Program-made: the position numbers and the translations under genes
Part shown: in pieces, positions 1 through 64,000 of the stretch
Layout: every line of letters starts with the position of its first letter
Position numbering within the stretch: position 1 is the first letter of the stretch
Notes under the pieces: model-generated
Told to the model about the DNA's origin: nothing
What the model saw: only the letters and a program-made list of their open reading frames with translations
The model's database searches: none
From: Elusimicrobiota bacterium
GTDB taxonomy: Bacteria > Elusimicrobiota > Endomicrobiia > Endomicrobiales > Endomicrobiaceae
Direction: 5' to 3'
Length of the DNA stretch: 64,000 bases
Assembly (NCBI GenBank): GCA_031274365.1
Contig: JAISQF010000007.1
Coordinates: 8,081 to 72,080, forward strand

Positions 1-284
1 CCGCAAGTTACCACTATATTTTCATTTGGATTAATTTTTAATCCCATATAAGCGCTCTGTTTTCTGGAAAGCTCGTCGCGAAAAACCTGAGCGCCCCAAG
101 TAATTTCATATTGATGAGGTCCGGTGTCGGCGATTACTTTTAAGGCGTCCGTAATTTCTTTAGGAGGATCAAAATCTGGAAAACCTTGAGACAAGTTGAT
201 AGCGCCGTATTGATTTGAAATTCTTGTCATTTTTCTTATTATAGATTCACCAAATCCGTCTAATCTCTTTGATAAATTAGGCAT
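1..284 (-). CDS. class I/II PLP aminotransferase (YbdL/kynurenine-aminotransferase-like), N-terminal part; rest lies beyond window start
   Basis: Hand translation from ATG 284-282: MPNLSKRLDGFGESIIRKMTRISNQYGAINLSQGFPDFDPPKEI...; AAGGAGAAA SD just upstream. Confidence 0.75.
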   Translation of the reverse strand, partial: MPNLSKRLDGFGESIIRKMTRISNQYGAINLSQGFPDFDPPKEITDALKVIADTGPHQYEITWGAQVFRDELSRKQSAYMGLKINPNENIVVTC

Positions 285-355
285 AATTTTCTCCTTTTTT
301 AATATTAAAATTGCGGCTGAGGCTAATCGATAGACAAAACTTATTTTTCAAAATC

Positions 356-1231
356 TCATTCTTTATTTAATTGTGCCGCCGCTTTATTTATTCCCGTTGC
401 CGCATAAAATTCTTTAATCGACATATCCTGCAATGCCAACAATGTTTCTTTATCTTTTGAGCCGGCTTGGCAATTATTTATATGACTAACGCCGGCGCAA
501 AACAAACCGCAATTTGAAATAATAATTTCGTCCGCATTCATCATTTCATCAATAGTGAAAGGCTGTTCAATTACGGGAATGCCCAAAGCACGGCAGTTTT
601 TTATCAAATGCGCTCTCGCAACTCCCGGCAAAATCAAATTGTCCGTCGGAGCAGTCTTAAATTGCTTGTTTTTCAAAATATGTATATTGCTGTGCGAACA
701 TTCCGTCACTTGCCGCCCCCTGCAAAAAACCGCTTCATCGCATCCCGCTTCTTTTGCTTTTTGCATTGCCAAAACATTAGGCAATAAATTTAATGTCTTA
801 ATATTGCAATGAAAATAACGAGTGTCTTCGACTGTAATCAATTTTAATTTTTTATAAATATCATCGATAGAATCTTTACGCAGAGTTATCCAAAGATTAG
901 CTTTTTGATCCGCGTCAAAAGCATGCGTTCTCTCGGCAGACGACGCGCGGGTAACTTGCCAATAAACTAATTGTTGAGGACTGTCTAATTTTTTTACTAA
1001 AGAGCATAACAAATTATTCAATTCTTTTTTTGATATTGGAACTTTGATTCTAATTGCCTCGGCGCTTTTATAAAAACGATCTATATGTTCGTCTAATGCG
1101 AAAATAGTATAGTTTGCGCACATTGCCGCATCATAGACTCCGTCGCCAAACCAACAAACTCTGTCGCTTACGGGAATACGCATATCCTCAATAAGTCCTA
1201 TTTCGCCGTTATAATATCCAAGATTTTTCAT
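356..1231 (-). CDS. dat: class IV aminotransferase, D-amino-acid (D-alanine) aminotransferase-like
   Basis: 291-aa ORF; N-terminus MKNLGYYNGE..RVCWFGDGVYD and overall length typical of fold-type IV D-aa/branched-chain aminotransferases. Confidence 0.75.
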   Translation of the reverse strand: MKNLGYYNGEIGLIEDMRIPVSDRVCWFGDGVYDAAMCANYTIFALDEHIDRFYKSAEAIRIKVPISKKELNNLLCSLVKKLDSPQQLVYWQVTRASSAERTHAFDADQKANLWITLRKDSIDDIYKKLKLITVEDTRYFHCNIKTLNLLPNVLAMQKAKEAGCDEAVFCRGRQVTECSHSNIHILKNKQFKTAPTDNLILPGVARAHLIKNCRALGIPVIEQPFTIDEMMNADEIIISNCGLFCAGVSHINNCQAGSKDKETLLALQDMSIKEFYAATGINKAAAQLNKE

Positions 1232-1315
1232 CCCCTGTCTTTCCCCCGAAATATTTTCTCAAAACTTTTTTATTTTTATTTTCAATAAAAAAATCTCTCC
1301 CCATAATTAAACAAA

Positions 1316-1339
1316 CAGCGAGTATTTTCATACCCGCTG
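1316..1339 (-). terminator. rho-independent terminator downstream of metQ
   Basis: Minus strand CAGCGGGTA-tgaaaa-TACTCGCTG followed by TTTGTTTAATT. Confidence 0.6.
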
Positions 1340-1412
1340 TTGTTTTAACTGCTTATTAATTATCTATAACAATGTTAGATTTACAAATTAGCATATCTCG
1401 TCATAGAAATTA

Positions 1413-2228
1413 TTACCAAGCCGGTTGATAAGCGCCCTTAAAATCTTTCAAGATAACCGCTTTAACTTCGTCGGTATGATAAGCATCGACAATTTTCTTA
1501 TAGATGGGATTATCTTTATCTTCCGTGCGAGCGGCAATGATATTTATATAAGGATTATCCTGCCCTTCTTCTTGTTTTTCAAGCAAAAGACTGTCTCTCT
1601 CGGGATTAAGTCCGGCGTCAACGGCATGCCCGCCGTTTATAAAAGCAGCTGTAACATCGTCAAGCAAACGAGGAGTTTGAGCCGCTTCAACCTGAATGAA
1701 TTTCAGATCCAATGGATTTGAAGTTATGTCGCTGACATTTGGAAGATAGCCGCCTTTTGGATGAACTTTAATTAAACCCGCAACCTGTAAAACCAAAAGC
1801 GCTCTGCCTCCATTGACCACATCGTTTGGAATCGCAATCGTATCGCCTTTTTTAAGTTCGGATATCGATTTGATTTTTTTCGAATAAAGTCCGATAGGGG
1901 CGATAATCGTTTTTCCAATAGCTGTTATTTTATAACCCTTTGTTTTAATTTCATTATTCAAATAAGCATAATGTTGAAAAGCATTAAGATCAATTTCGCC
2001 GCTTGCGAGAGCCTGATTTGGCAAAACATAATCGCCAAATTTGACTAATTCAATTTTGATACCCTCTTTTGCGAGATTCTTTTTTATAACTTCCCACTGA
2101 GGATTATTATCGCCGACTATACCTACTTTAACGACAATTTCATCCGTCTTTTTTGCGCAAGAACTAAAAGCCGCTATTCCGGCAATACCTACCGCTAAAG
2201 CTAAAACTGCAATACTTATTTTCTTCAT
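1413..2228 (-). CDS. metQ: methionine ABC transporter substrate-binding lipoprotein (MetQ/NlpA family)
   Basis: ORF 1413-2294 trimmed to MKKISIAVLALA.. (ATG 2228-2226) preceded by GGAGGAAG SD; signal peptide with FSSC lipobox; NlpA-family sequence. Confidence 0.9.
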   Translation of the reverse strand: MKKISIAVLALAVGIAGIAAFSSCAKKTDEIVVKVGIVGDNNPQWEVIKKNLAKEGIKIELVKFGDYVLPNQALASGEIDLNAFQHYAYLNNEIKTKGYKITAIGKTIIAPIGLYSKKIKSISELKKGDTIAIPNDVVNGGRALLVLQVAGLIKVHPKGGYLPNVSDITSNPLDLKFIQVEAAQTPRLLDDVTAAFINGGHAVDAGLNPERDSLLLEKQEEGQDNPYINIIAARTEDKDNPIYKKIVDAYHTDEVKAVILKDFKGAYQPAW

Positions 2229-2325
2229 ACTTCCTCCTATTTTATTTTCCATCGCTAAATAATTAGCATTTATTAAAAAGTCCGAATTTAACAAGATTTA
2301 ACAAACTGCGGGCTGTCATATTTTC

Positions 2326-2355
2326 ATTATAATTTATCTTTTTTTAACGCGTCAA
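2326..2355 (-). promoter_or_regulatory. sigma70-like promoter for metQ
   Basis: Minus strand TTGACG (2355-2350) - 18 nt - TATAAT (2331-2326). Confidence 0.5.
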
Positions 2356-2370
2356 CATTTTGTAACATCA

Positions 2371-2762
2371 CTTAACATACTAGACTTTTTATAATAATAG
2401 GTTAAATGAACTTGACAGCATAATTTAATTATTTTGTCGTGTCTTTATTTATATAAAGTTTTTTAGCGGAGACCGAGCAGCCTGAAAGGCTGGATTTTCA
2501 TAACCGTAGGCCAGCGGCCTGCGGAAAAGCCCCCCCCACGTTTTTTCTGCCTGAAAGGCAGGACTACATAAAGGCAGCACGGCACGGGGGCGCGAGCAAG
2601 CTCTGCGCAAGGTAGAGAGAGCAGATGTTATTACAATCCACGGGTCGTTGACCCGCGGTTATGAAAATCCAGCCCTACGGGCTGTAATGCAAAATAAAGT
2701 GTCGCCCCGTGCAAAACTTCTACGACAAAAACATAAGTCTATTATCTGTTTGAGGTTTTTCA
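2371..2762 (+). repeat. modular intergenic element, architecture L arm - class A core - R arm (copy 1)
   Basis: L arm and R arm near-identical to 56281-56657 and related to 5621-6466; core homologous to 5822-6127; no conserved ORF. Confidence 0.85.
2475..2715 (+). ncRNA. candidate structured RNA, class A core (unclassified)
   Basis: Perfect 15-bp long-range helix 2492-2506/2656-2670 plus at least 5 local hairpins; G+C-rich island in AT-rich DNA; strand inferred from G.T pairs. Confidence 0.4.
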
Positions 2763-2775
2763 CATTTTTATAAAA

Positions 2776-3456
2776 CTAATGTGAGATTTTTTTAATAACA
2801 TAATCTCCAAGCGTTTGAATCGCCGTTACTATAAGAACTAAAATTACAACCGTGACTATAGTCACATCCGTTTGATAACGTTGATAACCATAACGAATTG
2901 CAAAGTCTCCAAGTCCTCCGCCGCCTATCGCGCCCGCCATAGCGGTAAGACCCACTAAACTGATAAATGTAATAGTCACTCCGCGTATAATTGACGGAAT
3001 GCTTTCCTTAAAATATACGCGAAAAATTATGCTCACGGGGCTTATGCCCATAGCCAAAGCCGCTTCTATCGTTCCTCTGTCAATTTCTGCCAAAGCCGCC
3101 TGCATCTGTCTTGTGAAAAACGGCGCCGTGCCGACTATTAAAGGCACCATTGCGCCTTTCGTTCCTATCGCCGTGCCGACGATAGCTCTGGTAACAGGTA
3201 TTAAAAGAGCAAGCAAAATTATAAAAGGAACTGAGCGGAAAAAATTTATCACTTTATCAAGAATAGTCCAAAAAACCAGATTCTCCAAAATATCGCCTTT
3301 TCTTGTTACCACAAGCAAAACTCCAAAAACAATACCTATACAAAAAGATATTATTCCGCTGATAAGCATCATATAAAGAGTTTGTCCGGTGCAAAGCAAA
3401 AGCTCGGGAATTTTGTCCATAACATTTGGAAAAAGATATTCTATAATTTTAGTCAT
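2776..3456 (-). CDS. metI: methionine ABC transporter permease
   Basis: 226-aa polytopic membrane ORF, MetI-type BPD permease; overlaps metN stop by 8 nt. Confidence 0.9.
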   Translation of the reverse strand: MTKIIEYLFPNVMDKIPELLLCTGQTLYMMLISGIISFCIGIVFGVLLVVTRKGDILENLVFWTILDKVINFFRSVPFIILLALLIPVTRAIVGTAIGTKGAMVPLIVGTAPFFTRQMQAALAEIDRGTIEAALAMGISPVSIIFRVYFKESIPSIIRGVTITFISLVGLTAMAGAIGGGGLGDFAIRYGYQRYQTDVTIVTVVILVLIVTAIQTLGDYVIKKISH

Positions 3457-4486
3457 AAGATTTTATAATCTCCACTTTAACTCCTCTTTCTCTGACATAA
3501 TCAAAAGCTTTTTTCTGATTTTCTTTTGACCCGCTTATTATAAGTATCAATCCGCCCATAGGCATATCGAGAATGATGTCTAAATCCGCAAAAATTATAT
3601 TGAGTCTTATATCAAACATTGCGGAAATTGTAGAAATCAAAGCTTCCACAACGCTGGGACCGGAATAACTAAAATGAGCGAGAGTCTCGCCGGGCTTTAA
3701 TGTCGTAACAATAGAATTTTCGGCAAGCAAATCATAGATCTTATTGAGATTTGAAGTCGTCGCTATGAAATCCTTTGTAATCTTATGTTTGGGATTGGCA
3801 AATATATTAAAAACTTCGTCCGTCTCTATTACTTCACCCGCCTCCATAACCGCAACCTCATTACATATCGATTTTATTATATTCATTTCATGAGTAACAA
3901 TAACTATCGTTAGATTGAGTTTTTTATTTAAATCTTTAAGTAATGCCAAAATTGACAAAGTAGTTTTAGGGTCAAGAGCGCTGGTGGCCTCGTCGCAAAG
4001 CAAAATTTTTGGATTTGTCGCAAGAGATCTGGCTATGCCCACTCTTTGTTTTTGTCCGCCGGAAAGCTGAGACGGATATCCGTTTATCTTGCTTTCAAGA
4101 CCAACTAATTCCAAAAGCTCGGTCACTCTATCGTCTATTTGTTCTTTTGTATATCCTCTGTGCTGCAGAGGAAAAGCGATATTTTCAGCTATCGTGCGAG
4201 AACGAAAAAGATTGAAATGTTGAAAGATCATTCCTATATCTTTTCTTTTTTCTCTGATTTGAGCGGGCGAAAATTTCATCAAATCGTCTCCGTTCACTAT
4301 TACCGAACCGGAATCCGGACGCTCCAAAAGATTTATACATCTAATAAGAGTGCTTTTTCCCGCTCCGCTCAAACCGATTATTCCAAAGATTTCTCCATCC
4401 TCAATTGTTAATGAGACATCTTTTAGCGCCCTCACCGTAGAATGTTTAGTATTAAAAGTTTTGCTGACGTCTCTTAACTCTATCAA
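3449..4486 (-). CDS. metN: methionine ABC transporter ATP-binding protein with C-terminal NIL regulatory domain
   Basis: 345 aa; Walker A GLSGAGKST, signature LSGGQKQR, Walker B ILLCDE; about 100-aa C-terminal extension typical of MetN. Confidence 0.92.
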   Translation of the reverse strand: MIELRDVSKTFNTKHSTVRALKDVSLTIEDGEIFGIIGLSGAGKSTLIRCINLLERPDSGSVIVNGDDLMKFSPAQIREKRKDIGMIFQHFNLFRSRTIAENIAFPLQHRGYTKEQIDDRVTELLELVGLESKINGYPSQLSGGQKQRVGIARSLATNPKILLCDEATSALDPKTTLSILALLKDLNKKLNLTIVIVTHEMNIIKSICNEVAVMEAGEVIETDEVFNIFANPKHKITKDFIATTSNLNKIYDLLAENSIVTTLKPGETLAHFSYSGPSVVEALISTISAMFDIRLNIIFADLDIILDMPMGGLILIISGSKENQKKAFDYVRERGVKVEIIKSYD

Positions 4487-4518
4487 TTTATTTCCTCTAT
4501 TTTTTCATATAATGAAAC

Positions 4519-5331
4519 TTAAAAAGCCGGAACCACAGCTCCATTATATTTCTTTTCTATAAATTTTTTCACATCGTTTGATTGCAAACTTTTTACCAAA
4601 GCCTTAATTGCTGGATCATTTTGTCTTGACGTTTTAACCACTATTAAATTTGCATAAGGCGAATTTTTAACGCTTTCGCGCGCAAGAACCGGATCTTTTA
4701 TTCCAAATTCCAAAATTCTATTGGTGTTTGTTATATATGCGTCAAACTGATCTCCCGAGCGAACTATCAAACCTGCGTCTAATTCCTTAAGTTGAACAGG
4801 CTTTAGGAATTTTTCAATATCGTTTTTTGTGGCTTGATAAGATTTAATACCCTTTTTTAGCGTCAAAAATCCTTCTTGCTGCAATAATAAAAGCGCTCTG
4901 TATTCATTTGACGGATCGTTTGGAATAGCGATTATAGGATTTGCGGGAAGGTCCGAAAGTTTTTTGTATTTATGAGAATACAAACCAATCGGCTCTATAT
5001 GAATAGCGCCCACAGACACTAAATCAAGTTTTCTGCCCACAGACGCGGCTTCCAAAAAAGGCAAATGTTGAAAATAATTTGCGTCATAATATCCCTCATC
5101 GGTTTGAGTATTTATCAAAGTCCATTCACTCGTTACATAAATTTGCAAATCAATCCCTTCTTTAGCAAGTTTAGGTTTTACAAATTCTAAAATTTCAGCA
5201 TGGGGAACTGCGTCTGCCGCAACTTTTAACACAACCTTTTTAGCTTGAGCCGATACATCCTGATTTCCAATAAACAAAATTCCCGCAATTGAAAATGCGG
5301 CGATTGTTAATACTGATAATATTTTTTTCAT
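4519..5331 (-). CDS. metQ: MetQ/NlpA-family substrate-binding protein (second paralog)
   Basis: 270 aa, signal peptide, NlpA-family similarity to 1413-2228 product; first gene of metQNI unit. Confidence 0.88.
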   Translation of the reverse strand: MKKILSVLTIAAFSIAGILFIGNQDVSAQAKKVVLKVAADAVPHAEILEFVKPKLAKEGIDLQIYVTSEWTLINTQTDEGYYDANYFQHLPFLEAASVGRKLDLVSVGAIHIEPIGLYSHKYKKLSDLPANPIIAIPNDPSNEYRALLLLQQEGFLTLKKGIKSYQATKNDIEKFLKPVQLKELDAGLIVRSGDQFDAYITNTNRILEFGIKDPVLARESVKNSPYANLIVVKTSRQNDPAIKALVKSLQSNDVKKFIEKKYNGAVVPAF

Positions 5332-5393
5332 TTTTTTCTCCTTTCTTAAATTATTAAATTTTTAATACATTTTCAATACTATTTCCCACTTTA

Positions 5394-5456
5394 TTAAAAT
5401 TTTTGATTAAGACAACATCGGAATCCGATTATAACTTCTTTTAATACATTTTTCAT
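5394..5456 (-). CDS. candidate 20-aa leader peptide MKNVLKEVIIGFRCCLNQKF
   Basis: Hand-found mini-ORF in the metQ2 leader, AAAGGAG SD 5 nt before ATG, tandem Cys codons; below ORF-track size cutoff. Confidence 0.3.
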   Translation of the reverse strand: MKNVLKEVIIGFRCCLNQKF

Positions 5457-5543
5457 ATTTTCTCCTTTTGTTATCATATACTACATATACTATATGATAT
5501 GCAATTATTTATATCAATCTCCAAAATTTGATATATTTCACAC

Positions 5544-5604
5544 ATAACATATAAAACATACTTGTTATATATGTTATATTAAATAATTATAAAAATTTTG
5601 TCAA
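5544..5604 (-). promoter_or_regulatory. sigma70-like promoter of metQ-metN-metI with overlapping 10-bp inverted repeat
   Basis: Minus strand TTGACA (5604-5599) - 17 nt - TAATAT (5581-5576); ATAACATATA (5544-5553) / TATATGTTAT (5568-5577) perfect IR overlapping the -10. Confidence 0.55.
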
Positions 5605-5821
5605 GTTTTTGTTAAATTTTTTAATATATTAGACTTTTTATGATAATAGGTTAAGCGAATTTTATGGCATAATTTAATGACGTGTAAAAATTCAACAATG
5701 CGCGCGGATTTTTTATATTTTTTATTTTTATTGTTTTAGCTTTTCTCTTTATAGCCTTAAAGGATAGATTTCCATAACCGTGTGCGACTATGCAAGGGAC
5801 GGATTAGTATCATATGGCGCA

Positions 5822-6127
5822 CAGCCTGAAAGGCTGGATTTTCATAACCGTAGGCCAGGCCTGCGCAAGCAAAATCACCCGTCTGCTCTCTGCCTGAAAG
5901 GCAGGACCCTCTGCCTAAAAGGTAGGCTACATAAAGGCAGCACGGCAATGGGCGCGAGCAAGCTCTGCGCGAGGTAGAGGGAGCGGATGCGACTACAGTC
6001 CACGGGTCGTTGACCCGCGGTTATGAAAATCCTGCCCTACGGGCTGCAAGGCAAAATAAAGTCCAAAACAGAAAACAAGAAAACTAAAGTAAAACAAAGC
6101 CTGAAACAAAACCAAGTGCGCCCGTGC
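5822..6127 (+). ncRNA. candidate structured RNA, class A core (copy 2, with insertions)
   Basis: Same 15-bp helix (5836-5850/6018-6032) and hairpins as copy 1; one extra hairpin and an A-rich insertion. Confidence 0.4.
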
Positions 6128-6199
6128 TAAACTTATATATCAGAGATTATAGCTTTTGTCTTGTAGTGTCTTTATTTATCAAAGTTTTTTAGCGGAGAC

Positions 6200-6427
6200 C
6201 GCATTAGAGGACGAGACTATGAGTGAAATGTTTTTTTGGATTATCATTTGACGATGTGTGAGCCGCCCTTCCTTATGTCGTAATGCGCGGGGGCGGCGAG
6301 TTTGGCAAATGCCAAAAGAATGTTTGGCGTTTGCCAAAAAAACATAAACGAATGTCCGAAGCGGGCAGAGCTAAAAAACAAAAAAATATTTTAATGATAA
6401 AGAGTAAAGGCAAGTATCGTCTCTGCA
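6200..6427 (+). ncRNA. candidate structured RNA, class B core (copy 1)
   Basis: About 90 percent identical by eye to 56381-56607; pseudoknot-compatible helices and twin TTTGGC-N4-GCCAAA hairpins. Confidence 0.4.
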
Positions 6428-6514
6428 AGATTTTTACGACAAAAACACAAGTCTATTATATAGTTGTCTGTCATTACAATTTTGATGACTTGTTGAGGGA
6501 TGCAATTTTAATAC

Positions 6515-8383
6515 TTAACCGATATGCGCCGCCGAAGTTTTTGAGCGGATATATTTTCCGCCCCAGAAAAGCAAGGCAAATAAAATCCATCCAGCTGCGG
6601 AAAGAATATAACTGCTATGAATTGCAGTTATGATTACAATGGCATAAAGCAATTGTTCAAAAGTTGTAATTTTTTGTTCGGTATATCCTTGAATTATAAT
6701 AGCGGCAGAATAACAAATTGTAAAAGAAGAAAGCCAAGTGGATAGAGTCAAGAAATCAAATCCAAAATGAAGATAATCGGAATTCAAAACAAAAGTAAAA
6801 GGCAAAGCAAATCCGGCAATTCCTAATTTTACCGCCGTAAGTCCTATTTTCATAGCATTCTCGCCGGCTATACCGGCGGCGGCATAAGAAGCTACTGCCA
6901 CAGGCGGAGTGATGGCTGAAATTGATGCAAAATATAAAAGAAATAAATGAGCGGGTAAAGGCGCAATGCCAATTTTTACCAAAGCCGGCGCAATAGCTGT
7001 GGCGCAAATAATATATGCCGCCGTCGTCGGCAAACCCATACCTAAAATAATACAAATCAGCATAGCGAGTATCAAACTTAAAAGTATGCTGTTTCCGCCA
7101 AGCTGAACGATGAAATTAGAAAACTTAAGCCCTAATCCCGTGATTGCAAACATCGCTGTTACTATTCCGGAACACGCGCATGCGGCAACAACTTGAGGCA
7201 AAGTTCGTCCCGCCATTTGAAATCCTTGTAAAAATTTTGAAATCGACAGACGATTATCTTTAGCGATAATGCCGCAAACGGTTAAAGCCAAAAGAGAATA
7301 AATCACAGACATCATCGGAGTCATTTTCAATACTAATAAAGTAAAGAGTAAAACTCCAAGCGGAACTGAAAGTTTAAAACTTCTTTTTAATTCCGTTTTT
7401 AATTGAGGAATATCTTCCGGCGGCAACCCTTTCAAATTATATTTAACAGATTCTAAATCAACCATCTTAAAAAGCGTAACATAATACATCAAAGCCGGAA
7501 GCAAAGCCGCAAGACAAACTATCGCATAAGGAACACCAGCGATATCGCTAAGCACAAAAGCAGCGGCGCCCATTATCGGCGGCATAATCTGTCCGCCTGT
7601 GGAAGCCACTGATTCGACTGCGCCGGCAAAGCGCTTTGCATAACCCATTCTTTTCATCAACGGAATTGTAAAAGATCCGGTTGACATAACGTTTGCAACA
7701 ACGCTTCCAGAAATAGTCCCGAACATACAACTTGCTAAGACTGCCATTTTAGCCGGACCGCCGCGTTTTTTTCCGGTAAAAGCTATGGCAATATTTTGAA
7801 AAATTCTATCGGCTCCCAAAACATTTAGAAATGCCGCAAATAATAGAAATAAATAAATGTTTGACGCCGAGACTGCTATCGGCGTTCCGTAAACTCCTTG
7901 ATCGCTAAAAATTGTCAATACAACGCGCATAACGCTATATCCCCGATGACCAAGCAAGCCGGGCAAATCTCCGCCAAATAATGCATAAAACACAGTGGTG
8001 AGAGAAATCAGCGGCAAAATCCAACCAATTGCGCGGCGAGCCGCTTCTAAAACGAGCAGTGCAATAATAATTCCCATAATTTCATAGAAAAAATCAGGTC
8101 TGCTGTTTTGCATAATCACTATAAAATTATCATAATTTGCAATTACCGATATGCCCACTGAAAGAGAAAGAGCGATTAAAAACCAATCTAAAACGAGCCA
8201 TTTTTTTGAACCGTTTTGAGCGCTCGGCTTGTATAAAAAAACAAATGTCAAACCGAGCATAAGATGCCAAGCGTAAAAGCGGATGCTTTCCATCGGAAAA
8301 AATGTGAATTGTCCAATATGAATAAATCCTGTCCATACTCCGAGAAGTATTGCAAAATAATTTCGAAATCTATCGTAAGTCAT
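6515..8383 (-). CDS. TRAP transporter fused permease subunit (TAXI-associated type)
   Basis: 622-aa highly hydrophobic ORF directly downstream of a TAXI-family receptor gene. Confidence 0.85.
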   Translation of the reverse strand: MTYDRFRNYFAILLGVWTGFIHIGQFTFFPMESIRFYAWHLMLGLTFVFLYKPSAQNGSKKWLVLDWFLIALSLSVGISVIANYDNFIVIMQNSRPDFFYEIMGIIIALLVLEAARRAIGWILPLISLTTVFYALFGGDLPGLLGHRGYSVMRVVLTIFSDQGVYGTPIAVSASNIYLFLLFAAFLNVLGADRIFQNIAIAFTGKKRGGPAKMAVLASCMFGTISGSVVANVMSTGSFTIPLMKRMGYAKRFAGAVESVASTGGQIMPPIMGAAAFVLSDIAGVPYAIVCLAALLPALMYYVTLFKMVDLESVKYNLKGLPPEDIPQLKTELKRSFKLSVPLGVLLFTLLVLKMTPMMSVIYSLLALTVCGIIAKDNRLSISKFLQGFQMAGRTLPQVVAACACSGIVTAMFAITGLGLKFSNFIVQLGGNSILLSLILAMLICIILGMGLPTTAAYIICATAIAPALVKIGIAPLPAHLFLLYFASISAITPPVAVASYAAAGIAGENAMKIGLTAVKLGIAGFALPFTFVLNSDYLHFGFDFLTLSTWLSSFTICYSAAIIIQGYTEQKITTFEQLLYAIVIITAIHSSYILSAAGWILFALLFWGGKYIRSKTSAAHIG

Positions 8384-8408
8384 CCGCTTATCGCCTTATC
8401 ATTTTTCA

Positions 8409-9425
8409 CTAATCTTTATATTCCGGAGGTATTAAATGTTTTGGAACTTTAACACCAATCTCTTTCAAATAACGAACGGTCCCTGCATGCAAAGGAATAT
8501 TAAATTTAGACTCGTTTGCAGGCGTCATATATTTTGCGCTATTGTGAACGGCGACTAAATCAGCTTGATTTTCAAAAAGAGTTTTCGTTATCAAATAAGC
8601 CAAATCCTCGGGAATATCGGAACTGCCCACTAATAAATTCCACTCCGAAACTCCCGGAACATCTTTAGGAGTTCCTTTGTATGAACCCGCGGGTATAGCA
8701 TCTTTGCTATAAAAAGGATATTTTTTCACCAAATCGTTTTGTTCTTTTGAAGTAAGAGGAACAAAATAAAGTTCTTTTGAACTTTCAAGTTCGGCTATCG
8801 CTGGAAAAGGCGGATATGAGAATAATAATGCAGCGTCAATAACTCCATTATTGAGAGCGGTTGCGGTGGCGCCGTGTCCGTCATTGTGAATCTGAGCCGG
8901 AACAATTTTTTCATCGGCTAAAAATTGACGGAAAATTGAATTCATAGAAGCGCCCCTTGAACCAAGCCCAATGCGCTTGCCGTTAAAATCTTTCAAACTT
9001 TTTATGCCCGACGTTCTTAATGTGTAAATAGTAAGCCACGACGGATAAAGAGGAGCTATGCCTCTTAGTTTTGTATATTTTTTTCCGGCCGTCCATTCTC
9101 CCTCTCCGCGCACAGCTTCATAAAGAGACGAAGTCATCGCTATGCCTAATTCCGCATCTCCGTTTTCAATCATTGTAAGATTTGCAGTTCCTCCTCCAGT
9201 GGCTTCGGCTGTGAACAAGAAATACTTAGGCAAATGATTATTTAGTATTTGAGCTATTGCTCCGCCAAATACATAAAAATTTCCGCCTATTGAGCCTCCG
9301 GCGACAGAATACTTATAAACCGATTTTGGAATAGGAATCTCTTTGCTCGACGGAGCCGCCGTCACAAAAATTGCAAAAGACGCTATCATCAAAACACTTA
9401 ACATTGCTACAATCTTTTTTTTCAT
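8409..9425 (-). CDS. TRAP transporter solute receptor, TAXI family
   Basis: 338 aa with signal peptide; TAXI/TTT-like periplasmic binding protein sequence (..GGGTANL..). Confidence 0.85.
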   Translation of the reverse strand: MKKKIVAMLSVLMIASFAIFVTAAPSSKEIPIPKSVYKYSVAGGSIGGNFYVFGGAIAQILNNHLPKYFLFTAEATGGGTANLTMIENGDAELGIAMTSSLYEAVRGEGEWTAGKKYTKLRGIAPLYPSWLTIYTLRTSGIKSLKDFNGKRIGLGSRGASMNSIFRQFLADEKIVPAQIHNDGHGATATALNNGVIDAALLFSYPPFPAIAELESSKELYFVPLTSKEQNDLVKKYPFYSKDAIPAGSYKGTPKDVPGVSEWNLLVGSSDIPEDLAYLITKTLFENQADLVAVHNSAKYMTPANESKFNIPLHAGTVRYLKEIGVKVPKHLIPPEYKD

Positions 9426-9520
9426 TTTCTTCTCCTTTTTTATTTACCAACATTTTTACAAACTTCCATTTTCTATTTTGTTATTTTTTCTTACGCGCAT
9501 TTCGCGCGATAACATTTCTT

Positions 9521-9934
9521 CTAAATTGAAGCGGCGATAAGCGGCGGATGAATAAAAATATTCACGCCTCTAAAAGCCCGCCCTCTCAAAAATCCGCCGC
9601 CATAAATATGCGATCCCGCAACGGCGACACTTGCATGAATATGTATAAAATAATCTCCGTCAATCGGATAAATAGTTTTCATCGGAGGAGGAACTAAATG
9701 CGCGGGAATAATTTCTCCGCTAAAAGAAAGCAATTCTCCCGCCGACGGACAACTTACAAATTCAATTTTTGGAGGATATTCGTTTGATGCCGGAACTGCA
9801 AAACAAACGTCTTTTACAGAACCGATGGCGCCGCTAATATATCCGCCTTTCCAAGAATTTTTTAAGATAAATTTGCTTATTTTTTCTCTCAAATCTTCGT
9901 CTTTATAAACTTCAATTTGATAACCGCTATTCAT
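9521..9934 (-). CDS. PPC/DUF296 domain protein
   Basis: 137-aa ORF with DUF296 (PPC) style sequence; function unknown. Confidence 0.6.
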   Translation of the reverse strand: MNSGYQIEVYKDEDLREKISKFILKNSWKGGYISGAIGSVKDVCFAVPASNEYPPKIEFVSCPSAGELLSFSGEIIPAHLVPPPMKTIYPIDGDYFIHIHASVAVAGSHIYGGGFLRGRAFRGVNIFIHPPLIAASI

Positions 9935-9935
9935 T

Positions 9936-10847
9936 TCAAACCCCGTATTTTTTTACGATACCCGTATCATTGAGCAAATTTTTTAACGATTCTAAATGAC
10001 GCCCCGCATAATCGAGATACGGTTTTCTCAAATGTCCTCCGGGCAAACCTAAAATATTAAGAGCGGCTTTTATAACTATGGGATTAGAAAGACGATAAAG
10101 TTCTTTTAGCAAAGGAAGCCGCTTAAAATATTCTTTTTTACACTCGTCGATAATTTTCATATCCGTCCACGGACGAGAATAAATAGCCGCTTCCTCGGGA
10201 ATAATATTTCCGCCTATATTTGCAGTTCCGTTTCCACCTATGGCAAGAGTTGGAATTACTATCGAATATTTCGGAAAATCACAGCAAAGAATATTTAATT
10301 TATCCCCGCAAAGTCTTTTAACGTCAACCAATTGGCTGACATAAGGCATAGCCTCTTTATCGGCGACAAAATTGGGATGACGATTTACCAATTCAAAAAT
10401 TGTTTCGGGGTCCACATTGACTCCAAGACGCGAAGGATTATTGTATATTCCGCAGGCGGTATTTACAGACGACATACACGCGTCAAGATGAACTAATACG
10501 GCGTCCTGCGGAATAAGAACATACGGAGGAACTGTAAAAACAATTCCGTCGGCATTTTCAGATTCGCAAAAACGCGCAAGATCAACGGCGCCTTCCGTCG
10601 TCGGAGCGGCGCAGCCGAAGAAAACGGGAATACGTCCTTTGGTAATTTTGATAATGTTTTTGATAATTTCTTTTTTCTCTTCAATTGAGAGCAATGTCGT
10701 TTCTCCCGCGGAACCGAGAATAAATAATTCCGACGTCCCATATTGAATTTGTCTGTCAATCAAAAGCTTAAACGCTCCAAAATCAATTTTGTTGTCTTTT
10801 GAAAACGGGGTTGGCATTGCAACCCATGAACCTGTGGGTCTAAACAT
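9936..10847 (-). CDS. dihydrodipicolinate synthase/N-acetylneuraminate lyase family (class I aldolase) protein
   Basis: 303 aa; N-terminus ..WVAMPTPFSKDNKIDFGAFKLLIDRQI.. and GSAGE motif typical of the DapA family; substrate not inferable. Confidence 0.75.
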   Translation of the reverse strand: MFRPTGSWVAMPTPFSKDNKIDFGAFKLLIDRQIQYGTSELFILGSAGETTLLSIEEKKEIIKNIIKITKGRIPVFFGCAAPTTEGAVDLARFCESENADGIVFTVPPYVLIPQDAVLVHLDACMSSVNTACGIYNNPSRLGVNVDPETIFELVNRHPNFVADKEAMPYVSQLVDVKRLCGDKLNILCCDFPKYSIVIPTLAIGGNGTANIGGNIIPEEAAIYSRPWTDMKIIDECKKEYFKRLPLLKELYRLSNPIVIKAALNILGLPGGHLRKPYLDYAGRHLESLKNLLNDTGIVKKYGV

Positions 10848-10931
10848 AATAAATTTTCCTTTTTATTTTAATTTGTTATTAGAAAGCATTAGAGATTGCC
10901 GACAGCCAAGTCATTACCCCAATAACAATTC

Positions 10932-11618
10932 TTAAATTAAATGTCTTTTTTTCAAAATTCTTTTCGACCAAACCGCGCCGGTTATTTGTATAAATTCCAC
11001 TAAAACTAAAAGCGTTGAAACCGCGGCAATTAAAATATCCGAGCGAAAACGCTGATATCCGTAGCGCACGGCAATATCTCCAAGACCGCCGGCTCCAAAA
11101 GATCCGGCTATTGCCGTAACAGAAATTAGAGCGATAATCGTAACTGAAAAATTTCTTATCAAACTCGGCAATGCCTCGGGAACCATAACTTTCAAAATTA
11201 TATCCATATCTTTTGCGCCCATAGCTTTTACTGCTTCTATTTTTCCTTTTGAAACTTCTAAAAGACTTGTCTCGATAAGTCTTGCAAACATCGGAATACA
11301 AGTTACGGATAAAGCAATTATACAGGCCTTGGGACCGTAAGTAATACCAATAATAAGTTTTGAAATCGGCAGAGTTAAAATTATCACAATCATAGACGGC
11401 AAAGATAAAACGGCATTTGTAATTCCTCCAAAAAAAGCGTTAAAAGCGCGGCATGGACGAAGTCCGTCTTTATCCGTTACGACTAAAAGCAGACCGCATA
11501 TCAATCCAAATACGGCTGTAATCAAAGTGGCCGTCGCAGTCATATAAAGAGTGTCTAAAATTGAGGGCGCGACTATTTCCCATACCGGTTTGCTAAAAGC
11601 AAGAATAAAAGTTTCCAA
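10932..11618 (-). CDS. MetI-like ABC transporter permease (third paralog)
   Basis: 228-aa membrane ORF, paralogous to 2776-3456. Confidence 0.85.
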   Translation of the reverse strand: METFILAFSKPVWEIVAPSILDTLYMTATATLITAVFGLICGLLLVVTDKDGLRPCRAFNAFFGGITNAVLSLPSMIVIILTLPISKLIIGITYGPKACIIALSVTCIPMFARLIETSLLEVSKGKIEAVKAMGAKDMDIILKVMVPEALPSLIRNFSVTIIALISVTAIAGSFGAGGLGDIAVRYGYQRFRSDILIAAVSTLLVLVEFIQITGAVWSKRILKKRHLI

Positions 11619-11658
11619 TCAAATCTCCTTTCTTTAAGTTTTAATAAATAAAAAAACG

Positions 11659-12450
11659 CTAAATCCCCTCGCCTTTGTCAGCCCAGTCGTTACGTAAAAA
11701 ATTTTCATTTATATTTATAAATAGATTGGCCGTTTTGCTTTTCGGATTCAAAAAAATATCTCTAACTTTTCCTTTTTCCACAATCTTTCCTTCCTCAAGA
11801 ATAGCCACATTATTGCACGCATATTTAACAACATCCAATTCGTGAGTAATTAAAACTATAGTGAGCCCAAGTTTTTTATTTATATTTTTAAGCAAATCCA
11901 ATACCGCAAGAGACGAAACCGGATCCAAAGCGCTTGTCGCTTCGTCGCTTAATAAAACAAAAGGATTATTGACTAAAGCTCTCGCAATACCAACCCTTTG
12001 CTTTTGTCCGCCTGAAAGTTGTCCAGGATAAAAATCTTTTTTATCTACTATATCGACAAGTTCCAAAAGTTCAAGCACTCTTTCTTTAATTTCTTTTTTA
12101 CTCTTATTGACTATTTCTAAAGGAAAAGAAACATTCTTAAAAACAGTTCTGGAATCAAGCAAGTTAAATTGTTGAAAAATAATGCCTATTTTTTGTTTAT
12201 ATAAATTAAGTTCCGGCGGCGATAAATTTTCAATGTCATAATTGCCGACTCTTATAGATCCTCCGTCTATTTTTTCAAGACGATTGACGCATCTTATAAG
12301 AGTGCTTTTTCCAGCTCCGCTAAAACCTATAATCCCAAATATATCGCCTTCCTCAATAGATAAATCAATCCCTTTAAGAACGGGAAATTCTTTATCTTGC
12401 TGGCGAAAAGTTTTTATTACATTTTTAAATTCTATAAACGGAACAGACAT
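11659..12450 (-). CDS. MetN-like ABC ATPase lacking the C-terminal NIL domain
   Basis: 263 aa; GFSGAGKST, LSGGQKQR, LLSDE motifs; ends about 80 aa earlier than the 345-aa MetN. Confidence 0.85.
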   Translation of the reverse strand: MSVPFIEFKNVIKTFRQQDKEFPVLKGIDLSIEEGDIFGIIGFSGAGKSTLIRCVNRLEKIDGGSIRVGNYDIENLSPPELNLYKQKIGIIFQQFNLLDSRTVFKNVSFPLEIVNKSKKEIKERVLELLELVDIVDKKDFYPGQLSGGQKQRVGIARALVNNPFVLLSDEATSALDPVSSLAVLDLLKNINKKLGLTIVLITHELDVVKYACNNVAILEEGKIVEKGKVRDIFLNPKSKTANLFININENFLRNDWADKGEGI

Positions 12451-13641
12451 TTATAATCCAACCTTTTCCAAAGCCTGATCCAGATCTTTGATAATATCTT
12501 TGGCATCTTCTATGCCTACGCTAAATCTAAAAAAGCCGTTATGAAATTCCTCGGGATATAAATATTGTCTCTCGTCGTTAGCTCCGAGAAAAGCTATCAA
12601 GCTTGTATCATGCCCTAAAGAAACTGCGGAAGTTATAAGACGCAGTTTAGAAACAAATTCATTGTGTTTGTCTTTATTTCCTTTAATTCCAAAAGACAAC
12701 ACTCCTCCAAAACCCGGAGACATTTGACTAACAGCCGTTTTATATCCTCTATGATTTTTAAGTCCGGGATAAGAAACAAAACTTATATTTTTTCTGCTCT
12801 CTAAATATTGAGCGATTAGAATAGCATTTTCATTATGCTGCCGCATTCTTAAAGGAAATGTGGAGCTTCCCCGCATTATAAGCCAAGCATTAAAAGGACT
12901 TATGACGGCGCCTAAATTTATTTGCGCCTGTGCGCGTATGATGTCAAGATATTTTTTCTCGCCGCTGATGGATCCACCCATAGCGTCTCCGTGTCCGTTG
13001 ATATATTTTGTCAAACTCTCTATGGAAAAATCCGCGCCGAGCTCTATCGGTCTTTGATTAAACGGACTTGCCAAAGTATTGTCAACAGAAAGTAAAGCGC
13101 CGTTTTTATGAGCTATTTGCGCAATAGCTTTTATGTCTGAAATTGAAATAGTCGGATTTCCCGGAGTTTCAATATGTATGAGTTTTGTATTCGGACGAAC
13201 GGCGGCTTCAATGGCGGATAAATCCGTAGTGTCGGTTATGGAGGTTTCTATTTTAAATTTATTGTTAAAAAGTTCGTTTAATAGACGATAAACAGCTATA
13301 TAAGTAACGCTTGAAAAAATCACATGATCGCCGCTTTGCAGTAAAGAAAAAAACAAACCGGACAGCGCGCCGACTCCGCTTGCTAAAACAACGCAATCCT
13401 CCGCTCCCTCAAAGGAAGCTATTTTTTCTTGCAAATACTGCTGATTTGCGCCGCCGTTTCTTGTGTATAAATTTTTCCCCGCTGAACTCCAATTTATGTC
13501 CGTAGGATCATAAGGCAGTTCATAACTATTTGCCATCACAATAGGACGCTTAATTGCGAGGCTGTCTTTATCAACGTCATTTCCAGTGTGAACGGCTCTT
13601 GTATTAAAACCAAATTCTTTTCCATACTTTCTTTCTGGCAT
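12451..13641 (-). CDS. Cys/Met-metabolism PLP-dependent enzyme (methionine gamma-lyase / cystathionine gamma-synthase family)
   Basis: 396 aa; family-typical SLTKYINGHGD PLP-lysine region. Confidence 0.85.
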   Translation of the reverse strand: MPERKYGKEFGFNTRAVHTGNDVDKDSLAIKRPIVMANSYELPYDPTDINWSSAGKNLYTRNGGANQQYLQEKIASFEGAEDCVVLASGVGALSGLFFSLLQSGDHVIFSSVTYIAVYRLLNELFNNKFKIETSITDTTDLSAIEAAVRPNTKLIHIETPGNPTISISDIKAIAQIAHKNGALLSVDNTLASPFNQRPIELGADFSIESLTKYINGHGDAMGGSISGEKKYLDIIRAQAQINLGAVISPFNAWLIMRGSSTFPLRMRQHNENAILIAQYLESRKNISFVSYPGLKNHRGYKTAVSQMSPGFGGVLSFGIKGNKDKHNEFVSKLRLITSAVSLGHDTSLIAFLGANDERQYLYPEEFHNGFFRFSVGIEDAKDIIKDLDQALEKVGL

Positions 13642-13803
13642 AAAATATCCTTTTTATTATTTCTTAAATATTGATAATGTTAATTTTCTCGCCGCTTATT
13701 TAATCGATAAGCAAAGAATTTCAACCGCCTTATAAAAATATAAAATTCTCACTTGTTTTTATAAAACAAATTTCTCAAGATAAAATAAGCGGCAAATAAA
13801 ATA

Positions 13804-15096
13804 TTATTTTATCGCTTCAAAAGCATTTGTAAGATCGGCTATTATATCGTCGATATGTTCCGTTCCTATCGATAAACGAATAGTCGAGGGTTTAATACTC
13901 GACGCAAGCAATTCTTCTTTACTCAATTGAGAATGCGTCGTCGAAGCGGGATGTATAACCAAAGATTTAACATCCGCGACATTTGCAAGCAAAGAAAATA
14001 ATTTCAAATTATCGATAAATCTTTTCGCCTTAACGTCATCGCCTTTTATTTCAAAAGTAAAAATAACGCCGCCGCCGTATTTTGAAAAATATCTCTTGTA
14101 AAGAGCGTGATCGCGGTGATCTTTAAGCGACGGATGATTTACTTTTTCAACTTGAGGATGATTTGATAAAAACTCAACGACTTTCAAAGTGTTAAAAACA
14201 TGCCTTTCCACGCGCAATGATAAAGTTTCAAGTCCTTGCAAGAGCAAGAAAGCGTTAAAAGGACTAAGAGCCGCGCCCGTATCTCTCAAAAGAGTGGTGC
14301 GGGCTTTAATTATATAAGCAAGATTTCCAACAGCTTCCGTAAACACAATTCCATGATAACTTGGATTAGGTTTTGAAAGACCCGGAAATTTATCGTTTTG
14401 AGCCCAATCAAAATTTCCGCTGTCAATAATTAATCCTCCGATTGTAGTCCCGTGTCCTCCGATAAATTTTGTCGCCGAATGAACGACAATATCGGCGCCG
14501 TATTCAATCGGACGAAGAAGAAAAGGCGTGGCAAAAGTATTGTCAACTATCAAAGGAATACCGTGTTTATGAGCTATATTGGAAACGGCTTCCAAATCTA
14601 TAATCGTGGAATTTGGATTTCCCAAAGTTTCAAGAAAAATGGCTTTTGTATTTGCTTGAATTGCTTTTTCAAAATTTTGCGGATTATCTCCGTCAACAAA
14701 AGTGGCGGTTATACCGGAATCTTCAATAGTATGCGCAAGATAATTATAAGTGCCCCCGTAAATTGCATTATCCGACACTATATGATCTCCGGAGCGAGCG
14801 ATATTTTGTATGGCATAAGCGGTAGCCGCCGCGCCCGAAGCAGTCGCAAGAGCGGCCACTCCTTTTTCTAAAGCGGCAATTCTTTTCTCAAGAACATCCC
14901 AAGTGGGATTCATAATACGCGTATAAATATTTCCAGTTTCCGTAAGAGCAAATCTGCCCGCAGCCTGAGCGGCATCCTTAAAAACATAAGAACTGGTTTG
15001 ATAAATCGGAACTGCTCTCGCATCCGTAGCCGGATCCGGTTTTTCCTGTCCGACATGAATTTGTAAAGTTTCAAACTTGTAATTTGTATTACTCAT
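13804..15096 (-). CDS. metY: O-acetylhomoserine (thiol)-lyase module with its own SD and ATG
   Basis: MSNTNYKFETLQIHVGQEKPDPATDARAVPIYQTSSYVF.., 430 aa; AAAGGAG 8 nt upstream of ATG 15096-15094; SATKFIGGHG PLP-lysine motif. Confidence 0.85.
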   Translation of the reverse strand: MSNTNYKFETLQIHVGQEKPDPATDARAVPIYQTSSYVFKDAAQAAGRFALTETGNIYTRIMNPTWDVLEKRIAALEKGVAALATASGAAATAYAIQNIARSGDHIVSDNAIYGGTYNYLAHTIEDSGITATFVDGDNPQNFEKAIQANTKAIFLETLGNPNSTIIDLEAVSNIAHKHGIPLIVDNTFATPFLLRPIEYGADIVVHSATKFIGGHGTTIGGLIIDSGNFDWAQNDKFPGLSKPNPSYHGIVFTEAVGNLAYIIKARTTLLRDTGAALSPFNAFLLLQGLETLSLRVERHVFNTLKVVEFLSNHPQVEKVNHPSLKDHRDHALYKRYFSKYGGGVIFTFEIKGDDVKAKRFIDNLKLFSLLANVADVKSLVIHPASTTHSQLSKEELLASSIKPSTIRLSIGTEHIDDIIADLTNAFEAIK

Positions 15097-15891
15097 TATA
15101 AATCTCCTTTTTGCTATTCTAAAATTATCGGCGTCTTTTGCAGAGCCGTATTCCTGACAATGTTTTATTCCATCATTAGATACTGATTTATTTCCATAAA
15201 TTTGTCTATCATGCCCCGAAGGGCACATCATAATGCAAACTCCGCAAGGATAACGATGTTCCTCTTTCAAAAATTTATGATATGCGGCGCATCTGTATTG
15301 ATCCATATCGCCGATTAAAGAATTTGGATTTTCGGAAAAAGCGCTTATCGGACAATTTTTTTTGCAAAGACCGCACTTTGTGCAAAGCTCTGTAGTCAAA
15401 GGTTTATCGGCATCTATTTGAGCATTTGTAATTACGGAAACAAATCTAACGCGCGGTCCGTATTGAGGCGTAAGTAAAGTATGATTAAAACCTATAGTCC
15501 CAAGTCCCGCATATTTAGCGGCAAAAACTTGAGAAAAAGCGGCTTTAGGTTTTCTAATCAAATCTGATATTTCGCCATAACCGTCGCGCGGTAAAAAAAT
15601 AGCTTTATATCCTTTGACATTTAGAAAATTAGCAATTTTATAAGCCATCTCGTCTAATATTCTATTAGTAGTGTTATAAAGCTCGGAATAAATAACAGAA
15701 GGAGTAGTTTCAATAATCGGGAGGAAAATTGGAATGCCTAAAACTATGACAGTTTTGCTCCAATCCCAGATATTTTGAGGATAAAATTGAGATTGCATTT
15801 CTTGATATTCTTGCCAGCGGCAAATATCTGCAAAACCTATAAGGTTAGCCCCATAATCCTTAGCTTTACTTTGTATCTCAGCTTTTAACAT
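13804..15891 (-). CDS. uninterrupted 695-aa ORF: QueG/reductive-dehalogenase-like 2x[4Fe-4S] domain fused in frame to MetY
   Basis: No stop between the N-terminal Fe-S module (CTKCGLCKKNCP, CGVCIMMCP) and the MetY module; see finding. Confidence 0.55.
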   Translation of the reverse strand: MLKAEIQSKAKDYGANLIGFADICRWQEYQEMQSQFYPQNIWDWSKTVIVLGIPIFLPIIETTPSVIYSELYNTTNRILDEMAYKIANFLNVKGYKAIFLPRDGYGEISDLIRKPKAAFSQVFAAKYAGLGTIGFNHTLLTPQYGPRVRFVSVITNAQIDADKPLTTELCTKCGLCKKNCPISAFSENPNSLIGDMDQYRCAAYHKFLKEEHRYPCGVCIMMCPSGHDRQIYGNKSVSNDGIKHCQEYGSAKDADNFRIAKRRFIMSNTNYKFETLQIHVGQEKPDPATDARAVPIYQTSSYVFKDAAQAAGRFALTETGNIYTRIMNPTWDVLEKRIAALEKGVAALATASGAAATAYAIQNIARSGDHIVSDNAIYGGTYNYLAHTIEDSGITATFVDGDNPQNFEKAIQANTKAIFLETLGNPNSTIIDLEAVSNIAHKHGIPLIVDNTFATPFLLRPIEYGADIVVHSATKFIGGHGTTIGGLIIDSGNFDWAQNDKFPGLSKPNPSYHGIVFTEAVGNLAYIIKARTTLLRDTGAALSPFNAFLLLQGLETLSLRVERHVFNTLKVVEFLSNHPQVEKVNHPSLKDHRDHALYKRYFSKYGGGVIFTFEIKGDDVKAKRFIDNLKLFSLLANVADVKSLVIHPASTTHSQLSKEELLASSIKPSTIRLSIGTEHIDDIIADLTNAFEAIK

Positions 15892-15947
15892 CTAAAAATA
15901 TTCCCTTTGATAAAATTCTAATCAAATCTATCCAAGCCTATTCATAT

Positions 15948-16002
15948 AATTCATATCTAATAAGTATGAATTGATTGTATATAAAATTCCCATCTTTGTC
16001 AA
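15948..16002 (-). promoter_or_regulatory. sigma70-like promoter plus AATTCATA-N9-TATGAATT operator upstream of the Fe-S/metY unit
   Basis: Minus strand TTGACA (16002-15997) - 17 nt - TACAAT (15979-15974); perfect 8-bp IR at 15948-15955/15965-15972; extra half-site 15940-15946. Confidence 0.6.
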
Positions 16003-16075
16003 TTATACATTAAATCTCTTGGCGTAATAGATTTTTCATTATAATAAATATGCGCGGCGTTCTCTTTACTTTTTT

Positions 16076-16912
16076 TTATTTTTTTGGCGAAATTGCAAAA
16101 ACTCTGCTCGTAAAACCTGTTCCGCCTTTGATATTAGGAAAAGTTACAAAAACTATCGCGCCTATTGGAGGAACCTTATCAAGATTTTTCAAAAGCTCGA
16201 CATTTAATTTTCCATTATCAAGAACATAATTTTCAGCTGGCATCGTATCGCCGCCAGTAATAGCGGAATCCGTATCCGGAGTCTCATGACCGATAACCGC
16301 CACTTTGCGCTCTTTTATAAGAAATTCTAAAGCTTCTACGCTCCAACCCGGATAATGAGGATTTCCGGCTTTATCTTTATTTTCATATTTCTCAGCGGAA
16401 CGTTTTGACCAATCGCTGCGAAAAGCCACAAAAGAATTTGCGGGAATTTCTCCGTATTTTGCTTCAAAATCCAAAACATCTTGTTTTGTCAATTGATAAT
16501 CGGCATTTTTAGCAACTTCTTTTGACTTATCAATAACTACAAGTTTATACGCTAAATCCTTAACACCGTAAGAATCTGCCAAACGTCCTTTCGGATCAAA
16601 ATGTCCCGGGAAATCCGTATGCGTTCCGTATTGTCCGGGCAATGTGTAAAGATATGCCAAAAATACGCCATCCGTTCCTTTAGGAGACTTCTTCGAACTT
16701 TCAAAAGTATATTTTTCCTCTACGACAAGCGCGTCAAAACCATACCAATGCGGAGTTTTTGGACTCAATTCAAAGCTAAGATCAACCCATTCGTAGTTTG
16801 ATTTTAAGTTATCAAGCTCATTCCATAAATCATTCTTTTTAGACTGTGCAAAAACATTTCCTACCGTTAAACTCACAAAAAACAGCACTGCTAATAAGAC
16901 TTTTTTCTTCAT
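16076..16912 (-). CDS. secreted cyclase-family protein (kynurenine formamidase/arylformamidase-like)
   Basis: 278 aa, signal peptide, HxGTHxDxPxH-type motif (YGTHTDFPGHF). Confidence 0.7.
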   Translation of the reverse strand: MKKKVLLAVLFFVSLTVGNVFAQSKKNDLWNELDNLKSNYEWVDLSFELSPKTPHWYGFDALVVEEKYTFESSKKSPKGTDGVFLAYLYTLPGQYGTHTDFPGHFDPKGRLADSYGVKDLAYKLVVIDKSKEVAKNADYQLTKQDVLDFEAKYGEIPANSFVAFRSDWSKRSAEKYENKDKAGNPHYPGWSVEALEFLIKERKVAVIGHETPDTDSAITGGDTMPAENYVLDNGKLNVELLKNLDKVPPIGAIVFVTFPNIKGGTGFTSRVFAISPKK

Positions 16913-16962
16913 TTTTTTCTCCTTAAACTATAATTTTATTTATAAAACAAGTATAATTCAAT

Positions 16963-17045
16963 CTATTCATACTATTCATACTATTCATACTATTCATACT
17001 TGTTAAATATGAATTAAGTGTATATAAAATTTATAGCTTTGTCAA
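16963..17045 (-). promoter_or_regulatory. paralogous promoter with the same operator plus a 9-bp x4 tandem repeat
   Basis: Minus strand TTGACA (17045-17040) - 17 nt - TACACT (17022-17017); AATTCATA-N9-TATGAATA; then GTATGAATA x4 (plus strand CTATTCATA x4, 16963-16998). Confidence 0.6.
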
Positions 17046-17401
17046 TACTGTGTTAAATCTTGCAAGTTCAATATGCTAATGCAACACTCTTGATTAAAAG
17101 AAGTCAAATCTGAAACAGGCGTTATAAGCACGGCGGAACATCTAAAATCTTAAGCGAATAGATGCATAGCGACCTGAAAACACAAACCATCATGAATAAT
17201 TTGGACATTGGGAAACTGACTTAATAGAGGGGCAAGGAGCGAGCTGACTATTGATTAGTGTGGAAAGATAAAAGTGATTAACTAAAATGCGTAAAGTGCA
17301 AAACAAGCATAGCGTCAAATTTGGATGTTTTTAATTATTCTATTGCAATAGCAATGTAAATGCGCCTATTTATAATATTTACTCATTATATTTCCCATCA
17401 T

Positions 17402-18133
17402 CTACAAATATTTTTGTAAATCATTTTTAATCAACGCAATGGCATTTTTGAGAATACTATCCGTTAACGGTTTGAAATGTTTATGTATCGGATTGTTTAT
17501 ATCTCTCTCTCCTTTTAAGAATGTAACGATATTTAAGTCAACATCGTTAAAATAACTCATTATTGCATGCGTTGAATGAGCACCAAATACAGTTTTGGGT
17601 AATTCTGAATAATCCCCGCCGAGCTGGCTTTCAAGTTGAAACAAATAGCAAGAAATATGCGGATATAAAGATTTTAGCAGATGAAAATCAACGAGTATTC
17701 TTTTAAGCATTGCATTTTCCGCATAGGCTTTACATTCTATACCCATAACAAATTTTCCATCGATGAAAATATGTTTGTCAACACTTAATCCATAAACGTA
17801 ATCTGCAATATGTTCTTTAATATATTTTTTCACTTTTTCATTTTTGATATTTTCAATATATGATTTTTGTATGGGAATTTTTATTTTATTTGAATTAATC
17901 CCAAGCCGCTCTTGTTTGCCTTTTAGATTAGTCCAAGCAAGTCTGATAATTGCTTCCGTTATTGTTTCTTGCAATTTACCTTTAACCATACGGACAACTC
18001 CGCCATACGCTCTATCAGTCTGTTCTTTGGCTTTATCGTCAACAACCCTCACAACAGTTTCGTAAGTTCGGATTATTTCTTCCACACTAATGTCGGTTTT
18101 GTATGGTCTTATCATTTCTGACACTGTAAACAT
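17402..18133 (-). CDS. putative type II restriction endonuclease (PD-(D/E)XK-like)
   Basis: 243-aa ORF 2 nt downstream of a DNA methyltransferase gene; candidate catalytic motif ..VDKH..GIECKAY..; family not recognised. Confidence 0.55.
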   Translation of the reverse strand: MFTVSEMIRPYKTDISVEEIIRTYETVVRVVDDKAKEQTDRAYGGVVRMVKGKLQETITEAIIRLAWTNLKGKQERLGINSNKIKIPIQKSYIENIKNEKVKKYIKEHIADYVYGLSVDKHIFIDGKFVMGIECKAYAENAMLKRILVDFHLLKSLYPHISCYLFQLESQLGGDYSELPKTVFGAHSTHAIMSYFNDVDLNIVTFLKGERDINNPIHKHFKPLTDSILKNAIALIKNDLQKYL

Positions 18134-18135
18134 TA

Positions 18136-19266
18136 TTACTCCTCGTCTGATTTTTGATTAAACAAAGTGTCGGCTTCCTTCAAACGTTCTTTAGCGGTTT
18201 TACAATATTTTTCATCAATATCTATTCCAATAAATTTTCTATCGAGTTCTTTGGCAACTTTTGTAGTTGTGCCAGCCCCGTTGAAAGGATCAAGGATAAT
18301 ATCATTTTTATATGAAAATAATTTTATCGCTCTCCTTGCTAATTCTTCCGGAAACATTGCGTCGTGTTTATACTGTTTCATTTTTCTTTCAGGTGCAATA
18401 GACCATTTCCCATAAACCCATTTTTTAAATTCTTCAGCTGAAATATCTATATTATATTTTTCTCCGTCTTTCTTTAATGAATTTTTACAAAAAATTTCAA
18501 TGAATTCCCAAGAATATTTTAAGTATGGCGAAGACGGACTTTGCCAACTTCCCCAAGTGCAGTATTTACAATTGTAATTATTTTTTTCCCATATAATTTC
18601 ACCTTTCCAAATAAGACCTTCTTTGAAAAAGAAATTAGATATGATGTGATGTGTTGGAATGTAGTCTGAAAACAAAGGCTGGATATTAACAATAAACCGC
18701 CCGCTGTCTTTGAGAATTCTAATACACTCTCTAAAAATTGCGAACAATTTTTCAAAATAATTTTCCCAAACATTAACATCATTGGTATTATTGTAGTTTA
18801 TCCCAAAATTATATGGCGGCGAAGTTAAAATCATATCTATACAATTATCTGGTAAAGTTTTCAAAAAATCCAAAGAGTTAGCGCAATGAATTTTATTGAC
18901 TAATTTTTCAGGAACTGTATTGTTAATGTTGGGGAAATTCTTTTTATAACACTCATAACCCAAACGTTTTTTTTTATTTGCGTCTTTATTAGCAACTTTT
19001 TTCGCTTTGTTAAAACTTTTATAAACTATTTTCCCATTAGCGCTTGAGAATGAGCGTATTTTATGCAATTCTTCAACAACGCGAAGTATCAATGGGTTTT
19101 TATCAAAAGTTTCTAAAAACCTCAAATCTACCGCATCAAAATTACAACGCAATACGTCCTCGTCAATAATCATCTCAACGCCGGAAGAACTCAATATCGG
19201 CAAAGAAACATTTATATCATTTTTTTTATAAGTATTTTTCAATTCAAGCGTTTTATACATTTCCAT
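18136..19266 (-). CDS. beta-class N4/N6 DNA methyltransferase (motif order IV then I)
   Basis: 376 aa; TSPPYNF (motif IV) precedes DPFNGAGTT (motif I); about 130-aa N-terminal extension of unknown function. Confidence 0.85.
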   Translation of the reverse strand: MEMYKTLELKNTYKKNDINVSLPILSSSGVEMIIDEDVLRCNFDAVDLRFLETFDKNPLILRVVEELHKIRSFSSANGKIVYKSFNKAKKVANKDANKKKRLGYECYKKNFPNINNTVPEKLVNKIHCANSLDFLKTLPDNCIDMILTSPPYNFGINYNNTNDVNVWENYFEKLFAIFRECIRILKDSGRFIVNIQPLFSDYIPTHHIISNFFFKEGLIWKGEIIWEKNNYNCKYCTWGSWQSPSSPYLKYSWEFIEIFCKNSLKKDGEKYNIDISAEEFKKWVYGKWSIAPERKMKQYKHDAMFPEELARRAIKLFSYKNDIILDPFNGAGTTTKVAKELDRKFIGIDIDEKYCKTAKERLKEADTLFNQKSDEE

Positions 19267-19425
19267 AATTTGCTCCTAAAATCTACGACTTAAAATGGCG
19301 CTTTAGTATGCCGGCAATACATCTTATATCACATAAAATATACAAAATATAATAATTATATTCCAACTTTTGATTATGCGGGAAAGCCTGACAAAAAAGG
19401 CTGACACGAAAGCAATTGCAAAATA

Positions 19426-20121
19426 TTAAATAAGTCCGTATTCTCTAAAACTAAAATATTGAGAGCCCGCTATAATAATATGATCTTGCAAAACAATATC
19501 TACGGTTATTAGAGCGTCTTTGACAGATTTCGTGGCTTCAATATCGTTTTGAGACGGTTTTAGAGTTCCTCCCGGATGATTGTGGGCAATGATAACTCCT
19601 ATAGCTTTATTTTTTAACGCCTCTTCGACTATTTTTCTCGGTTGAATAACCGCTCTGTTGACCGTTCCGGATTCAAGAATAACATTCTTTATCAATTTAT
19701 TGCCGGCATCAAGACTTAGCATACAAAGTTTTTCAACTTTTTCGCCGCTTAAAAGAGATGAAAAATAATCGCTTACAAGTTTTGGAGAATCCAAGAGACG
19801 TCTTTGTTGAATGTTTAGAAGTGAGTAAAGCGCGGAGAAATCTTTTAAGAATTTAATATATATTGCAGTGTGAATTGAAATTCCTTTCACACAACAGAGT
19901 TCTTCTATAGGGGCGTCAATTGCCTGCTTTAGCGTGCCGAATTTATCAATAAGATTTTTGGCTATACTTTTTGTATCTTGACGGGGCATAGCAAATATAA
20001 GAGCAAACTCCAATTTTTCATAATCGTTTGGAAAAGCGTCGTTAAAATTTAATTGTAAAAATTTTTCTTTTATACGTTTTCTATGTCCTAAATAATTCGG
20101 CTGTTGTTTTTGATCGTCCAT
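19426..20121 (-). CDS. radC: RadC-family JAB/MPN domain protein
   Basis: 231 aa; HhH region plus HNHPGG JAMM-like motif. Confidence 0.85.
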   Translation of the reverse strand: MDDQKQQPNYLGHRKRIKEKFLQLNFNDAFPNDYEKLEFALIFAMPRQDTKSIAKNLIDKFGTLKQAIDAPIEELCCVKGISIHTAIYIKFLKDFSALYSLLNIQQRRLLDSPKLVSDYFSSLLSGEKVEKLCMLSLDAGNKLIKNVILESGTVNRAVIQPRKIVEEALKNKAIGVIIAHNHPGGTLKPSQNDIEATKSVKDALITVDIVLQDHIIIAGSQYFSFREYGLI

Positions 20122-20144
20122 AGAAACCTCCCTGTCGGGCAGGA

Positions 20145-20555
20145 TTAAAAATCCGGCTTTCCCCTTAATTCCTTTTTTAGAGAATTTTTCTTTTTATTTT
20201 CAAGCATTTTTTCTTTGGCTCTTTTTGAACGTTTGCGTTTTTGTCTTTTTATCTTTTCTATCTTTTTTTGTCTATCCGATAAATCTCCCAAAACAATTTC
20301 TTGAATTTTTTGAGCAAGCAATTTTCTTGCCAAAAATCTGTTTATCGCCTGAGTTCTTTCACGCGAACATTTTATTTCAATGCCGCTTGGAATATGTTTT
20401 AGATAAACCGCTGTGGAAACTTTATTTACATTTTGTCCGCCCTTACCCGAAGAGCGTATAAATTTTTCTTCAATATCGCTCTCCTTTATGCCGAATTTTT
20501 CAAATGTTTCATAAAGTTTAATTTGTTTTAATTTGCTTATACCAAAATCAATCAT
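20145..20555 (-). CDS. arfB: alternative ribosome-rescue factor / peptidyl-tRNA hydrolase (class I RF domain)
   Basis: 136 aa, GGQ motif (SGKGGQNVNK), basic C-terminal tail. Confidence 0.85.
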   Translation of the reverse strand: MIDFGISKLKQIKLYETFEKFGIKESDIEEKFIRSSGKGGQNVNKVSTAVYLKHIPSGIEIKCSRERTQAINRFLARKLLAQKIQEIVLGDLSDRQKKIEKIKRQKRKRSKRAKEKMLENKKKNSLKKELRGKPDF

Positions 20556-20625
20556 AAATAAACCTCTGCATCGAGCCTGTTTTTTTACTCCAAGAATAAT
20601 AAATTGTGATTTTTATTTTATCTGA

Positions 20626-21171
20626 TTAGAAATATTTTTCGTTTTTTGAAAAAGACGGAAGTTTTAAGTCTTTGTCTGAAAGTATCGGATTTTTTGTATT
20701 CCAAGCGATGTTTAACGACGGATCGTTATAAATAATGCCGCTTTCATATTTTGGAGCATAGACCTGAGTGCACAAATACTCAAATTCAACAATATCTGAA
20801 AGAACTTCAAACCCGTGGGCAAAACCTTCCGGAACATAAAGCATATTAAAAACTTCTCTTTCAAGACATACGCCGACCCATTGCCCAAAAGTTTTTGAAT
20901 TTTTTCTTAAATCCACGGCTACGTCAAATATTTTTCCCGAAACAACTCTTACTATTTTCCCCTGCGCGTAAGGATTTAATTGAAAATGCAGTCCTCTTAA
21001 AACGCCCTTTGAAGATTTTGAAAAATTTATCTGCTTTATAGGCGCTATGCCCGCTTGAGAAAAAACATCTTCTTTATAAAGCTCTGCAAAAAATCCGCGC
21101 GAATCTTCAAATTTTTTCGCTTTTATAAGAATCACGTCGGGAATTTCTAATTTTTCAAATTCAAAAGGCAT
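20626..21171 (-). CDS. rfbC: dTDP-4-dehydrorhamnose 3,5-epimerase
   Basis: 181 aa; F.D.RG.F and RGLH cupin motifs of RmlC. Confidence 0.88.
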   Translation of the reverse strand: MPFEFEKLEIPDVILIKAKKFEDSRGFFAELYKEDVFSQAGIAPIKQINFSKSSKGVLRGLHFQLNPYAQGKIVRVVSGKIFDVAVDLRKNSKTFGQWVGVCLEREVFNMLYVPEGFAHGFEVLSDIVEFEYLCTQVYAPKYESGIIYNDPSLNIAWNTKNPILSDKDLKLPSFSKNEKYF

Positions 21172-21188
21172 TTTAATTTTCCTTTTTA

Positions 21189-21758
21189 CTAAAAATAAAA
21201 TCTAATTCCGGCATTAGGCAGCCAATCCGCATAAACTCCAAAAGAATTTCCCACATTTGAATTTGAATTGCTTAAAAATGCCAATCCGCATTCGGTTGAT
21301 ACGGCAAGATGATCCAAAACAAACCATTCTACTCCTAATCCCGCCCCAATTTTGAAAATGAATGCCGATGCGTCTTCATCGTTTGGATTATTGCTTGCAT
21401 CGCCAAAACCTCCAAAAAATGAGGCGTAAAGATTAAGAGTTTTATAATTTTTAACAATAGCGAGAAGTTTTCCGCCGACATAATATAAATCCGAATGTTT
21501 TCCGGAACTAAAAGCAAAAGTCCCTTCAATTCCGACATTATCGTCAAACCAAAAACGGGCGGCTAAAGCCGGCGCAGTATCTTGACCGTTAAAACCGCGA
21601 TAGGAAATGAAATTAAAACCCATTCCTATTTTACCAGCGAGATTTTGCGCGACGCTCTCAGTATAATCCACAACTTTAACGTTATTAGCCGCATAAAGAT
21701 GCGGAATTGAAGTAAAAAAAACTACAGAAAACAATATTATAAATATTATTTTTTTCAC
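21189..21758 (-). CDS. small outer-membrane beta-barrel protein
   Basis: 189 aa, signal peptide, alternating beta-strand pattern, C-terminal aromatic (..GIRFYF). Confidence 0.7.
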   Translation of the reverse strand: MKKIIFIILFSVVFFTSIPHLYAANNVKVVDYTESVAQNLAGKIGMGFNFISYRGFNGQDTAPALAARFWFDDNVGIEGTFAFSSGKHSDLYYVGGKLLAIVKNYKTLNLYASFFGGFGDASNNPNDEDASAFIFKIGAGLGVEWFVLDHLAVSTECGLAFLSNSNSNVGNSFGVYADWLPNAGIRFYF

Positions 21759-21782
21759 TAAAAAACCTCTCGCATTTTTATA

Positions 21783-22421
21783 TTATTGACCTATGGCTCC
21801 AAGCGTATTTTGCGCAACCTGAGCTTCTTCCGTAGCTGGAAATTTGCTCAATATTTCATTGCATACTCTCCTTACTTCTTCAACAGAACCTAAAAACGCA
21901 TAATATCTCGCAAGAGATATATAGATGCTTTTTGTAAGGAAATGATTAGGATAAGTCTTTACAAATTCCTCAGCCGCGTCTTTTGCATTTATAAATTCAT
22001 TTCTAACGTCGTAGAGATAAATAATTCTTGCAAGCGCCAACGGTCTAAGTTCCGCAGGTTTGGCTTCAGTTTTCGTATTGGATAAATATGTCAAAGCCTC
22101 GGCAAAATTCCCGATGTTCGTGTAATAATCTCCAAGAAACAATCTTGCTTGATATGCAGCCGAAGTTTTTGGATATTTTTCCACCACTTCGTTTAATAAA
22201 GCTAATCCTTGCGCGTCATTTCCCATAGCAAAACTTGTATAGGCTTCAGAAAGATTATCGGAAGCTATATCGTTAAACTTAGCGCTTCTCTGATTAAAAA
22301 ATATAAACAAAATAATCACCGCGACTATTACGACTGCCCCGACAATAATAACCGTCTTTTTATTGTCTTGAAAAAGTTTGTTAATCAATGATGTCTTTGA
22401 ATTAAATACTGTGTTGTCCAT
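21783..22421 (-). CDS. membrane-anchored TPR-like protein (YfgM/YbgF-like)
   Basis: 212 aa, single N-terminal TM helix followed by TPR-like helical repeats. Confidence 0.6.
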   Translation of the reverse strand: MDNTVFNSKTSLINKLFQDNKKTVIIVGAVVIVAVIILFIFFNQRSAKFNDIASDNLSEAYTSFAMGNDAQGLALLNEVVEKYPKTSAAYQARLFLGDYYTNIGNFAEALTYLSNTKTEAKPAELRPLALARIIYLYDVRNEFINAKDAAEEFVKTYPNHFLTKSIYISLARYYAFLGSVEEVRRVCNEILSKFPATEEAQVAQNTLGAIGQ

Positions 22422-22464
22422 TACTCATTTTCTCCTTTTTATTTATACCGTATTCTACGGTAAT

Positions 22465-23112
22465 TTATTCGTATTTGGAAATAATTTCCAATGAATGTTT
22501 CTGCATAATTTCAAAATATTCCGCAGGCAGACCGGCTTGCGATAGAGTTTTTATTATCAGCTCTTTACTCATTAGATTTTCCGGAGTATGCGTATCCGTA
22601 TCTAAAATAAGTTTCGATTTTGCTTCTAATGCCGTTGCGGCAACTTCTTTATTTGCAACGCTGTGATGCTTTCTCGTCGTAATTTCTATTTTTATATCTC
22701 TTGCAGCGGCAATCTCGGCAACTTCTCTGCTTAAAATTCCGGGATGAGCCAAAATATCTATATCCGCATTTACGGCATAAAAATTAGTTTCCGGCGGAAC
22801 GCTCTCCGCGACAGTCTGGCCATGAACAACTATAACTTTTGCGCCCAGCTCTCTGCATTGAGCGGCGGCGTCTTTTATAAGTTTTGGCGGAACATAAGTC
22901 AATTCTGCTCCGGGTAATACTTTAATATCATAAGACTGCGAAAGCATTTTTACAACTTTGACTATTCTTGGAATTACAAAATCCATATTGGAAAAATCAA
23001 TATGGTCGGTTATAGCCATCGCCGTATAGCCTTTTTGTTTTGCCGTATAAACAAGTTCAGACGGAATTAAAATCCCGTCTGAAAAAAAAGTGTGCGTATG
23101 TAAATCTATCAT
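22465..23112 (-). CDS. PHP-domain metal-dependent phosphoesterase (histidinol-phosphatase-like)
   Basis: 215 aa; MIDLHTHTFFSDG PHP motif I. Confidence 0.8.
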   Translation of the reverse strand: MIDLHTHTFFSDGILIPSELVYTAKQKGYTAMAITDHIDFSNMDFVIPRIVKVVKMLSQSYDIKVLPGAELTYVPPKLIKDAAAQCRELGAKVIVVHGQTVAESVPPETNFYAVNADIDILAHPGILSREVAEIAAARDIKIEITTRKHHSVANKEVAATALEAKSKLILDTDTHTPENLMSKELIIKTLSQAGLPAEYFEIMQKHSLEIISKYE

Positions 23113-23399
23113 TTCTATTTTCTCTTTTCTCTTTTCATAAAAAATCTATGAATTTGCAAACTCAATAACCGCTTTCAGATTTTTTACCTAATTACAAAAG
23201 ATTATATAATAAGAAATATTTTTAGTCAATTTCTTATATTGCAAATTATAACTCGCCGCTCATAACAATATAATATAGTTATTGTGTTTAACACACTATT
23301 TTTATAAGATATATCCGTCTTTCAAAAAATGAAATAAAGTTTCACCAATATAATAAACAGTAGCAATAGTAGTAATAAAAATTTTTGAGAGGTGGCGTT

Positions 23400-25910
23400 A
23401 TGCAAGCGGTAATTATGGCAGGAGGATTTGGAACAAGACTTAGACCCATCACGTGCAATATCCCTAAACCTATGGCTCCCATCGCAAATGAGCCGATGTT
23501 ATGTCATATTATTAATCTTCTAAAACAACACAATTTCCATGACTTAACAATGCTTTTGTATTATCAGCCCGAAGTAATCTCGCAGTATTTTGGCGACGGA
23601 AAAAAGTTCGGAGTAAATATCAATTACCTGCGTCCCGACGGAGATTTAGGAACAGCAGGCAGCGTAAAATTTGCCCAGAAATTGATAAAGGACACTTTTC
23701 TTGTAATCTCGGGCGACGTTTTAACGGATTTTGATTTAACTCAAGCGCTTGAATTTCATAAACGCAAAAAATCTATAGCGACTATGGTGCTTACAAGAGT
23801 TCCAAATCCTTTACAGTTTGGAGTCGTCATAACCGACAAGCATGGGAAAATAGAAAAATTTCTCGAAAAGCCGTCGTGGGGAGAAGTTTTTTCCGATTCA
23901 ATAAATACGGGAATCTACGTTTTAGATCCAAAAGTTTTTGATTATATTCCCGCCGATAAAGATTTTGATTTTTCAAAAGAACTTTTTCCTTTATTATTAA
24001 AAGAGAAGAAACCTCTTTACGGATATATAGCCGACGGATATTGGAAAGATATCGGAAGCCACGACGAATACAGGCACGCTCATTACGATATTCTCGACGG
24101 AGTGGTTAAGATAGAAACTAAAGGGAAAAAACTAAAAATCGGCGGAAATGAAATTACGGTCGGCGAGGGCGTTGAAATAGGAAAGGATGTGTCCGTTGAC
24201 AGCAATGCGATTTTGGGCGATAATGTTATAATTAAAGACGGCGCAAAAATTTCGCGCACCGTAATAGGTTCAAATACAATAATAGGCGAAGGAGCGGAAG
24301 TTTTAGGATCTATACTTTGGGATAATGTGTCGATAGGAAATGAAGCCCGCCTAAAAGAAAATGTCATAGGGAGATCCACAACTATCGGCGATAGAAGCGT
24401 TATTCAAGTGGGGACCGTTATTTCGGACGAATGTTCTATCGGCGGAGATGTCGTTATAAAAACAAATTTAAGAATTTGGCCTAATAAAATAGTGGAGTCC
24501 GGAGCGGTTTTGTCGAGCAGTTTGGTGTGGGGAGAAAAGTGGAATAAAGCGCTCTTTAACGCCACGGGCATTACTGGTCTTGCTAATGTTGAAATCACGC
24601 CGGAATTTGCGGCAAAAATAGGTTCGGCATACGGCGCTTTTATAGGAAAAGGATCTTATATTCTCACAACAAGAGACACACACCGCGTTTCAAGAATGAT
24701 AAAGAGAGGATTAATATCAGGACTTCTTTCCGCGGGAGTAAAAGTTGGAGATTTGAGCAATGCCCCTATCCCTGTGGCAAGATACCAAATCGGCAATGAG
24801 GGCGAAGCCGGAGGAATTCACGTCAGACAATCCCCTCTTGACGCAAAGATGATTGATATTAAATTTTTTAATTCAAAAGGCAGAGACATTTCGCTAAAAC
24901 AAGAAAAATCGATAGAGCAGCTTTTTTATAGAGAGGATTTCAAAAGAGCCGACATAAAAGATATTGGAGAAATTGTAGTTCCTCCGCGCGCTATAGATTA
25001 TTATAGAACTGGTTATCTCAACACTATAAAAAAAGATATTATTAGAAATTCAAATCAAAAACTTGTGATAGACTATGCAAATTCCTCAGCCACAATGATT
25101 TTCCCCGCCATACTCGGAGAGCTTGACATAGAAGTCGTGGCTTTAAACGCTTTTGTAACTTCGCGCGAAAGCAAAACAAAATCTACGGAAGAATTTCAAA
25201 ATTCATTATTGCAGCTTTCTAATATAGTAACCACGCTTGAAAGCAATGCTGGTTTTTTAATTGATTCCGGCGCTGAAAAATTATTTTTTGTGGACGAGAA
25301 AGGTAGGATTATGCATAATGACTTGGCTATGTTTGTCGTCACATATCTTGTTTTGAAAACAAATGCCAATAAAAATGCGACTATAGCCGTTCCCGTATAT
25401 GCTTCTTCCGTCATAGACACTCTTGCAAAAAAATTCAAAGTTAAAGTTAAGAGAACGGGAACAACCCCAAAAAGCATTATGGACGCGGCGGCTCAAGAAG
25501 ACGTGATTTTTGTTGGAGACAGCCAGGGCGGATTTATTTTTCCTCAATTCCAAGCTTCTTTTGACGCGATGTTTGCCATAGGAAAAGTTATTGAAATGCT
25601 TGCCGAGCTGAAAATGTCTTTAAGCAATATAGAAAAACAAATTCCCCCTTTGCTTGTTTTACATAAAGCCGTCGCCTGCCCATGGGATAAAAAAGGACAG
25701 GCTATGCGCCAAGCAATAGAATATTCTAAAGATAAAAAAGCTGAACTTATAGACGGAGTAAAAATTTATTTGCCGGACAATAAATGGGTTCTTATGTCTC
25801 CGGATCCCGACGACGCATTTTTTCATATTTGGGCTGAAGCTAAAAAACCGGCGGAGGCAAAAACAATAATTGATTCGTATGCAAAGCTAGTAAAAAAATG
25901 GCAGGAATAA
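23400..25910 (+). CDS. sugar-1-phosphate nucleotidyltransferase / left-handed beta-helix / phosphohexomutase-like fusion protein
   Basis: ORF trimmed to ATG 23400 (GAGG SD 8 nt upstream); MAGGFGTRLRP NTP-transferase motif, hexapeptide repeats, C-terminal PGM/PMM-like domains. Confidence 0.8.
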   Translation: MQAVIMAGGFGTRLRPITCNIPKPMAPIANEPMLCHIINLLKQHNFHDLTMLLYYQPEVISQYFGDGKKFGVNINYLRPDGDLGTAGSVKFAQKLIKDTFLVISGDVLTDFDLTQALEFHKRKKSIATMVLTRVPNPLQFGVVITDKHGKIEKFLEKPSWGEVFSDSINTGIYVLDPKVFDYIPADKDFDFSKELFPLLLKEKKPLYGYIADGYWKDIGSHDEYRHAHYDILDGVVKIETKGKKLKIGGNEITVGEGVEIGKDVSVDSNAILGDNVIIKDGAKISRTVIGSNTIIGEGAEVLGSILWDNVSIGNEARLKENVIGRSTTIGDRSVIQVGTVISDECSIGGDVVIKTNLRIWPNKIVESGAVLSSSLVWGEKWNKALFNATGITGLANVEITPEFAAKIGSAYGAFIGKGSYILTTRDTHRVSRMIKRGLISGLLSAGVKVGDLSNAPIPVARYQIGNEGEAGGIHVRQSPLDAKMIDIKFFNSKGRDISLKQEKSIEQLFYREDFKRADIKDIGEIVVPPRAIDYYRTGYLNTIKKDIIRNSNQKLVIDYANSSATMIFPAILGELDIEVVALNAFVTSRESKTKSTEEFQNSLLQLSNIVTTLESNAGFLIDSGAEKLFFVDEKGRIMHNDLAMFVVTYLVLKTNANKNATIAVPVYASSVIDTLAKKFKVKVKRTGTTPKSIMDAAAQEDVIFVGDSQGGFIFPQFQASFDAMFAIGKVIEMLAELKMSLSNIEKQIPPLLVLHKAVACPWDKKGQAMRQAIEYSKDKKAELIDGVKIYLPDNKWVLMSPDPDDAFFHIWAEAKKPAEAKTIIDSYAKLVKKWQE

Positions 25911-25933
25911 TAAAAACATAAAGGAGCAATGCA

Positions 25934-27358
25934 ATGGATATAAAATTTGGAACATCGGGATGGAGAGGAATAATCGGCGAAGATTTTACCTATGATAATG
26001 TAAGAATAGCAACACAAGCGATAGCCGATATTGTAAATGAGGAAACAAATAATTCCGCATCTATAATTATAGGTTATGACACAAGATTTATGTCTGAAGA
26101 TTTTGCAAAAGCCTGCGCGTCGGTTTTAGCGGGAAACGGCATAAAAGTTTTGCTTTGTAAAAGAGATACTCCGACACCCGTTTTAGCTTATGAAATTATT
26201 CGCTTAAAACTTACGGGAGGAATAAATTTCACGGCAAGCCACAATCCGTATTTATATAATGGAATTAAATATTCACCCTCTTGGGGCGGTCCCGCTTTAC
26301 CCGAGACAACAAAAAAAATAGAGGAACTTTGCGCAACAATAGACAAATCGTCTATAAAAAAACTTCCGTTTGAAGAAGGAGTAAAAAATAAACTTATAGA
26401 ATTTTATAATCCCCGCCCGGCATACCTTAGAAGAATAAAACAATTGATAAATTTCAAAGCGTTAAAAAAAGCAAAAATCAAAGTGGCCGTCGATGTTTTG
26501 CACGGAACGGCTAACGATTATCTTGATTCTTTACTCGACGAGGCTGGAATTAAACAAAAAACTATCAATAAAAATAGAGATACGATGTTTGGCGGACACG
26601 CGCCCGAACCGTCTGAGGAAAATCTCAAAGATTTGTTTAAAATAGTAAAAAATGAATCCTGCAAACTCGGACTTGCAACCGACGGCGACGCCGATAGATT
26701 TGGCATAATTGATTCAAATGGAACTTTTATAACGCCAAATCAAGTCATTCCGATTTTGTTTTATCATTTGAATAAAACGAGAGGATGGACAGGAATAGTC
26801 GCAAGAAGCGTTATGACCACTCATTTAATCGATAAACTTGCGGCAAAACTCAATGTGGAAGTAATAGAAACCCCCGTCGGTTTTAAATATATCGGAGACG
26901 TTATGGTCAATCATCCGAAAGAATTTATTATCGGAGGAGAAGAATCCGGAGGACTGACAATCAGAGGACATATTCCTGAAAAAGACGGAATTCTTGCCTG
27001 CCTTTTAATGGCTGAAGCCGTGGCGATGAATAAAAAATCTGTCGCCGCTTTACTTAAAGATATAGAAAAACTTACCGGAAAAGTTTGGACGGCAAGACTG
27101 AATTTTCATTTGCCCGTTCCCGTAATGGAAGCATTTAGAACAAAACTTAAAGAAACGCCTATTGATGAATTTGCGGGAATAAAGATTCAAAAGAAAATCA
27201 CTATAGACGGAGATAAATTTATTTTAGACGATAATAATTGGATAGGTTTTAGACTTTCGGGAACAGAACCCGTAGTCCGCGTTTATGCTGAATCCGATTC
27301 GCAAAATAAACTCAATAAAATCTTAAAAGCCGGGAGAAACTTCGTATATGGAAAATGA
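25934..27358 (+). CDS. phosphoglucomutase/phosphomannomutase family protein
   Basis: 474 aa; active-site TASHNP, metal loop DGDADR. Confidence 0.9.
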   Translation: MDIKFGTSGWRGIIGEDFTYDNVRIATQAIADIVNEETNNSASIIIGYDTRFMSEDFAKACASVLAGNGIKVLLCKRDTPTPVLAYEIIRLKLTGGINFTASHNPYLYNGIKYSPSWGGPALPETTKKIEELCATIDKSSIKKLPFEEGVKNKLIEFYNPRPAYLRRIKQLINFKALKKAKIKVAVDVLHGTANDYLDSLLDEAGIKQKTINKNRDTMFGGHAPEPSEENLKDLFKIVKNESCKLGLATDGDADRFGIIDSNGTFITPNQVIPILFYHLNKTRGWTGIVARSVMTTHLIDKLAAKLNVEVIETPVGFKYIGDVMVNHPKEFIIGGEESGGLTIRGHIPEKDGILACLLMAEAVAMNKKSVAALLKDIEKLTGKVWTARLNFHLPVPVMEAFRTKLKETPIDEFAGIKIQKKITIDGDKFILDDNNWIGFRLSGTEPVVRVYAESDSQNKLNKILKAGRNFVYGK

Positions 27359-28109
27359 CATTATAAAACCTCGTAAAACGTTCAAAGAAAAAATTGTGCG
27401 CATACTCAAAAATTATCTCGTGATGGGAATTATAATCATTATCCCTCTATGGCTTACCTATTTTGTAGTCTCTATCTTATTTGGCTGGGTGAGCAATTTT
27501 ACTTTTCCGATAATTTCCGCCGTGCTAAACGCTTTTACTTCAGACCATAAATACTATTTATTAGCCGTAAAAATCTCCAGTTTTTTTATTTCTATGACTC
27601 TTATATGTTCTTTAGGATTTATAGCTAATAATCTTTTTGGTAAAACCATTATTAAATTTATTGAACAAATTATAAGAAAAATACCAATGGTCGGCGCCGT
27701 CTATTTTTCAGCTCAACAATTTGTGAACTTTATTTTTTCAGACGATAAAACAAAAGGATTTAAGCAAGTGATTTTAGTTCCTTATCCTAACGAGTATTCT
27801 CTTTCCGTAGCTTTTCTAACTAACAAAACCGTTATACAAGGCAAGGAATATATTTGCGCTTTTATGCCGACAACGCCAAATCCATCCACCGGTTTTCTTA
27901 TGCTTTTTAACGATGAGAAAAAAATTATTTACACAGACTACACCATAGAGCAAGCTTTTCAATTTATAATTTCCGTCGGTGTAATAAGTTTGGGCGAAAA
28001 ATACAAAACGTCAGACACAGACAATAAAGATATGAATGAATTAAAAGAAGAAATTGAAAAATTAAAAAAAGGAACAAAAAAAGAAGAGGTCTTAAAAAAT
28101 GACAATTAA
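27348..28109 (+). CDS. DUF502-family membrane protein
   Basis: 253 aa, two N-terminal TM helices, conserved ..P.P.STG.. region; Lys/Glu-rich tail. Confidence 0.65.
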   Translation: MENDIIKPRKTFKEKIVRILKNYLVMGIIIIIPLWLTYFVVSILFGWVSNFTFPIISAVLNAFTSDHKYYLLAVKISSFFISMTLICSLGFIANNLFGKTIIKFIEQIIRKIPMVGAVYFSAQQFVNFIFSDDKTKGFKQVILVPYPNEYSLSVAFLTNKTVIQGKEYICAFMPTTPNPSTGFLMLFNDEKKIIYTDYTIEQAFQFIISVGVISLGEKYKTSDTDNKDMNELKEEIEKLKKGTKKEEVLKNDN

Positions 28110-29343
28110 CGCTCCCCGCGGCGTTCACGATATTATAGGCGCAAACGCTTTTAAGATGACGGAACTTGAAAATAATGCAAAATTTATTTTTGCAAGACAC
28201 GGTTTCATAGAAGCAAGAACGCCGATATTTGAAGACATCGCTTTGTTTATACGTTCAATCGGAGAACAGACCGATATAGTCAGTAAAGAAATGTATGTTT
28301 TTGAAGATAAAAAAGGGAAAAAATTCGCTTTGCGCCCCGAGGGAACGGCTTCTTTTGTCAGAGCTTATATAGAGCATAGACTTGATATGTCTTATCCTGA
28401 AGGAAAATTTTTTTACAGCGGCGAGATGTTTAGATATGAAAGACCTCAAGCTGGCAGATACAGACAATTTCATCAAATAGGAGGAGAGTTTTTAGGAAAT
28501 TCCTCTCCGTCGGCCGATGCGGAAATTATAATTATCACAGCCGACATTCTCTCGTCGGTGGGAATTAAGGAATTGTCAATACATATAAATTCTCTCGGCT
28601 GCTGCAATTGCAGACCTAAATTTAGACAAGCTCTTATAGATTATTTTTCGTCTATAAAAGATCTCTGCCAAGATTGTCAAATCAGACTTGAAAAAAATCC
28701 GCTGAGACTGCTTGATTGCAAAATTGATTCATCCAAATTTACAAACGTTCCAAAGATGACTGATTTTTTATGCCCCGAATGCAAAGAAAATTTCAGCATC
28801 GCGCAAGATTTATTAAAAAGCGCGGGTTATAAATTTAGAGTTGACGATAAACTCGTTAGAGGTTTGGATTACTACAATAGAATTGTTTTTGAAATACGTT
28901 CGTCCGTTTTAGGAGCGCAGGACGCTCTTGCCGGAGGAGGAAGATATGATAATCTTGTAAAGGATTTAGGCGGCCAGCCAATACCGGCCGTGGGTTTTGC
29001 ACTTGGATCAGAAAGAGTTATTCTTGCCGCTCAAGAAACTGATTTTTTTGAAAAAAAAGAGAAAGCAAAAAAAATATATATTGCCGTTGCCGACAAAGAA
29101 CTTATAGGAGACGCTTTTGCTTTTGCAATAAGAATCACAAAACAAGGATTGAAAAATAATAAAAACATATCGGTTTATCCCCCTCTAATTGATAAAAATT
29201 TCACCAATCAATTGAAATTTGCAAATAAAATCAACGCCGACGAAACTATAGTTTTTGCTAAAAATGAATTTGACAATGGAAACTTAATTGTAAAAGATAT
29301 GAAAGCAAGAACACAGATAGAAATTCCAATTTCTGAAATTTAA
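28099..29343 (+). CDS. hisS: histidine--tRNA ligase
   Basis: 414 aa; class II motifs (RPEGTA.., FHQIGGE, GGGRYD). Confidence 0.93.
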   Translation: MTINAPRGVHDIIGANAFKMTELENNAKFIFARHGFIEARTPIFEDIALFIRSIGEQTDIVSKEMYVFEDKKGKKFALRPEGTASFVRAYIEHRLDMSYPEGKFFYSGEMFRYERPQAGRYRQFHQIGGEFLGNSSPSADAEIIIITADILSSVGIKELSIHINSLGCCNCRPKFRQALIDYFSSIKDLCQDCQIRLEKNPLRLLDCKIDSSKFTNVPKMTDFLCPECKENFSIAQDLLKSAGYKFRVDDKLVRGLDYYNRIVFEIRSSVLGAQDALAGGGRYDNLVKDLGGQPIPAVGFALGSERVILAAQETDFFEKKEKAKKIYIAVADKELIGDAFAFAIRITKQGLKNNKNISVYPPLIDKNFTNQLKFANKINADETIVFAKNEFDNGNLIVKDMKARTQIEIPISEI

Positions 29344-29374
29344 TTTTCCAGCAGACTATTTAGACAAAATATTT

Positions 29375-31399
29375 TTATTTCCAAGGATAGAACAATTCGG
29401 CTTCTTCGCGCTTTTGTCTGTTAAAAGACATATTTGTTTTTAAGTTAAACATAAAATAAAAATCGTGAATATATCCTTGATACAAATCTTTTCTAACGCG
29501 CACAGTCGCACCAAAATTATAACAGTGCAGATCTCTATAAAGTTTTATTTCATACTCGTTTATATTTATTGCCTGCGTTTTGAAATTAGAAATACTTCTC
29601 ATATTATAATCAAGCCGCCATTTTGGCGTTAACCATAAACCAAAACCCAAAACATTATCAATCACGTCCCTCTTTATTTCCTCATAAAAAATTCCCAATT
29701 TAATATAAGCTATTTCTGTCCTGCCTATGGTTATTTCAGACTGCAGCCCCTCAAATTTCACAGAAGGATCAAGAGTTTGAGTTTGTCTAATATAAATACT
29801 TAGATAAGATTTCGGAAGATACACAAGCTCATTTTCTATCGGCGACCAGCGCGTTATCTGCTCGGAAGAGTCTCTGAATTTTCTCAAGTCATACGAAACC
29901 ACATTTCTAACAGTCAAATTATCCGTTATATACATATAATTAGAATACGCTATTTTTTCTTTTGTGATCCCGTAATTGCCGCTGCTCCTATCAATCTCAA
30001 AAGAATTTCTATCCGTAATGGCCGCGATAGAATAATCAAAATTCCAATCCATCCAATTTGACGGTCTTAACCGCGTATTCAAACCGCCCGAATATGTAAG
30101 AAACATACTCTCGTCCATATTTCCAAGATCATCTTTATCATAGAAATTGCCGCCTATCCCCAAATACGGAGTAAAAGTTAAATTGTTTAAAGCTCTAAAG
30201 TTTTTTGATATCGCATCCTCAAAAACAACTGTATTTTTATAAAACAATTCTCCGTCTGAAATATATTTTTCTCCCGCATAATTATAAAGAACGTTAAAAT
30301 TATTTGAAATATCCCAAAATAATTTTCGCGGATATAAAGTATAAGAAATTCTTGGAACAGCTAATTGATAAGGTTCAAAAGCTTTAGTTTGCTCGTTATA
30401 ATAATCATATTTTTCAAAAACAAACATAATATTTGAGCTTGTCCCACTTCTTGTAAATGCGGCAAAAGAATGAGGATTATTTGAAACTCTATTCCAATTA
30501 TTACGACTAAAAATATTATTAAAATCAGGATCGCTTAAAAATTCAGCTTGAGATTGTATCGTCCAAATATCCGCGACTCTACTCCAAAAGGAAGGTCTTA
30601 TCGCCCATCTTTGAATACCGACGATTTCATCATTTATATTATAACCGTAAACGCTAAACTTCGTAATCTCGCCCGCATAATCAAGCTGAGTCCCGTATCC
30701 GGTTCCGGATTTTCCCAAATAATCTAAAAACAATTCGTCGCTAAGATTTTCAGTAATAGAAAATCCCACTGTTGTCTTTAAGGAAACGCCCGCTTCCTGG
30801 CTATAACCCGGCTCAACGGAAACGGTAAACGGTTCTTTGCCTCTCTCTAAACTTCTTGTAAGAACGGGAAAATAAAACACCGGCACATGAGCGATATAAA
30901 AAACGGCATTATATAAAGTGATTCTTTTTCCTTGTCTTAAAACTGCCCGCGAAGCCTTAAAGGACGTATGAGGATCGTCTAAATCGCAATTTGACATAAT
31001 AGTTTTTGACGCGGCAAAATTGTATTTATCAAGCCTTTGCATTTTTTCAGATTGTATGAAAGCCATATTAGACGCGGCTCTTGTTTTAATCAATTCGCCT
31101 TTTTCCTCGTCATAATAATAACTTATTGAATCTGCAAAAATAATATTTCCATCTTCTTCAATTGAAACATTGCCGCGGGCGTTTATAAATTTATTTTGAA
31201 GTTCAAACTCAACTTCATCGGCTTGTAAAAATTTATTTTGCCATAAAATAGAAACGTTTCCTTTAGCCAAGAGCAAATCAGATTCCTGACGATATTCCAA
31301 AACATCGGCTTTTATATCTATATCATAGGCAAAAGATATTGTTGAAAAGATTGTAATGATGGAGGAAAATAAAATAATTTTTATGAATAGTTTTTTCAT
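29375..31399 (-). CDS. lptD: LPS-assembly outer-membrane protein (LptD/OstA-like)
   Basis: 674 aa, signal peptide, OstA-like N-terminal region then a large beta-barrel-type sequence; assignment by architecture. Confidence 0.6.
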   Translation of the reverse strand: MKKLFIKIILFSSIITIFSTISFAYDIDIKADVLEYRQESDLLLAKGNVSILWQNKFLQADEVEFELQNKFINARGNVSIEEDGNIIFADSISYYYDEEKGELIKTRAASNMAFIQSEKMQRLDKYNFAASKTIMSNCDLDDPHTSFKASRAVLRQGKRITLYNAVFYIAHVPVFYFPVLTRSLERGKEPFTVSVEPGYSQEAGVSLKTTVGFSITENLSDELFLDYLGKSGTGYGTQLDYAGEITKFSVYGYNINDEIVGIQRWAIRPSFWSRVADIWTIQSQAEFLSDPDFNNIFSRNNWNRVSNNPHSFAAFTRSGTSSNIMFVFEKYDYYNEQTKAFEPYQLAVPRISYTLYPRKLFWDISNNFNVLYNYAGEKYISDGELFYKNTVVFEDAISKNFRALNNLTFTPYLGIGGNFYDKDDLGNMDESMFLTYSGGLNTRLRPSNWMDWNFDYSIAAITDRNSFEIDRSSGNYGITKEKIAYSNYMYITDNLTVRNVVSYDLRKFRDSSEQITRWSPIENELVYLPKSYLSIYIRQTQTLDPSVKFEGLQSEITIGRTEIAYIKLGIFYEEIKRDVIDNVLGFGLWLTPKWRLDYNMRSISNFKTQAININEYEIKLYRDLHCYNFGATVRVRKDLYQGYIHDFYFMFNLKTNMSFNRQKREEAELFYPWK

Positions 31400-31408
31400 T
31401 TGGAGGAT

Positions 31409-32353
31409 TTATTGTTCGGCAAGCATAGCGGCTCCCACAACCCCCAATTTATTAGACCATTTAGAACAAATCACATTGCAAATTCTTGCAGGAGTTTTAA
31501 AAGCCCTCATTTTCATTTCTTTTTTTGCCAGAGGCAAAATAAATTTCTCAGCCCGGCTTACTCCGCCGCACAAAACTATTGTGTCCGGATTTATAAAGTT
31601 GACTATATTAGAAAGCAAAACCCCGAGAATTTCTCCAGCATATTGCCAAAGTTCTAAAGCCGTCTTGTCTTTTCTGAGAGCGGATTTATAGAGAATTTCA
31701 ATAGTAAGTTTTGAGAAATCATTATCTATAAATTTCATTATAATCGGCGATTTATGTTTTTTTATATAGTTAACGCTGTATGCGGTTAAATTTTTTGCCC
31801 CAATATACGCTTCAACGCAGCCAATATTTTCACAATTACACACATTGCGGTCATAAGTTATTGTCATATGACCTATTTCTCCGGCGCTGGAACTCGAACC
31901 TCTGTATATTTTCTTATTTAATATTATTCCTCCTCCGATACCCGTTCCCAAAGTAATACATACGAGATTATTTGCTTTTCCTCCCGTATCAAGCCAAAAA
32001 GCTCCAAGTGAAGCGGCGTTTGCATCATTATCAATACAAACTTTTTTCTTTGAATATTTATGCAAAATATTTCTTACAAAAATATTTTTCCATTTGGGTA
32101 AATTATAAGCGCGGCGTAAAATTCCATTTTTAGAATCAACGTCTCCGGGTATTCCTAAACCAATACTTTTAACTTTATCATAACCTTCCAAACCGGCGGC
32201 AGCTTTTAGAATATCTTTTAAAACTTTTCGAGGCTCTTCTTTAATATTCGTTGGCAGCGAGGTTTGCGAAAGAATCTCTAAATCAGATTTTACTATTGCG
32301 ATTTTTACGCTTGTTCCTCCAATATCTATTCCTAAAAAATGTTTTTTAGTCAT
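31409..32353 (-). CDS. ROK-family glucokinase
   Basis: Trimmed to MTKKHFLGIDIGGTS (GGAG SD); ROK CxCGxxGC zinc motif (CNCENIGCVE). Confidence 0.85.
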   Translation of the reverse strand: MTKKHFLGIDIGGTSVKIAIVKSDLEILSQTSLPTNIKEEPRKVLKDILKAAAGLEGYDKVKSIGLGIPGDVDSKNGILRRAYNLPKWKNIFVRNILHKYSKKKVCIDNDANAASLGAFWLDTGGKANNLVCITLGTGIGGGIILNKKIYRGSSSSAGEIGHMTITYDRNVCNCENIGCVEAYIGAKNLTAYSVNYIKKHKSPIIMKFIDNDFSKLTIEILYKSALRKDKTALELWQYAGEILGVLLSNIVNFINPDTIVLCGGVSRAEKFILPLAKKEMKMRAFKTPARICNVICSKWSNKLGVVGAAMLAEQ

Positions 32354-33623
32354 AATAATCTCCAAGTTGATTTATAAAATTTAAAACTTCCCCGGCCAAA
32401 TATAAAGAGCCGACTGCCGCAACTTTTTCATTATTTTTAATCTGCCTAAAAACTTTTTTGATATTGTCAGTTTCAATTATTTCTATTTGACTATCCAACT
32501 TAAGAAACACTTCTTTTATTTTTTTTGTTTCCAAAGATCTTGGATTGTCTAATTTGGGTAAAATTATTTTGGAAGCAAAAGGATATAAAGCTTTGGCTAT
32601 TTTTCTATAATCTTTTTGTTTCATTAAAGCAAAGATAAGAGGTCTTTTCTTTTGCGCATAACCTTCGGATTTCCAAGTTTTTATAAAAGAATAAATTCCC
32701 TCTATATTATGCGCTCCGTCTATAATAAGTTCTATTTTTTTATTTTCAAGTTGTATTTTTTTAATATCAAATCTTGCGGTATGGACGCTTTCTAAAAGAG
32801 CCGCCACAAGCGATTGTTTATTTATTTTAAGCCCTAAAATAAGTTCTGCAGCGCAAACAGCTATAGCGCAATTTTGTATTTGATGCGCGCCGCTCATAGA
32901 TATTTTTAAGTTCTTAAAATTATTATTTATTCCATAATAATCAAATTCTTGAATTCCTTTCGCGGCATTTACATTTTTAACTCTAAAGCTTTTTGAAAAA
33001 ACATAAGGCTTTGCTTTTTTTTCAATTTCTTTCATCGCCGGTTTTACTAAAGGAGGACAAATAACAAAAGCATTTTTCTTTATTATGCCGGCTTTTTCAT
33101 AAGCTATTTTTGATAAAGACGAGCCGAGAATTTCCTCATGGTCAAAAGATATTGACGTTATTATACACGATAGAGGATTTTTTACAATATTAGTCGCGTC
33201 AAAACGTCCGCCTAATCCTGTTTCAAGAACGGCTGTGTCTATCTTTTTATCCGCAAAATAAATAAAAGCAATTGCCGTCAAATATTCAAAATACGAAAGT
33301 CCAAATTTTTTTGCGCAAGAATTATATTTTTTCAAAATAGCGTTAAAAGTTTTTTGAGATATTTCTTTTGCGTCTATTTTTATACGCTCGCAAACATTTA
33401 TCAAATGCGGCGAAGTATATAATCCCGTTCTATATCCGTGTCTTCTTAAAATATTGCTTAAAAATAAAGCTGTGGAACCCTTGCCGTTCGTGCCCGCTAT
33501 TTGAATAGATTTGAAAGATCTTTCAGGATTACCGATATGTTTGAGAAAATTTCTTATCCTTGAAAGTCCGGGCTTCATTCCCTGATATTCTTTTAAAGAA
33601 TCAAGATACTTCATTTTTGACAA
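32346..33623 (-). CDS. folC: folylpolyglutamate synthase/dihydrofolate synthase
   Basis: 425 aa; P-loop GTNGKGST, Mur-ligase architecture. Confidence 0.9.
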   Translation of the reverse strand: MSKMKYLDSLKEYQGMKPGLSRIRNFLKHIGNPERSFKSIQIAGTNGKGSTALFLSNILRRHGYRTGLYTSPHLINVCERIKIDAKEISQKTFNAILKKYNSCAKKFGLSYFEYLTAIAFIYFADKKIDTAVLETGLGGRFDATNIVKNPLSCIITSISFDHEEILGSSLSKIAYEKAGIIKKNAFVICPPLVKPAMKEIEKKAKPYVFSKSFRVKNVNAAKGIQEFDYYGINNNFKNLKISMSGAHQIQNCAIAVCAAELILGLKINKQSLVAALLESVHTARFDIKKIQLENKKIELIIDGAHNIEGIYSFIKTWKSEGYAQKKRPLIFALMKQKDYRKIAKALYPFASKIILPKLDNPRSLETKKIKEVFLKLDSQIEIIETDNIKKVFRQIKNNEKVAAVGSLYLAGEVLNFINQLGDYYD

Positions 33624-34425
33624 AAAAACGCAGTAATTTTATCAAAACATCCTTAATATCTTTTCTTTCAACAATCATATCGACCATACCGTGATTTCTT
33701 AAAAATTCAGGTCTTTGAAAACCGTCGGGCAATTGCTGTCTTATCGTTTGTTCAATAACTCTTGGACCCGCAAAACCGACTAAAGCCCCCGTCTCGGCAA
33801 TATTTATATCGCCTATCATAGCAAAACTCGCGGCGACTCCGCCCGTCGTAGGATCGGTTAATAATGAAATATATCCCAAACCGGCTCTGGCAAGTTTAGA
33901 TAAAGCCGCGTTTGTTTTCCCCATCTGCATAAGAGAAATTAATCCTTCCTGCATTCTTGCCCCGCCGGAAGCGGAAACTATAATCACGGGATATTTTTTT
34001 TTCAAAGCATATTCGACGGCGCGGACAATTTTTTCTCCGACTACCGAGCCCATACTTCCGCCCATAAATCCAAAATCCATCACTGCGATCACCACAGGCT
34101 GTCCCCCTATTTCCGCTTTGCCCGTTATAATTGCATCTTCGTGTGTTTTTTTTATTTTTTCTCCATATCCAGGAAATTTCAAAAAGTCCACAGGAAGTAT
34201 ATTTTCACAAAACTCTTCAAAAGAATCGGCGTCAACAGTAATATTAATTCTCTGGCGAGGCTGCAATCTCGCATAATGTCCGCATTTTGGACATACAAAA
34301 TAATTACCCTCATAATCTTTCTGTAAAAGAATTTGATCGCATTTTGGACATTTAGCCCAAAGTCCAGCCGAAGGCAAACTTCTCTTCTCAGATCTGTCTA
34401 TGGAATCTTTCTGCCGCTTTACCAT
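33601..34425 (-). CDS. accD: acetyl-CoA carboxylase carboxyltransferase beta subunit
   Basis: 274 aa; N-terminal CPKC..CPKC zinc finger and GGSMG region. Confidence 0.92.
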   Translation of the reverse strand: MVKRQKDSIDRSEKRSLPSAGLWAKCPKCDQILLQKDYEGNYFVCPKCGHYARLQPRQRINITVDADSFEEFCENILPVDFLKFPGYGEKIKKTHEDAIITGKAEIGGQPVVIAVMDFGFMGGSMGSVVGEKIVRAVEYALKKKYPVIIVSASGGARMQEGLISLMQMGKTNAALSKLARAGLGYISLLTDPTTGGVAASFAMIGDINIAETGALVGFAGPRVIEQTIRQQLPDGFQRPEFLRNHGMVDMIVERKDIKDVLIKLLRFFVKNEVS

Positions 34426-34461
34426 TTTTCCTCCAAGCGTTTATTTTTTATTTTTTTATTT

Positions 34462-35424
34462 TTATTCTGAAATTCCTTCCGCCAACAAATCTCCCTGTTC
34501 AAGACAACCTATAGGCTTTCCGTTTTTATCCACGACGGGAATATTATCTATATTATATTGTTTTAATATTTTTACGGCGTCTATGGCAAGCAAATCCGGA
34601 TCAATTGTTCTCGGAAATTTTGTCATAACGTTTTTTATCGACTCTTTTAACACGCGCTCGCCCTTAATCTGCAATTGACGTCTTAAATCTCCGTCTGTAA
34701 AAAAACCGACAATTTTTTCTTTCTTGTCAATTACGCTTGTCGCTCCAAGTCTAGTCCCCGTCATAACTAAAAGAGCGTCTTTAACTGTAGCATTTTCTTT
34801 AACAACCGGATTATAATTTCCTTTTCTCATAATATCTCTGACATGCATAGTAAGTTTTTTCCCGATAGCCCCCAAAGGATGAAGCAAAGCTAAATCGTCT
34901 TTTTTGAAACCCTTCATATGCGAAACCGTGAGAGCAAGAGCGTCCCCCATAGCTATTAAAGCCGTGGTCGAAGCAGTCGGCGCAAGATTATAAGGACAAG
35001 CTTCTTTTTTGACGCTGCAATTTATAATACAATCCAATCCTTTCCAAACTTCGGCGTTCACTTTTCCCGTCATAACAATTATTTTGATTTTCATCGTTTT
35101 AAGAATAGGCAAAATTTTCTTTATCTCTTCAGTCTCTCCGGAATAAGAAATCATTATTACTATATCGCCTTTCATAATCATTCCCAAATCTCCATGGAGA
35201 CTTTCCGAAGGGTGAATAAAAATAGAAGGAATGCCTATCGAAGACATTGTCGCCGAAATTTTTTTTCCGACAAGCCCCGATTTTCCAAGCCCCATAATTA
35301 TAACATGCCCCTTACAATTTTTCAGAGTCAATGCTGCGGCGTTAAAATTCTTATCAATGTGATCTATCTGATTTTTAACGGCTTGAGCTTCGATTAAAAT
35401 AGTTTCTTTGGCTATTTTATTCAT
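34462..35424 (-). CDS. kpsF: arabinose-5-phosphate isomerase (SIS + tandem CBS)
   Basis: 320 aa; GLGKSG SIS motif, C-terminal CBS pair. Confidence 0.88.
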   Translation of the reverse strand: MNKIAKETILIEAQAVKNQIDHIDKNFNAAALTLKNCKGHVIIMGLGKSGLVGKKISATMSSIGIPSIFIHPSESLHGDLGMIMKGDIVIMISYSGETEEIKKILPILKTMKIKIIVMTGKVNAEVWKGLDCIINCSVKKEACPYNLAPTASTTALIAMGDALALTVSHMKGFKKDDLALLHPLGAIGKKLTMHVRDIMRKGNYNPVVKENATVKDALLVMTGTRLGATSVIDKKEKIVGFFTDGDLRRQLQIKGERVLKESIKNVMTKFPRTIDPDLLAIDAVKILKQYNIDNIPVVDKNGKPIGCLEQGDLLAEGISE

Positions 35425-35428
35425 ATTA

Positions 35429-36061
35429 TTAACCCTTTAATCCATGCGATAGTTTTATGGCTTTGCTCATTTTATCGTAATCTTTTCTTTTTACAAGTCT
35501 TTCTATTTGGCAATCCAAATCAATGCCAAAAGGTAAAATTTTATCGATAGCGGTTTTTATATTTTCAATTTTTACTTCCGAAAGAAAAAAAGGAATGCCG
35601 AAATTTTGAACTTTTATAGGTAATTCAAAATTATATTTTCTTTCCTCTCCCTCAACTTCGGAGTATGAAAAATCTAAAACCAAATAATCAATTTTTCCAA
35701 TATAAGTTTCAATTTTTGCAAAAATTGATTCATCATTTTCTATCTTAAAATACTTGAAAACTTTAATTTGCGCATTCTTAAAATCCTCGCACATTTGCGG
35801 ACTTTCATCTCCGTTTAATTGAATGTTTTTTAATCCGGTTTTTTTCAAAACTTTTTCTATAGAAATTTTATCCGCATTCAAAAACACTCCGACAGGAATA
35901 ACAAAAGGCGGCAATTTCAAAATATATTCTTTCAACGCTTTCTCGGAAATTTTTTTAGGCGATTCCTTTATAAAATGAAAACCTAAAAAATCAGCCCCTA
36001 GATTAGTGGCTTGTAAAACGTCATTATAATTTGTCAGCCCGCATATTTTAATCTTTGCCAT
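35429..36061 (-). CDS. trpF: phosphoribosylanthranilate isomerase
   Basis: 210 aa; KICGLT N-terminus and TIM-barrel TrpF pattern. Confidence 0.8.
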   Translation of the reverse strand: MAKIKICGLTNYNDVLQATNLGADFLGFHFIKESPKKISEKALKEYILKLPPFVIPVGVFLNADKISIEKVLKKTGLKNIQLNGDESPQMCEDFKNAQIKVFKYFKIENDESIFAKIETYIGKIDYLVLDFSYSEVEGEERKYNFELPIKVQNFGIPFFLSEVKIENIKTAIDKILPFGIDLDCQIERLVKRKDYDKMSKAIKLSHGLKG

Positions 36062-36079
36062 TTATATCTCCCGATTTAT

Positions 36080-36472
36080 TTATTTTCCATAAACTTTTTT
36101 AGGATCAAACAAAGGTTTTCCGACAATTTCCGTCGAACCGTCGTCGTTGACTTTTGTAAAAAAACAACTTCTATGACCCGTATGACACGCCGCACCGCCG
36201 ATTTGATTAACTCTTAAAAGAATACAGTCGGCATCGCAATCGTAAAAAAATTCCTTTACTTCCTGAATATTTCCCGAACTCTCTCCTTTTATCCAAAAGC
36301 TCTGGCGCGAACGACTCCAAAACGTAGCTTTTTTTGTTTCAAGAGTTCTTTTAACGGACTCTTTATTCATCCAAGCAAGCATCAAGACCGCATTATCCTT
36401 ATAGTCCTGAACAATAGCCGGTATCAATCCCGATTTGTCAAATTTCATTTTTGAAATAATTTCATCAAACAT
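36080..36472 (-). CDS. hisI: phosphoribosyl-AMP cyclohydrolase
   Basis: 130 aa; ..GLIPAIVQD.. and C.TG..SCF motifs. Confidence 0.9.
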
Positions 36473-36572
36473 TTTTCACCTCGTATTTATATTTTTGATT
36501 CAAAACCCGCCTCAAAATTATTAGAAACGCATCTTTATAATTTTCTATAAATTTTCATTTACAAAATGTTAT

Positions 36573-37328
36573 CTATAATCTAACTTCCACACCTTTTGAT
36601 TTCAAATAATTTTTTAAGTCTTTAATCTCTATCTCCTTATAATGAAAAAGCGACGCCGCCAAAAGAGCCGAAGCGCCGGCTTGGCAGGCTTTGAAAAAAT
36701 GTTCCAAATTTCCAGCGCCCCCCGAAGCTATAACGGGGACATTAACTTTATCGCTTATGATTTTCAATAAATCTATATCGTATCCGTCTTTTGTTCCGTC
36801 TTTATCCATACTTGTAAGTAAAATTTCCCCCGCTCCGAGTTTAACCGCATTTTCCGCCCACAAAATAGCGTCAATACCGGTATCAATTCTTCCTCCGTTA
36901 ACAAAAACATTCCATTTGCCGTCGCTTATTTTTTTTGCGTCTATGGCGACAACGATGCATTGATTTCCAAAAATTTCCGCCGCCTCTTTTACAAATTGAG
37001 GATTTTTTACCGCAATAGAATTTAGAGAAACTTTATCAGAGCCGGCATTTAACAACTTTCTTATATCCTCTATCGTTCTTATTCCGCCGCCCACAGTCAA
37101 AGGTATAAAAACCTGCTCGGCAGTTTTTCTTACCAAATCAACGGTCGTCTGTCTATCCTCATGAGTGGCCGTAATATCTAAAAAAACAATTTCGTCCGCG
37201 CCCTCTTTATTATACCTTTTAGCGACTTCAACCGGATCGCCCGCATCGCGCAAATTTATAAAATTTGTTCCTTTAACAACTCTGCCTCTGTCCACGTCCA
37301 AACACGGTATTATGCGCACGCTAAGCAT
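36573..37328 (-). CDS. hisF: imidazole glycerol phosphate synthase cyclase subunit
   Basis: 251 aa; [16 protein letters not shown] motifs. Confidence 0.95.
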
Positions 37329-38049
37329 TTTCGCCGGCCTTTATGGCTTTTTGTAAATCAAAATTTCCCGTGTACATTGCGCTCCCGACTATAACTCCTA
37401 TTACTCCGCCGCTTTCATATTTTTTGAGTTTTATTATATCGTCCATATCTTTAATCCCGCCGGAAACAATTATCCTTAAATTTCTATCGATAAGTTTTTC
37501 TAATCCCTTAAAATCCGGACCGCTGAGAGTTCCGTCCCTTGAAACATCCGTATAAATAAACTCTTTTATCCCAACTTCAATCATTTGCAAAACAAAATCC
37601 TCAATATAAATTTCTGAAATTTCTTTCCACCCTTTGACTGCAACTTTTTCATCTTTTACGTCAAGAGCGATAATAATTTTTTCTTGACCGTATTTATCGA
37701 CGGCTTCTTTTACTATCTCGGGATTTTTTACAGCCGCAGTTCCTAAAATTGCAAAATCGGCGCCGGCGGAAAATATATTTTTAATTCTCTCCATATCCCT
37801 TATGCCTCCGCCGACTTCTATTTTCACATCGATTTCACCGCATATTTTTTTTATAATTGAAAAATTATCGATTGAATTTTGCAAAGCCGCGTCTAAATCG
37901 ACTATATGAATTCTTTTTGCCCCTTTTGATTTCCAGAGTTTTGCCGTCTCAAAAGGATCGTTTGAATGAATGGTTTCATTTTCAATTTTGCCTTGTTTTA
38001 ACCTAACCGAATTTCCATTACGTATATCTATCGCCGGTATTATTAACAT
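37321..38049 (-). CDS. hisA: ProFAR isomerase
   Basis: 242 aa; IIPAIDI.. HisA pattern; overlaps hisF by 8 nt. Confidence 0.92.
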
Positions 38050-38679
38050 TTATGCGCATGCTCCTATAAAATTTTTCATCAGCCGCAATCCGCAGTCTCC
38101 GCTTTTTTCCGGATGAAATTGACTGCCCCAAATATTATCAAGAGCTATAGCAGAACAAAAATCAAATCCATATTCCGTAAACGCCGCCGCTTGCCGCGAA
38201 TTTTTCAGCTCGGCATAATAAGAATGAACAAAATAAAATTGCTCGTTATTTTTTATACCGCCAAACATTTTTTTTGTATTGACATCGTCTTTATAACAAA
38301 CATTATTCCAACCCATATGCGGAATTTTCAAATCATTACCGTCGAAATCAAAACGTTTCACTTCTCCCTCGATAATATTAAGTCCGTCATATTCTCCATT
38401 TTCATAACTCTTTGTAAAAAGAAGCTGAAAGCCAAGACAAGTTCCATATAACATTTTACCAGCCGCAGTATAATCCAATATGGCTTTGTCAAAATCCAAC
38501 TTTTTCAAAAAATGAACGGCCGGTCCAAAAGCCCCCACACCCGGCAAAATAGCCCCGCTGTATTTAACAATATCTTTTGGCAAATTTATTACCGCGGGTT
38601 CCGCTCCGCAATAAGCGACGGCGTTTATAACGCTTTTAACATTTCCAAAACCATAATCAATTATTGCAATTTTTTTCAT
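38050..38679 (-). CDS. hisH: imidazole glycerol phosphate synthase glutaminase subunit
   Basis: 209 aa; class I GATase (GTCLGFQ, FHPE). Confidence 0.93.
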   Translation of the reverse strand: MKKIAIIDYGFGNVKSVINAVAYCGAEPAVINLPKDIVKYSGAILPGVGAFGPAVHFLKKLDFDKAILDYTAAGKMLYGTCLGFQLLFTKSYENGEYDGLNIIEGEVKRFDFDGNDLKIPHMGWNNVCYKDDVNTKKMFGGIKNNEQFYFVHSYYAELKNSRQAAAFTEYGFDFCSAIALDNIWGSQFHPEKSGDCGLRLMKNFIGACA

Positions 38680-38711
38680 ACTTGTTTTTCCTGTTTTTAT
38701 CGTCTAAAAAT

Positions 38712-39482
38712 TTATCCAAATCTTCCGGAGACATAATCGTCGGTTTTTTTGTCGCCCGGATTAGTAAAAATTTTTGAAGTCTTATCAAATTCAATCAATT
38801 CGCCAAGCAGCATAAAAGCCGTATCCTGAGAAACTCTCGCCGCCTGCTGCATATTATGAGTGACAATAACTATCGTATAATCTTCTTTCAGCCTCATCAT
38901 CAATTCCTCTATGCGTTGAGTGGCGTGAGGATCTAAAGACGAACAAGGTTCGTCAAGCAAAATAATCTGCGGACGGACTGCAATAACTCTTGCAATACAT
39001 AATCTTTGCTGCTGCTCAAGCGTCAATAAAAGAGCGGACTTTTTCAATTTATCTTTTATATCGTCCCATAACAGAACGGATTCAAGCGATTTTTGAACGA
39101 TTTCGTCTATGACGTTTCTTTTTCTTTCTATCCTATTTACTTCCAAACCAAAAGAGACATTATTATAAACGGATATTGGAAAAGGATTAGGTCTTTGAAA
39201 AACCATACCGACATTGCGTCTCAGAACGTCTATATCAATATTTTGATCATAAATATTATTTCCCGCAATATTTATTTCTCCTTCCGTTTTTACTCCTTCT
39301 ATCATATCGTTCATTCTATTTATAGAGCGCAATAAAGTTGACTTGCCGCAGCCCGACGGACCTATCATCGAAGTAATTCTTTTTTCCTTTATAGTCATAT
39401 TCACATTTTTTAGACCTTGGAACGAGCCGTAATAAAGATTAAAGTTTTTGATTTCTATCTGAGCCATTGTTGATATTTTCAC
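38712..39482 (-). CDS. pstB: phosphate ABC transporter ATP-binding protein
   Basis: 256 aa; GPSGCGKST; C-terminal ..DYVSGRFG typical of PstB. Confidence 0.92.
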   Translation of the reverse strand: MKISTMAQIEIKNFNLYYGSFQGLKNVNMTIKEKRITSMIGPSGCGKSTLLRSINRMNDMIEGVKTEGEINIAGNNIYDQNIDIDVLRRNVGMVFQRPNPFPISVYNNVSFGLEVNRIERKRNVIDEIVQKSLESVLLWDDIKDKLKKSALLLTLEQQQRLCIARVIAVRPQIILLDEPCSSLDPHATQRIEELMMRLKEDYTIVIVTHNMQQAARVSQDTAFMLLGELIEFDKTSKIFTNPGDKKTDDYVSGRFG

Positions 39483-39532
39483 CTTAAAGTAATTTAACTT
39501 TTTAAGATTTATTTTCCCTCTTGTTTTTTGAA

Positions 39533-40315
39533 TTATCCGAATCGTCCGGTTATATAATCGTTTGTTTTTTGTTCTTTAGGGGAAACAAAAAGTTTAGCCG
39601 TACCGCCTATTTCTATAAGACGTCCCATAAGAAAAAAAGCCGTTCTGTCCCCGACTCTTGAAGCCTGTTTGACGTTATTTGTCACAAGAACTATCGTATA
39701 TCTCTTTTTCAAGGCTATCATAGTTTCCTCCACTTTAGCCGTGGAAATCGGATCAAGCCCAGAACACGGTTCGTCAAATAAAATAACCTCAGGATTTATA
39801 GCAAGAATTCTTGCTATACAAAGTCTCTGCTGCTGTCCGCCCGACATTTTCATAGCCGAAGAGTCAAGCCTGTCTTTTACCTCGTCCCATAAAGAAGCGT
39901 CTCTTAAAGCCTGCTCGACAATAGCGTCCATTTCGCTTTTTTTCCCGTGTTTTATAACGCCAAGTCTTTTTGGAGCATAAATAACATTTTCATAAACCGT
40001 CATCGGCAGAGGTATCGGCATAGCAAAAAGCATTCCGACTCTCATTCTCAATTTTTCCATATTCATATGAAAAATATTTTCTTCGTCTAAAAAAACATTT
40101 CCCTTTCTCGAAAAATCAGAATTAAAATCATTCATTCTATTTAACGTCCTCAAAAAAGAAGTTTTGCCGCTATTTGAAGGACCTATTATCGTTAAAATTT
40201 CATTTTTTATTATGCTTAAAGACACATTTTCCAAAACGCATTTGTTTGAAAAAAAACAGCTGAGATCATCAATAAGCATTTTATTTTGATAAAGATTAGT
40301 TTTCATTTTCACCAC
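39533..40315 (-). CDS. pstB: phosphate ABC transporter ATP-binding protein, second paralog
   Basis: 260 aa; GPSNSGKTS, MSGGQQQR, ..DYITGRFG. Confidence 0.88.
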   Translation of the reverse strand: MVKMKTNLYQNKMLIDDLSCFFSNKCVLENVSLSIIKNEILTIIGPSNSGKTSFLRTLNRMNDFNSDFSRKGNVFLDEENIFHMNMEKLRMRVGMLFAMPIPLPMTVYENVIYAPKRLGVIKHGKKSEMDAIVEQALRDASLWDEVKDRLDSSAMKMSGGQQQRLCIARILAINPEVILFDEPCSGLDPISTAKVEETMIALKKRYTIVLVTNNVKQASRVGDRTAFFLMGRLIEIGGTAKLFVSPKEQKTNDYITGRFG

Positions 40316-41163
40316 TTCCTGCGTTTTCTAAAATATATTCTTGCAATAATGGCGATAAGACTCATACTCAACACCATCATCAGAAGAACGAGAGCCGTCG
40401 CAAAAATTATATTTTTAGGCATATTTGGTATTTGTGTGGAAATTATATAAAGATGATAAGGCAAAGCCATCACTTGATCAAAAGGAGATCGCGGAATATG
40501 TGGGAGATAAAAAGCCGCGGCTGTAAAAAGAATCGGCGCCGTTTCTCCCGAGATCCTTGCAATACTTAAAATTGCTCCGGTTAAAATGCCGGGCAAAGCA
40601 TTCGGCAAAACAATATGTCTTATCGTCTGCCATCGGCTTACTCCGAGCGCTAAACTTGCTTCTCTAAAAGCCGGCGGAACACTGTTAAGAGCGCCTCTTG
40701 CCGTCGTAATAATTACGGGAAGCTCCATAATCGAAAGAGTTAAAGCTCCGGCTATAATCGACACGCCAAAACCCAAAAACATCACAAAAATCCCAAGTCC
40801 GAATAGTCCATAGACCACCGACGGAATTCCGGCAAGATTTACAATGGCAAGTTTTATAAGCCTTGTAAGCAAAGTATCTTTAGCATATTCGTTTAAGTAT
40901 ATCGCGGCGCAAACTCCTATCGGCAGCGTTATTAAAATTGCGCAAAAAACTATCGAGAGAGTTCCCACTATCGCGGGAAAAATTCCTCCGCTTCTCATCC
41001 CGTTCGTAGGCATAGCGGTTAAAAATTCTAAAGATATGGCCGAATATCCGTTTTTTATAATAATAAAAATTATTATTACGACGGGAATTATCGCAACTAT
41101 CGTCGCGCAAAATAAAAACGCCACTGCAAACTTTTGAGATAATTTCGGATTTAATTTTATCAT
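40309..41163 (-). CDS. pstA: phosphate ABC transporter permease PstA
   Basis: 284-aa membrane ORF between pstC and pstB. Confidence 0.88.
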   Translation of the reverse strand: MIKLNPKLSQKFAVAFLFCATIVAIIPVVIIIFIIIKNGYSAISLEFLTAMPTNGMRSGGIFPAIVGTLSIVFCAILITLPIGVCAAIYLNEYAKDTLLTRLIKLAIVNLAGIPSVVYGLFGLGIFVMFLGFGVSIIAGALTLSIMELPVIITTARGALNSVPPAFREASLALGVSRWQTIRHIVLPNALPGILTGAILSIARISGETAPILFTAAAFYLPHIPRSPFDQVMALPYHLYIISTQIPNMPKNIIFATALVLLMMVLSMSLIAIIARIYFRKRRKW

Positions 41164-42029
41164 TTGTTTTTACTTCTTCCTAAAAATAGATCTGCAATAA
41201 AATTTACCAAAAAAGTAATGAAGAATAAAACCAAAGCGATTGCAAATAAAGCCCTATAATGCAAACCGCCTGTTACCGTTTCGCCCATTTCGGCGGCTAT
41301 CGTCGCAGTCATCGTTCTGACCGGCTCAAAAATCGAATGAGGAATATGAGCGGCGTTTCCCGTTATCATCATAACGGCCATCGTCTCGCCGATAACGCGT
41401 CCTATACCGAGCATTATGGCGGCTATTATTCCGGGCATAGCGGCTTTCAAAACAATTCTTCGTATCGTCTGCCACTTGGTTGCGCCTAAAGCAAAAGCTC
41501 CTTCTTTATACTGCCAAGGAACAGAACGAATGGCGTCTTCCGATATTGTAACTATAGTGGGCATAGCCATAAAAGCAAGCATTATCGAACCTGTAAAAGC
41601 CGTAAGTCCCGTCGGAATATTAAAAAAGACGCGCACAAGAGGAGCAAGCGAAACCATTCCGACAAAACCTATTACTACGCTCGGGACGGCCGCCATAAGT
41701 TCGACCAAAGATTTAAGAATATCTTTTATTTGTTTAGGCGCGAGTTCGGAAATATAAACGGCGGCCATAATTCCGACCGGAACGGCTATTATGCATGCGC
41801 CCACAGTTACAAGAACGGAGCCGACTATTAAAGATAAAATGCCAAACTCAGGAGGATTTGCCGACGGATACCAGAACTTTCCGATAATAAAATCGACAAT
41901 TCCAAATTCCTTAAAGAAAGATATTCCTTCTTTTATCAGAAAACCAAAAATTAAAACTACAAAAACGATTGATAATATTCCGCAAAAGAATATTATTTTT
42001 TCAATAATATCATCTTTAATTTTTCTCAT
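41160..42029 (-). CDS. pstC: phosphate ABC transporter permease PstC
   Basis: 289-aa membrane ORF following pstS. Confidence 0.88.
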   Translation of the reverse strand: MRKIKDDIIEKIIFFCGILSIVFVVLIFGFLIKEGISFFKEFGIVDFIIGKFWYPSANPPEFGILSLIVGSVLVTVGACIIAVPVGIMAAVYISELAPKQIKDILKSLVELMAAVPSVVIGFVGMVSLAPLVRVFFNIPTGLTAFTGSIMLAFMAMPTIVTISEDAIRSVPWQYKEGAFALGATKWQTIRRIVLKAAMPGIIAAIMLGIGRVIGETMAVMMITGNAAHIPHSIFEPVRTMTATIAAEMGETVTGGLHYRALFAIALVLFFITFLVNFIADLFLGRSKNK

Positions 42030-42051
42030 AATTTCTTCCCTTTCTTTATTT

Positions 42052-42924
42052 TCATTTTATCGGGACAAAATCTGTTTCTAAAACTATTTTCTGGCCTTCG
42101 GGCGAAAGCGCAAAACTTATAAACTCTTTAACCGTAACAGACGAATCTTTTTTTGTATAAAGAAATAAAAGTCTTGAAATAGGATAAGAATTGCTTAATA
42201 TATTGCCGGGAGTTGGCGCGATATATTTACTTTTTTTATCCTTTGCTATTTTCAATACTTTTACCTCGTCGTTTGAAAAACCCATTCCCACATATCCGAC
42301 GGCATGCGGATTTTGAGAAACTTCGTCAAAAATTGCCTGAGACGACGGCATCAACAAAGCGTATGGAGAAAATTCATCTTTGGCTTTAGGGTTTCCGCGT
42401 CTTAAAACTTTTTCCTTAAAAAACATATGTGTGCCGGAATTTCCCTCTCTTGATAATATGACAATTTCCAAATCGTCTCCGCCGAGCTCTTTCCAATTTG
42501 AAACATTCCTCATAAAAATATCGCGCGCCTGATCCATAGTAAGTTCGTTTATGGGATTGTCTTTGTTTACTAAAATCACAAGACCGTCGAGACCGACGAC
42601 AATTTCTTGGACGGTAAGATTATTTTTCGCGGCTTCATCCTCTTCCCTGTCTTCTATTTTTCTCGACGACATCGCTATGTCGCAAGTTTCATTTATCAAA
42701 GCCGCAAAACCGGTCCCAGACCCCCCGCCCGTAACCCCGACATTTACTTCGGGTCTATTTTCAACAAATTTCTCCGCCCAGACTTGAACAAGATTTACCA
42801 TAGTGTCCGAACCTTTTATCTGTATTGAATTTCCTTTTGAATTTCTTTCATTAGCGCAGGAAATTAAAAACAAAAACAGAAATAAACAAATCGATAGAAA
42901 AATATTTTTTCTCATTATTCCCAC
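42052..42924 (-). CDS. pstS: phosphate-binding lipoprotein PstS
   Basis: 290 aa; LISC lipobox; GSDT and GGGSGTG phosphate-binding motifs; start may be the MRKN Met at 42915. Confidence 0.9.
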   Translation of the reverse strand: MGIMRKNIFLSICLFLFLFLISCANERNSKGNSIQIKGSDTMVNLVQVWAEKFVENRPEVNVGVTGGGSGTGFAALINETCDIAMSSRKIEDREEDEAAKNNLTVQEIVVGLDGLVILVNKDNPINELTMDQARDIFMRNVSNWKELGGDDLEIVILSREGNSGTHMFFKEKVLRRGNPKAKDEFSPYALLMPSSQAIFDEVSQNPHAVGYVGMGFSNDEVKVLKIAKDKKSKYIAPTPGNILSNSYPISRLLFLYTKKDSSVTVKEFISFALSPEGQKIVLETDFVPIK

Positions 42925-44447
42925 TCTATTGTAGCCGGCGGTTTATTTGAAATATCATAGACCACTCTATTGGCTCCTTTGACTTCATTTATTATCCTTG
43001 AAGAAATTATGCCGAGCAAATCGTAAGGAAGTTTAACCCAATCGGCCGTCATAGCATCTTGAGAATTAACGGCTCTTAAAACAATAACATATTCGTAAGT
43101 TCTCGCGTCGCCCATTACTCCGACGGTTTTTACCGGAAGTATGACCGCAAAGGACTGCCATATTTTTTCATAAAGTCCCGCTTTTCTAATTTCATCCTCA
43201 ATTATAAAATCAGCTTTTTTCAAAATATTAAGTTTTTCACGCGTAATTTCTCCAAGCGTCCTAACTGCAAGACCGGGACCGGGAAAAGGCTGCCTGTCTA
43301 TAATTTCCGACGGAAGTTTAAGCTCTCTGCCCAAAACTCTCACCTCGTCCTTAAAAAGAAATTTCAACGGCTCCACTAATTTTAATTTCATTTTTTTAGG
43401 CAGTCCGCCAACATTATGATGACTTTTTATCGGAACTTTCAATCCTTTTATAGAAACGCTTTCTATAATATCGGGATAAATTGTTCCTTGCAAAAGAAAA
43501 TCTATATTTTTTATTTTCTTGGCTTCTTTTTCAAAAACATCAATAAAAGTTTTTCCAATAATTTTTCTTTTAAGTTCGGGGTCGGTTACATTTTTTAATT
43601 TTGAAAGAAAGAGTCGTTGAGCGTTAATTATTTTCAAATTCTTTCCAAATTTTTTACCGAAAGTTTTTACAACTCTTTTTGTCTCTCCAAACTTTTGAAG
43701 TCCATGATCCACATAAACGCAAAAAAGATTTCTGCCGATAGCTTTATATAAAATCATAGCCGCAACGGAAGAATCAACCCCTCCGGAAAGAGCGCATAAA
43801 ACTTTGGAATTTCCCACTTCTCTCCTAACTCTTTTTATTTCTTCGACCACATACGATTTCATAGTCCAATCTTTTTTTTCTTTGCAAATATTAAAGATAA
43901 AATTTTGAAATATTTTTTGACCATTGACGGAATGTTTTACTTCAGGGTGAAATTGAACGCCGAAAATATTTTTTGAAAGGCTTTCCAAAGCCGCGTATGG
44001 CGAATTGCTTGACTTAGCTATCGCCTTAAAATCTTTTGGAAGTTTAGAGACTTTATCCCCGTGGCTCATCCACAATATTTCTTTTTTCAAAAGGCCTCTA
44101 AACAAAATACTTTTTGTGTTTATATCCACTAAAGCAAGACCAAATTCTCTACGTTTAGAAGCGTTCACTTTTGATCCAAAATATTGAGCTATCAATTGAA
44201 GACCGTAACAAATACCCAGTATGGGAATACCTAAACTCCAAATTCTGCTATCGGGCTTAGGCGAATTTTTTTTATAAACGCTCGCATATCCGCCAGAAAG
44301 TATTATACCTTTTACATTGTTGAAATTTGAAATATCATCAATGTTTTTATCGCCGGGATAAACCTCGCAATATACTTTCTCTTCTCTTATTCGTCTTGCT
44401 ATCAGTTGAGTGTATTGAGCGCCGAAATCTAAAATTAAAATCATCAA
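42915..44447 (-). CDS. guaA: GMP synthase (glutamine-hydrolysing)
   Basis: 510 aa; GATase plus SGGVDSS PP-loop; C-terminal ..PPATIEWE. Confidence 0.95.
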   Translation of the reverse strand: MMILILDFGAQYTQLIARRIREEKVYCEVYPGDKNIDDISNFNNVKGIILSGGYASVYKKNSPKPDSRIWSLGIPILGICYGLQLIAQYFGSKVNASKRREFGLALVDINTKSILFRGLLKKEILWMSHGDKVSKLPKDFKAIAKSSNSPYAALESLSKNIFGVQFHPEVKHSVNGQKIFQNFIFNICKEKKDWTMKSYVVEEIKRVRREVGNSKVLCALSGGVDSSVAAMILYKAIGRNLFCVYVDHGLQKFGETKRVVKTFGKKFGKNLKIINAQRLFLSKLKNVTDPELKRKIIGKTFIDVFEKEAKKIKNIDFLLQGTIYPDIIESVSIKGLKVPIKSHHNVGGLPKKMKLKLVEPLKFLFKDEVRVLGRELKLPSEIIDRQPFPGPGLAVRTLGEITREKLNILKKADFIIEDEIRKAGLYEKIWQSFAVILPVKTVGVMGDARTYEYVIVLRAVNSQDAMTADWVKLPYDLLGIISSRIINEVKGANRVVYDISNKPPATIEWE

Positions 44448-44483
44448 CTATTCCTTATTGTCATCATTGTCATCATTTTGTAT

Positions 44484-45011
44484 TTATAAAGAAACATTTT
44501 CCAAAGATTCCCAACGATTAGACTTAGTTTTTAGACAAAAGAAAATTATAATAACGACAGCACCTATAATAGAGAGAGTAAAACTTACATTTATAATATT
44601 TGATAATGTCTGAACTATGGCTAAATTGTCAGCGGAGAAACCGTCAACACTGTAAAAAGCCTGAAAAGAAAAGACGGTAAAAGCTATATATGAAACTATG
44701 AGAACCGCAATAGGAATAATACCGATTAAAAGCCACCAGCCTCTAAAATTTATATCGTGCAATCTGCGGACTTTTATTGACAAAGACGGAAGCAATAATC
44801 CTAACAGAACAATTAAATTCAAAATTCCGACGGCTGAGGACAATGTGAATGCGCCCAAAGCGATAAAAATTAAATTAACAAAGTAAAGAATCAAGAGAAC
44901 AATAACGGCGCACAAAGAGAAAAGCCAGAATGTTTTTCTTGGAACACAACCCTTAAAATCAACATAATGTTTAGTAATTATCTCTAAGAAATATAATTTA
45001 ATAAAATTCAT
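44484..45011 (-). CDS. DUF805-family inner-membrane protein
   Basis: 175 aa; RRLHDINFRGWW motif. Confidence 0.75.
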   Translation of the reverse strand: MNFIKLYFLEIITKHYVDFKGCVPRKTFWLFSLCAVIVLLILYFVNLIFIALGAFTLSSAVGILNLIVLLGLLLPSLSIKVRRLHDINFRGWWLLIGIIPIAVLIVSYIAFTVFSFQAFYSVDGFSADNLAIVQTLSNIINVSFTLSIIGAVVIIIFFCLKTKSNRWESLENVSL

Positions 45012-45046
45012 TTTATCTCCTTTTGTCCATAATTAAATTTTTACAA

Positions 45047-45592
45047 TCAAACTTTTGACGATACTATCTCTTTTTGTTTTTGATATTTTCCTTTTCTATC
45101 CGCATAAGAAACTTCGCAAATTTCACCGGCTTGCAAAAACAAAACTTGAGCTATGCCTTCATTTGCATAAACTCTTACGGGAAGCGACGTTGTATTTGCT
45201 ATGGATAATGTTACAAAACCCTCCCACTGAGGTTCAAAAGGAGTAATGTTTACAAAAATTCCGCACCTTGCATATGTGGATTTGCCAAAAGCTATGGTGA
45301 TAATATCGCGCGGAATTCTAAAATACTCCAATGATTTTCCCAAAACAATAGAATTAGGTTTTACATCTATAAAATCTTTTACCTCAACGGGCTTAAAAAC
45401 TCCGCTTGAATTTTTCGGATCTAAAATACCGTCGGTTTTCATTATCATAAATTCATTTGACAATCTCATATCATATCCGTAAGAAGAAGTCCCAAAAGAA
45501 ATTTTTCCGTCTTTTATCTGGCCCGGCTCAAACGGCTCTATCATTTTATTTTCAAGAGCCATTTTTTTTATCCATCTGTCATTTTTTACCAT
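45047..45592 (-). CDS. dcd: dCTP deaminase
   Basis: 181 aa; ..SSYGYDMRL.. Dcd/Dut-fold motifs. Confidence 0.9.
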
Positions 45593-46294
45593 TTAGTCCC
45601 GGCCTTCTGCAAATTTAACGGCGGCTCTTGCAAGAGCATAATTTGCATCTACCGCCGTTATTTTTGAAACTATAGAATTCATCAAAATTGGTATTTCCGT
45701 GCAAGCCTCTATAAAAGCGTCCGGTTTTAACGCGTCCGAAATTTCATTTATGATTTTTTGAAAGCTGTCTGCAAAATCGCACGCCTTACCCTTTTTTACG
45801 CCGTCATAAATCGCAGACATTATTTTTTTCTCTAAATCATTTGGAATATCTAAAACATTATATCCGTTTTCAATAAGAGCTTTGTCGTAAATCTTAGCGG
45901 CTTTTGTTCCCGTCGTCGATAAAACCGCAATATTTTTTGCGCAAGGATTTAACTCCTTTAATTCATTTATCGCCGCATCCACTATACTAATAAAAGGAAT
46001 TTTTATTTCATTCCTTAAATCCCGCTCAAAAAAATGAGCCGTATTACAAGCCATTATAAGAACGCCGGCGCCGGCATTTTCTAAAAGTTTAGCGCTGGAC
46101 AAAATATATTCTTTCGGATTTTTATCGCCAAATAAAATAAAATTCGTTCGGTCCGGGATCTGAGGATAATTATCAATAATAATATGAATATGATCTTGAT
46201 CTTTCTTTGCTGGCGTAAGTTTTATAATTTTAGCAAATAGATCTAATGTCGCCTCAGGTCCCATCCCGCCGATAATTCCAATCGTTTTAGGCAT
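45593..46294 (-). CDS. aspartate racemase family protein
   Basis: Trimmed to MPKTIGIIGGMGPEAT (ATG 46294); two catalytic-Cys regions (ACNTAH, ACTEIP); start uncertain (alternative ATG at 46315). Confidence 0.8.
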   Translation of the reverse strand: MPKTIGIIGGMGPEATLDLFAKIIKLTPAKKDQDHIHIIIDNYPQIPDRTNFILFGDKNPKEYILSSAKLLENAGAGVLIMACNTAHFFERDLRNEIKIPFISIVDAAINELKELNPCAKNIAVLSTTGTKAAKIYDKALIENGYNVLDIPNDLEKKIMSAIYDGVKKGKACDFADSFQKIINEISDALKPDAFIEACTEIPILMNSIVSKITAVDANYALARAAVKFAEGRD

Positions 46295-47612
46295 TCGCCC
46301 CGTCGAATTTTTCATATTTAGCTCTATCAAATTCTTTTTCAGAATTGCTGACCACAATAGTTCCCGCGACATCTCCCGTAACATTCATACAAGTTCTGCC
46401 CATATCTAAAAGAGCGTCAATTCCTAAAATCATCGCATAAGCCGCCGCCACAACCGAACCTGCCTCCACCTTTAGTCCGACCGATTCAAGAACAAGCAAA
46501 AGCATTATCGCTCCGGCTCCCGGCACTCCCGCGGTTCCTATTGCCGCTAAAACGGCGGTCAGCATTACCATAAGCATTTGGCCAAAATCAAGCGGCGAGC
46601 CGACGGCATTTGCAATAAACATCACGCATATCGCTTCATAAATAGTCGTGCCGTCCATATTTATTGTGGCGCCTAAAGGAAGAGAAAAAGAATAAACGCC
46701 TTTTGACACTCCCATATGTTCGGCCGTTCTAATTGAAATGGGCAATGTTCCTCCGCTTGAACGCGTGGCAAAAGCGGTAAGCATCGGAGCGCGCGCTTTT
46801 TTTATAAAACCAAAAACGTTTACTTTGTTTGCAAGCAGAAAACCGCCGTAGACAAAAATCAAATGAACCGCCAAAGCCGCATAAAGAATTACGGTTACTC
46901 CCACAAGCGGTCCCACAACTTTTGCGCCGTTTAATGAAAATACCGTGGTCAATAATGCAAAAACTCCGATAGGCGCATATTGCATAACCCATCCGACTAT
47001 TTTGAAAATAATCTCCACCATTCCTTCAAAGAAAGAAAAAACCGCTTCGGCATTTTTCTTTATTTTTTCATTTTTAGAATCTCTCAAAATAGCAAGAGCA
47101 AGCCCGATTAAAATTGCAAAGAAAATTATTTGAAGAACCGATCCTCTATTCATAGCGTCAAACATATTTGTGGGAATAATATTAAGAATAATAGACGACA
47201 CCGGAGTTTTTGCCGCTTCTTTTGCCACGGCGTCCGCAACGACTAAATTTATTCCGGTACCGGGTTTCAAAACAATTGCAAAAATCAAACCTATAATCAC
47301 GGCGCAAACGGAAGTTGCGGCATAATAAAGAATCGTTTTTATGCCGACTTTCCCAAGCCTTGAAGGTTCAATACTTGCCGTCCCGACTATCAAAGTAAAC
47401 AAAATCGTCGGCACAATAATCATCTGAAGTAATCGAACAAAAGCGTTACCAAAAGGGGCTATATAAGAATTAACTTTCATAACCGTTTCGGCAGGGGATG
47501 ACGACAGAATAATCCCGACTACAGCTCCTAAAACCAAACCCAAAAAAATACGAATTAGCAGATTGGTCTTAAAATACCAATCAAAAATACCTCTCTTACT
47601 TGACATAACCAA
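46287..47612 (-). CDS. dicarboxylate/amino acid:cation symporter (GltP/DAACS family)
   Basis: 441-aa polytopic ORF with DAACS signature regions (..SSGTLP.., ..NMDGT..). Confidence 0.88.
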   Translation of the reverse strand: MVMSSKRGIFDWYFKTNLLIRIFLGLVLGAVVGIILSSSPAETVMKVNSYIAPFGNAFVRLLQMIIVPTILFTLIVGTASIEPSRLGKVGIKTILYYAATSVCAVIIGLIFAIVLKPGTGINLVVADAVAKEAAKTPVSSIILNIIPTNMFDAMNRGSVLQIIFFAILIGLALAILRDSKNEKIKKNAEAVFSFFEGMVEIIFKIVGWVMQYAPIGVFALLTTVFSLNGAKVVGPLVGVTVILYAALAVHLIFVYGGFLLANKVNVFGFIKKARAPMLTAFATRSSGGTLPISIRTAEHMGVSKGVYSFSLPLGATINMDGTTIYEAICVMFIANAVGSPLDFGQMLMVMLTAVLAAIGTAGVPGAGAIMLLLVLESVGLKVEAGSVVAAAYAMILGIDALLDMGRTCMNVTGDVAGTIVVSNSEKEFDRAKYEKFDGANA

Positions 47613-47715
47613 ATACCTCCCTAATTATACTTTACCTCTTGTACTGCTATCTTACAATTTTTTCATCTTAAACTTTTTTGTCCCTTTCAGGCTAACGATA
47701 TAGCGCAAGTAACAT

Positions 47716-48183
47716 CTATGATCTTACAATTTTTTTTATTTTAAACCTTTTTGTTCCGGCCGGAAGCTCCACGTCGGAAATTTCTCCAACTTTATATTCA
47801 AGCAACCCTTGAGCAAGCGGAGATTGAACGGAAATTTTATTTGCCTGCGGATCGGACTCTTCGGAATCAACTAAAGTATAAGTCCATTCCTCTCCGTCCT
47901 CATCTTCAATCGTTACCGTAGCGCCGATTAAAACTTTGCTTGTGTCTATATTTTGCTCGTCAATAAGTTTTGCCATGGAAAGTTTCGTATTTATATCGGA
48001 AATTCTGCGCATAAGATTTGTTAATGTTTCTTTTGCGGCATGATATTCCGCATTTTCTTTGAAGTCCCCATGCTCTCTGGCTCTTGCAATTTCGTCTTGT
48101 ATTGCGGGTTTTCTTTTTTGAAGTTCTTCTAATTCTTTAATGAGATTTTCTCTTCCTTGTCTTGTTAAAAAAATATTTGCCAT
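47716..48183 (-). CDS. greA: transcription elongation factor GreA
   Basis: 155 aa; ..GDFKENAEYHAAKE.. motif. Confidence 0.93.
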   Translation of the reverse strand: MANIFLTRQGRENLIKELEELQKRKPAIQDEIARAREHGDFKENAEYHAAKETLTNLMRRISDINTKLSMAKLIDEQNIDTSKVLIGATVTIEDEDGEEWTYTLVDSEESDPQANKISVQSPLAQGLLEYKVGEISDVELPAGTKRFKIKKIVRS

Positions 48184-48193
48184 TTCATACTCC

Positions 48194-49282
48194 TTAACTG
48201 TTTTGATAACGACTAATCATTGAAAGAATAGTCTTTACCCAATTTTTCGGTTTTACTTTTCCAATTATTTCTCCATTCTCAAAAAGCAAACCTCCGTCTT
48301 TTGTTCCCGCTATCCCAAAATCAGCGTCTTTGGCTTCGCCCGGACCGTTTACCACACAGCCCATCATCGCAATTTTTATTGGTTTTGATAAATTTTTAAG
48401 TCTTTTCATTTTAGACAACGCTTCCTCAGTCTGACAAACCATATTTATTAAATCAACCTGACATCGCGAACAAGTCGGACAAGAAATTATTTCTATTCCC
48501 GAATTTCTAAGTCCGAGCGCTTGAAGCAAACAATAGCCGGCTTTTACTTCTTCGACGGGATTTGCCGTAAGCGAAACCCTTATAGTGTCGCCAAGCCCAT
48601 CATAAAGCATTATTCCAAGACCGGCGGCCGATTTAATATTCCCGCTAAAAAGCGAGCCTGATTCCGTAATGCCAAGGTGCAATGGATAATTTCTTTTTGA
48701 AGCAAAAATTTTATAAGCCTCCGCGGTAATTGAAATATTTGAAGATTTAAGCGATACGACAATATCATAAAATTTATGCCTTTCAAAAATCTTGACATTA
48801 TCCATAGCCGCTTTTACGAGTTCTTTTGCGCGTAAAAAATTATCGTTTATTTTTCGGATTGATTTTAATGAACCCGCATTCAATCCTATTCTTATAGGTA
48901 TATGAGCTTTCTTTGCTTCCTCTACAACGGCTGAAATATTTTCTTTTGCGCCGATATTTCCGGGATTAAGTCGCAATTTATCAATTCCTTGTTTTATAGC
49001 CTCTATAGCTATGCGGTAATCAAAATGAATGTCGGCAACTAAAGGAATTTTTATTCTTTTTTTTATTTTTGAAATATCTTGAGCCGTCTGAATATCCGGC
49101 AAAGAAATTCTGACAATTTCGCAGCCCGCATTTTCTAATTCTTTAATTTGCCGGACAGCCGCTTTCCAATCGCCTTTGTCAGTATTTACCATAGATTGAA
49201 CGGTAATAGGCGAACCGCCTCCTATAATAACTCCGCCGACATTGACTTTCCTCGTCTCATTTCTTTTATAATATTTCATCAC
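48194..49282 (-). CDS. ispG: 4-hydroxy-3-methylbut-2-enyl diphosphate synthase
   Basis: 362 aa; IspG/GcpE pattern and CPTCSRC / GCVVNGPGE cluster motifs. Confidence 0.93.
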   Translation of the reverse strand: MMKYYKRNETRKVNVGGVIIGGGSPITVQSMVNTDKGDWKAAVRQIKELENAGCEIVRISLPDIQTAQDISKIKKRIKIPLVADIHFDYRIAIEAIKQGIDKLRLNPGNIGAKENISAVVEEAKKAHIPIRIGLNAGSLKSIRKINDNFLRAKELVKAAMDNVKIFERHKFYDIVVSLKSSNISITAEAYKIFASKRNYPLHLGITESGSLFSGNIKSAAGLGIMLYDGLGDTIRVSLTANPVEEVKAGYCLLQALGLRNSGIEIISCPTCSRCQVDLINMVCQTEEALSKMKRLKNLSKPIKIAMMGCVVNGPGEAKDADFGIAGTKDGGLLFENGEIIGKVKPKNWVKTILSMISRYQNS

Positions 49283-49305
49283 AACTCCGCCAAAAAAATA
49301 TAAAT

Positions 49306-50358
49306 CTATCCAAAAAGTTTTCCCACGCCAAGTCTTATTAAATCACTATATGTTGCAAAAATAAAAATACCGCCGATAATAATTATTCCAATCGTATTAT
49401 ATACTTGGATAATTCTAAGTCCAAGACGTTTTTTTATTATCCCTTCGATTAAAAACAAAACAATCATCCCGCCGTCCACAAAAGGAATGGGAAATAAATT
49501 AAAAAGTCCGAGAGCAACGGAAATTATCGCCAACAATGTGAGATAATTTTCAACTCCGTCTTTGGTTGCTTTTGCCATCACTTGCATAATCCCCAAAGGT
49601 CCGGCAATATCGGGTTTTTCAAGATTCAAAATTTTGTCAGCCAAATAAGATATAGTCATTATCGTTTGACCTATGGCGCTTCTTGCGCCATATTCTATAG
49701 ATTTAAATATACCGACATTTTCTCTTATTATTTTTGGATAAATACCTATAATGCCAAGATCCGTAACAGGATTTGGAGCGACGGCGACATTGACATTAAA
49801 AGTATATGTCCCTCTTTGAATTGTAAAAAGTATCGTTTTATTTGCTTTATCTTTAAGATTTTCTGAAATGTCAACCCATGTGTTTACAGATTTCCCGTCT
49901 ATATTTTTAATTATATCGTCAGATTTTAGACCCGCCTTATCGGCCGGCTGAGCTTCAACAGTGTCGCCAATTTGCGCTAAAGGAGACGCTTGAGTAACTC
50001 CCCAGAAATTAAAAATAGCCGCAAAAAAAACAACAGCTAAAATATAATTTGACAAAGGTCCAGCAAAAGCGATAAATATTTTTTTATACCACGGGAGAGA
50101 TAAATATTCGCCGCTTGCTCCTGTGGCTTTATCGGGATCTTCTCCTGCCATCGCCACAAAACCGCCGAAAGGAATTAGTTTTATACAATACTTTGTTCCT
50201 TTATATATATACTTTACAAGATCGGGTCCAAAGCCGAAAGAAAACGTTAGAACTCTCACAGAGCATAGTCTTGCCGCCGTAAAATGTCCAAGTTCATGAA
50301 TAAAAATAAGAAAGCCAAGTCCTATTCCTATCCCCAAAATTTGCAAAATTATCGTCAT
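49306..50358 (-). CDS. rseP: RIP site-2 metalloprotease (M50, with PDZ)
   Basis: 350 aa; HELGH zinc motif, internal PDZ-like segment. Confidence 0.9.
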   Translation of the reverse strand: MTIILQILGIGIGLGFLIFIHELGHFTAARLCSVRVLTFSFGFGPDLVKYIYKGTKYCIKLIPFGGFVAMAGEDPDKATGASGEYLSLPWYKKIFIAFAGPLSNYILAVVFFAAIFNFWGVTQASPLAQIGDTVEAQPADKAGLKSDDIIKNIDGKSVNTWVDISENLKDKANKTILFTIQRGTYTFNVNVAVAPNPVTDLGIIGIYPKIIRENVGIFKSIEYGARSAIGQTIMTISYLADKILNLEKPDIAGPLGIMQVMAKATKDGVENYLTLLAIISVALGLFNLFPIPFVDGGMIVLFLIEGIIKKRLGLRIIQVYNTIGIIIIGGIFIFATYSDLIRLGVGKLFG

Positions 50359-51521
50359 TATTTTCTCCCGTTTTGAATTAAACTATCAGCATATCCTCTT
50401 GCCCAAACATCCGCTTCCAAAACATTTTCTATGCTTTCATTGTTTATAACTTTATGCGCCGACATAGTCTTTGAAATAATATCCGCAATAGAAGTAAATT
50501 TTATTTTCTTATTCAAAAAAGCCTCCACAGCTTTTTCATTTGCCGCGCTCATAACAGTTGGAAAAGTCCCGCCTTTTTTTGCCGCGCTTAAAGCAAGTTT
50601 TAAGCAGGGAAATTTGTCAAGCCGCGGTTTATAAAATTCAAATTTTGAAATTTTTGCTAAATCAATAGGCTTTATACTCGACACGCTTCTTTGCGGATAG
50701 GTCAAAGCAAATTGTATGGGAAGCCTCATATCTGGATTTGACATTTGAGCAATTACCGAACCGTCAACATATTCCACCAAAGAATGAATTACTGATTGGG
50801 GATGAATGACAATTTCAATTTTATTTATATCAATGTCAAAAAGAACAGCCGCTTCTATAACTTCAAGTCCTTTATTCATAAGAGTGGCGCTGTCTATCGT
50901 TATCTTTTTTCCCATTTTCCACGTCGGATGAGCCAAAGCCTGCTCGGGCGTAATTTTTGAAAGATCTTTTTTATATTTATAAAAAGGACCGCCGGAAGCC
51001 GTCAATAAAATTCTTTTTATATCCGATTTTTTTCCGCATAGACAACATTGAAAAATAGCGGAATGCTCGCTGTCCACCGGCAAAATATTCACGGCTTTTT
51101 TTTTGGCAAGAGACATTATTTGTTTTCCCGCCATAACCAAAGCTTCTTTATTTGCCAACGCTATATTTTTACCGGCCTCTATCGCTTTTATCACAGGTTT
51201 AAGTCCAGCCGCTCCGACGACGGCGGATACAATCATATCCGCTTCTTTCATTGAAACAAGTTTTTCCAAACCATCAATCCCCGTAAAAACTTGCGTTTTT
51301 AATTTATTTTCTTTAAGCCATTTTCTTAAATTTTTTTCATCCTCTAAAGCCGCCGCGCAAACGGCTTTAGGATTAAACTGTTTTATCTGGCGCTTTAATA
51401 AAGCGATATTTGAATTAACCGATAGACCAACCACAGTTATATCTTTCAACTTTGAAACTATATCCAAGGTCTGAATGCCTATTGAACCTGAAGAACCTAA
51501 AATAACAATTTTTTTCATCAA
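50358..51521 (-). CDS. dxr: 1-deoxy-D-xylulose 5-phosphate reductoisomerase
   Basis: 387 aa; GSSGSIG NADPH motif, ..LANKE.., ..DSEHSA.. Confidence 0.95.
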   Translation of the reverse strand: MMKKIVILGSSGSIGIQTLDIVSKLKDITVVGLSVNSNIALLKRQIKQFNPKAVCAAALEDEKNLRKWLKENKLKTQVFTGIDGLEKLVSMKEADMIVSAVVGAAGLKPVIKAIEAGKNIALANKEALVMAGKQIMSLAKKKAVNILPVDSEHSAIFQCCLCGKKSDIKRILLTASGGPFYKYKKDLSKITPEQALAHPTWKMGKKITIDSATLMNKGLEVIEAAVLFDIDINKIEIVIHPQSVIHSLVEYVDGSVIAQMSNPDMRLPIQFALTYPQRSVSSIKPIDLAKISKFEFYKPRLDKFPCLKLALSAAKKGGTFPTVMSAANEKAVEAFLNKKIKFTSIADIISKTMSAHKVINNESIENVLEADVWARGYADSLIQNGRK

Positions 51522-51540
51522 AAATTAACCTAATTTTTTA

Positions 51541-52347
51541 TCAATAATTTGAACCTTGTAAAAATACCAAAACAAAATAAACTATCGGCGCCGCAAAAAA
51601 ATAAGAATCAAATCTATCCAAAACGCCTCCATGCCCCGGCAAAATCTTTCCCGAATCTTTTATATCGGCGTCTCTTTTAATAAGCGATTCCGCTAAATCG
51701 GAAAACTGTCCGCATATGGCTATGATTAGACCCAAAAGAGCCGCTTGTTTAATAGTAAAAAGATCAAAAACAAAATTTCCTATAACTATAGAAGTTATAA
51801 TTCCAAAAATTAAACCCGCGGCGGCGCCCTCTACCGTTTTCTTAGGACTAATGCTTGGCGAGAGTTTATGCTTGCCAAATTTTTTTCCCGCCGCATAAGC
51901 CGCGGTGTCCAATACCCAAACTGTTATAAAAAATAAAAAGATGTATTCTCCTCCGGAATACAATTCTCTGATAAAAATCATAAAAGACAAAGTTGTTGGA
52001 AAGAAAAAAGTTCCAAAAAAAGAAACGCATATTCTCTCCGTGGCATTGTTCGGTTTTTGGCGGTATATTTCTAAAACAAAAAATACTAAAAATATAACAA
52101 CCGCCTCAAACATTAACATTTCAATCGATTGTTTTTGGTGAAAAGACAACGATATGAAATATAATGCGCCTAATATCAGAGAAATGAAAACGCTGGGATT
52201 ATATTTTTTGCAGATATTTAAGTATTCTTTAATACAAAAGAAATTTACTAAAAACATCAAAGAGAAAAAAAGCCAGCCGCCTAAATATATGCATATAAAA
52301 ATTATAGGAATACCGAGCAATGCCGTAAGAATTCTTGTTTTTAACAT
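51541..52347 (-). CDS. cdsA: phosphatidate cytidylyltransferase
   Basis: 268-aa membrane ORF; C-terminal ..PGHGGVLDRFDS.. signature. Confidence 0.92.
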   Translation of the reverse strand: MLKTRILTALLGIPIIFICIYLGGWLFFSLMFLVNFFCIKEYLNICKKYNPSVFISLILGALYFISLSFHQKQSIEMLMFEAVVIFLVFFVLEIYRQKPNNATERICVSFFGTFFFPTTLSFMIFIRELYSGGEYIFLFFITVWVLDTAAYAAGKKFGKHKLSPSISPKKTVEGAAAGLIFGIITSIVIGNFVFDLFTIKQAALLGLIIAICGQFSDLAESLIKRDADIKDSGKILPGHGGVLDRFDSYFFAAPIVYFVLVFLQGSNY

Positions 52348-52429
52348 TATATTTTATCCTTTTATTTGCAATGAATTATTAATCTAAAAAACTTCAAACA
52401 AACTCTTAACACTTTCTAAAAAATTTATT

Positions 52430-53131
52430 TTACAAACCGCCGAAACGTCTCTGTCTTTTTTGAAAATCAACAATCGCGGCTATTAAATCGTCTTTACGAA
52501 AATCAGGCCATAACTTATCGCTTATGTAAAACTCGGCATAGGCTATCTGCCATAATAAAAAATTGGATATTCTCATTTCGCCGGAAGTTCTAATAAGTAA
52601 ATCGGGGTCAGGTTGTCCGCAAGTATATAAAAAAGAGCCTACGTCTTTTTGCGTAGGATTTTTTATGCCGGCTTCCGTCATTTTATTGAAAGCATAAATC
52701 AATTCCTGCCTTGCTCCATAATTAAGCGCTATATTTAATTCTAAATCTTTATTGTCCTCGCTTTGCTTACATGCTTTGATTATTTCATCTTGAATATTTT
52801 GAGGAAATTTCGTTAAGTCGCCAAGCGTTCTTAACTTAACGCCCCCGTCTATCAATTCCTGAAGTTCAATTTTTATAAAAGTTAAAAGCAAGTTAAATAA
52901 ATATGAAATTTCACTTTCGGGTCTTTTCCAATTTTCAGTTGAAAAAGCATACAGGGTCAAGACTTTAATGTTAAGACTTTTTGCAGCCTTAACAATTTCT
53001 TTTACGCTCTGGACCCCTGCTTTATGTCCTAAACTTCTTGGCAACATTCTTTTCTTTGCCCATCGTCCATTCCCATCCATTATAATTGCAATGTGATTTG
53101 GTATGGGCAAAGACAAATCTATAACGTTCAC
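52430..53131 (-). CDS. uppS: undecaprenyl-diphosphate synthase (GTG start)
   Basis: 233 aa; HIAIIMDGNGRWA, ..FSTENW.., ..RTSGE.R.SNFLLWQ.. Confidence 0.95.
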   Translation of the reverse strand: MNVIDLSLPIPNHIAIIMDGNGRWAKKRMLPRSLGHKAGVQSVKEIVKAAKSLNIKVLTLYAFSTENWKRPESEISYLFNLLLTFIKIELQELIDGGVKLRTLGDLTKFPQNIQDEIIKACKQSEDNKDLELNIALNYGARQELIYAFNKMTEAGIKNPTQKDVGSFLYTCGQPDPDLLIRTSGEMRISNFLLWQIAYAEFYISDKLWPDFRKDDLIAAIVDFQKRQRRFGGL

Positions 53132-53136
53132 TTAAT

Positions 53137-53304
53137 TTACGATATAGCGCCGACGGGACATTGCCCTTCGCAAGCTCCGCAATCAACACATACCGCTTCG
53201 TCTATTACATATTTATCGCCTTGCTGCGAAATAGCTTCAACGGCGCAACTTCCCGCGCAACTCCCGCACCCTACGCATACCGCGGCATCAATTTTCTTTG
53301 CCAT
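53137..53304 (-). CDS. small 2x[4Fe-4S] ferredoxin (55 aa), not in ORF track
   Basis: Hand translation MAKKIDAAVCVGCGSCAGSCAVEAISQQGDKYVIDEAVCVDCGACEGQCPVGAIS; two CxxCxxCxxxC(P/A) motifs; AAAGGAGG SD 5 nt before the ATG. Confidence 0.85.
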   Translation of the reverse strand: MAKKIDAAVCVGCGSCAGSCAVEAISQQGDKYVIDEAVCVDCGACEGQCPVGAIS

Positions 53305-53320
53305 AAGCACCTCCTTTGAT

Positions 53321-53881
53321 TTATATTTGCATAACCTCTTTTTCTTTTAGAGCTATGCTTTCGTCTATTTTTTTTATGTAATTATCGGTAATTTTTTGAG
53401 CTTCTATATCGGCTTTTTTTCTATCGTCTTCCGTAATCGTTTTTTCTTTCTCCGCTTTTTTTATTCCCTCGATTAAACTTCTCCTCTCATTGCGAATAGC
53501 GACTCTAAATTCCTCGGCTAATTTTCCAATGGATTTTGCTATCTCTTTTCTTCTTTCCTCAGTCAAAGGCGGAATAGATATTCTTATAAGTTTTCCATCA
53601 TTGACGGGAGTCAATCCTAAATCCGCTTTTATTATCGCTTTTTCTATGGCTCCGAGCAATGACGGATCCCACGGTTTAATTTCAATTGTTTTTGCATCCG
53701 GAACATTTACTCCGGCAACCTGATTTATCGGCATAACGGAACCATAACTTTCAACCTTAACGTTTTCAACTACGGAACTATTGGCTCTGCCCGTCCTTAT
53801 CGAAGTCAATTCTAATTTTAATTTTTCTATTGTTTTTTTCATTCCTTCTTCAGCCGCTAAAAAGAAACTGTCAACACTCAT
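53321..53881 (-). CDS. frr: ribosome recycling factor
   Basis: 186 aa, Frr sequence pattern. Confidence 0.95.
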   Translation of the reverse strand: MSVDSFFLAAEEGMKKTIEKLKLELTSIRTGRANSSVVENVKVESYGSVMPINQVAGVNVPDAKTIEIKPWDPSLLGAIEKAIIKADLGLTPVNDGKLIRISIPPLTEERRKEIAKSIGKLAEEFRVAIRNERRSLIEGIKKAEKEKTITEDDRKKADIEAQKITDNYIKKIDESIALKEKEVMQI

Positions 53882-53889
53882 ATATCCTC

Positions 53890-54585
53890 CTATTTTACGA
53901 CAATCGTTCCTATTTTCTCGCCCGACAAAACTTTTTCCAAATTTCCTTTTTTATAAAAATCAAATACCAAAATATTGATGTTTGCGTCTAAACACAAAGC
54001 AAAAGCTGTTTCGTCCATTATGCGCAAATGTTTTTCGAGCGCTTCATTAAATGACAATTTGTCAAATTTTACGGCTTTCGGATTTTTTTTAGGATCATCG
54101 CTGTAAATTGCGTCCGTCTGCGTGGCTTTCATCACTATATCCGCTTTTATCTCGGCGGCCCTTAAAGCCGCTCCGCTGTCAGTCGTAAAAAAAGGATTTC
54201 CCGTCCCGCCCGCTAAAATAGTTATATATCCTTTTTTAAGATATTTAATGACTTTTTCATTGTCATACTCTTTAACAAGAGCGCTGACTTTTGACGGACA
54301 AAAAACCTCGGCTTTCAAATTATTTCTTATCAATTCGTCTTTTAGAGCTATAGAATTCATAACCGTGGCAAGCATTCCAATTTTGTCGGCGGCAACTCTA
54401 TCCATATCTTTTTGCGCACCGCGCCAAATATTTCCCGCTCCCAACACAATGGCAAGCTCGACGTGGTTTGTTTCTAAAGCTCTTTTTATTTCGTCTGAAA
54501 CAATTCTTAAAGCGTTTGGACTAATTGACGAATCTCCCGAGGATAAAGTTTCTCCCGAGAGTTTTAACAGCGCCCTTTTATACAT
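53890..54585 (-). CDS. pyrH: UMP kinase
   Basis: 231 aa; KLSGE.. and GGTGNPFFTTD motifs. Confidence 0.95.
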   Translation of the reverse strand: MYKRALLKLSGETLSSGDSSISPNALRIVSDEIKRALETNHVELAIVLGAGNIWRGAQKDMDRVAADKIGMLATVMNSIALKDELIRNNLKAEVFCPSKVSALVKEYDNEKVIKYLKKGYITILAGGTGNPFFTTDSGAALRAAEIKADIVMKATQTDAIYSDDPKKNPKAVKFDKLSFNEALEKHLRIMDETAFALCLDANINILVFDFYKKGNLEKVLSGEKIGTIVVK

Positions 54586-55181
54586 TACTCCTCTCCGAGT
54601 TTAAATCTTGCAAATCTTTTGACGACTATATTTTCTCCTATTTTTCCAATGGCTTCGTCAACCAAATTTTTAATCGTCTGTTTTCCCGTCGTATCTCTCA
54701 TATAAGGTTGATCATAAAGACATATCTGCCCGTAAAATTTCTCAATTTTACCCTCGATAATTTTATCCCAAACTTTTTCAGGCTTGCCTTCCTCTTTAAG
54801 CTGGGCTTTATAAATTTCTTTTTCAGTTTTTATAACGTCTTCGGTTACTTGCTCGCGCGTTACAAAAAGAGGAGAAGCCGCGGCAATTTGCATAGCTATT
54901 TCTTTTACAAGATTTTTGAAATCATCAGTTTTTGCGACAAAATCCGTCTCGCAATTTACCTCCACCAAAACTCCCAAAGTTCCATTTCCGTGAATATAAG
55001 AATGAACTAAACCTTGTTTTGCGCTTCTGCCCGCTCTTTTCACCGCGCTTGCCATACCCTTTTCCCTAAGCCATTGAACCGCTTTATCTATATCGTTTTT
55101 TGTCTCTTTAAGCGCATTTTTACAATCCATAATTCCCGCGCCCGTCATCTCTCTTAATTTTGTTATCAATTCTGTTGACAT
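54585..55181 (-). CDS. tsf: translation elongation factor Ts (short form)
   Basis: 198 aa; LRE.TGAG.MDCK.AL UBA-like N-terminus. Confidence 0.93.
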   Translation of the reverse strand: MSTELITKLREMTGAGIMDCKNALKETKNDIDKAVQWLREKGMASAVKRAGRSAKQGLVHSYIHGNGTLGVLVEVNCETDFVAKTDDFKNLVKEIAMQIAAASPLFVTREQVTEDVIKTEKEIYKAQLKEEGKPEKVWDKIIEGKIEKFYGQICLYDQPYMRDTTGKQTIKNLVDEAIGKIGENIVVKRFARFKLGEE

Positions 55182-56066
55182 TTATTTCTCCTCCGCGCTA
55201 TCTTCTATAATACTTTCTTTTAATTGATTATTATCCGCTTGCAAATTATTATTTTCATTTTCTTTCGCCGCTTGCTCGTCTTTTTCAGGCTCGGAATGTT
55301 TAACACTTTCTTCAACATTATTGTTTTGAGCATTTTCCGCGCCGGCTTCTGCTCCATTTTCTTTCTCATCATCCTGCTTTTCAATTACCCCTTTGCCTTC
55401 TAAAACGGCGTCGGCAATCGTTGAACAAAAAAGTTTTACCGCTCTAATAGCGTCATCATTTCCGGGAATTGGATAATCGACTAAATCCGGATCGCAATTC
55501 GTATCGCATACCGCGACGATGGGGATATTTAATTTTCTCGCTTCCGATACGGCCGTAGCCTCCTCATGAGGATCGATTACAAACATAAGTCCCGGAAGTT
55601 TATTCATATTTTTAAGACCTTCCAAAGATTTTTCAAGACGGACTCTTTCTTTCTCTATTCTTGATTGTTCTTTTTTTGAAAGGAAATCAAAAGTCCCCTC
55701 AGTTTTCATTTTTTCAATTTCTTTATAGCGCTGAATTGATTTTTTTAGAGTTTCAAAATTTGTAAGAGTGCCGCCCAGCCATCTTTCGCATACAAAAAAT
55801 GCACCGCAACGCAAAGCTTCCTCTTTAATTGGAATTTGAGCTTGCTTTTTTGTCCCGACAAAAATAACTTCTTTTCCCTCGGAAACATAATCTCTCACAA
55901 CTTTGTAGTTTTTCTTAAGTTCTTTTAAGGTTTTCTGCAGATCAATGATATGTATTTTATTTCTTGTTCCAAAAATATATCTTGCCATTTTCGGATTCCA
56001 TCTTCTCGTCTGATGTCCAAAATGAACACCGGCTTCCAGCAAAGCTTTCATAGTAATTGTTGCCAT
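55182..56066 (-). CDS. rpsB: 30S ribosomal protein S2 with acidic C-terminal extension
   Basis: 294 aa; ..[19 protein letters not shown]..; about 60-aa Glu/Asn/Asp-rich tail. Confidence 0.95.
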
Positions 56067-56200
56067 TTACCTCTCCTTTTAGTTTTTTCTTTTAGGCTGA
56101 TTTATAGCCTTTAGACCTCCGCGGTTTTCAATATCCACAACCCCTTAATTTAATTTTCGGGGACATATGGCTAATCCAACCGCGTGCGTATTTTTCTATA
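56067..56200 (-). promoter_or_regulatory. structured rpsB 5' leader (possible S2 autoregulatory element)
   Basis: Minus-strand helices: AACCGCG/CGCGGTT (56178-56184 / 56120-56126) enclosing GGGG/CCCC (about 56158-56161 / 56141-56144), then AGGCT-N7-AGCCT (56094-56110) next to the SD. Confidence 0.35.
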
Positions 56201-56280
56201 TTTAACAACAACGTTAAGTATATCAAAACTTAAATCATTATACCTATTTAATCTATTTTTGCAAAGATATTGCTAAATCT

Positions 56281-56657
56281 CTTAACATATTAGACTTTTT
56301 GGATGAGAGGTTTAATAAATTAATAGCATAATTTAATTATTTTATCGTGTCTTTATTTATCAAAGTTTTTTAGCGGAGACTGCCTTAGAGGACGCGTCTA
56401 TAAGTGAAATGTTTTTTTGGATTATCATTTGACGATGTGTGAGCCGCTCTTCCTTATGTCGTAATGCGCAGGGGCGGCGAGTTTGGCAAATGCCAAAAAA
56501 ATGTTTGGCCTTTGCCAAAAAAACATAAACGAATGTCCTAAGCGGTCGGAGCTAAAAAATAAAAAAATATTATAACAATAAAGAACAAAAGCAAGTGTCG
56601 TACTTGCAGGACTTCTACAACAAAAACATAAGTCTATTATCTGTTTGAGGTTTTTCA
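56281..56657 (+). repeat. modular intergenic element, architecture L arm - class B core - R arm (copy 3)
   Basis: Arms near-identical to 2371-2762; core about 90 percent identical by eye to 6200-6427. Confidence 0.85.
56381..56607 (+). ncRNA. candidate structured RNA, class B core (copy 2)
   Basis: Same pseudoknot-compatible helices and twin hairpins as 6200-6427; helix substitutions keep pairing only on the plus strand. Confidence 0.4.
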
Positions 56658-56747
56658 GACATCAAATATTAGAGAGCATCCTTAATCCGCGCTTCTGCAT
56701 ATTGGTCTTGTCATTATCCGCCGCTGTCCCTCGCCAATTTACAAAAT

Positions 56748-57212
56748 TTATTTTATATCGATTATTCTTTTAGCATAATCCTCATGATTACTTTTAACGG
56801 CTTCATAAGGATAATCAAATAAAGACGAAGATATAATAAAATCTGCCGAAGACAATGTGCAGGCCACCACTATATTTTCAATCGACGACAATCTAATCAA
56901 TGCCTTTACGTCAACATCATGAGGCTGCATAGTCATCGGATCCGTAAGAAATACAAGAACGTCTATTTGATTTCCGGCTATTAAAGCGCCCATTTGTTGA
57001 TCGCCGCCCAGAGGGCCGGATTTAAGTCTTTTAACTTTTACTTTTAATTCGGGATATTTTTCATCATAAAAATCCTGAATAAGTTTTCCCGTTGTTCCCG
57101 TGCAAATCAAATTATGCGCGCTTATTTTCTTGGCATTAAAAGAAACCCAGCCCACCATCGCTTTTTTACAAGCGTCATGCGCTATCAAACCAATATTCTT
57201 TTTCTTTAACAT
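56748..57212 (-). CDS. mgsA: methylglyoxal synthase
   Basis: 154 aa; ..IGLIAHD..K.. and ..TGTTG.. motifs. Confidence 0.9.
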   Translation of the reverse strand: MLKKKNIGLIAHDACKKAMVGWVSFNAKKISAHNLICTGTTGKLIQDFYDEKYPELKVKVKRLKSGPLGGDQQMGALIAGNQIDVLVFLTDPMTMQPHDVDVKALIRLSSIENIVVACTLSSADFIISSSLFDYPYEAVKSNHEDYAKRIIDIK

Positions 57213-57229
57213 TTAATAGATCTCCTTTT

Positions 57230-58876
57230 TTATTTTACTTTTGACTTATTGAATTCATCAATCAACCCTTTTGTAGAGCAATCGTGAGCGTTACTTTTAC
57301 CGTCTGAAAGTTCGGGCAAAATTATATTAGCCAAAACTTTTCCCAATTCCACTCCCCATTGATCAAAACTATTTATTCTCCATATCGCCCCTTGAGTAAA
57401 AACTTTATGCTCGTATAGAGCTATCAAAGCGCCTAAAGTTCTCGGCGTCAAATCTTTAATCAAAAAAGAATTAGTGGGTTTATTGCCTTCAAAAACTTTA
57501 TAAGGAGCTAATTTTTCAATCTCGTCTTTTGACATTCCGCTGTTTGTAAGATTTTCAATTACCTTTTCTTTTGATAAACCAAAAGCCAAAGCCTCCGGCT
57601 GAGCAAAGAAATTAGCCATCAACTTTTCATGATGAGAGCCAATTCTTTTTGGAGGATTTACAAAACCTATAAAATCCGACGGAATACATTTTGTCCCTTG
57701 ATGAATAAGCTGATAAAAAGAGTGCTGGCCGTTTGTCCCGGGCTCGCCCCAAATTATAGGACCGGTTTCATAATTTACTCTTTTAGCGTCGATGTTCACA
57801 GTTTTGCCGTTGCTTTCCATATCGCCTTGCTGTAAATAAGCGGGGAATCTGTGCAAATATTGACTATAAGGTAAAACGCAATGGCTTTGCGCTCCGAGAA
57901 AATTGTTATACCAAATGCCGAGCAACGCCATTATCACGGGAATATTTTTTTCATAAGGTGTATTCAAAAAATGTTTGTCGATATAATTTGCTCCGTCTAA
58001 AAGTTCTCTAAAACGATTAAAACCCACATTGCAGGCTATCGACAATCCTATTGCGGACCATAAAGAATACCGTCCTCCCACAAAATCCCAAAACTCAAAC
58101 ATATTTTTTTCATCAATCCCAAATTCTTTCACTTTTTTCTCATTGGTCGAGAGAGCGACAAAATGATTTTTAACGGAATTTTCTCCCATTTTACCAACGC
58201 TCCATTTTCTTGCGCTCAAAGCGTTTGTGATTGTCTCAAGCGTGGTAAAAGTTTTTGAAGCCACTATAAATAAAGTCGTCTCGGGATTTAGAGATTTCAA
58301 AATTTCATAAATATCGGCGCCGTCAATGTTAGAAAGAAAATGAGCGTTAGGTCCGTCGGCATAATATTTCAACGCCTCGCAAACCATTTTAGGCCCCAAA
58401 TCCGATCCGCCTATACCTATATTAACAATATCAGTTATTTTTTTACCCGTTGCGCCAATCCATTTTCCGCTTCTTAAATCATCGCTGAATTTTTTCATTT
58501 TATCCAACACGGCGTTTATCTGCGGCATTACGTCTTTTCCGTCCGCATAAATCGGATGATTGTCGGAATTTCTCAAAGCTATATGCAAAACGGCTCTCTT
58601 TTCAGTCCAATTTATTTTATCTCCGTTAAACATTTTTTTGGCATATTCATTAACGCCGGCCGCCTCGGCAAGTTTTATTAACAAAGAAAATATTTCTTTA
58701 TCTATAAGATTTTTTGAATAATCAAAAACAAGTCCCAATTCATTATCTTTTATTGAAAATTCTTTAAAACGATTTTCATCTTTGAATAATTCTTTTAAGA
58801 TTAAATTATTCCCTTCCTCTTTGCGCTTTTGCAAATTTTTCCAAGCGGGTGTTTGCGTAAGTCCTAAACTGTTCAT
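57230..58876 (-). CDS. pgi: glucose-6-phosphate isomerase
   Basis: 548 aa; ..[10 protein letters not shown].. and ..GGRYS.WSAIG.. signatures. Confidence 0.95.
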
Positions 58877-59042
58877 TTCAAACCTCCTAAATAAATATAA
58901 AAAATTTCTGCCGATAATCCAATCATTTATTTATCATAAAAAACATACATCTTGTATTTAAGAATTATAATAAATTCATTTTTATGAAAAAAGAGAAAAC
59001 TTATAATTTTTTTCAAACTTCTTAAAGATTAAATTTTACAAT

Positions 59043-59079
59043 AAAAAAGGCCGTCCTCATAATAAGGACAGCCGTTTTT
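59043..59079 (-). terminator. bidirectional-looking rho-independent terminator after tRNA-Asn
   Basis: GGCCGTCC (59049-59056) / GGACAGCC (59066-59073), 8-bp stem with one mismatch, A6 on one side and T5 on the other. Confidence 0.65.
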
Positions 59080-59091
59080 AATTATCAAATG

Positions 59092-59163
59092 CTCCGGCGG
59101 CTGGACTCGAACCAGCAACCGATCGGTTAACAGCCGATTGCTCCACCATTGAGCTACACCGGA
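59092..59163 (-). tRNA. tRNA-Asn (anticodon GUU), CCA not encoded
   Basis: Hand-folded 72-nt cloverleaf: acceptor UCCGGUG/CGCCGGA, D arm GCUC..GAGC, anticodon stem AUCGG/CCGAU with loop CUGUUAA, T arm GCUGG-UUCGAGU-CCAGC. Confidence 0.9.
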
Positions 59164-59225
59164 ATTCATTGATGAAAAAATTAAACAAATGATTAAAAAC
59201 CAAACTTATCGTGACTATTTCGCTT

Positions 59226-59253
59226 ATTATACCTATTTTAAGATTTTTTTCAA
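59226..59253 (-). promoter_or_regulatory. sigma70-like promoter upstream of tRNA-Asn
   Basis: Minus strand TTGAAA (59253-59248) - 16 nt - TATAAT (59231-59226). Confidence 0.5.
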
Positions 59254-59284
59254 GAGAGATATTTTTACTTGCGGCAACCACAAT

Positions 59285-60181
59285 CTAAATTTCAAAAATC
59301 TCTTTCATATCCTCAGCGAGCGGCGCTATAAACGTTAAATTTTTTGAAGTTTTGGGATGCGTAAAAGAAATTTGATAAGAATGAAGCATTTGACGGGAAT
59401 ATATTTTTGAATTGATAACCTGAGGGCCTCCGTATTGTTTGTCGCCGACAACGGGATGATTTATATATTTCATATGACTTCTTATCTGATGAGTCCTGCC
59501 GGTAATAATATGCACTTTGACAAGAGTAAAGCCGTCTCTTCGCGCCATTACGCTAAATTCGCTTATCGCCATTTTTGTCGCCAAAGGATTTACGGACATT
59601 ATCTTTCTATTTTCCGGCGCTCTGCCCAACGGCGCTTCTATTCTCCCTCTATTTTCAACAATAGTTCCTTTGACAGCGGCATAATAGATTTTTTTCACCG
59701 CCCTGTTTTGAAATTGTTTTGAAATGCTTATTTTGGATTTTTCATTTTTTGCAAAAAGTATAAGACCGGAAGTATCTTTATCAAGACGATGAACCAAATA
59801 AGGAATAAATTTTTCATCCGCATATCCCACCAAAGCGTTAAGCAAAGTTCCATCAAGATGTCCGTAAGAAGGATGAACGACTATGCCGAAAGGTTTGTTT
59901 ATGACGATAATATCGTCGTCTTCATAAATAATATCTATGTCTATTTTTTCCGCTTTTACGCCGAGATTTTCCAATTGCGCTGGAAATTCAATTTCTATAA
60001 AATCCCCGCGCTTTAATTTATAGCTTGAGGAAATATTTTTTTCATTAACTCTAACTCCTTTATTTCCCAAACTGCTTTCAATCAATTTTTGAAAATAAGA
60101 TCTCGAATATTCTTTATAAATCGAAGCTAAAAAAGAATCTATTCTTTCTCTTTCAAACTTTTCATATTTTATTTTCTGCAT
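59285..60181 (-). CDS. rluD: 23S rRNA pseudouridine synthase, RluA/RluD family
   Basis: 298 aa; S4-like N-terminus, HRLDKDTSG catalytic motif. Confidence 0.9.
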   Translation of the reverse strand: MQKIKYEKFERERIDSFLASIYKEYSRSYFQKLIESSLGNKGVRVNEKNISSSYKLKRGDFIEIEFPAQLENLGVKAEKIDIDIIYEDDDIIVINKPFGIVVHPSYGHLDGTLLNALVGYADEKFIPYLVHRLDKDTSGLILFAKNEKSKISISKQFQNRAVKKIYYAAVKGTIVENRGRIEAPLGRAPENRKIMSVNPLATKMAISEFSVMARRDGFTLVKVHIITGRTHQIRSHMKYINHPVVGDKQYGGPQVINSKIYSRQMLHSYQISFTHPKTSKNLTFIAPLAEDMKEIFEI

Positions 60182-60938
60182 TTCTATTCACCCGATAGAC
60201 GATAGTTAGACCGATAATAAAAACAAAAACGGATATAAATTGCGAAGTCGAAAGACCAAAAACCACCGTTCCTCTATAATCCCCTCTAAAAAATTCAATA
60301 ATGAATCTACAGACGGCGTAAGCGGTTAAATATGCGCCAATAGCAAGACCGTCTTTATGTTTTTTCTTATTATAAAGATGTAAAAGTATAAACAAAATTA
60401 AATTTGAAAAAGATTCATAAAGTTCCGCCGGATGAACGGGAATTCCTTTTATCATAGAAAGACTATGAGGATCTCTAAAAACAATTCCCCACGGCATATT
60501 CGTCGGTTTTCCAAAACAGCAGCCGGCCATAAAGCAGCCTATGCGTCCTAAAAAATGACCTAACGCTATTGCCGGCGCCAATAAATCCATAACTTTTGCA
60601 ATATTTAATTTTTTTCTTTTTATATAAAAAAACGCCGCTAATGCCGCCGCGATAAAACCGCCGTAAAAAGTAAGTCCGCCTTCCCAAATTGCAAATATTT
60701 CAAGGGGAGTTCTAAACAAAGAACGATTTTCAGCTATCACATAAAGAAGTCTTGCGCCGGCAATGCCGGAAATTATTATCCAAAATAAAAGATTAAATAA
60801 ATCATCTTGAGAAATTATTTGAGGAGATTTTTTAGCTTGATAAGACAGATAAAACATTCCCGCCGCAAAACCCAAAGCTACAAAAAATCCATAACTATAG
60901 AGAGTGAACCCTCCTATTGAAAAAAGAATCGGATGCAT
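60162..60938 (-). CDS. lgt: prolipoprotein diacylglyceryl transferase
   Basis: 258-aa membrane ORF; ..GRIGCF..GCC.G.. Lgt signature. Confidence 0.92.
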   Translation of the reverse strand: MHPILFSIGGFTLYSYGFFVALGFAAGMFYLSYQAKKSPQIISQDDLFNLLFWIIISGIAGARLLYVIAENRSLFRTPLEIFAIWEGGLTFYGGFIAAALAAFFYIKRKKLNIAKVMDLLAPAIALGHFLGRIGCFMAGCCFGKPTNMPWGIVFRDPHSLSMIKGIPVHPAELYESFSNLILFILLHLYNKKKHKDGLAIGAYLTAYAVCRFIIEFFRGDYRGTVVFGLSTSQFISVFVFIIGLTIVYRVNRNAENKI

Positions 60939-60939
60939 T

Positions 60940-61395
60940 TTATTTCTCCTTTACAAAACTAAAAATTATTAAAAACATCGCTATACAAACTGCCGAATCC
61001 GCGATATTAAAAGCGGGCCATCTCAAATTATTTATTCCAAAATCTAAAAAATCAACCACAGCTCCTCTAAAAATTCTGTCCGTCAAATTCCCAATGCCTC
61101 CGCTTAAAACAAGACAGAAAGCGTATTTTTGCAGCGGCGAAATTTTATTTCTATTTTTATAAAGCCATATCGATATTGCCGTTAAAAATAGAAACATAAA
61201 AATAATAAAAAACAAATTATTATTCTCAAAAAAACTAAAAGCAATTCCGGTGTTTGAGACATTTACTATATTAAAAAAATGAAATGTTTCGATAATATTT
61301 ACAGCCGACGCATAAGGAATAAATTTTTCTATAAAAAACTTGCTTGCCTGATCCAAAAGATAGACGAGACAGGCAAAAATAATCGGATTTCTCAT
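60940..61395 (-). CDS. lspA: lipoprotein signal peptidase II
   Basis: 151 aa; ..NTGIAFS.. and ..VVDFLDF..FN.AD.. motifs; classical ileS-lspA linkage. Confidence 0.92.
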   Translation of the reverse strand: MRNPIIFACLVYLLDQASKFFIEKFIPYASAVNIIETFHFFNIVNVSNTGIAFSFFENNNLFFIIFMFLFLTAISIWLYKNRNKISPLQKYAFCLVLSGGIGNLTDRIFRGAVVDFLDFGINNLRWPAFNIADSAVCIAMFLIIFSFVKEK

Positions 61396-64000
61396 TTTTT
61401 AACAACCTCTGCGCACCGCGGACAAAGACCGTCTTTTATCGCTTCAATATGCCGCCAACATCTCAAACATTTTTCAAATTTAGTTTTTTGGGCGGTAATT
61501 TCTAAAAATTCGTCTTTATCAGACGGCAAAAATTCCATATCCCAATTGCCCAAAGCAAGATATAAATTCTCTTTATCATCCAAAGCTTTTTTGTAATTTT
61601 TTCCATATTTTATAATTAAATGAGCTTCAAGATTTGAACCTATAATTTTTTCTTGTCTTAACTTTTCGCAGCACTCTAAAACTTGCCGGCGTATTTCTAA
61701 AACGGCTTCCCATTTTTCCAAATCCTCTCTATAGAGCTCGTATTTTTTATTACTTACGGGATAGTCGGTTAGAAAAATTGATTTCGGCAAATCCTGAGAT
61801 AACTTTCTTATTTCTTTCCACGCTTCCTCAGCGGTAAAAGAAAGTATCGGCGAAACAAGTTTTACCAAAACTTGAAGTATTTCAAACATTGCCGACTGAG
61901 CGCTTAATCTATTTTTACCGTCTTTATCGTCGCAGTAAAGAGTGTCTTTTAACGAGTCTAAATAAAAACCGCTCAAAAATACTCCGCAAAAATTATTTAT
62001 TGAGGAAGCGGCTTTATGGAATTCGTATTTTTCAAAAGAATCAACGACGATTTCCGCGACATTATTTAATCGGCTTAAAGCGTATTTGTCAATTTCTCTC
62101 ATATCGTTAAAATCAATTTTTTTAGACGGTAAAAAGTCCGACAAATTTCCTAAAAGAAATCTAAAAGTGTTTCTAATTTTTCTATATGAATCGCTTAAAC
62201 CTTTCAATATCTCGTCGGAAATTCTTATATCCTCTTTATAATCGCTCGAAGCCACCCATAATCTCAAAACATCGGCGCCGTATTGTTTTATAAGTTTTTC
62301 GCTGTCTATGCCGTTACCAGACGACTTGGACATTTTTTTGCCCTGTCCATCGACGACAAAACCGTGCGTTAAGACATTTCTATACGGAGGCTTACCTTTT
62401 TGCGCCATAGATAAAATCAAAGAAGTGTGAAACCAGCCTCTATGCTGATCGCTGCCCTCAAGATATAAATCCGCGGGAAAAGTTAAGTCCTTATAATTTC
62501 CGCTTGCCAAAACCGCTTCCTGAGAAGAGCCTGAATCAAACCATACGTCGAGAATATCCTCTTCTTTTTTGAAATCACAACAACCGCATTTTGCGCATTT
62601 AACATTATGTCCGGCAAGCAATTCTTTTTCACTCAAATCAAACCAAGAATCAGAACCTTTTTTAGAAAAAATTTCGGCAATTGACCTTATAACTTTTGCA
62701 TCCGCCAAAGGTTCTTGACAAGATTTACAATAAAAAACGGGAATTGGAACACCCCATAATCTTTGACGGCTTACGCACCAATCCGGTCTGCTTTCAAGCA
62801 TTCCTGAAATTCTATTTTCGCCGTATTTTGGTATCCAATTAACCGTTTTTACAGCATCCAAAAGTTTTTTACGCAAATCATTATGATCAATATCTATAAA
62901 CCATTGCGGCGTTGCGCGAAAAATTATCGGTTTTTTACATCTCCAACAATGAGGATAAGAATGCTGTATCTTATTTACGGCTAAAATTTTTCCCTCTTTA
63001 CTAAGCTTTTCAATTATCATCGGAACAGCCTTAAAAACGTGAATATTTTCATACTCTCTAAATTCTTTTGTGAACAAACCTTTTGAATTTACCGGCGAAA
63101 CAATTTCAAGTCCGTAAGCAAGACCGGCTTCATAATCTTCCAGTCCATGACCGGGCGCAATATGAACTATGCCCGTCCCGTCCTCTAAACTAACAAAATC
63201 TGCAAGAATGCCTCTCGAAAGCCTGTCTATTGAATCAAAAGGATTATGACACAGCATTTCAAGAAAATCAGAGCCTTTTGCCTGCAAAACAATTTCATAA
63301 CTTTTAGCGCCGATTTTTTCTTTAACCGCGTCAGCCAAATCTTTTGCGACTATAAGTTTTTCTTTGCGTCCCTCTAAATTAAAAACAGCGGCGATATAAT
63401 CTGCTTTTTCATTAAAAGCAAGTCCTGAATTTGAAGGCAATGTCCAAGGAGTCGTCGTCCAGATCAAAACAGAAAAATCTTTTAGCAAATTGCTTTTATC
63501 GTCAAGTTTTTTTGGAAGTTTGACTATCTTGAATTTTACAAAAATAGACTCGGCGCTGTGATCGGCATATTCAACTTCCGCATCAGCCAAAGCCGTTTCG
63601 CAATTTGAACACCACAAAACGGATTTATTTTTTCTATAAACAAAACCTTTCTCAACCAAACTTGCAAAAACATTCAAAATTGAAGCCTCGTATTTCGACT
63701 CTAACGTTAAATAAGGCGTGTCCCAATCCGCAAAAGTTCCAAGTCTTTTGAACTCTTCCTTTTGTATGCCGACGAATTTATTTGCAAAATCCGCCGCTTG
63801 TTTTCTAAAAACTTTTCTATCGACTTTATTTTTATCAGTTTTCAATTCTTTCAACGCAAGCTGCTCTATTGGCAATCCATGACAATCCCAACCGGGAGTG
63901 TATGGAACATAATAGCCGCTCATCGAACGATATTTAATAATAAAATCTTTAAGAACTCTATTGAGAGCCGTGCCGATATGAATATGAGCGTTGGCATAGG
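61392..64000 (-). CDS. ileS: isoleucine--tRNA ligase (N-terminus beyond window end)
   Basis: ORF stays open to the window edge; hand translation of 63924-64000 gives PYANAHIHIGTALNRVLKDFIIKYRS (HIGH motif); KMSKS present; C-terminal CLRC..CPRC zinc finger. Confidence 0.95.
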   Translation of the reverse strand, partial: YANAHIHIGTALNRVLKDFIIKYRSMSGYYVPYTPGWDCHGLPIEQLALKELKTDKNKVDRKVFRKQAADFANKFVGIQKEEFKRLGTFADWDTPYLTLESKYEASILNVFASLVEKGFVYRKNKSVLWCSNCETALADAEVEYADHSAESIFVKFKIVKLPKKLDDKSNLLKDFSVLIWTTTPWTLPSNSGLAFNEKADYIAAVFNLEGRKEKLIVAKDLADAVKEKIGAKSYEIVLQAKGSDFLEMLCHNPFDSIDRLSRGILADFVSLEDGTGIVHIAPGHGLEDYEAGLAYGLEIVSPVNSKGLFTKEFREYENIHVFKAVPMIIEKLSKEGKILAVNKIQHSYPHCWRCKKPIIFRATPQWFIDIDHNDLRKKLLDAVKTVNWIPKYGENRISGMLESRPDWCVSRQRLWGVPIPVFYCKSCQEPLADAKVIRSIAEIFSKKGSDSWFDLSEKELLAGHNVKCAKCGCCDFKKEEDILDVWFDSGSSQEAVLASGNYKDLTFPADLYLEGSDQHRGWFHTSLILSMAQKGKPPYRNVLTHGFVVDGQGKKMSKSSGNGIDSEKLIKQYGADVLRLWVASSDYKEDIRISDEILKGLSDSYRKIRNTFRFLLGNLSDFLPSKKIDFNDMREIDKYALSRLNNVAEIVVDSFEKYEFHKAASSINNFCGVFLSGFYLDSLKDTLYCDDKDGKNRLSAQSAMFEILQVLVKLVSPILSFTAEEAWKEIRKLSQDLPKSIFLTDYPVSNKKYELYREDLEKWEAVLEIRRQVLECCEKLRQEKIIGSNLEAHLIIKYGKNYKKALDDKENLYLALGNWDMEFLPSDKDEFLEITAQKTKFEKCLRCWRHIEAIKDGLCPRCAEVVKK

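What the first reader, a model, noticed from the sequence alone, without database searches (positions are those of the whole stretch)
2371..2762. Modular intergenic element family: conserved arms around interchangeable G+C-rich structured cores (3 loci, 4 cores)
Three intergenic loci (2371-2762, 5621-6466, 56281-56657) share two arms. The left arm of about 100 nt reads CTTAACATAYTAGACTTTTT .. GCATAATTTAAT .. TCGTGTCTTTATTTAT..AAGTTTTTTAGCGGAGAC. The right arm of about 45 nt reads CTTCTACRACAAAAACATAAGTCTATTATCTGTTTGAGGTTTTTCA. Between the arms sits either of two unrelated 230-300-nt cores: class A at 2475-2715 and 5822-6127, class B at 6200-6427 and 56381-56607. The cores are visibly much G+C-richer than the AT-rich surroundings, densely self-complementary, and carry no conserved ORF. 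All copies point the same way (+), while every neighbouring gene is on the minus strand. The arms contain a 13-bp imperfect inverted repeat (ACATACTAGACTT 2375-2387 / AAGTCTATTATCT 2735-2747, 11/13; 12/13 in the 5621 locus). This fits either a MITE-like mobile shell or a closing helix of a transcript. No transposase, RT, integrase or cas gene is in the window. I cannot match either core to a riboswitch, ribozyme or large ncRNA family I know. A weak plus-strand terminator-like hairpin (CACATT 2761-2766 / AATGTG 2778-2783, then a T-run) follows copy 1.
Basis: seen in the sequence. Interest (0 to 1): 0.8.

Follow-up and report, generated by a model that had tools for sequence, protein, structure and literature searches.

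The report
Shared-flank repeat carrying two structured cores
An uncultured termite/rumen-type bacterium (Endomicrobia) carries a real, uncatalogued intergenic repeat in which the same AT-rich flanks enclose either of two unrelated, GC-rich, strongly folding 230-300-nt cores. It is most likely a lineage-specific family of small structured RNA genes that has spread to several sites, but neither transcription nor conservation outside this genome could be shown.

Summary
Three intergenic loci (2351-2762, 5598-6466, 56260-56657) share a ~100-nt left arm and a ~65-nt right arm. These enclose two unrelated core classes: A (2474-2718 and 5819-6133, 80% identical) and B (6200-6411 and 56381-56592, 91%). 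Locus 2 is a composite array.

The window is housekeeping chromosome of an Elusimicrobiota (Endomicrobia) MAG. It has no RT, transposase, integrase or cas gene. Rfam 15 gives no hit. No homologue appeared in relatives' rpsB regions, genome, metagenome or viral pattern scans, phages, plasmids, or six-frame protein searches.

The cores are the most GC-rich spots in the window. They fold far better than shuffles (z -5 to -7). Class B folds better on the plus strand, and class A has GAAA and UACG loops on that strand. No core has a constrained ORF. Each unit is closed by a U-rich 5' / A-rich 3' complementarity.

There are no terminal inverted repeats at the true ends, no target duplications, no hairpins in the arms, and no convincing compensatory changes between the two copies of each class.

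Best reading (~0.4): plus-strand structured sRNA genes in a shared promoter and closing-stem shell, spread by duplication. Rivals are a non-autonomous mobile element and a BIME-like mosaic repeat.

The parts
2351..2473 (+). Locus 1 left arm. Contains the outer block TTAACATACTAGACTTTTT (2372-2390) and the invariant box GCATAATTTAAT (2418-2429, candidate -10 CATAAT). Also holds the 5' strand of the closing helix TTTTGTCGT (2432-2440) and the most conserved block GTGTC..AGCGGAGAC (2439-2473).
2474..2718 (+). Class A core, copy A1. Hairpins: CAGCCU-GAAA-AGGCUG, GUAGGCC-AGC-GGCCUGC, CUGCCU-GAAA-AGGCAG, CGGGUC-GUU-GACCCG and CAGCCC-UACG-GGGCUG. A 15-19-bp long-range helix joins GGAUUUUCAUAACCG (2489-2503) to CGGUUAUGAAAAUCC (2657-2671). 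The copy ends in the shared inner right part AAGTGTCGCCCCGTGCAAAACTT.
   Evidence: I1
2697..2762 (+). Locus 1 right arm. Its inner part overlaps the end of the core. Contains AAAACTT (2713-2719), ACGACAAAA (2722-2730, 3' strand of the closing helix) and AAGTCTATTAT (2735-2745, inverted copy of 2377-2387). It ends in ..GAGGTTTTTCA.
2761..2795 (+). AT-rich hairpin CACATT/AATGTG followed by a T-run, just outside the shared arm. It overlaps the metI stop codon (2776-2778). It is a possible plus-strand or bidirectional terminator and is specific to locus 1.
   Evidence: It was not called by the terminator scan, which needs at least 3 G-C pairs.
5598..5680 (+). Locus 2 left arm, 5' part. Contains TTAATATATTAGACTTTTT (5621-5639) and GCATAATTTAAT (5667-5678), here preceded by TG (an extended -10-like TGGCATAAT).
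5721..5785 (+). Degenerate left-arm 3'-like U-rich stretch (5721-5744), complementary to the A-rich tail of A2 at 6065-6088 (24 nt, 79%). It is followed by a 5' fragment of a class A core (5745-5785, 86% identical to 5823-5851).
   Evidence: I2
5819..6133 (+). Class A core, copy A2. It is 80% identical to A1. It has one extra hairpin (CUGCCU-AAAA-AGGUAG) and a 60-nt A-rich tail before the shared inner right part AAGTGCGCCCGTGCTAAACTT.
6154..6199 (+). Internal left-arm 3' part between A2 and B1 (TTTTGTCTTGTAGTGTC..AGCGGAGAC). It lacks the GCATAATTTAAT box. B1 therefore has no candidate promoter of its own and would be co-transcribed with A2.
6200..6411 (+). Class B core, copy B1. Contains a GCCGCCCUU../..GGGGGCGGC hairpin and a double palindrome hairpin UUUGGCAAAUGCCAAA-N6-UUUGGCGUUUGCCAAA. 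An A-rich 3' segment (6361-6403) is complementary to the left-arm 3' part (6169-6202).
   Evidence: (I5-I7)
6412..6461 (+). Locus 2 right arm (AAGTATCG..ACGACAAAAACACAAGTCTATTAT). It is truncated relative to loci 1 and 3, with similarity ending after 6461.
56260..56380 (+). Locus 3 left arm. Contains TTAACATATTAGACTTTTT (56282-56300), the GCATAATTTAAT box and the block GTGTC..AGCGGAGAC (56347-56380).
56381..56592 (+). Class B core, copy B2, 91% identical to B1.
56593..56657 (+). Locus 3 right arm. Contains the hairpin GCAAGU-GUCGU-ACUUGC. The terminal 17 nt CTGTTTGAGGTTTTTCA are identical to locus 1.
2326..2355 (-). Context, not part of the element. A sigma-70-like promoter of metQ (TTGACG-18-TATAAT) whose -35 hexamer directly abuts the outer end of the left arm. 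The same arrangement occurs at 5576-5615 (metQ2 operon) and 56237-56265 (rpsB).
   Evidence: The rpsB promoter is conserved in relative L002, and a conserved rpsB leader follows it.

Best explanation
**What it is.** A lineage-specific family of plus-strand non-coding RNA genes built as cassettes.

**Proposed anatomy (inferred).**
- The AT-rich left arm supplies a common promoter. The invariant GCATAATTTAAT box serves as the -10, with transcription starting near 2431.
- The left arm also supplies a conserved about 45-nt 5' segment, UUUUGUCGUGUCUUUAUUUAU.AAAGUUUUUUAGCGGAGAC.
- The right arm and the A-rich tail of each core supply the complementary 3' segment.
- Together these form a long AU-rich closing stem. 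It presents either of two independently folding GC-rich domains: class A (about 240-310 nt, multi-hairpin, GAAA/UACG loops, 15-19-bp long-range helix) or class B (about 210 nt, three to four hairpins).
- In locus 2, two units are arranged in tandem behind one promoter box. This suggests a precursor from which units are released at the closing stems (RNase III-type processing).

**How it spread.** The units reached several intergenic sites by duplication or recombination. All sites lie next to the -35 box of a divergent housekeeping promoter.

**Shown versus inferred.** Shown: repeat architecture, absence of coding constraint, exceptional predicted stability, plus-strand bias of class B, and flank complementarity. 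Inferred: transcription, the start site, processing, and any cellular role. A protein-binding or scaffold RNA is more likely than a base-pairing regulator.
For: **Composition and stability.**
- The cores are the GC maxima of a 36% GC window. In AT-rich genomes this is the classical signature of structured RNA genes (general knowledge).
- Predicted folding is far better than dinucleotide shuffles: z = -6.9 for locus 1 and -5.0 for locus 3.

**Strand.**
- Class B folds 10-21 kcal/mol better on the plus strand, with 11-17 G-U pairs against 6-7 on the minus strand.
- In its unambiguous GCCGC(C/U)CUU / (G/A)GGGGCGGC hairpin, the two B1/B2 differences convert C-G to U-G and U-G to U-A. Both keep pairing on the plus strand only.
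- Class A hairpin loops on the plus strand are GAAA (two or three times) and UACG.

**No coding constraint.** The only ORF open in both class B copies shows 7 nonsynonymous against 2 synonymous codon changes.

**Closing stem.**
- Nested complementarities between the 5' and 3' flanks occur in all four units. They include the sequence-divergent flanks of A2.
- Duplex energies beat shuffles in 284-299 of 300 trials per unit.
- The three differences in the AAAACUU / AAGAUUU / AGGACUU strand all keep pairing with AAGUUUU through G-U.

**Conserved blocks.** Blocks within the arms are more conserved than the cores: 34/34 and 12/12 against 80-91%. This fits promoter or processing signals under constraint.

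**Locus 2.** B1 lacks the promoter box but keeps the closing-stem segment.
Against: - There is no expression data.
- Only a weak -35 partners the candidate -10, and the promoter scan called it in just one locus.
- No conserved intrinsic terminator exists. Only locus 1 has a hairpin plus T-run, and it lies outside the shared arm.
- Class A shows no strand preference in energy.
- With structures predicted from one copy, most substitutions in the other copy break pairs. There are essentially no compensatory double changes.
- The 9-bp closing helix has two mismatches in locus 3, and both would be G-U pairs on the minus strand instead.
- No homologue was detected in any relative or collection reachable here. 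That pattern is more typical of selfish repeats than of conserved RNA genes.
- The sharp boundaries next to -35 boxes point to an insertion process that the RNA-gene reading does not explain.
Confidence: 0.4

Rival explanations
1. **Non-autonomous mobile element.** The two arms are the ends recognised in trans by a transposase or recombinase encoded elsewhere in the genome. The cores are arbitrary cargo, as in MITE families that share ends but not interiors. Their folding is a by-product or helps ssDNA or RNA intermediates.
For: - Same ends with unrelated interiors is the textbook pattern of non-autonomous elements (general knowledge).
- The copies are 80-93% identical while sitting next to genes that are unrelated or only 32% identical.
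- Locus 2 contains composite, truncated and nested copies.
- All copies have one orientation.
- The outer left end always abuts (T/G)CAA of a -35 box, which could be a target preference.
- The family is absent from relatives.
- The rpsB upstream spacer is 681 nt here against 220-365 nt in most relatives. The excess equals the element length.
- Relatives' contigs L002, L003 and L005 break just upstream of rpsB, as happens at repeats.
Against: - The true ends are not inverted repeats of each other.
- The 11-13-bp inverted repeat is subterminal and imperfect.
- There is no target-site duplication.
- The arms have no subterminal hairpins (z about 0), so an IS200/IS605- or REP-type ssDNA mechanism is not supported.
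- No transposase is present in 64 kb.
- Only three loci are known.
- Strand-asymmetric G-U pairing in class B and tetraloop-type loops in class A suggest selection on an RNA.
- Short blocks in the arms are more conserved than neutral decay predicts.
Confidence: 0.3
2. **BIME/REP- or BOX-like mosaic intergenic repeat.** It would act in cis on the minus-strand operons. Transcribed as the 3' UTR of the upstream gene (metI, dctM, mgsA-like), the GC-rich hairpins would stop exonucleases or terminate transcription. That would insulate the next promoter, and the left arm would serve as its AT-rich upstream region.
For: - All three loci sit between the stop codon of one minus-strand gene and the -35 box of the next.
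- Terminator-like sites are called on the minus strand inside the elements: CAGCCCGUAGGGCUG followed by GAUUUUCAUA at 2684-2670, and GCAAGUACGACACUUGC followed by UUUUGUUCUU at 56607-56591.
- Class A folds equally well on either strand.
- The mosaic composition resembles BIMEs and pneumococcal BOX elements (general knowledge).
Against: - Class B is clearly less stable on the minus strand.
- The B1 equivalent of the 56607 hairpin is degenerate.
- The units are 230-300 nt with complex multi-branch folds, not 20-40-nt palindromes.
- Hundreds of copies and a RAYT-type gene, typical of REP systems, are not in evidence.
- No such element is present at these positions in relatives.
Confidence: 0.15
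3. **Substrate of an enzyme encoded elsewhere.** One form is a retron-like template RNA: closing inverted repeats followed by UAGC-G, used by a trans-encoded reverse transcriptase. The other is an invertible DNA switch bounded by the TAGACTT/AAGTCTA inverted repeat.
For: - The conserved 5' segment ends in AAGUUUUUUAGCGGAGAC directly after the closing-stem strand. From my own recollection, this resembles the a1/a2 stem plus the AGC branching-G context of retron msr RNAs. It was not tested against any model.
- An 11-13-bp inverted repeat brackets a 330-810-bp promoter-proximal segment in all three loci.
Against: - No reverse transcriptase, invertase or integrase lies within 64 kb. Retron RTs are normally adjacent to their RNA.
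- Two unrelated cores would have to be recognised by one enzyme.
- The neighbouring genes have their own promoters outside the inverted repeats, so an inversion switch has nothing obvious to control.
- The inverted repeat is short, AT-rich and imperfect.
Confidence: 0.05

Closest known systems
Multicopy sRNA gene families with shared promoter and terminator modules (e.g. streptococcal csRNAs, Vibrio Qrr, Listeria LhrC)
   Same: - Several paralogous intergenic RNA genes occur in one genome.
- They carry a conserved upstream control region and conserved end segments.
- Some are in tandem.
- They have no ORF.
   Different: - In those families the RNA bodies are homologous and short (50-150 nt). 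Here two unrelated 210-310-nt GC-rich bodies sit in the same shell.
- There is no recognisable terminator.
- Expression has not been shown.
MITEs / non-autonomous transposable elements sharing ends but not interiors
   Same: - Conserved ends surround unrelated interiors.
- Size is 380-850 bp with no coding capacity.
- Location is intergenic.
- Degenerate and composite copies exist.
- The family is restricted to one lineage.
   Different: - There are no terminal inverted repeats at the actual boundaries.
- There is no target-site duplication.
- No autonomous partner has been seen.
- The interiors are unusually GC-rich and structured, with plus-strand-specific G-U pairing.
Bacterial interspersed mosaic elements (REP/BIME) and pneumococcal BOX elements
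   Same: - They are a modular combination of conserved flanking motifs with variable GC-rich, hairpin-forming modules.
- They lie between genes.
- They may act as terminators or mRNA stabilisers.
   Different: - REP units are 20-40-nt palindromes and BOX modules are 45-60 nt.
- Copy numbers there run to hundreds.
- The cores here are 5-10 times larger, with multi-branch folds and long-range helices.
GC-rich 'ornate' structured RNAs of AT-rich bacteria found by GC-intergenic-region screens (ROOL, GOLLD, raiA, OLE and similar)
   Same: - They form a GC-rich island in an AT-rich genome.
- They have many hairpins with GNRA-type loops, long-range helices and no ORF.
- Biochemical function is unknown.
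   Different: - There is no sequence or structure match to any of them in Rfam 15.
- The cores here are smaller.
- They are present as diverged paralogues within shared flanks.
- No cross-species conservation was detected.

Membership tests
Any Rfam 15 family (riboswitches, ribozymes, large ncRNAs, 6S, SRP, RNase P, tmRNA, group I/II introns, HEARO, ROOL, GOLLD and others) | Covariance-model score at or above the family's gathering threshold | tested here: not met
   - Whole window at the gathering threshold: only tRNA-Asn.
- Permissive E<=10 scans of the three loci gave only sub-threshold chance hits: gyrA RNA 14-17 bits against a threshold of 45, and CrcZ 10 bits against 95.
MITE (TIR-type non-autonomous transposon) | Terminal inverted repeats at the element boundaries | tested here: not met
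   - The boundaries from the three-way alignments are about 2351/2762 and 56260/56657. They are not complementary to each other.
- The only shared inverted repeat (11-13 bp, 91-92%) lies 20-25 nt inside each end.
MITE (TIR-type non-autonomous transposon) | Target-site duplication flanking each copy | tested here: not met
   No direct repeat flanks any of the three loci.
MITE (TIR-type non-autonomous transposon) | Many dispersed copies, plus empty sites or an autonomous partner with the same ends | not testable with these tools
   - Only this 64-kb window of the genome is available. Its proteins are not on record in the contig index.
- The window holds three loci.
- Relatives lack the element, but synteny upstream of rpsB differs, so they are not strict empty sites.
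IS200/IS605-derived elements and REP/REPIN (ssDNA, Y1 transposase) | Subterminal imperfect hairpins in both ends, with a conserved target or cleavage tetranucleotide | tested here: inconclusive
   - The arms folded as ssDNA are no more stable than shuffles (z -1.1 to +0.1), so the hairpin criterion fails.
- The left flank does end in (T/G)CAA in all three loci.
- There is no TSD and a single orientation, which is compatible with this family.
Retron ncRNA (msr-msd) | Adjacent reverse-transcriptase gene | tested here: not met
   Pfam scans of all 61 ORFs of at least 150 aa in the window found no RT.
Retron ncRNA (msr-msd) | Flanking a1/a2 inverted repeats, with a branching G immediately 3' of the 5' repeat | tested here: inconclusive
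   - Flank complementarity is present.
- UAGCGG follows the 5' strand.
- The resemblance is from memory and there is no model to score it against.
Bacterial sRNA gene | Own promoter, defined 3' end, and a transcript | tested here: inconclusive
   - An invariant CATAAT-containing box occurs in all three loci, with TG upstream in locus 2. The -35 is weak, and the scan called it only in locus 3.
- A terminator-like hairpin occurs only at locus 1.
- Transcription cannot be tested here.
Evolutionarily conserved structured RNA | Covarying base pairs across homologues | tested here: inconclusive
   - Only two copies exist per class.
- RNAalifold finds 1-2 double changes and 8 G-U-preserving single changes.
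- Structures predicted from one copy are often broken in the other.
- No further homologues could be obtained.
Protein-coding gene or small peptide | ORF conserved between copies under purifying selection | tested here: not met
   - No ORF is shared by both class A copies in the same frame.
- The 52-codon minus-strand ORF of class B has 7 nonsynonymous and 2 synonymous codon changes.
- Six-frame peptides have no homologue among 5.8 billion proteins.

The most novel reading that the evidence does not exclude
The loci are expression cassettes of a previously undescribed kind. A conserved promoter plus AU-rich closing or processing stem works as a generic shell. Unrelated ornate GC-rich RNAs are inserted into it, transcribed singly or as tandem precursors, and released. 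Alternatively they are used as templates or guides by an enzyme encoded elsewhere in the genome. Under this reading the shell is a mobile or recombinogenic vehicle for structured RNAs in Endomicrobia, and classes A and B are two new large RNA families.
Probability: 0.2. Interest if true: 0.75.

Novelty: new variant of a known kind. Interest (0 to 1): 0.5.

Why it matters
If the cores are functional RNAs, they add two uncatalogued structured RNA classes from a poorly studied, uncultured phylum. They would also show an unusual way of organising RNA genes: one shell with exchangeable bodies and tandem units. That would hint at a shared maturation or partner machinery. If they are selfish repeats, they are a new type lacking terminal repeats and target duplications, with a striking habit of landing beside -35 promoter boxes of housekeeping operons (metQ, rpsB). 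Either outcome is testable once the full MAG and its source reads are examined.

Tried and rejected
**Database and pattern searches**
1. Rfam at the gathering threshold and at E<=10: nothing.
2. Exact-pattern scans gave no usable hit.
   - The right arm had 0 hits in GTDB species genomes.
   - The right arm in JGI metagenomes gave one 21-mer hit, extending to 28/30 nt, in an unrelated GC-rich contig (L001). That contig has no left arm or core, so I judged the hit to be chance.
   - Six arm and core patterns in IMG/VR gave 0 hits.
3. blastn of locus 2 against phage and plasmid collections: no match. The first 20 kb of the window against phages: no match.

**Relatives' sequences**
4. I fetched relatives by RpsB.
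   - The set was 80 GTDB loci, of which only about 9 are Endomicrobia, plus 8 contigs from the nearest RpsB homologues.
   - nhmmer with cores and arms found nothing better than E = 0.49.
   - No comparable intra-locus repeats exist in the relatives.
5. Look-ups of four exact window proteins to reach other assemblies of the same organism: none on record.
6. Concatenated six-frame peptides of both core classes were searched against 5.8 billion proteins, to catch spurious ORFs called on other copies. There was no hit.

**Hypotheses tested and dropped**
7. Segmental duplication with metQ: rejected, because the paralogues are 32% identical.
8. Coding potential: rejected.
9. Hairpins in the arms (IS200/IS605 or REP type): rejected.
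10. A partner gene in the window (RT, transposase, integrase, cas, RAYT, Hfq-like): none among 61 ORFs.

**Not pursued**
11. Literature searches for Endomicrobia or Elusimicrobia structured RNAs returned nothing relevant.
12. I did not build covariance models. Full-length units exceed the calibration limit, and two near-identical sequences add little over nhmmer.
Full report
**1. Observation**

- The right-arm 21-mer ACAAAAACAYAAGTCTATTAT occurs exactly three times and in no shuffle.
- The 34-nt left-arm block GTGTCTTTATTTATCAAAGTTTTTTAGCGGAGAC is identical at 6166-6199 and 56347-56380. It carries a one-base insertion at 2439-2473.
- The 5' motif TTAACATAYTAGACTTTTT occurs three times.
- A self-BLAST finds no further copy in the window. 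It confirms A1/A2 at 80% over 245 nt and B1/B2 with arms at 90.5% over 294 nt. It finds no similarity between A and B cores.

GC content is 0.55-0.58 for class A and 0.43-0.46 for class B. The window is 0.363 and the left arm 0.24. The class A cores are the GC maxima of the whole window.

Refinements to the description:

- The shared right arm begins about 25 nt further in (AAGTGTCG...TGCAAAACTT), and this part follows all four cores.
- Locus 2 is a composite array. It reads: left-arm 5' part, degenerate left-arm 3' part, a 40-nt fragment of class A, A2, a left-arm 3' part without the GCATAATTTAAT box, B1, and a truncated right arm.
- The elements are far more alike than the neighbouring metQ paralogues (32% protein identity). 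This is therefore not a segmental duplication.

**2. Context**

RpsB of the window is 100% identical to MDR1952142.1, annotated 'MAG: Elusimicrobiota bacterium', on a 76-kb contig. The next-best RpsB sequences (at most 89% identity) are Endomicrobium and Endomicrobia MAGs.

Pfam scans of all 61 ORFs of at least 150 aa show only housekeeping genes:

- a methionine ABC transporter with two MetQ lipoproteins, and a TRAP transporter;
- Cys/Met PLP enzymes and histidine biosynthesis genes;
- the rpsB-tsf-pyrH-frr-uppS-cdsA-dxr cluster, pgi and aminoacyl-tRNA synthetases;
- one DNA methylase.

No reverse transcriptase, transposase, integrase or cas gene is present.

All neighbours of the elements are on the minus strand. 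Each element lies between the stop codon of one gene (metI, dctM, mgsA-like) and the promoter of the next (metQ, the metQ2 operon, rpsB).

The outer end of the left arm directly abuts the -35 hexamer of a strong minus-strand sigma-70-type promoter in all three loci:

- TTGACG-18-TATAAT at 2355-2326;
- TTGACA-17-TAATAT or TTAACA-18-TATAAT at 5615-5576;
- TTGCAA-16-TATAAT at 56264-56237.

The rpsB promoter, including its -35 box, and a structured rpsB leader are conserved in relatives. The promoter is therefore ancestral and the element sits just upstream of it.

The spacer upstream of rpsB is 681 nt here and 220-365 nt in most relatives. The difference equals the element length.

**3. What the cores look like**

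Both classes fold far better than dinucleotide shuffles: z = -6.9 for locus 1 and -5.0 for locus 3.

Class A has:

- short GC hairpins closed by GAAA (two in A1, plus an extra AAAA-looped hairpin in A2), AGC, GUU and UACG loops;
- a perfect 15-bp long-range helix (19 bp in A1), GGAUUUUCAUAACCG / CGGUUAUGAAAAUCC, that encloses the centre.

Class B has:

- a GC-rich hairpin;
- a double-palindrome hairpin;
- a small AU hairpin;
- an A-rich 3' segment.

Strand evidence:

- Class B is 10-21 kcal/mol more stable on the plus strand, with about twice as many G-U pairs.
- In its clearest hairpin, both B1/B2 differences are wobble-preserving on the plus strand only.
- Class A shows no energetic strand preference. 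Only its loop types favour the plus strand.

Coding and covariation:

- No ORF is conserved. The one ORF open in both class B copies has 7 nonsynonymous and 2 synonymous codon changes.
- With two copies per class, covariation cannot be established. RNAalifold reports 1-2 double changes and several G-U-preserving single changes.
- Structures predicted from one copy are frequently broken by the other copy's substitutions.

**4. What the arms look like**

On their own, the arms are unstructured AT-rich sequence (z about 0 as ssDNA).

Between the arms there are nested complementarities:

- TTTTGTCGT/ACGACAAAA (9/9 in locus 1, 8/9 in locus 2, 7/9 in locus 3);
- AAGTTTT/AAAACTT, where the three variant right strands all keep pairing via G-U.

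Every unit has a U-rich 5' strand complementary to an A-rich 3' strand. This includes A2, whose flanks are sequence-divergent (5721-5744 with 6065-6088). Duplex energies exceed shuffles with z = -1.8, -1.8, -4.25 and -1.8. That is suggestive but not strong, partly because the flanks are compositionally biased and three of the four units are homologous.

Short blocks are more conserved than the 80-91% of the cores: the 34-mer before the core, GCATAATTTAAT, and the right-arm 21-mer. This argues for constraint or gene conversion on them. GCATAATTTAAT contains CATAAT, preceded by TG in locus 2. It is the best -10 candidate and would start transcripts at about 2431, exactly at the 5' strand of the closing helix. 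The -35 is weak.

The real boundaries (about 2351/2762 and 56260/56657) are not inverted repeats of each other, and no target-site duplication is present.

**5. Search for relatives**

- Rfam 15 gives nothing at the gathering threshold or at E<=10.
- Exact patterns from arms and cores give no hit in GTDB species genomes or IMG/VR.
- One chance-like 21-mer hit was found in an unrelated GC-rich metagenome contig.
- Phage and plasmid BLAST gives nothing.
- I fetched the rpsB neighbourhoods of Endomicrobia relatives: about 9 of the 80 GTDB loci, plus 8 contigs of the nearest homologues. nhmmer with both cores and both arms found nothing. Those loci contain no comparable repeats.
- Searching 5.8 billion predicted proteins with concatenated six-frame peptides of the cores, to catch spurious ORFs on other copies, also found nothing.
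- The organism's own contigs are not in the retrievable collections.

As far as can be tested here, the family is confined to this lineage, which has no close sequenced relative.

**6. Interpretation**

Three readings remain.

(a) *Plus-strand structured sRNA genes in a common promoter and closing-stem shell, spread by duplication.* This best explains the following:

- the GC islands and the extreme stability;
- the loop types and the plus-strand wobble pairing of class B;
- the flank complementarity;
- the conserved blocks in the arms;
- the promoter-less second unit of locus 2, which suggests a tandem precursor.

Its weaknesses are a weak promoter, no shared terminator, no covariation, no cross-species conservation, and no account of how copies reach new sites.

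(b) *A non-autonomous mobile element whose arms are enzyme-recognised ends and whose cores are cargo.* This explains:

- shared ends with unrelated interiors;
- composite and decayed copies;
- lineage restriction;
- sharp boundaries next to (T/G)CAA of -35 boxes.

However, it lacks terminal inverted repeats, target duplications, end hairpins and a visible transposase.

(c) *A BIME/BOX-like mosaic repeat acting in cis on the minus-strand operons as terminator, stabiliser or insulator.* This fits the position between a stop codon and the next promoter, and the two minus-strand terminator-like sites. It is contradicted by the plus-strand bias of class B and by the size and complexity of the cores.

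Readings (a) and (b) are not exclusive. A repeat that spreads and carries structured RNAs is the combined picture I consider most likely.

Retron-like or invertible-switch readings are possible only if an enzyme is encoded elsewhere. Nothing in the window supports them.

**7. Novelty and score**

The element is real, is not in Rfam, and cannot be filed under MITE, REP/BIME, retron or any known RNA family by their defining features. Its functional status is unproven, and it may be a lineage-specific selfish repeat.

I rate it a new variant of a known kind (intergenic repeat or sRNA family with an unusual exchangeable-core architecture), interest 0.5. There is a 0.2 chance that it represents a truly new cassette system for ornate RNAs.

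Noticed in passing
window 56067-56236 (minus strand); also L002:60-188, L003:380-511, L004:1950-2073, L006/L007/L010-L014 upstream of rpsB: A conserved 5' leader lies upstream of rpsB across Endomicrobia: CACACAGTTGGATT..GTCCC..GGG..GGAG.TTGAA..CTGTGGAGGCC. There are apparent compensatory changes between CGCGGUU/AACCGCG (window), GCAGUU/AACUGC (L002) and CACAGCU/GGCUGUG (L007). This is probably an S2-binding autoregulatory leader. Rfam did not hit it.
   Followed up: partly
L002:1-30, L003:1-300, L005:1-60, L004:1484-1800: Contigs of three relatives end within 190-510 nt upstream of rpsB. A fourth carries unrelated GC-rich tandem repeats of about 57-60 nt there, and L003 has a 21-bp perfect inverted repeat (GGGGTCTTGCAAAAAGCATAA...). 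The rpsB upstream spacer seems to be a hot spot for different GC-rich repeats in this clade.
   Followed up: partly
L001:4463-4492 (UOEX01000240.1): The right arm matches 28 of 30 nt, including an exact 21-mer, in a divergent promoter region of an unrelated GC-richer metagenome contig. No left arm or core is nearby. I judged this to be chance but did not prove it.
   Followed up: partly
window 5332-5575 (minus strand): About 240 nt of AT-rich leader lies between the metQ2 promoter and its start codon. More generally, a 15-kb sulfur-amino-acid cluster (two metQ, metNI, a second ABC system, two Cys/Met PLP enzymes) has no SAM/S-box or T-box hit in Rfam. Regulation of these methionine genes in this lineage is unexplained.
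   Followed up: no
window 6218-6250 and 56402-56431: A tiny hydrophobic ORF sits in class B. In B1 it is MSEMFFWIII, with a GAGGA 7 nt upstream. In B2 it is shortened to MFFWIII by an AUG>AUA change. It is too short and not conserved at its start, so it is probably meaningless.
   Followed up: partly
window 16928-19266: An N6/N4 DNA methylase (18136-19266) is followed by a 243-aa protein with no Pfam hit (17402-18133) and a 474-nt AT-rich gap (16928-17401). RadC lies upstream (19426-20121). This is a possible restriction-modification module.
   Followed up: no
L002:6930-8155: A 620-nt tandem duplication (87% identity) lies inside a 734-aa ORF with no Pfam hit in a relative's rpsB-dxr-rseP gene cluster. 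The window has no such gene.
   Followed up: no
window 55182-56066: RpsB carries a 60-70-residue acidic, low-complexity C-terminal extension. Only a subset of related Endomicrobia sequences share it (those of 287-308 aa). It may be a useful clade marker.
   Followed up: no

What the first reader, a model, noticed from the sequence alone, without database searches (positions are those of the whole stretch)
2475..2715. Class A core: ornate fold closed by a perfect 15-bp long-range helix, with partly compensatory changes between copies
GGATTTTCATAACCG (2492-2506) is the exact reverse complement of CGGTTATGAAAATCC (2656-2670). The same pair is kept in copy 2 (5836-5850 / 6018-6032). The helix is flanked directly by hairpins CAGCC-TGAAA-GGCTG (2478-2492) and CAGCCC-TAC-GGGCTG (2670-2684). 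It encloses CTGCC-TGAAA-GGCAG (2547-2561), a bulged GCGCGAGC..GCTCTGCGC hairpin, and CGGGTC-GTT-GACCCG (2641-2655). An outer helix GCACGGGG (2582-2589) / CCCCGTGC (2705-2712) in copy 1 is replaced in copy 2 by GGGCGC (5950-5955) / GCGCCC (6118-6123) plus GCAC (5940-5943) / GTGC (6124-6127). Pairing is therefore kept while the sequence differs. Copy 2 has an extra hairpin CTGCC-TAAAA-GGTAG (5911-5925) with a G-T pair, acceptable as G.U only if the plus strand is the RNA. Repeated CNGCC-TGAAA-GGCNG hairpins could also be protein-binding modules.
Basis: seen in the sequence. Interest (0 to 1): 0.65.

Follow-up and report, generated by a model that had tools for sequence, protein, structure and literature searches.

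The report
Gene-less transposon-end hairpin doublet
The "ornate RNA fold" is most likely an inverted pair of a roughly 90-base three-hairpin DNA module that, in related bacteria, flanks small IS200-like transposase genes, so it looks like a miniature mobile-DNA relic and not a dedicated structured RNA gene.

Summary
The sequence facts hold. The inverted repeat is real (15 bp, and 19 bp perfect in copy 1). It is kept in copy 2 and is far beyond chance. The claimed compensatory change is not real.

Each Class A copy is two inverted copies of one ~90-nt module, which I call E. E consists of hairpin NNGCC-TGAAA-GGCNN, linker GATTTTCATAA, hairpin CCGYAGG..CCTRCGG, a ~20-nt spacer, and hairpin CTGCC-TGAAA-GGCAG. 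The "15-bp helix" is the conserved linker facing its own inverted copy.

E modules are multi-copy in termite-gut and wastewater Bacteroidota. They occur as inverted doublets, alternating arrays and mosaics. There is no Rfam match and no strand-specific G.U bias.

In 12 of 120 loci retrieved by DNA pattern, E-like modules directly flank an IS200-like Y1 transposase gene, always in the order E(+), gene, E(-). A covariance model built from the window-type modules also finds full-length modules next to such genes in loci fetched independently by protein.

Class A has the same layout without the gene, which makes it a REPIN-like or TIR-dimer-like derivative. The window comes from an Elusimicrobiota genome and has no Y1 gene.

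A domesticated RNA role is not excluded, because the window has no RNA-seq data.

The parts
2476..2566 (+). Copy 1, left arm: module E in sense orientation (hp1, linker, hp2, spacer, hp3)
   Evidence: CM R1 scores 85 bits, E 3e-18, full length. nhmmer gives E 7e-20.
2478..2492 (+). hp1, CAGCC-TGAAA-GGCTG
   Evidence: Read. The stem covaries across the family (TTGCC/GGCAA, GGCTT/AAGCC, AGCCC/GGGCT).
2493..2503 (+). Linker GATTTTCATAA. The TTCATAA part is invariant in the family.
2504..2524 (+). hp2, CCGTAGGCC-AGC-GGCCTGCGG (one T.G pair). It is the REP-like central hairpin, and its CCG competes with the long helix.
   Evidence: Compensatory variants seen include CCGCAGG/CCTGCGG, CCGTAGG/CCTACGG and CCTCAG/CTGAGG.
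2547..2561 (+). hp3, CTGCC-TGAAA-GGCAG. In autonomous relatives this is the hairpin next to the gene.
2567..2597 (.). Short centre between the arms. In autonomous relatives the Y1 transposase gene sits at this position.
2598..2686 (-). Copy 1, right arm: module E in inverted orientation. hp3' is degenerate, hp2' is 2638-2658, linker' is 2659-2669 and hp1' is 2670-2684.
   Evidence: CM R1 scores 45.5 bits, E 8e-9, and this arm was not in the seed alignment.
5750..5815 (+). Degenerate third E module upstream of copy 2 (TAGCC-TTAAA-GGATA GATTTCCATAACCG...)
   Evidence: 76% identity to 2478-2514. CM R1 scores 14.7 bits, E 0.16.
5820..5909 (+). Copy 2, left arm: module E in sense orientation
   Evidence: CM R1 scores 72 bits, E 4e-15.
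5911..5925 (+). Tandem duplicate of hp3 (CTGCC-TAAAA-GGTAG)
   Evidence: 20-nt insertion relative to copy 1.
5972..6048 (-). Copy 2, right arm: module E in inverted orientation
   Evidence: CM R1 scores 41.3 bits, E 8e-8, and this arm was not in the seed alignment.
2344..2473 (+). Flanking repeat modules shared with the Class B loci: upstream box TTAACATAYTAGACTTTTT and leader AAAGTTTTTTAGCGGAGAC. They are not part of E but belong to the same intergenic mosaic.
   Evidence: The modules occur on other contigs with other flanks in runs X1 and X2.
2710..2762 (+). Tail repeat module shared with Class B (…ACAAAAACAYAAGTCTATTAT…)

Best explanation
Each Class A core is a gene-less inverted doublet of a ~90-nt three-hairpin module, E. 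In related bacteria, E forms the inverted ends of small elements that encode an IS200-like Y1 (HUH) transposase of subclass 1.2. The layout there is E(+), gene, E(-). Class A is the same layout with about 30 nt (copy 1) or about 60 nt (copy 2) where the gene would be. That makes it a miniature, non-autonomous derivative, comparable to a REPIN or a TIR dimer.

The "15-bp helix" is the module's conserved single-stranded linker (GA)TTTTCATAA(CCG) facing its own inverted copy. It is a consequence of the inverted-repeat design, not a helix selected in an RNA.

Shown:
- module identity and its multi-copy, mosaic distribution;
- hairpin covariation;
- physical linkage of E-like modules to Y1 genes with a fixed orientation rule;
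- absence of an RNA strand signature.

Inferred:
- The hairpins, especially hp2 with its 5' linker, are bound on single-stranded DNA by the Y1 enzyme, which moves or copies the doublets in trans. This is by analogy with IS608 TnpA and the RAYT/REP system.
- The two copies in this Elusimicrobiota genome arrived by such mobility or by horizontal transfer from co-resident Bacteroidota.
- Any transcript that crosses them, on either strand, will fold into the branched hairpin. This may incidentally affect termination or stability of met-operon mRNA.
For: Module in the window:
- The CM and HMM find exactly four E modules plus one degenerate one, as two convergent pairs.

Family behaviour:
- There are 70 E hits in roughly 35 metagenome loci.
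- Convergent doublets occur in termite-gut Bacteroidales (L024, L068, L101; the DnaB of L024 is closest to Dysgonomonadaceae).
- Divergent doublets, alternating arrays and mosaics with other repeats occur in wastewater Bacteroidota (GldK/L/M in L093).
- About 200 different contigs per sludge run carry the module.

Structure signals:
- Stems covary between subfamilies, while the linker TTCATAA is invariant.
- G.T against A.C is 11:12.

Link to Y1 genes:
- 12 of 120 pattern-derived loci have a Y1_Tnp ORF within about 200 nt of the modules, always E(+), gene, E(-).
- L048 has ~85-nt near-identical inverted ends around a 150-aa ORF.
- Pfam PF01797 matches at E 1e-22 to 1e-25, and the NCBIfam IS200 model scores above its cut-off.
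- The closest solved structure is IS608 TnpA.
- The proteins carry the DH[IV]H, WQ and Y---Q--HH signatures of subclass 1.2 (PMC6006769).

Independent test:
- CM R1 was built only from window, termite and wastewater modules.
- It hits full length (E 2.5e-6 to 4e-4) just upstream of Y1 genes in Bacteroidales loci fetched by protein identity.

Other support:
- In termite doublets the two gene-proximal hairpins are separated by only 13-26 nt, as expected after loss of the gene.
- In runs X1 and X2 the E(+) arm and the flanking modules lie on several contigs with different flanks, with sharp boundaries at 2478 and 2566.
- The closest syntenic relative lacks the element.
- The element is a 55% GC island in 35% GC DNA.
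- There is no Rfam, plasmid or phage match.
Against: - There is no Y1 gene in the 64-kb window.
- I found no autonomous element whose ends carry exactly the window subtype (TTTTCATAACCG). The link rests on shared architecture and CM scores.
- I saw no target-site duplication and no empty-site/filled-site pair, so mobility is inferred.
- The copy number in this genome is unknown. Only two doublets are seen, 3.3 kb apart, both beside methionine-transporter genes.
- Copy 1 sits behind the same promoter-like leader and in front of the same tail as the Class B elements. This would also fit an expressed RNA cassette.
- Window copies fold slightly better on the plus strand, by 2.6-4.7 kcal/mol.
- The published description of subclass 1.2 says these genes generally lack typical terminal structures (PMC6006769), so the association proposed here still needs experimental proof.
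Confidence: 0.75

Rival explanations
1. Class A is a true small or medium-sized non-coding RNA gene, transcribed from the plus strand from the shared leader to the shared tail. Its branched fold, possibly derived from a repeat doublet, has been domesticated, for example as a protein sponge or a regulator linked to methionine transport.
For: - The leader and tail are shared with Class B at three loci.
- A stem plus T-run lies at 2759-2795, downstream of the tail on the plus strand (seen; not listed by the scan).
- The fold z-score is -6.1, and the plus strand is slightly favoured in both window copies.
- Related repeats are present in metatranscriptome assemblies.
- Both copies sit beside met transporter genes.
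Against: - There is no sigma-70-like promoter at the leader.
- The leader, E arm and tail occur separately with other flanks in related genomes.
- Copy 2 lacks the leader.
- There is no Rfam family and no covariation beyond that of the repeat family, and no G.U bias.
- Termite homologs favour the opposite strand.
- No RNA data exist for this organism.
Confidence: 0.1
2. The element acts in cis on the minus strand, as part of the metQ2-metN-metI / metQ mRNAs. It would work as a REP-like 3'-end stabiliser, an intercistronic terminator or attenuator, or a riboswitch-like leader.
For: - All neighbouring genes are on the minus strand, and copy 1 lies between metI and metQ.
- The minus strand also folds strongly, z = -5.0.
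- Termite and wastewater homologs fold better on the strand equivalent to the window's minus strand.
- REP dimers are known to act this way (PMC3733652).
Against: - Predicted minus-strand promoters for metQ and metQ2 lie downstream of the elements (2355 to 2326 and 5615 to 5586). Copy 2 would therefore not be in the metQ2 leader.
- Homologs sit next to unrelated genes.
- No SAM or T-box-like match was found.
- The closest relative has the met genes without the element.
- This effect would be a by-product of the repeat and compatible with the main explanation. It would not be an alternative origin.
Confidence: 0.1
3. Assembly artefact: repeat-rich reads from Bacteroidota were mis-joined into an Elusimicrobiota contig.
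For: - The GC island is 55% against 35% background.
- The closest E relatives are in Bacteroidales.
- The contig of relative L003 ends just upstream of its met operon, at the position that corresponds to copy 2 in the window.
Against: - There are two copies, each embedded between Elusimicrobiota-like genes.
- Both carry lineage-specific flanking modules that recur at 56.3 kb in the same window.
- The window arms form their own subtype, distinct from every Bacteroidota copy seen.
Confidence: 0.03

Closest known systems
REP / REPIN doublets and their RAYT (TnpA-REP) transposases (REPtrons), e.g. in E. coli and Pseudomonas
   Same: - Short extragenic hairpins with a conserved 5' flanking motif.
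- Mostly found as inverted heterodimers (head-head or tail-tail), clusters and mosaics.
- Stems covary.
- A Y1 HUH gene is flanked by the repeats in inverted orientation.
- Gene-less doublets outnumber the gene.
   Different: - There is no unpaired GTAG or CGTC tag. The linker ends in ATAA or ATAG, and G(T/C)AG lies inside the stem.
- The unit is a three-hairpin ~90-nt module, not one 20-40-nt hairpin.
- The associated protein scores as IS200-type, not RAYT (NCBIfam), and carries subclass 1.2 signatures.
- The hosts are Bacteroidota and Elusimicrobiota.
TIRtrons / TIRYT (Di Nocera et al. 2013, PMC3733652)
   Same: - A tyrosine-transposase gene is flanked by long terminal inverted repeats.
- The repeats also exist as moderately abundant gene-less dimers and clusters.
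- Some of those TIRs are self-complementary.
   Different: - Described TIRYTs fall mostly in class 2.1, with HTH domains and a GGGGWSAS motif in the TIR (PMC6006769).
- Neither feature is present here.
IS200/IS605 family (IS608, ISDra2)
   Same: - The closest solved relative of the associated protein is IS608 TnpA.
- That enzyme recognises subterminal hairpins on single-stranded DNA, and the sequence 5' of the hairpin foot guides cleavage.
   Different: - IS608 ends are not inverted repeats, because both hairpins are read on the same strand.
- The window copies carry no gene.
TnpA-Y1 subclass 1.2 (Quentin et al. 2018, PMC6006769)
   Same: - The proteins next to E modules are about 150 aa and carry DH[IV]H, WQ and Y---Q--HH.
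- They occur in Bacteroidetes.
   Different: - That subclass was described as low-copy and generally lacking typical terminal secondary structures.
- Here, members are flanked by three-hairpin modules that have proliferated.
Transcribed palindromic repeats such as ERIC/IRU, Correia (NEMIS) and BIMEs
   Same: - Intergenic, imperfectly palindromic and co-transcribed with neighbouring genes.
- They can alter mRNA stability or termination.
- BIMEs share the mosaic organisation.
   Different: - There is no sequence relation.
- No effect on transcripts has been tested here.

Membership tests
REP/REPIN-RAYT system | Imperfect palindromic hairpin units in extragenic DNA, with stems kept by complementary changes | tested here: met
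   hp1, hp2 and hp3 are 93-100% Watson-Crick, and several stem types are seen per position. RNAalifold finds 14 pairs with changes on both sides.
REP/REPIN-RAYT system | Conserved unpaired GTAG (or CGTC) tetranucleotide at one end of the hairpin | tested here: not met
   The 5' flank is ...TTCATAA, or ATAG/ACAG in distant members. G(T/C)AG lies inside the hp2 stem and is paired.
REP/REPIN-RAYT system | Units mostly in inverted dimers or clusters, with many copies per genome | tested here: inconclusive
   Met in Bacteroidota relatives. For this genome only 64 kb is available, which holds two doublets plus one degenerate unit. Runs X1 and X2 show several further contexts.
REP/REPIN-RAYT system | A cognate Y1 transposase gene flanked by the repeats in inverted orientation | tested here: inconclusive
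   Met for related modules, in 12 loci with the order E(+), gene, E(-), and by CM hits next to Y1 genes. I did not find it for the exact window subtype, and the window has no Y1 gene.
REP/REPIN-RAYT system | The associated protein belongs to the RAYT (class 2 TnpA-REP) clade | tested here: not met
   The NCBIfam REP_Tyr_transpos model scores 21-35 bits against a cut-off of 80, while the IS200 equivalog scores 63-79 bits against a cut-off of 55. The Y---Q--HH signature belongs to subclass 1.2 (PMC6006769).
IS200/IS605 insertion sequence | The element encodes a Y1 HUH transposase | tested here: not met
   No ORF with a Y1 match lies in or near the window copies. The centre is only 31 nt in copy 1.
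IS200/IS605 insertion sequence | Subterminal hairpins at both ends on the same strand, with no terminal inverted repeats | tested here: not met
   The ends are inverted copies of one module.
MITE (cut-and-paste miniature element) | Terminal inverted repeats | tested here: met
   The arms are 48 nt and 79% complementary. Both arms match the E model.
MITE (cut-and-paste miniature element) | Target-site duplication, and empty sites in relatives | tested here: inconclusive
   No direct repeat is visible at 2477/2685 or 5821/6047. The syntenic relative L003 lacks the element, but its gene order also differs.
Curated structured RNA families (Rfam 15, including OLE, GOLLD, ROOL, HEARO, SAM and T-box) | A covariance-model match at or near the gathering score | tested here: not met
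   No match in the window at gathering score. Nothing relevant at E up to 10 in 2200-6600. No match in 16 homologous loci or in L037.
Functional structured RNA in general | Strand-specific signature (G.U tolerated, A.C avoided) and a consistently better-folding strand | tested here: not met
   G.T against A.C is 11:12 in hp2. The window copies favour the plus strand by 3-5 kcal/mol, whereas termite homologs favour the opposite orientation.
Functional structured RNA in general | A discrete transcript from a defined strand | not testable with these tools
   No RNA run holds the window sequence. Relatives appear in sludge metatranscriptome contigs, but without strand information.

The most novel reading that the evidence does not exclude
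The doublet has been exapted. Together with Class B, it would form a family of repeat-derived RNAs in Endomicrobia-like bacteria, each driven by the same leader and ended by the same tail. Class A would then be a plus-strand RNA whose branched fold is built from transposon-end hairpins. A less exotic but more likely novelty also stands: E would be the previously unrecognised cognate end or REP-like module of the "orphan" Y1 transposase subclass 1.2, with REPIN-like proliferation in Bacteroidota and spill-over into Elusimicrobiota.
Probability: 0.12. Interest if true: 0.65.

Novelty: new variant of a known kind. Interest (0 to 1): 0.42.

Why it matters
For the scan, a strong-looking "ornate RNA" candidate (a perfect 15-19 bp helix, five hairpins, z = -6) turns out to be explained by mobile-DNA symmetry. 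Candidates of this shape should be checked against repeat families before they are called RNAs.

For mobile-DNA biology, subclass 1.2 Y1 transposases were described as lacking recognisable end structures. Here they are flanked by a defined three-hairpin module. Gene-less doublets of that module are abundant in anaerobic Bacteroidota and occur in a different phylum within the termite-gut habitat. This gives a concrete DNA substrate to test with the enzyme, and a marker of cross-phylum exchange.

Tried and rejected
- **Known RNA families.** Rfam at gathering and permissive thresholds, on the window and on homologs, found nothing.
- **Methionine riboswitch or T-box leader on the minus strand.** There was no match. 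The predicted met promoters lie downstream of the elements, and homologs sit beside unrelated genes.
- **CsrA-type sponge.** By eye, GGA motifs are not enriched (about 4 in 240 nt, as expected).
- **Integron attC or dif-like site.** By eye, the core motifs do not fit.
- **Shared leader as a search key.** Its 19-mer gave only two hits in genome contigs, and both look like chance matches. It gave none in viral contigs.
- **Plasmids and phages.** No match.
- **Literature search by sequence strings.** It returned only primer coincidences.
- **Recurrent neighbour genes around E-positive loci.** I first missed the transposase here. Only spurious ORFs through the repeat recurred, because the gene-bearing loci have more divergent modules. 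A tblastn with an IS200 TnpA sequence written from memory then gave the lead, which Pfam and NCBIfam confirmed.
- **The leader-to-tail cassette as a large palindrome or MITE with its own terminal repeats.** Local alignments scored no better than shuffles.
- **RNA-seq for the window organism.** None is indexed.
- **An autonomous copy with the exact window-type ends.** I did not find one among the 19 Bacteroidales Y1 loci fetched.

Full report
**Observation.** GGATTTTCATAACCG (2492-2506) and CGGTTATGAAAATCC (2656-2670) are exact reverse complements. In copy 1 the perfect repeat actually runs 19 bp (2488-2506 / 2656-2674), and in copy 2 it runs 15 bp (5836-5850 / 6018-6032). These are the only perfect inverted repeats of 15 bp or more with arms within 300 nt in the window, whereas first-order Markov simulations of the window give 0.125 on average. 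The repeat finder shows that the complementarity extends to 48-nt arms at 79% (2478-2525 / 2637-2684). Both strands fold far better than shuffles: z = -6.1 for plus and -5.0 for minus. The element is a 55% GC island in 35% GC DNA.

- A further hairpin, CCGTAGGCC-AGC-GGCCTGCGG (2504-2524), and its partner (2638-2658) compete for the CCG/CGG ends of the "15-bp" helix.
- The "outer helix kept by compensation" is not a compensation. Both copies share the identical GCACGG/CCGTGC core, copy 1 only adds GG/CC, and no position changes on both sides.

**Context.** All neighbouring genes are on the minus strand:
- aminotransferase class IV, 356-1231;
- MetQ, 1413-2228;
- MetI, 2776-3456;
- MetN, 3449-4486;
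- a second MetQ, 4519-5331;
- a TRAP DctM permease, 6515-8383.

The best MetQ relatives are from Elusimicrobiota/Endomicrobium MAGs. The closest one (86% identity, L003) has the met genes without any such element.

Copy 1 is preceded by a leader (AAAGTTTTTTAGCGGAGAC) and followed by a tail (ACAAAAACAYAAGTCTATTAT). These also bracket an unrelated core, "Class B", at 6156-6455 and 56337-56636. Copy 2 lacks the leader and sits directly upstream of a Class B unit.

**Not a known RNA.** Rfam 15 gives nothing at gathering thresholds in the window (only tRNA-Asn at 59.1 kb). It gives nothing relevant at E up to 10 in 2200-6600, and nothing in homologous loci.

**Homologs.** One metagenome scan for two GCCTGAAAGGC hairpins 40-70 nt apart returned 120 loci. 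BLAST and direct reading showed true relatives.

From these I defined a ~90-nt module, E, with five parts:
- hp1, NNGCC-TGAAA-GGCNN;
- a linker ending in TTCATAA;
- hp2, CCGYAGG...CCTRCGG;
- a ~20-nt spacer;
- hp3, CTGCC-TGAAA-GGCAG.

An HMM of E finds 70 copies in about 35 loci. Class A is E(+) followed by E(-), a convergent pair. The same arrangement occurs in termite-gut contigs (L024, L068, L101, L049, L022). The DnaB of L024 is closest to Dysgonomonadaceae, that is, Bacteroidales.

In wastewater and digester contigs that carry GldK/L/M (Bacteroidota), the two arms are in the opposite, divergent order. They are repeated in alternating arrays and embedded in mosaics of other small repeats. 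About 200 different contigs per sludge metatranscriptome run carry the unit (contigs give no strand information). The family has no match in plasmid or phage collections.

**RNA or DNA?**
- *Covariation.* Hairpin stems covary between subfamilies, for example CCGCAGG/CCTGCGG, CCGTAGG/CCTACGG and CCTCAG/CTGAGG. The linker core TTCATAA is invariant in sequence, so the central 7 bp of the long helix carry no covariation information. RNAalifold on seven convergent units recovers hp1, a 10-bp long helix, a local hp2, and hp3 paired with its inverted copy, but the covariation term is about 0.
- *Strand signature.* In module sense, the non-Watson-Crick pairs in hp2 are G.T 11 against A.C 12. Each arm of a unit lies on a different strand, so there is no sign that one transcribed strand is protected. 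The better-folding strand also differs: the window copies favour plus by 3-5 kcal/mol, and termite homologs favour the opposite orientation.

These are the properties of a palindromic DNA repeat. REP dimers in the literature show the same heterodimer, head-head/tail-tail and cluster behaviour (PMC3733652).

**The transposase link.** A tblastn with an IS200 TnpA sequence recalled from memory (a lead only) hit six pattern-derived loci. An HMM built from those ORFs found 12 loci with such a gene.

The proteins have these properties:
- They are about 150 aa and match Pfam Y1_Tnp at E 1e-22 to 1e-25.
- They pass the NCBIfam IS200/IS605 equivalog cut-off but not the RAYT model.
- Their nearest solved relative is IS608 TnpA.
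- They carry DH[IV]H, WQ and Y---Q--HH. [quoted passage not shown]

In every one of the 12 loci the modules abut the gene in the order E(+), gene, E(-). L048 shows ~85-nt near-identical inverted ends around ORF 2035-2487.

I ran an independent test of this link:
1. I built covariance model R1 only from window, termite and wastewater modules.
2. I searched 19 Bacteroidales loci that had been fetched by identity to Y1 proteins, not by DNA pattern.
3. R1 gave full-length hits (E 2.5e-6 to 4e-4) in alternating orientation just upstream of the gene, and the nearest hit was in E(+) orientation.

In the termite doublets only 13-26 nt separate the two gene-proximal hairpins, as expected for an internal deletion of the gene.

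In the window, R1 with filters off finds only these modules:
- 2476-2566 (+);
- 2598-2686 (-);
- 5820-5909 (+);
- 5972-6048 (-);
- a weak, degenerate hit at 5750-5815 (+).

The two minus arms were not in the seed alignment. No Y1 ORF is present in the window.

**Related genomes.** Two small DNA runs hold pieces of the copy 1 locus. The upstream module (2344-2449), the E(+) arm (2478-2576) and the tail (2710-2762) each lie on several contigs with different flanks, and the boundaries at 2478, 2566, 2710 and 2762 are sharp. The locus is therefore a mosaic of separately repeated modules. This weakens the reading of leader, core and tail as one transcription unit.

**Conclusion and mechanism.** Class A is best explained as a gene-less inverted doublet of the end module of subclass-1.2 Y1 transposon-like elements.

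By analogy with IS608 TnpA and RAYT/REP (established knowledge; an inference for this family), the enzyme would recognise hp2 and its 5' linker on single-stranded DNA and move or copy doublets in trans. The long helix then follows from two inverted copies of a sequence-constrained linker.

Heterodimeric arms, meaning different hp2 and hp1 sequences in the two arms, may protect the element from the cleavage that perfect palindromes suffer. That idea comes from PMC3733652 and was not tested here.

Because the element will fold in any transcript, a side effect on met-operon mRNA or a domesticated plus-strand RNA remains possible. Neither could be tested, since no RNA data exist for this organism.

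**Limits.**
- I did not find an autonomous element with exactly the window-type ends.
- I saw no target duplication and no empty/filled site pair.
- The copy number in this genome is unknown.
- The metagenome hits were ascertained with the TGAAA hairpin pattern, so conservation of that loop is partly built in. The protein-fetched loci and the non-seed arms are free of this bias.

Noticed in passing
window 6156-6455 and 56337-56636 (+): "Class B" is a second ~300-nt non-coding repeat (89% identity between copies). It shares the leader and tail with Class A copy 1 but has an unrelated core containing paired hairpins (TTTGGCAAATGCCAAA / TTTGGCGTTTGCCAAA). Its only Rfam hit is a chance-level match to gyrA RNA (E 1.4).
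   Followed up: partly
window 2344-2449, 5596-5678, 56257-56340: A conserved upstream module (TTAACATAYTAGACTTTTT...GCATAATTTAAT) precedes all three repeat loci. In run X2 it reaches a contig depth of about 47,000, against 50-300 for other pieces, so it is highly repeated or lies on a high-copy replicon in a related organism. Its left edge overlaps strong minus-strand promoter-like sites (TTGACG-18-TATAAT at 2355 to 2326, and TTAACA-18-TATAAT at 5615 to 5586).
   Followed up: partly
L004 3256-3584 (Endomicrobium sp. MAG, between metI and metQ): A different GC-rich, hairpin-rich intergenic insert sits at the position syntenic with Class A copy 1. It is unrelated in sequence to E. This suggests that the metI-metQ spacer is a hotspot for structured inserts in this lineage.
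   Followed up: no
L069 10800-11300: A head-to-tail tandem array (period about 82 nt, at least 6 copies) of a reduced E-like unit, TTGCC-TGAAA-GGCAA followed by CCCAGGGC-ATC-GCCCTGGG. This is a third arrangement of the module.
   Followed up: no
L093 1000-4100: A 3-kb intergenic stretch in a Bacteroidota contig is made almost entirely of interleaved small repeats: E doublets, GTCCCCTTAAGATAAGGGGAC hairpins, CCGCCGAAGGCGG hairpins and AT-rich modules. One E arm is cut exactly after TTCATAA (position 1803).
   Followed up: partly
L130 1187-1495, L138 1011-1496, L140 705-1496: Public gene calls of 102-263 aa with no Pfam hit lie directly upstream of the Y1 genes. They run through the E-module arrays and are probably spurious ORFs.
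   Followed up: no
L127-L129 (Odoribacter sp. genomes), around 1460-1990: Here the subclass-1.2 Y1 gene is flanked only by a single inverted pair of GGGC-TGAAA-GCCT hairpins, with no full E modules. This may be a minimal form of the ends.
   Followed up: no
window 56067-56260: A GC-richer structured stretch lies upstream of the rpsB-like ORF (55182-56066, minus strand; identified by eye only). It could be a ribosomal-protein leader. Rfam does not match it.
   Followed up: no
window 2759-2795: A stem-loop, TCACATT...AATGTGA, followed by a T-run overlaps the stop codon of metI. It is a possible bidirectional terminator shared by the tail module and metI.
   Followed up: no

What the first reader, a model, noticed from the sequence alone, without database searches (positions are those of the whole stretch)
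5621..6466. Composite locus: one left arm, class A and class B cores in tandem, one right arm
The modules are concatenated here in this order. L arm (5621-5685). A locus-specific T-rich segment with a degenerate second copy of the class A helix strand (GATTTCCATAACCG, about 5767-5780, one mismatch to the partner at 6018-6032, so an alternative pairing is possible). Class A core. The 32-nt junction motif (6168-6199). Class B core. R arm (about 6431-6466). The junction motif precedes a core in the other loci, so it reads as the 5' boundary of a core unit, and units can be stacked. This mosaic organisation recalls the modular BOX (boxA-boxB-boxC) repeats of Streptococcus pneumoniae, but with much larger, highly structured cargo. 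The locus sits between the metQNI promoter (5576-5604, divergent) and the 3' end of the TRAP permease gene.
Basis: seen in the sequence. Interest (0 to 1): 0.7.

Follow-up and report, generated by a model that had tools for sequence, protein, structure and literature searches.

The report
Two small mobile repeats fused together
The 870-base intergenic block is most likely two copies of a lineage-specific, non-coding miniature transposon joined head to tail, each carrying a different G+C-rich hairpin-rich cargo; this is an ordinary kind of genomic parasite with unusually large structured cargo.

Summary
The same modules occur singly at 2361-2761 (left arm, junction, class A, right arm) and at 56271-56656 (left arm, junction, class B, right arm).

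The best reading is a MITE-like non-autonomous transposable element family in an Endomicrobiia-related MAG:
- The ends read 5'-TG...CA-3'.
- Flanking 5-6 bp direct repeats are present: ACATTT/ACATTT, AGATAT/AGACAT and AGTTTT/AATTTT.
- An 11-13 nt subterminal inverted repeat is conserved in all three loci.
- No ORF is conserved between copies.
- No transposase, reverse transcriptase or integrase gene lies in the 64 kb window.
- The elements are absent from the relatives' contigs that could be fetched.

The junction motif reads better as the inner part of the left end than as a core boundary.

The composite is not one left arm plus two cores plus one right arm. A vestigial A-type right-arm start (6106-6137) lies between the cores. 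A shortened left end that still pairs with the right arm probably follows it (6124-6160). This fits two whole elements fused with eroded inner ends.

The G+C-rich cores fold strongly, and better on the + strand. Substitutions between copies show no selection for pairing, and no Rfam family matches. No relative of any module was found outside this window.

Novelty: new member of a known kind. Interest is modest.

The parts
5576..5604 (-). Sigma-70-like promoter of the metQ2-metN-metI operon (TTGACA-17-TAATAT). Its -35 box abuts the element's left flank.
   Evidence: The same arrangement occurs at the other two loci, within 1 nt. The rpsB -10 and -35 are kept in relative L088, where the sequence diverges right after the -35.
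5604..5609 (.). Left copy of the putative target-site duplication, AGTTTT.
   Evidence: (boundary scan on the other two loci) and direct reading. It matches 6478-6483 at 5 of 6 positions, provided the right end is taken 2 nt longer than in the other loci.
5610..5678 (+). Left end (L arm) of the A-type element. It starts with TG and contains the subterminal inverted-repeat copy 5624-5636.
   Evidence: (I16: 13 nt, 92% complementary to 6449-6461).
5679..5751 (+). Locus-specific segment: a possible degenerate junction, then a T-rich tract. 5721-5744 is complementary to the A-rich tract 6065-6088.
   Evidence: I2: 24 nt, 79%. The resemblance to the junction is not statistically supported.
5752..5788 (+). 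Degenerate partial copy of the left inverted-repeat arm of class A.
   Evidence: D11, 76%; score 38, 0 of 500 shuffles.
5822..6062 (+). Class A core, 57% G+C. A multi-hairpin domain closed by a 15-bp helix; internal 36-nt inverted repeat at 5822-5857 / 6011-6046.
   Evidence: I1.
6063..6105 (+). A-rich locus-specific spacer that can pair with the T-rich tract on the other side of class A.
   Evidence: I2.
6106..6137 (+). Vestigial start of an A-type right arm (CAAAACCAAGTGCGCCCGTGCTAAACTTATA, compared with 2690-2722).
   Evidence: score 32, 0 of 500 shuffles.
6124..6160 (+). Probable shortened left end of the B-type element (TGCTAAAC...TATATCAGAG...CTTTTGTC). It keeps the two segments that pair with the right arm and has lost the hairpin between them.
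   Evidence: I3: 6136-6160 against 6438-6462, 25 nt, 72%; D4; the alignment to the L terminus is not significant on its own. Inferred.
6161..6199 (+). Junction motif. Read here as the inner part of the left end; invariant in the three loci.
6200..6404 (+). Class B core (about 41-44% G+C over 201 nt). It has a 16-bp hairpin at 6301-6338 and a G+C-rich helix GCCGCCCUU/GGGGGCGGC. The + strand fold has 9-10 G-U pairs.
   Evidence: I7.
6405..6477 (+). Right end (R arm) with subterminal inverted-repeat copy 6449-6461. It ends ...CATTAC(A).
6478..6483 (.). Right copy of the putative target-site duplication, AATTTT.
   Evidence: Direct reading with the boundary rule.
2361..2761 (+). Reference single A-type element, flanked by ACATTT (2355-2360) and ACATTT (2762-2767).
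56271..56656 (+). Reference single B-type element, flanked by AGATAT (56265-56270) and AGACAT (56657-56662).

Best explanation
The window carries a lineage-specific family of miniature, non-autonomous transposable elements (MITE-like), about 390-400 bp each. The 'arms' are the transposon ends. They read 5'-TG...CA-3' and carry a conserved subterminal inverted repeat, ATAYTAGACTT / AAGTCTATTAT. By a hand alignment, the left end looks like the reverse complement of the right end plus two A+T-rich insertions. On that reading the junction motif is the inner part of the left end. The ends would be recognised by a transposase supplied in trans; this step is inferred, because no such gene is in the window. 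Insertion duplicates 5-6 bp of target. Between the ends sits one of two unrelated G+C-rich, hairpin-rich cargo segments (class A or class B), which are non-coding. All three insertions lie in the same orientation. Their left end sits within 1 nt of the -35 box of a minus-strand promoter. Locus 5610-6478 is an A-type element truncated in its right end, joined to a B-type element that keeps only a shortened left end. Together they behave as one unit bounded by an intact outer left end and outer right end. The cores may well be transcribed and fold as RNA on the + strand, but nothing here shows that they are selected for that.
For: Shown directly:
- Three dispersed copies share arms but not cores.
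- An unbiased scan of 35 x 35 boundary offsets and six repeat lengths picks one solution. At that solution loc1 is flanked by ACATTT/ACATTT and loc3 by AGATAT/AGACAT. This is exactly where similarity between the loci ends. The scan-wide P is about 0.012 by shuffling. Loc2 gives AGTTTT/AATTTT.
- An 11-13 nt subterminal inverted repeat occurs in all three loci at matching distances from the ends.
- No ORF is conserved between copies. Class A copies differ by indels of 1, 2 and 20 nt.
- Elements are absent from related genomes. The metI-metQ gap is 38 nt in relative L001, against 482 nt here. Relative L088 keeps the rpsB promoter but diverges right after the -35. No similarity was found in 1.3 Mb of loci from relatives.
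- Substitutions between the two class B copies fall on predicted paired and unpaired positions in the proportion expected by chance: 18 of 30 in paired positions, with a paired fraction of 0.62. This is what neutrally decaying repeat copies would show.
- Remnants of inner ends lie between A and B.
Against: - No transposase, reverse transcriptase or integrase is present in the roughly 60 ORFs scanned in the window, so the mobilising enzyme is unknown.
- The terminal inverted repeats are weak: about 64-68% over 28 nt by hand alignment. Gapped local alignment of the left end against the reversed right end gives only P = 0.03 to 0.29.
- The duplication at loc2 needs a 2-nt shift of the right boundary.
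- Only three loci are available, so copy number, polymorphism and empty sites could not be checked.
- The cores are better conserved than the arms in loc2: B core about 94% (alignment), left arm 77%. They are far richer in G+C (41-57%) than the arms (24-38%). Plain junk cargo does not explain either point.
Confidence: 0.6

Rival explanations
1. Class A and class B are two genuine structured non-coding RNA genes transcribed from the + strand. The arms are a shared expression cassette: a promoter in the left arm, and 5' and 3' segments that pair to close the RNA. The copies arose by duplication. This can coexist with mobility.
For: - The cores are G+C-rich islands (41-57%) inside 24-38% G+C arms, in a 36% G+C window.
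- The folds are far more stable than shuffles: z -6.7, -5.2 and -4.4.
- The + strand is more stable than the minus strand, by 13.5 kcal/mol for both class B cores and by 4-5.5 kcal/mol for class A. Class B has 9-10 G-U pairs on + against 1-3 on minus.
- The shortened left end 6136-6160 keeps both segments that pair with the right arm.
- A locus-specific T-rich / A-rich pair replaces the arm helix around class A in loc2.
- A possible + strand promoter, TTGYCA/TTGCAA-18-TAAYAT, would start the RNA at the first paired segment. The scan tool found it only in loc2; in the other loci it was read by eye.
Against: - No Rfam family matches. The best hit is 17 bits against a threshold of 45.
- There is no clear conserved promoter or terminator.
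- With two copies per class there is one compensatory change in total.
- Substitutions show no avoidance of paired positions.
- The strand asymmetry is partly a base-composition effect: z-scores differ much less than energies.
- No homologue was found in any other genome or metagenome searched.
Confidence: 0.2
2. One reading: a BOX-like modular repeat. One pair of arms encloses a variable number of core units, each introduced by the junction motif, and the units can be stacked freely.
For: The junction motif directly precedes a core at 2434-2475, 6161-6199 and 56342-56380. The outer arms of the composite are intact, and the whole block is bounded by a 5 of 6 direct repeat (one search rule applied).
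Against: - Class A in the composite has no intact junction.
- Remnants of a right arm, and probably of a left arm, lie between A and B.
- No arm-only, A-A or B-A arrangement exists elsewhere in the window.
Confidence: 0.1
3. The blocks are host cis-acting elements of the minus-strand operons. They act as terminators or insulators between an upstream gene and the next promoter, or as upstream promoter elements, and are kept because of that role.
For: - Each block fills the space between the stop codon of a minus-strand gene and the -35 box of the next minus-strand promoter, in register within 1 nt.
- Terminator-like hairpins on the minus strand occur inside both cores.
- A different G+C-rich 56-nt tandem repeat occupies the same place upstream of rpsB in a relative.
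Against: - The hairpins are poor intrinsic terminators: short U tracts, and not conserved between classes.
- Close relatives manage without the blocks.
- Two unrelated cores would have to serve the same role.
- The folds favour the opposite strand.
Confidence: 0.07
4. The composite is an assembly artefact: a false join of repeat copies in a metagenome-assembled genome.
For: Repeats do break or misjoin short-read assemblies. A relative's contig (L088) ends 20 nt beyond the rpsB -35 box, at the corresponding position.
Against: The class A and class B copies in the composite differ from the single copies by about 20% and 10%. The composite also contains unique T-rich and A-rich segments found nowhere else in the window. 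It therefore cannot be built from the other two loci.
Confidence: 0.03

Closest known systems
Bacterial MITEs (for example Correia/NEMIS of Neisseria, RUP of Streptococcus pneumoniae, ERIC/IRU of enterobacteria)
   Same: Small, non-coding, multi-copy and intergenic. Ends are inverted and able to pair. Short target-site duplications. Often sit next to promoters and can be nested or fused.
   Different: These elements are larger than most (about 400 bp). Their terminal inverted repeats are weak and asymmetric: by hand alignment, the left end looks like the right end plus two insertions. They carry two unrelated G+C-rich structured cargos. No parent insertion sequence is known.
BOX elements of Streptococcus pneumoniae (boxA-boxB(n)-boxC)
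   Same: Mosaic of modules. The outer modules can pair, the number of inner modules varies, and the elements are intergenic and non-coding.
   Different: No sequence relation was tested or is expected. The inner modules here are 200-240 nt of two unrelated kinds, rather than 45-nt boxB repeats. The one multi-core locus retains remnants of inner arms, which argues for fusion of whole elements rather than variation in unit number.
Asymmetric-ended DDE transposons with TG...CA termini and 5-bp duplications (Tn7-like, Mu-like, IS3/IS481-type) and their miniature derivatives
   Same: TG...CA termini, 5-6 bp duplication, a longer and more widely spaced left end against a compact right end, and uniform orientation of the three copies.
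   Different: No repeated transposase-binding sites could be defined in the arms. No transposase gene lies nearby. The resemblance is recalled from general knowledge, not tested against reference ends.
G+C-rich structured non-coding RNAs found as islands in A+T-rich genomes (the class of candidates that G+C and intergenic-size screens recover)
   Same: G+C-rich, strongly folding intergenic islands in an A+T-rich genome, more stable on one strand.
   Different: No match to any of 4227 Rfam families. No covariation support. No homologue outside this genome. The islands are embedded in transposon-like ends.

Membership tests
MITE (miniature inverted-repeat transposable element) | Small size with no transposase or other conserved ORF | tested here: met
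   The single elements are 401 and 386 bp. The six-frame comparison of copies shows no conserved ORF. Indels in class A are not multiples of three.
MITE (miniature inverted-repeat transposable element) | Target-site duplication flanking each copy | tested here: met
   ACATTT/ACATTT, AGATAT/AGACAT and AGTTTT/AATTTT. The best solution of the unbiased boundary scan has a scan-wide P of about 0.012. Loc2 needs a 2-nt shift.
MITE (miniature inverted-repeat transposable element) | Terminal inverted repeats | tested here: inconclusive
   An 11-13 nt subterminal inverted repeat occurs in all three loci, with TG...CA termini. The full 28-nt ends are only about 64-68% alike by hand alignment, and gapped alignment gives P = 0.03-0.29.
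MITE (miniature inverted-repeat transposable element) | Multiple dispersed copies and absence from orthologous sites | tested here: met
   Three loci in 64 kb. Absent from the metI-metQ gap of L001 and from 1.3 Mb of loci from relatives.
MITE (miniature inverted-repeat transposable element) | A related autonomous element with the same ends in the genome | not testable with these tools
   The window holds only housekeeping genes. The rest of the MAG could not be fetched.
BOX-type modular repeat | Variable number of inner units directly stacked between one pair of terminal modules | tested here: not met
   The only multi-core locus has arm remnants between the cores, and class A there lacks the junction.
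Any Rfam RNA family | Score at or above the family's gathering threshold | tested here: not met
   Only a tRNA elsewhere in the window passes. The best hit in the locus is gyrA RNA at 17.4 bits against 45.
IS200/IS605-derived palindrome-associated elements and REP/BIME | No target duplication; short G+C-rich palindromes; insertion 3' of a fixed tetranucleotide | tested here: not met
   Flanking duplications are present. The units are 10 times longer than REP. No Y1 transposase is in the window.
Type I toxin-antitoxin locus | Conserved small hydrophobic ORF with a ribosome-binding site | tested here: not met
   The 10-codon ORF at 6220 loses its start codon in the loc3 copy. The 33-codon minus-strand ORF shows 3 non-synonymous changes against about 1 synonymous, and no clear ribosome-binding site by eye.
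Retron non-coding RNA | Adjacent reverse transcriptase gene | tested here: not met
   No reverse transcriptase domain is found in any window ORF scanned.

The most novel reading that the evidence does not exclude
The elements are mobile cassettes that spread structured RNAs. A transposon-like pair of ends supplies a start site and a closing stem. It carries either of two unrelated, functional, G+C-rich RNA domains (A or B), inserted in a fixed orientation right next to promoter -35 boxes. On this reading the family would be a vehicle for disseminating two new classes of structured RNA, and perhaps for acting on the neighbouring promoters.
Probability: 0.15. Interest if true: 0.65.

Novelty: new member of a known kind. 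Interest (0 to 1): 0.35.

Why it matters
If the reading is right, this is the first described repeat family of its lineage, an uncultured Endomicrobiia-related bacterium. It would be useful in three ways:
- as a marker of recent transposition in a small, gene-dense genome;
- as a likely cause of contig breaks in assemblies of this group;
- as a caution against calling every G+C-rich folding island in an A+T-rich genome an RNA gene.

Three features deserve a look if the whole genome becomes available. The position is constant, hard against the -35 box of three different promoters. The orientation is uniform. Two unrelated structured cargos sit inside the same ends. Together they hint at a targeting rule or at a selected effect on transcription.

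Tried and rejected
**Searches for relatives, all empty or chance hits**
- Right-arm 24-mer in 185,579 species genomes: 0 hits.
- Junction 19-mer in JGI metagenomes: 4 unrelated chance hits, in coding or high-G+C sequence.
- Class A 19-mer in viral contigs: 1 chance hit inside a gene.
- Whole locus by blastn against phages and plasmids: nothing.
- blastn and nhmmer of all three loci against 87 fetched loci (1.3 Mb), including 9 Endomicrobiia rpsB regions: nothing.
- Six-frame peptide pieces of both cores used as a protein query, hoping to catch spurious ORFs called on related elements: no hit among 5.8 billion proteins.
- The source contig itself is not in the contig index.

**Ideas considered and dropped**
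- Riboswitch or leader of metQ or rpsB: the elements lie upstream of the promoters, not in the leaders.
- Retron: no reverse transcriptase.
- Type I toxin: no conserved ORF.
- REP/BIME or IS200/IS605 derivative: target duplications are present.
- Group II intron or self-cleaving ribozyme: no Rfam signal even at E <= 10.
- Class A as a separate nested MITE: it has a 36-48 nt inverted repeat but no flanking duplication.

**A point I withdrew**
I first took the conserved GTCAA/GCAAA at the left edge to be part of the element. Comparison with L088 shows it is the resident -35 box.

**Apparent wobble covariation**
The apparent 'wobble covariation' in the junction / right-arm helix and in class B is explained by base composition and by the direction of transitions. 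I do not count it as evidence for RNA selection.

Full report
**1. What is in the sequence**

The window is 36% G+C and is packed with minus-strand housekeeping genes. These include two metQ genes, metI, metN, a TAXI/TRAP transporter, Cys/Met enzymes, his genes, and the run rpsB-tsf-pyrH-frr-uppS-cdsA-dxr-rseP-ispG. MetQ2 and S2 are 100% identical to proteins of an NCBI 'MAG: Elusimicrobiota bacterium' on a 76-kb contig. The nearest S2 relatives, at 79-89% identity, are Endomicrobium and Endomicrobiellum MAGs.

Three of the few large intergenic gaps hold related non-coding blocks, all on the + strand:
- 2351-2762: left arm, junction, class A, right arm.
- 5596-6476: the finding.
- 56257-56657: left arm, junction, class B, right arm.

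Similarity is far above chance: 0 expected matches for the junction and for the right-arm patterns, and E values of 1e-61 for class A and 1e-115 for class B.

**2. The boundaries, and what the arms are**

Comparison with a syntenic relative (L088, rpsB-tsf-pyrH-frr...) shows that the rpsB -10 and -35 boxes are ancestral. The sequences diverge directly after the -35. The GTCAA/GCAAA at the left edge of the repeat alignment is therefore the resident promoter, not part of the element. In all three loci a strong minus-strand promoter-like site ends within 1 nt of the element.

I scanned all combinations of left and right boundary offsets (35 x 35) and repeat lengths 4-9 on the two well-aligned loci.
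- The top solution places the elements at 2361-2761 and 56271-56656.
- Their flanks are ACATTT/ACATTT (6 of 6) and AGATAT/AGACAT (5 of 6).
- A result this good arises in 1.2% of shuffled flanks.
- It coincides with the point where similarity between the loci stops.
- The same rule gives AGTTTT (5604-5609) and AATTTT (6478-6483) for the composite, if its diverged right end is 2 nt longer.

The ends then read 5'-TG...CA-3'; with the CA counted inside the element, the duplication is 5 bp. An 11-13 nt subterminal inverted repeat, ATAYTAGACTT / AAGTCTATTAT, is present in all three loci at matching distances from the ends.

By hand alignment, the left arm plus junction is the reverse complement of the right arm with two A+T-rich insertions. 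The matching segments are TG..AAA..C.C, ATAYTAGACTT, TTTTGTCGT, AAGTTTT and GC.GG.GAC. Gapped local alignment supports this only weakly (P 0.03-0.29). On this reading the arms are transposon ends, and the junction motif is the inner part of the left end.

**3. Anatomy of the composite**

- The outer left end (5610-5678) is intact up to GCATAATTTAAT. Then comes locus-specific sequence.
- A T-rich tract follows, with 5721-5744 complementary to the A-rich tract 6065-6088 (I2).
- 5752-5788 is a degenerate partial copy of the class A left repeat arm.
- 5822-6062 is the class A core.
- After an A-rich tract, 6106-6137 is a significant remnant of the A-type right-arm start (0 of 500 shuffles).
- From about 6124 the sequence TGCTAAACTTATATATCAGAG...CTTTTGTC resembles a left end that has lost its internal hairpin. 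6136-6160 is 72% complementary over 25 nt to the right arm 6438-6462 (I3).
- Then follow an intact junction (6161-6199), class B (6200-6404) and the right end.

The locus is best read as an A-type element truncated in its right end, fused to a B-type element with a shortened left end. I could not tell whether this arose by adjacent insertion followed by deletion or by illegitimate recombination. Neither simple nested-insertion model leaves the expected leftover arm or duplication.

The copies in the composite differ from the single copies by about 20% (A) and 10% (B), and the composite has unique segments. It is therefore not an assembly chimera of the other loci.

**4. Are the cores RNAs?**

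For:
- The cores are G+C-rich (A 55-57%, B 41-44%) against arms of 24-38%.
- Folds are much more stable than shuffles: z -6.7, -5.2 and -4.4.
- The + strand folds better than the minus strand, strongly so for class B. The difference is 13.5 kcal/mol in both copies, with 9-10 G-U pairs against 1-3.

Against:
- No Rfam family matches, even at E <= 10.
- No conserved promoter or terminator is evident.
- Only one compensatory pair is seen in all.
- The 30 substitutions between the two class B units fall on predicted paired positions 18 times, where 18.6 are expected from the paired fraction.
- The wobble-preserving changes are what transitions on the A/C-rich strand of a helix always give.

The folding potential is real, but selection for it is not shown. 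An inverted-repeat-rich transposon would fold just as well.

**5. Distribution**

No relative of any module was found in any of the following:
- 185,579 species genomes, by exact pattern.
- JGI metagenomes.
- Viral contigs.
- Phage and plasmid collections.
- 1.3 Mb around rpsB in 80 genomes.
- The nearest relatives' contigs.
- The protein database, searched for spurious ORFs.

In relative L001 the metI-metQ gap is 38 nt, against 482 nt here. Most Endomicrobiia relatives have a short A+T-rich region upstream of rpsB. The family appears confined to this sparsely sampled lineage.

**6. Verdict**

The better-supported mechanism is transposition of miniature elements followed by fusion of two of them, not stacking of cores behind a junction motif. 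I put this at about 0.6.

A genuine structured-RNA role for the cores, possibly in addition, stands at about 0.2. The unexplained features are the constant position against promoter -35 boxes, the uniform orientation, the high conservation and G+C content of the cores, and two unrelated cargos within the same ends.

Noticed in passing
window 2350-2360, 5599-5609, 56259-56270: All three elements have their left end within 1 nt of the -35 box of a strong minus-strand promoter-like site (metQ, metQ2-metN-metI, rpsB), and all lie in the same orientation. This could be a target preference or the result of selection. It is not explained.
   Followed up: partly
L089 1617-1800 (also L090 1-60): In a relative (S2 80% identical), a different G+C-rich tandem repeat lies immediately upstream of the rpsB promoter: period 56, 3.3 copies, 89% matches. 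That is the same place as the class B element here.
   Followed up: partly
L088 1-20: The contig of the syntenic relative ends 20 nt beyond the rpsB -35 box, at the position where the element begins in this window. A repeat may break that assembly there.
   Followed up: no
window 15938-16017 and 16981-17060 (minus strand): An 80-nt block, 78% identical, lies upstream of two minus-strand genes: a 695-aa Cys/Met PLP enzyme and a putative cyclase. It holds TTGACAAAG...TATATAC followed by repeats of TATGAAT/ATTCATA, which looks like a shared promoter with an operator. Rfam shows nothing there.
   Followed up: partly
window 5822-5857 / 6011-6046 and 2478-2525 / 2637-2684: Class A carries its own 36-48 nt inverted repeat. 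Each arm is itself a small palindrome plus a 15-nt helix strand, so it can form either two hairpins or one long helix. There are also three alternative AAAGGCAG / CUGCC pairings. No flanking duplication surrounds it.
   Followed up: partly
window 6220-6252 (+) and 6250-6351 (-): Two small ORFs lie inside class B. One is MSEMFFWIII, with a good ribosome-binding site in loc2 only. The other is a 33-codon MFFWQTPN... on the other strand. Neither is conserved in a way that suggests coding.
   Followed up: yes
window 17402-19266: An N6/N4 DNA methylase gene lies next to a 243-aa ORF with no Pfam match, followed by a RadC-like gene. This is possibly a restriction-modification pair. It is the only non-housekeeping patch seen in the window.
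   Followed up: no
window 1413-5331: Two MetQ paralogues flank metN-metI. A second, related ABC transporter pair lies at 10932-12450 (blocks of 74-80% DNA similarity, families D5, D17 and D18). The class A element sits between metI and the downstream metQ, which are only 38 nt apart in relative L001.
   Followed up: partly
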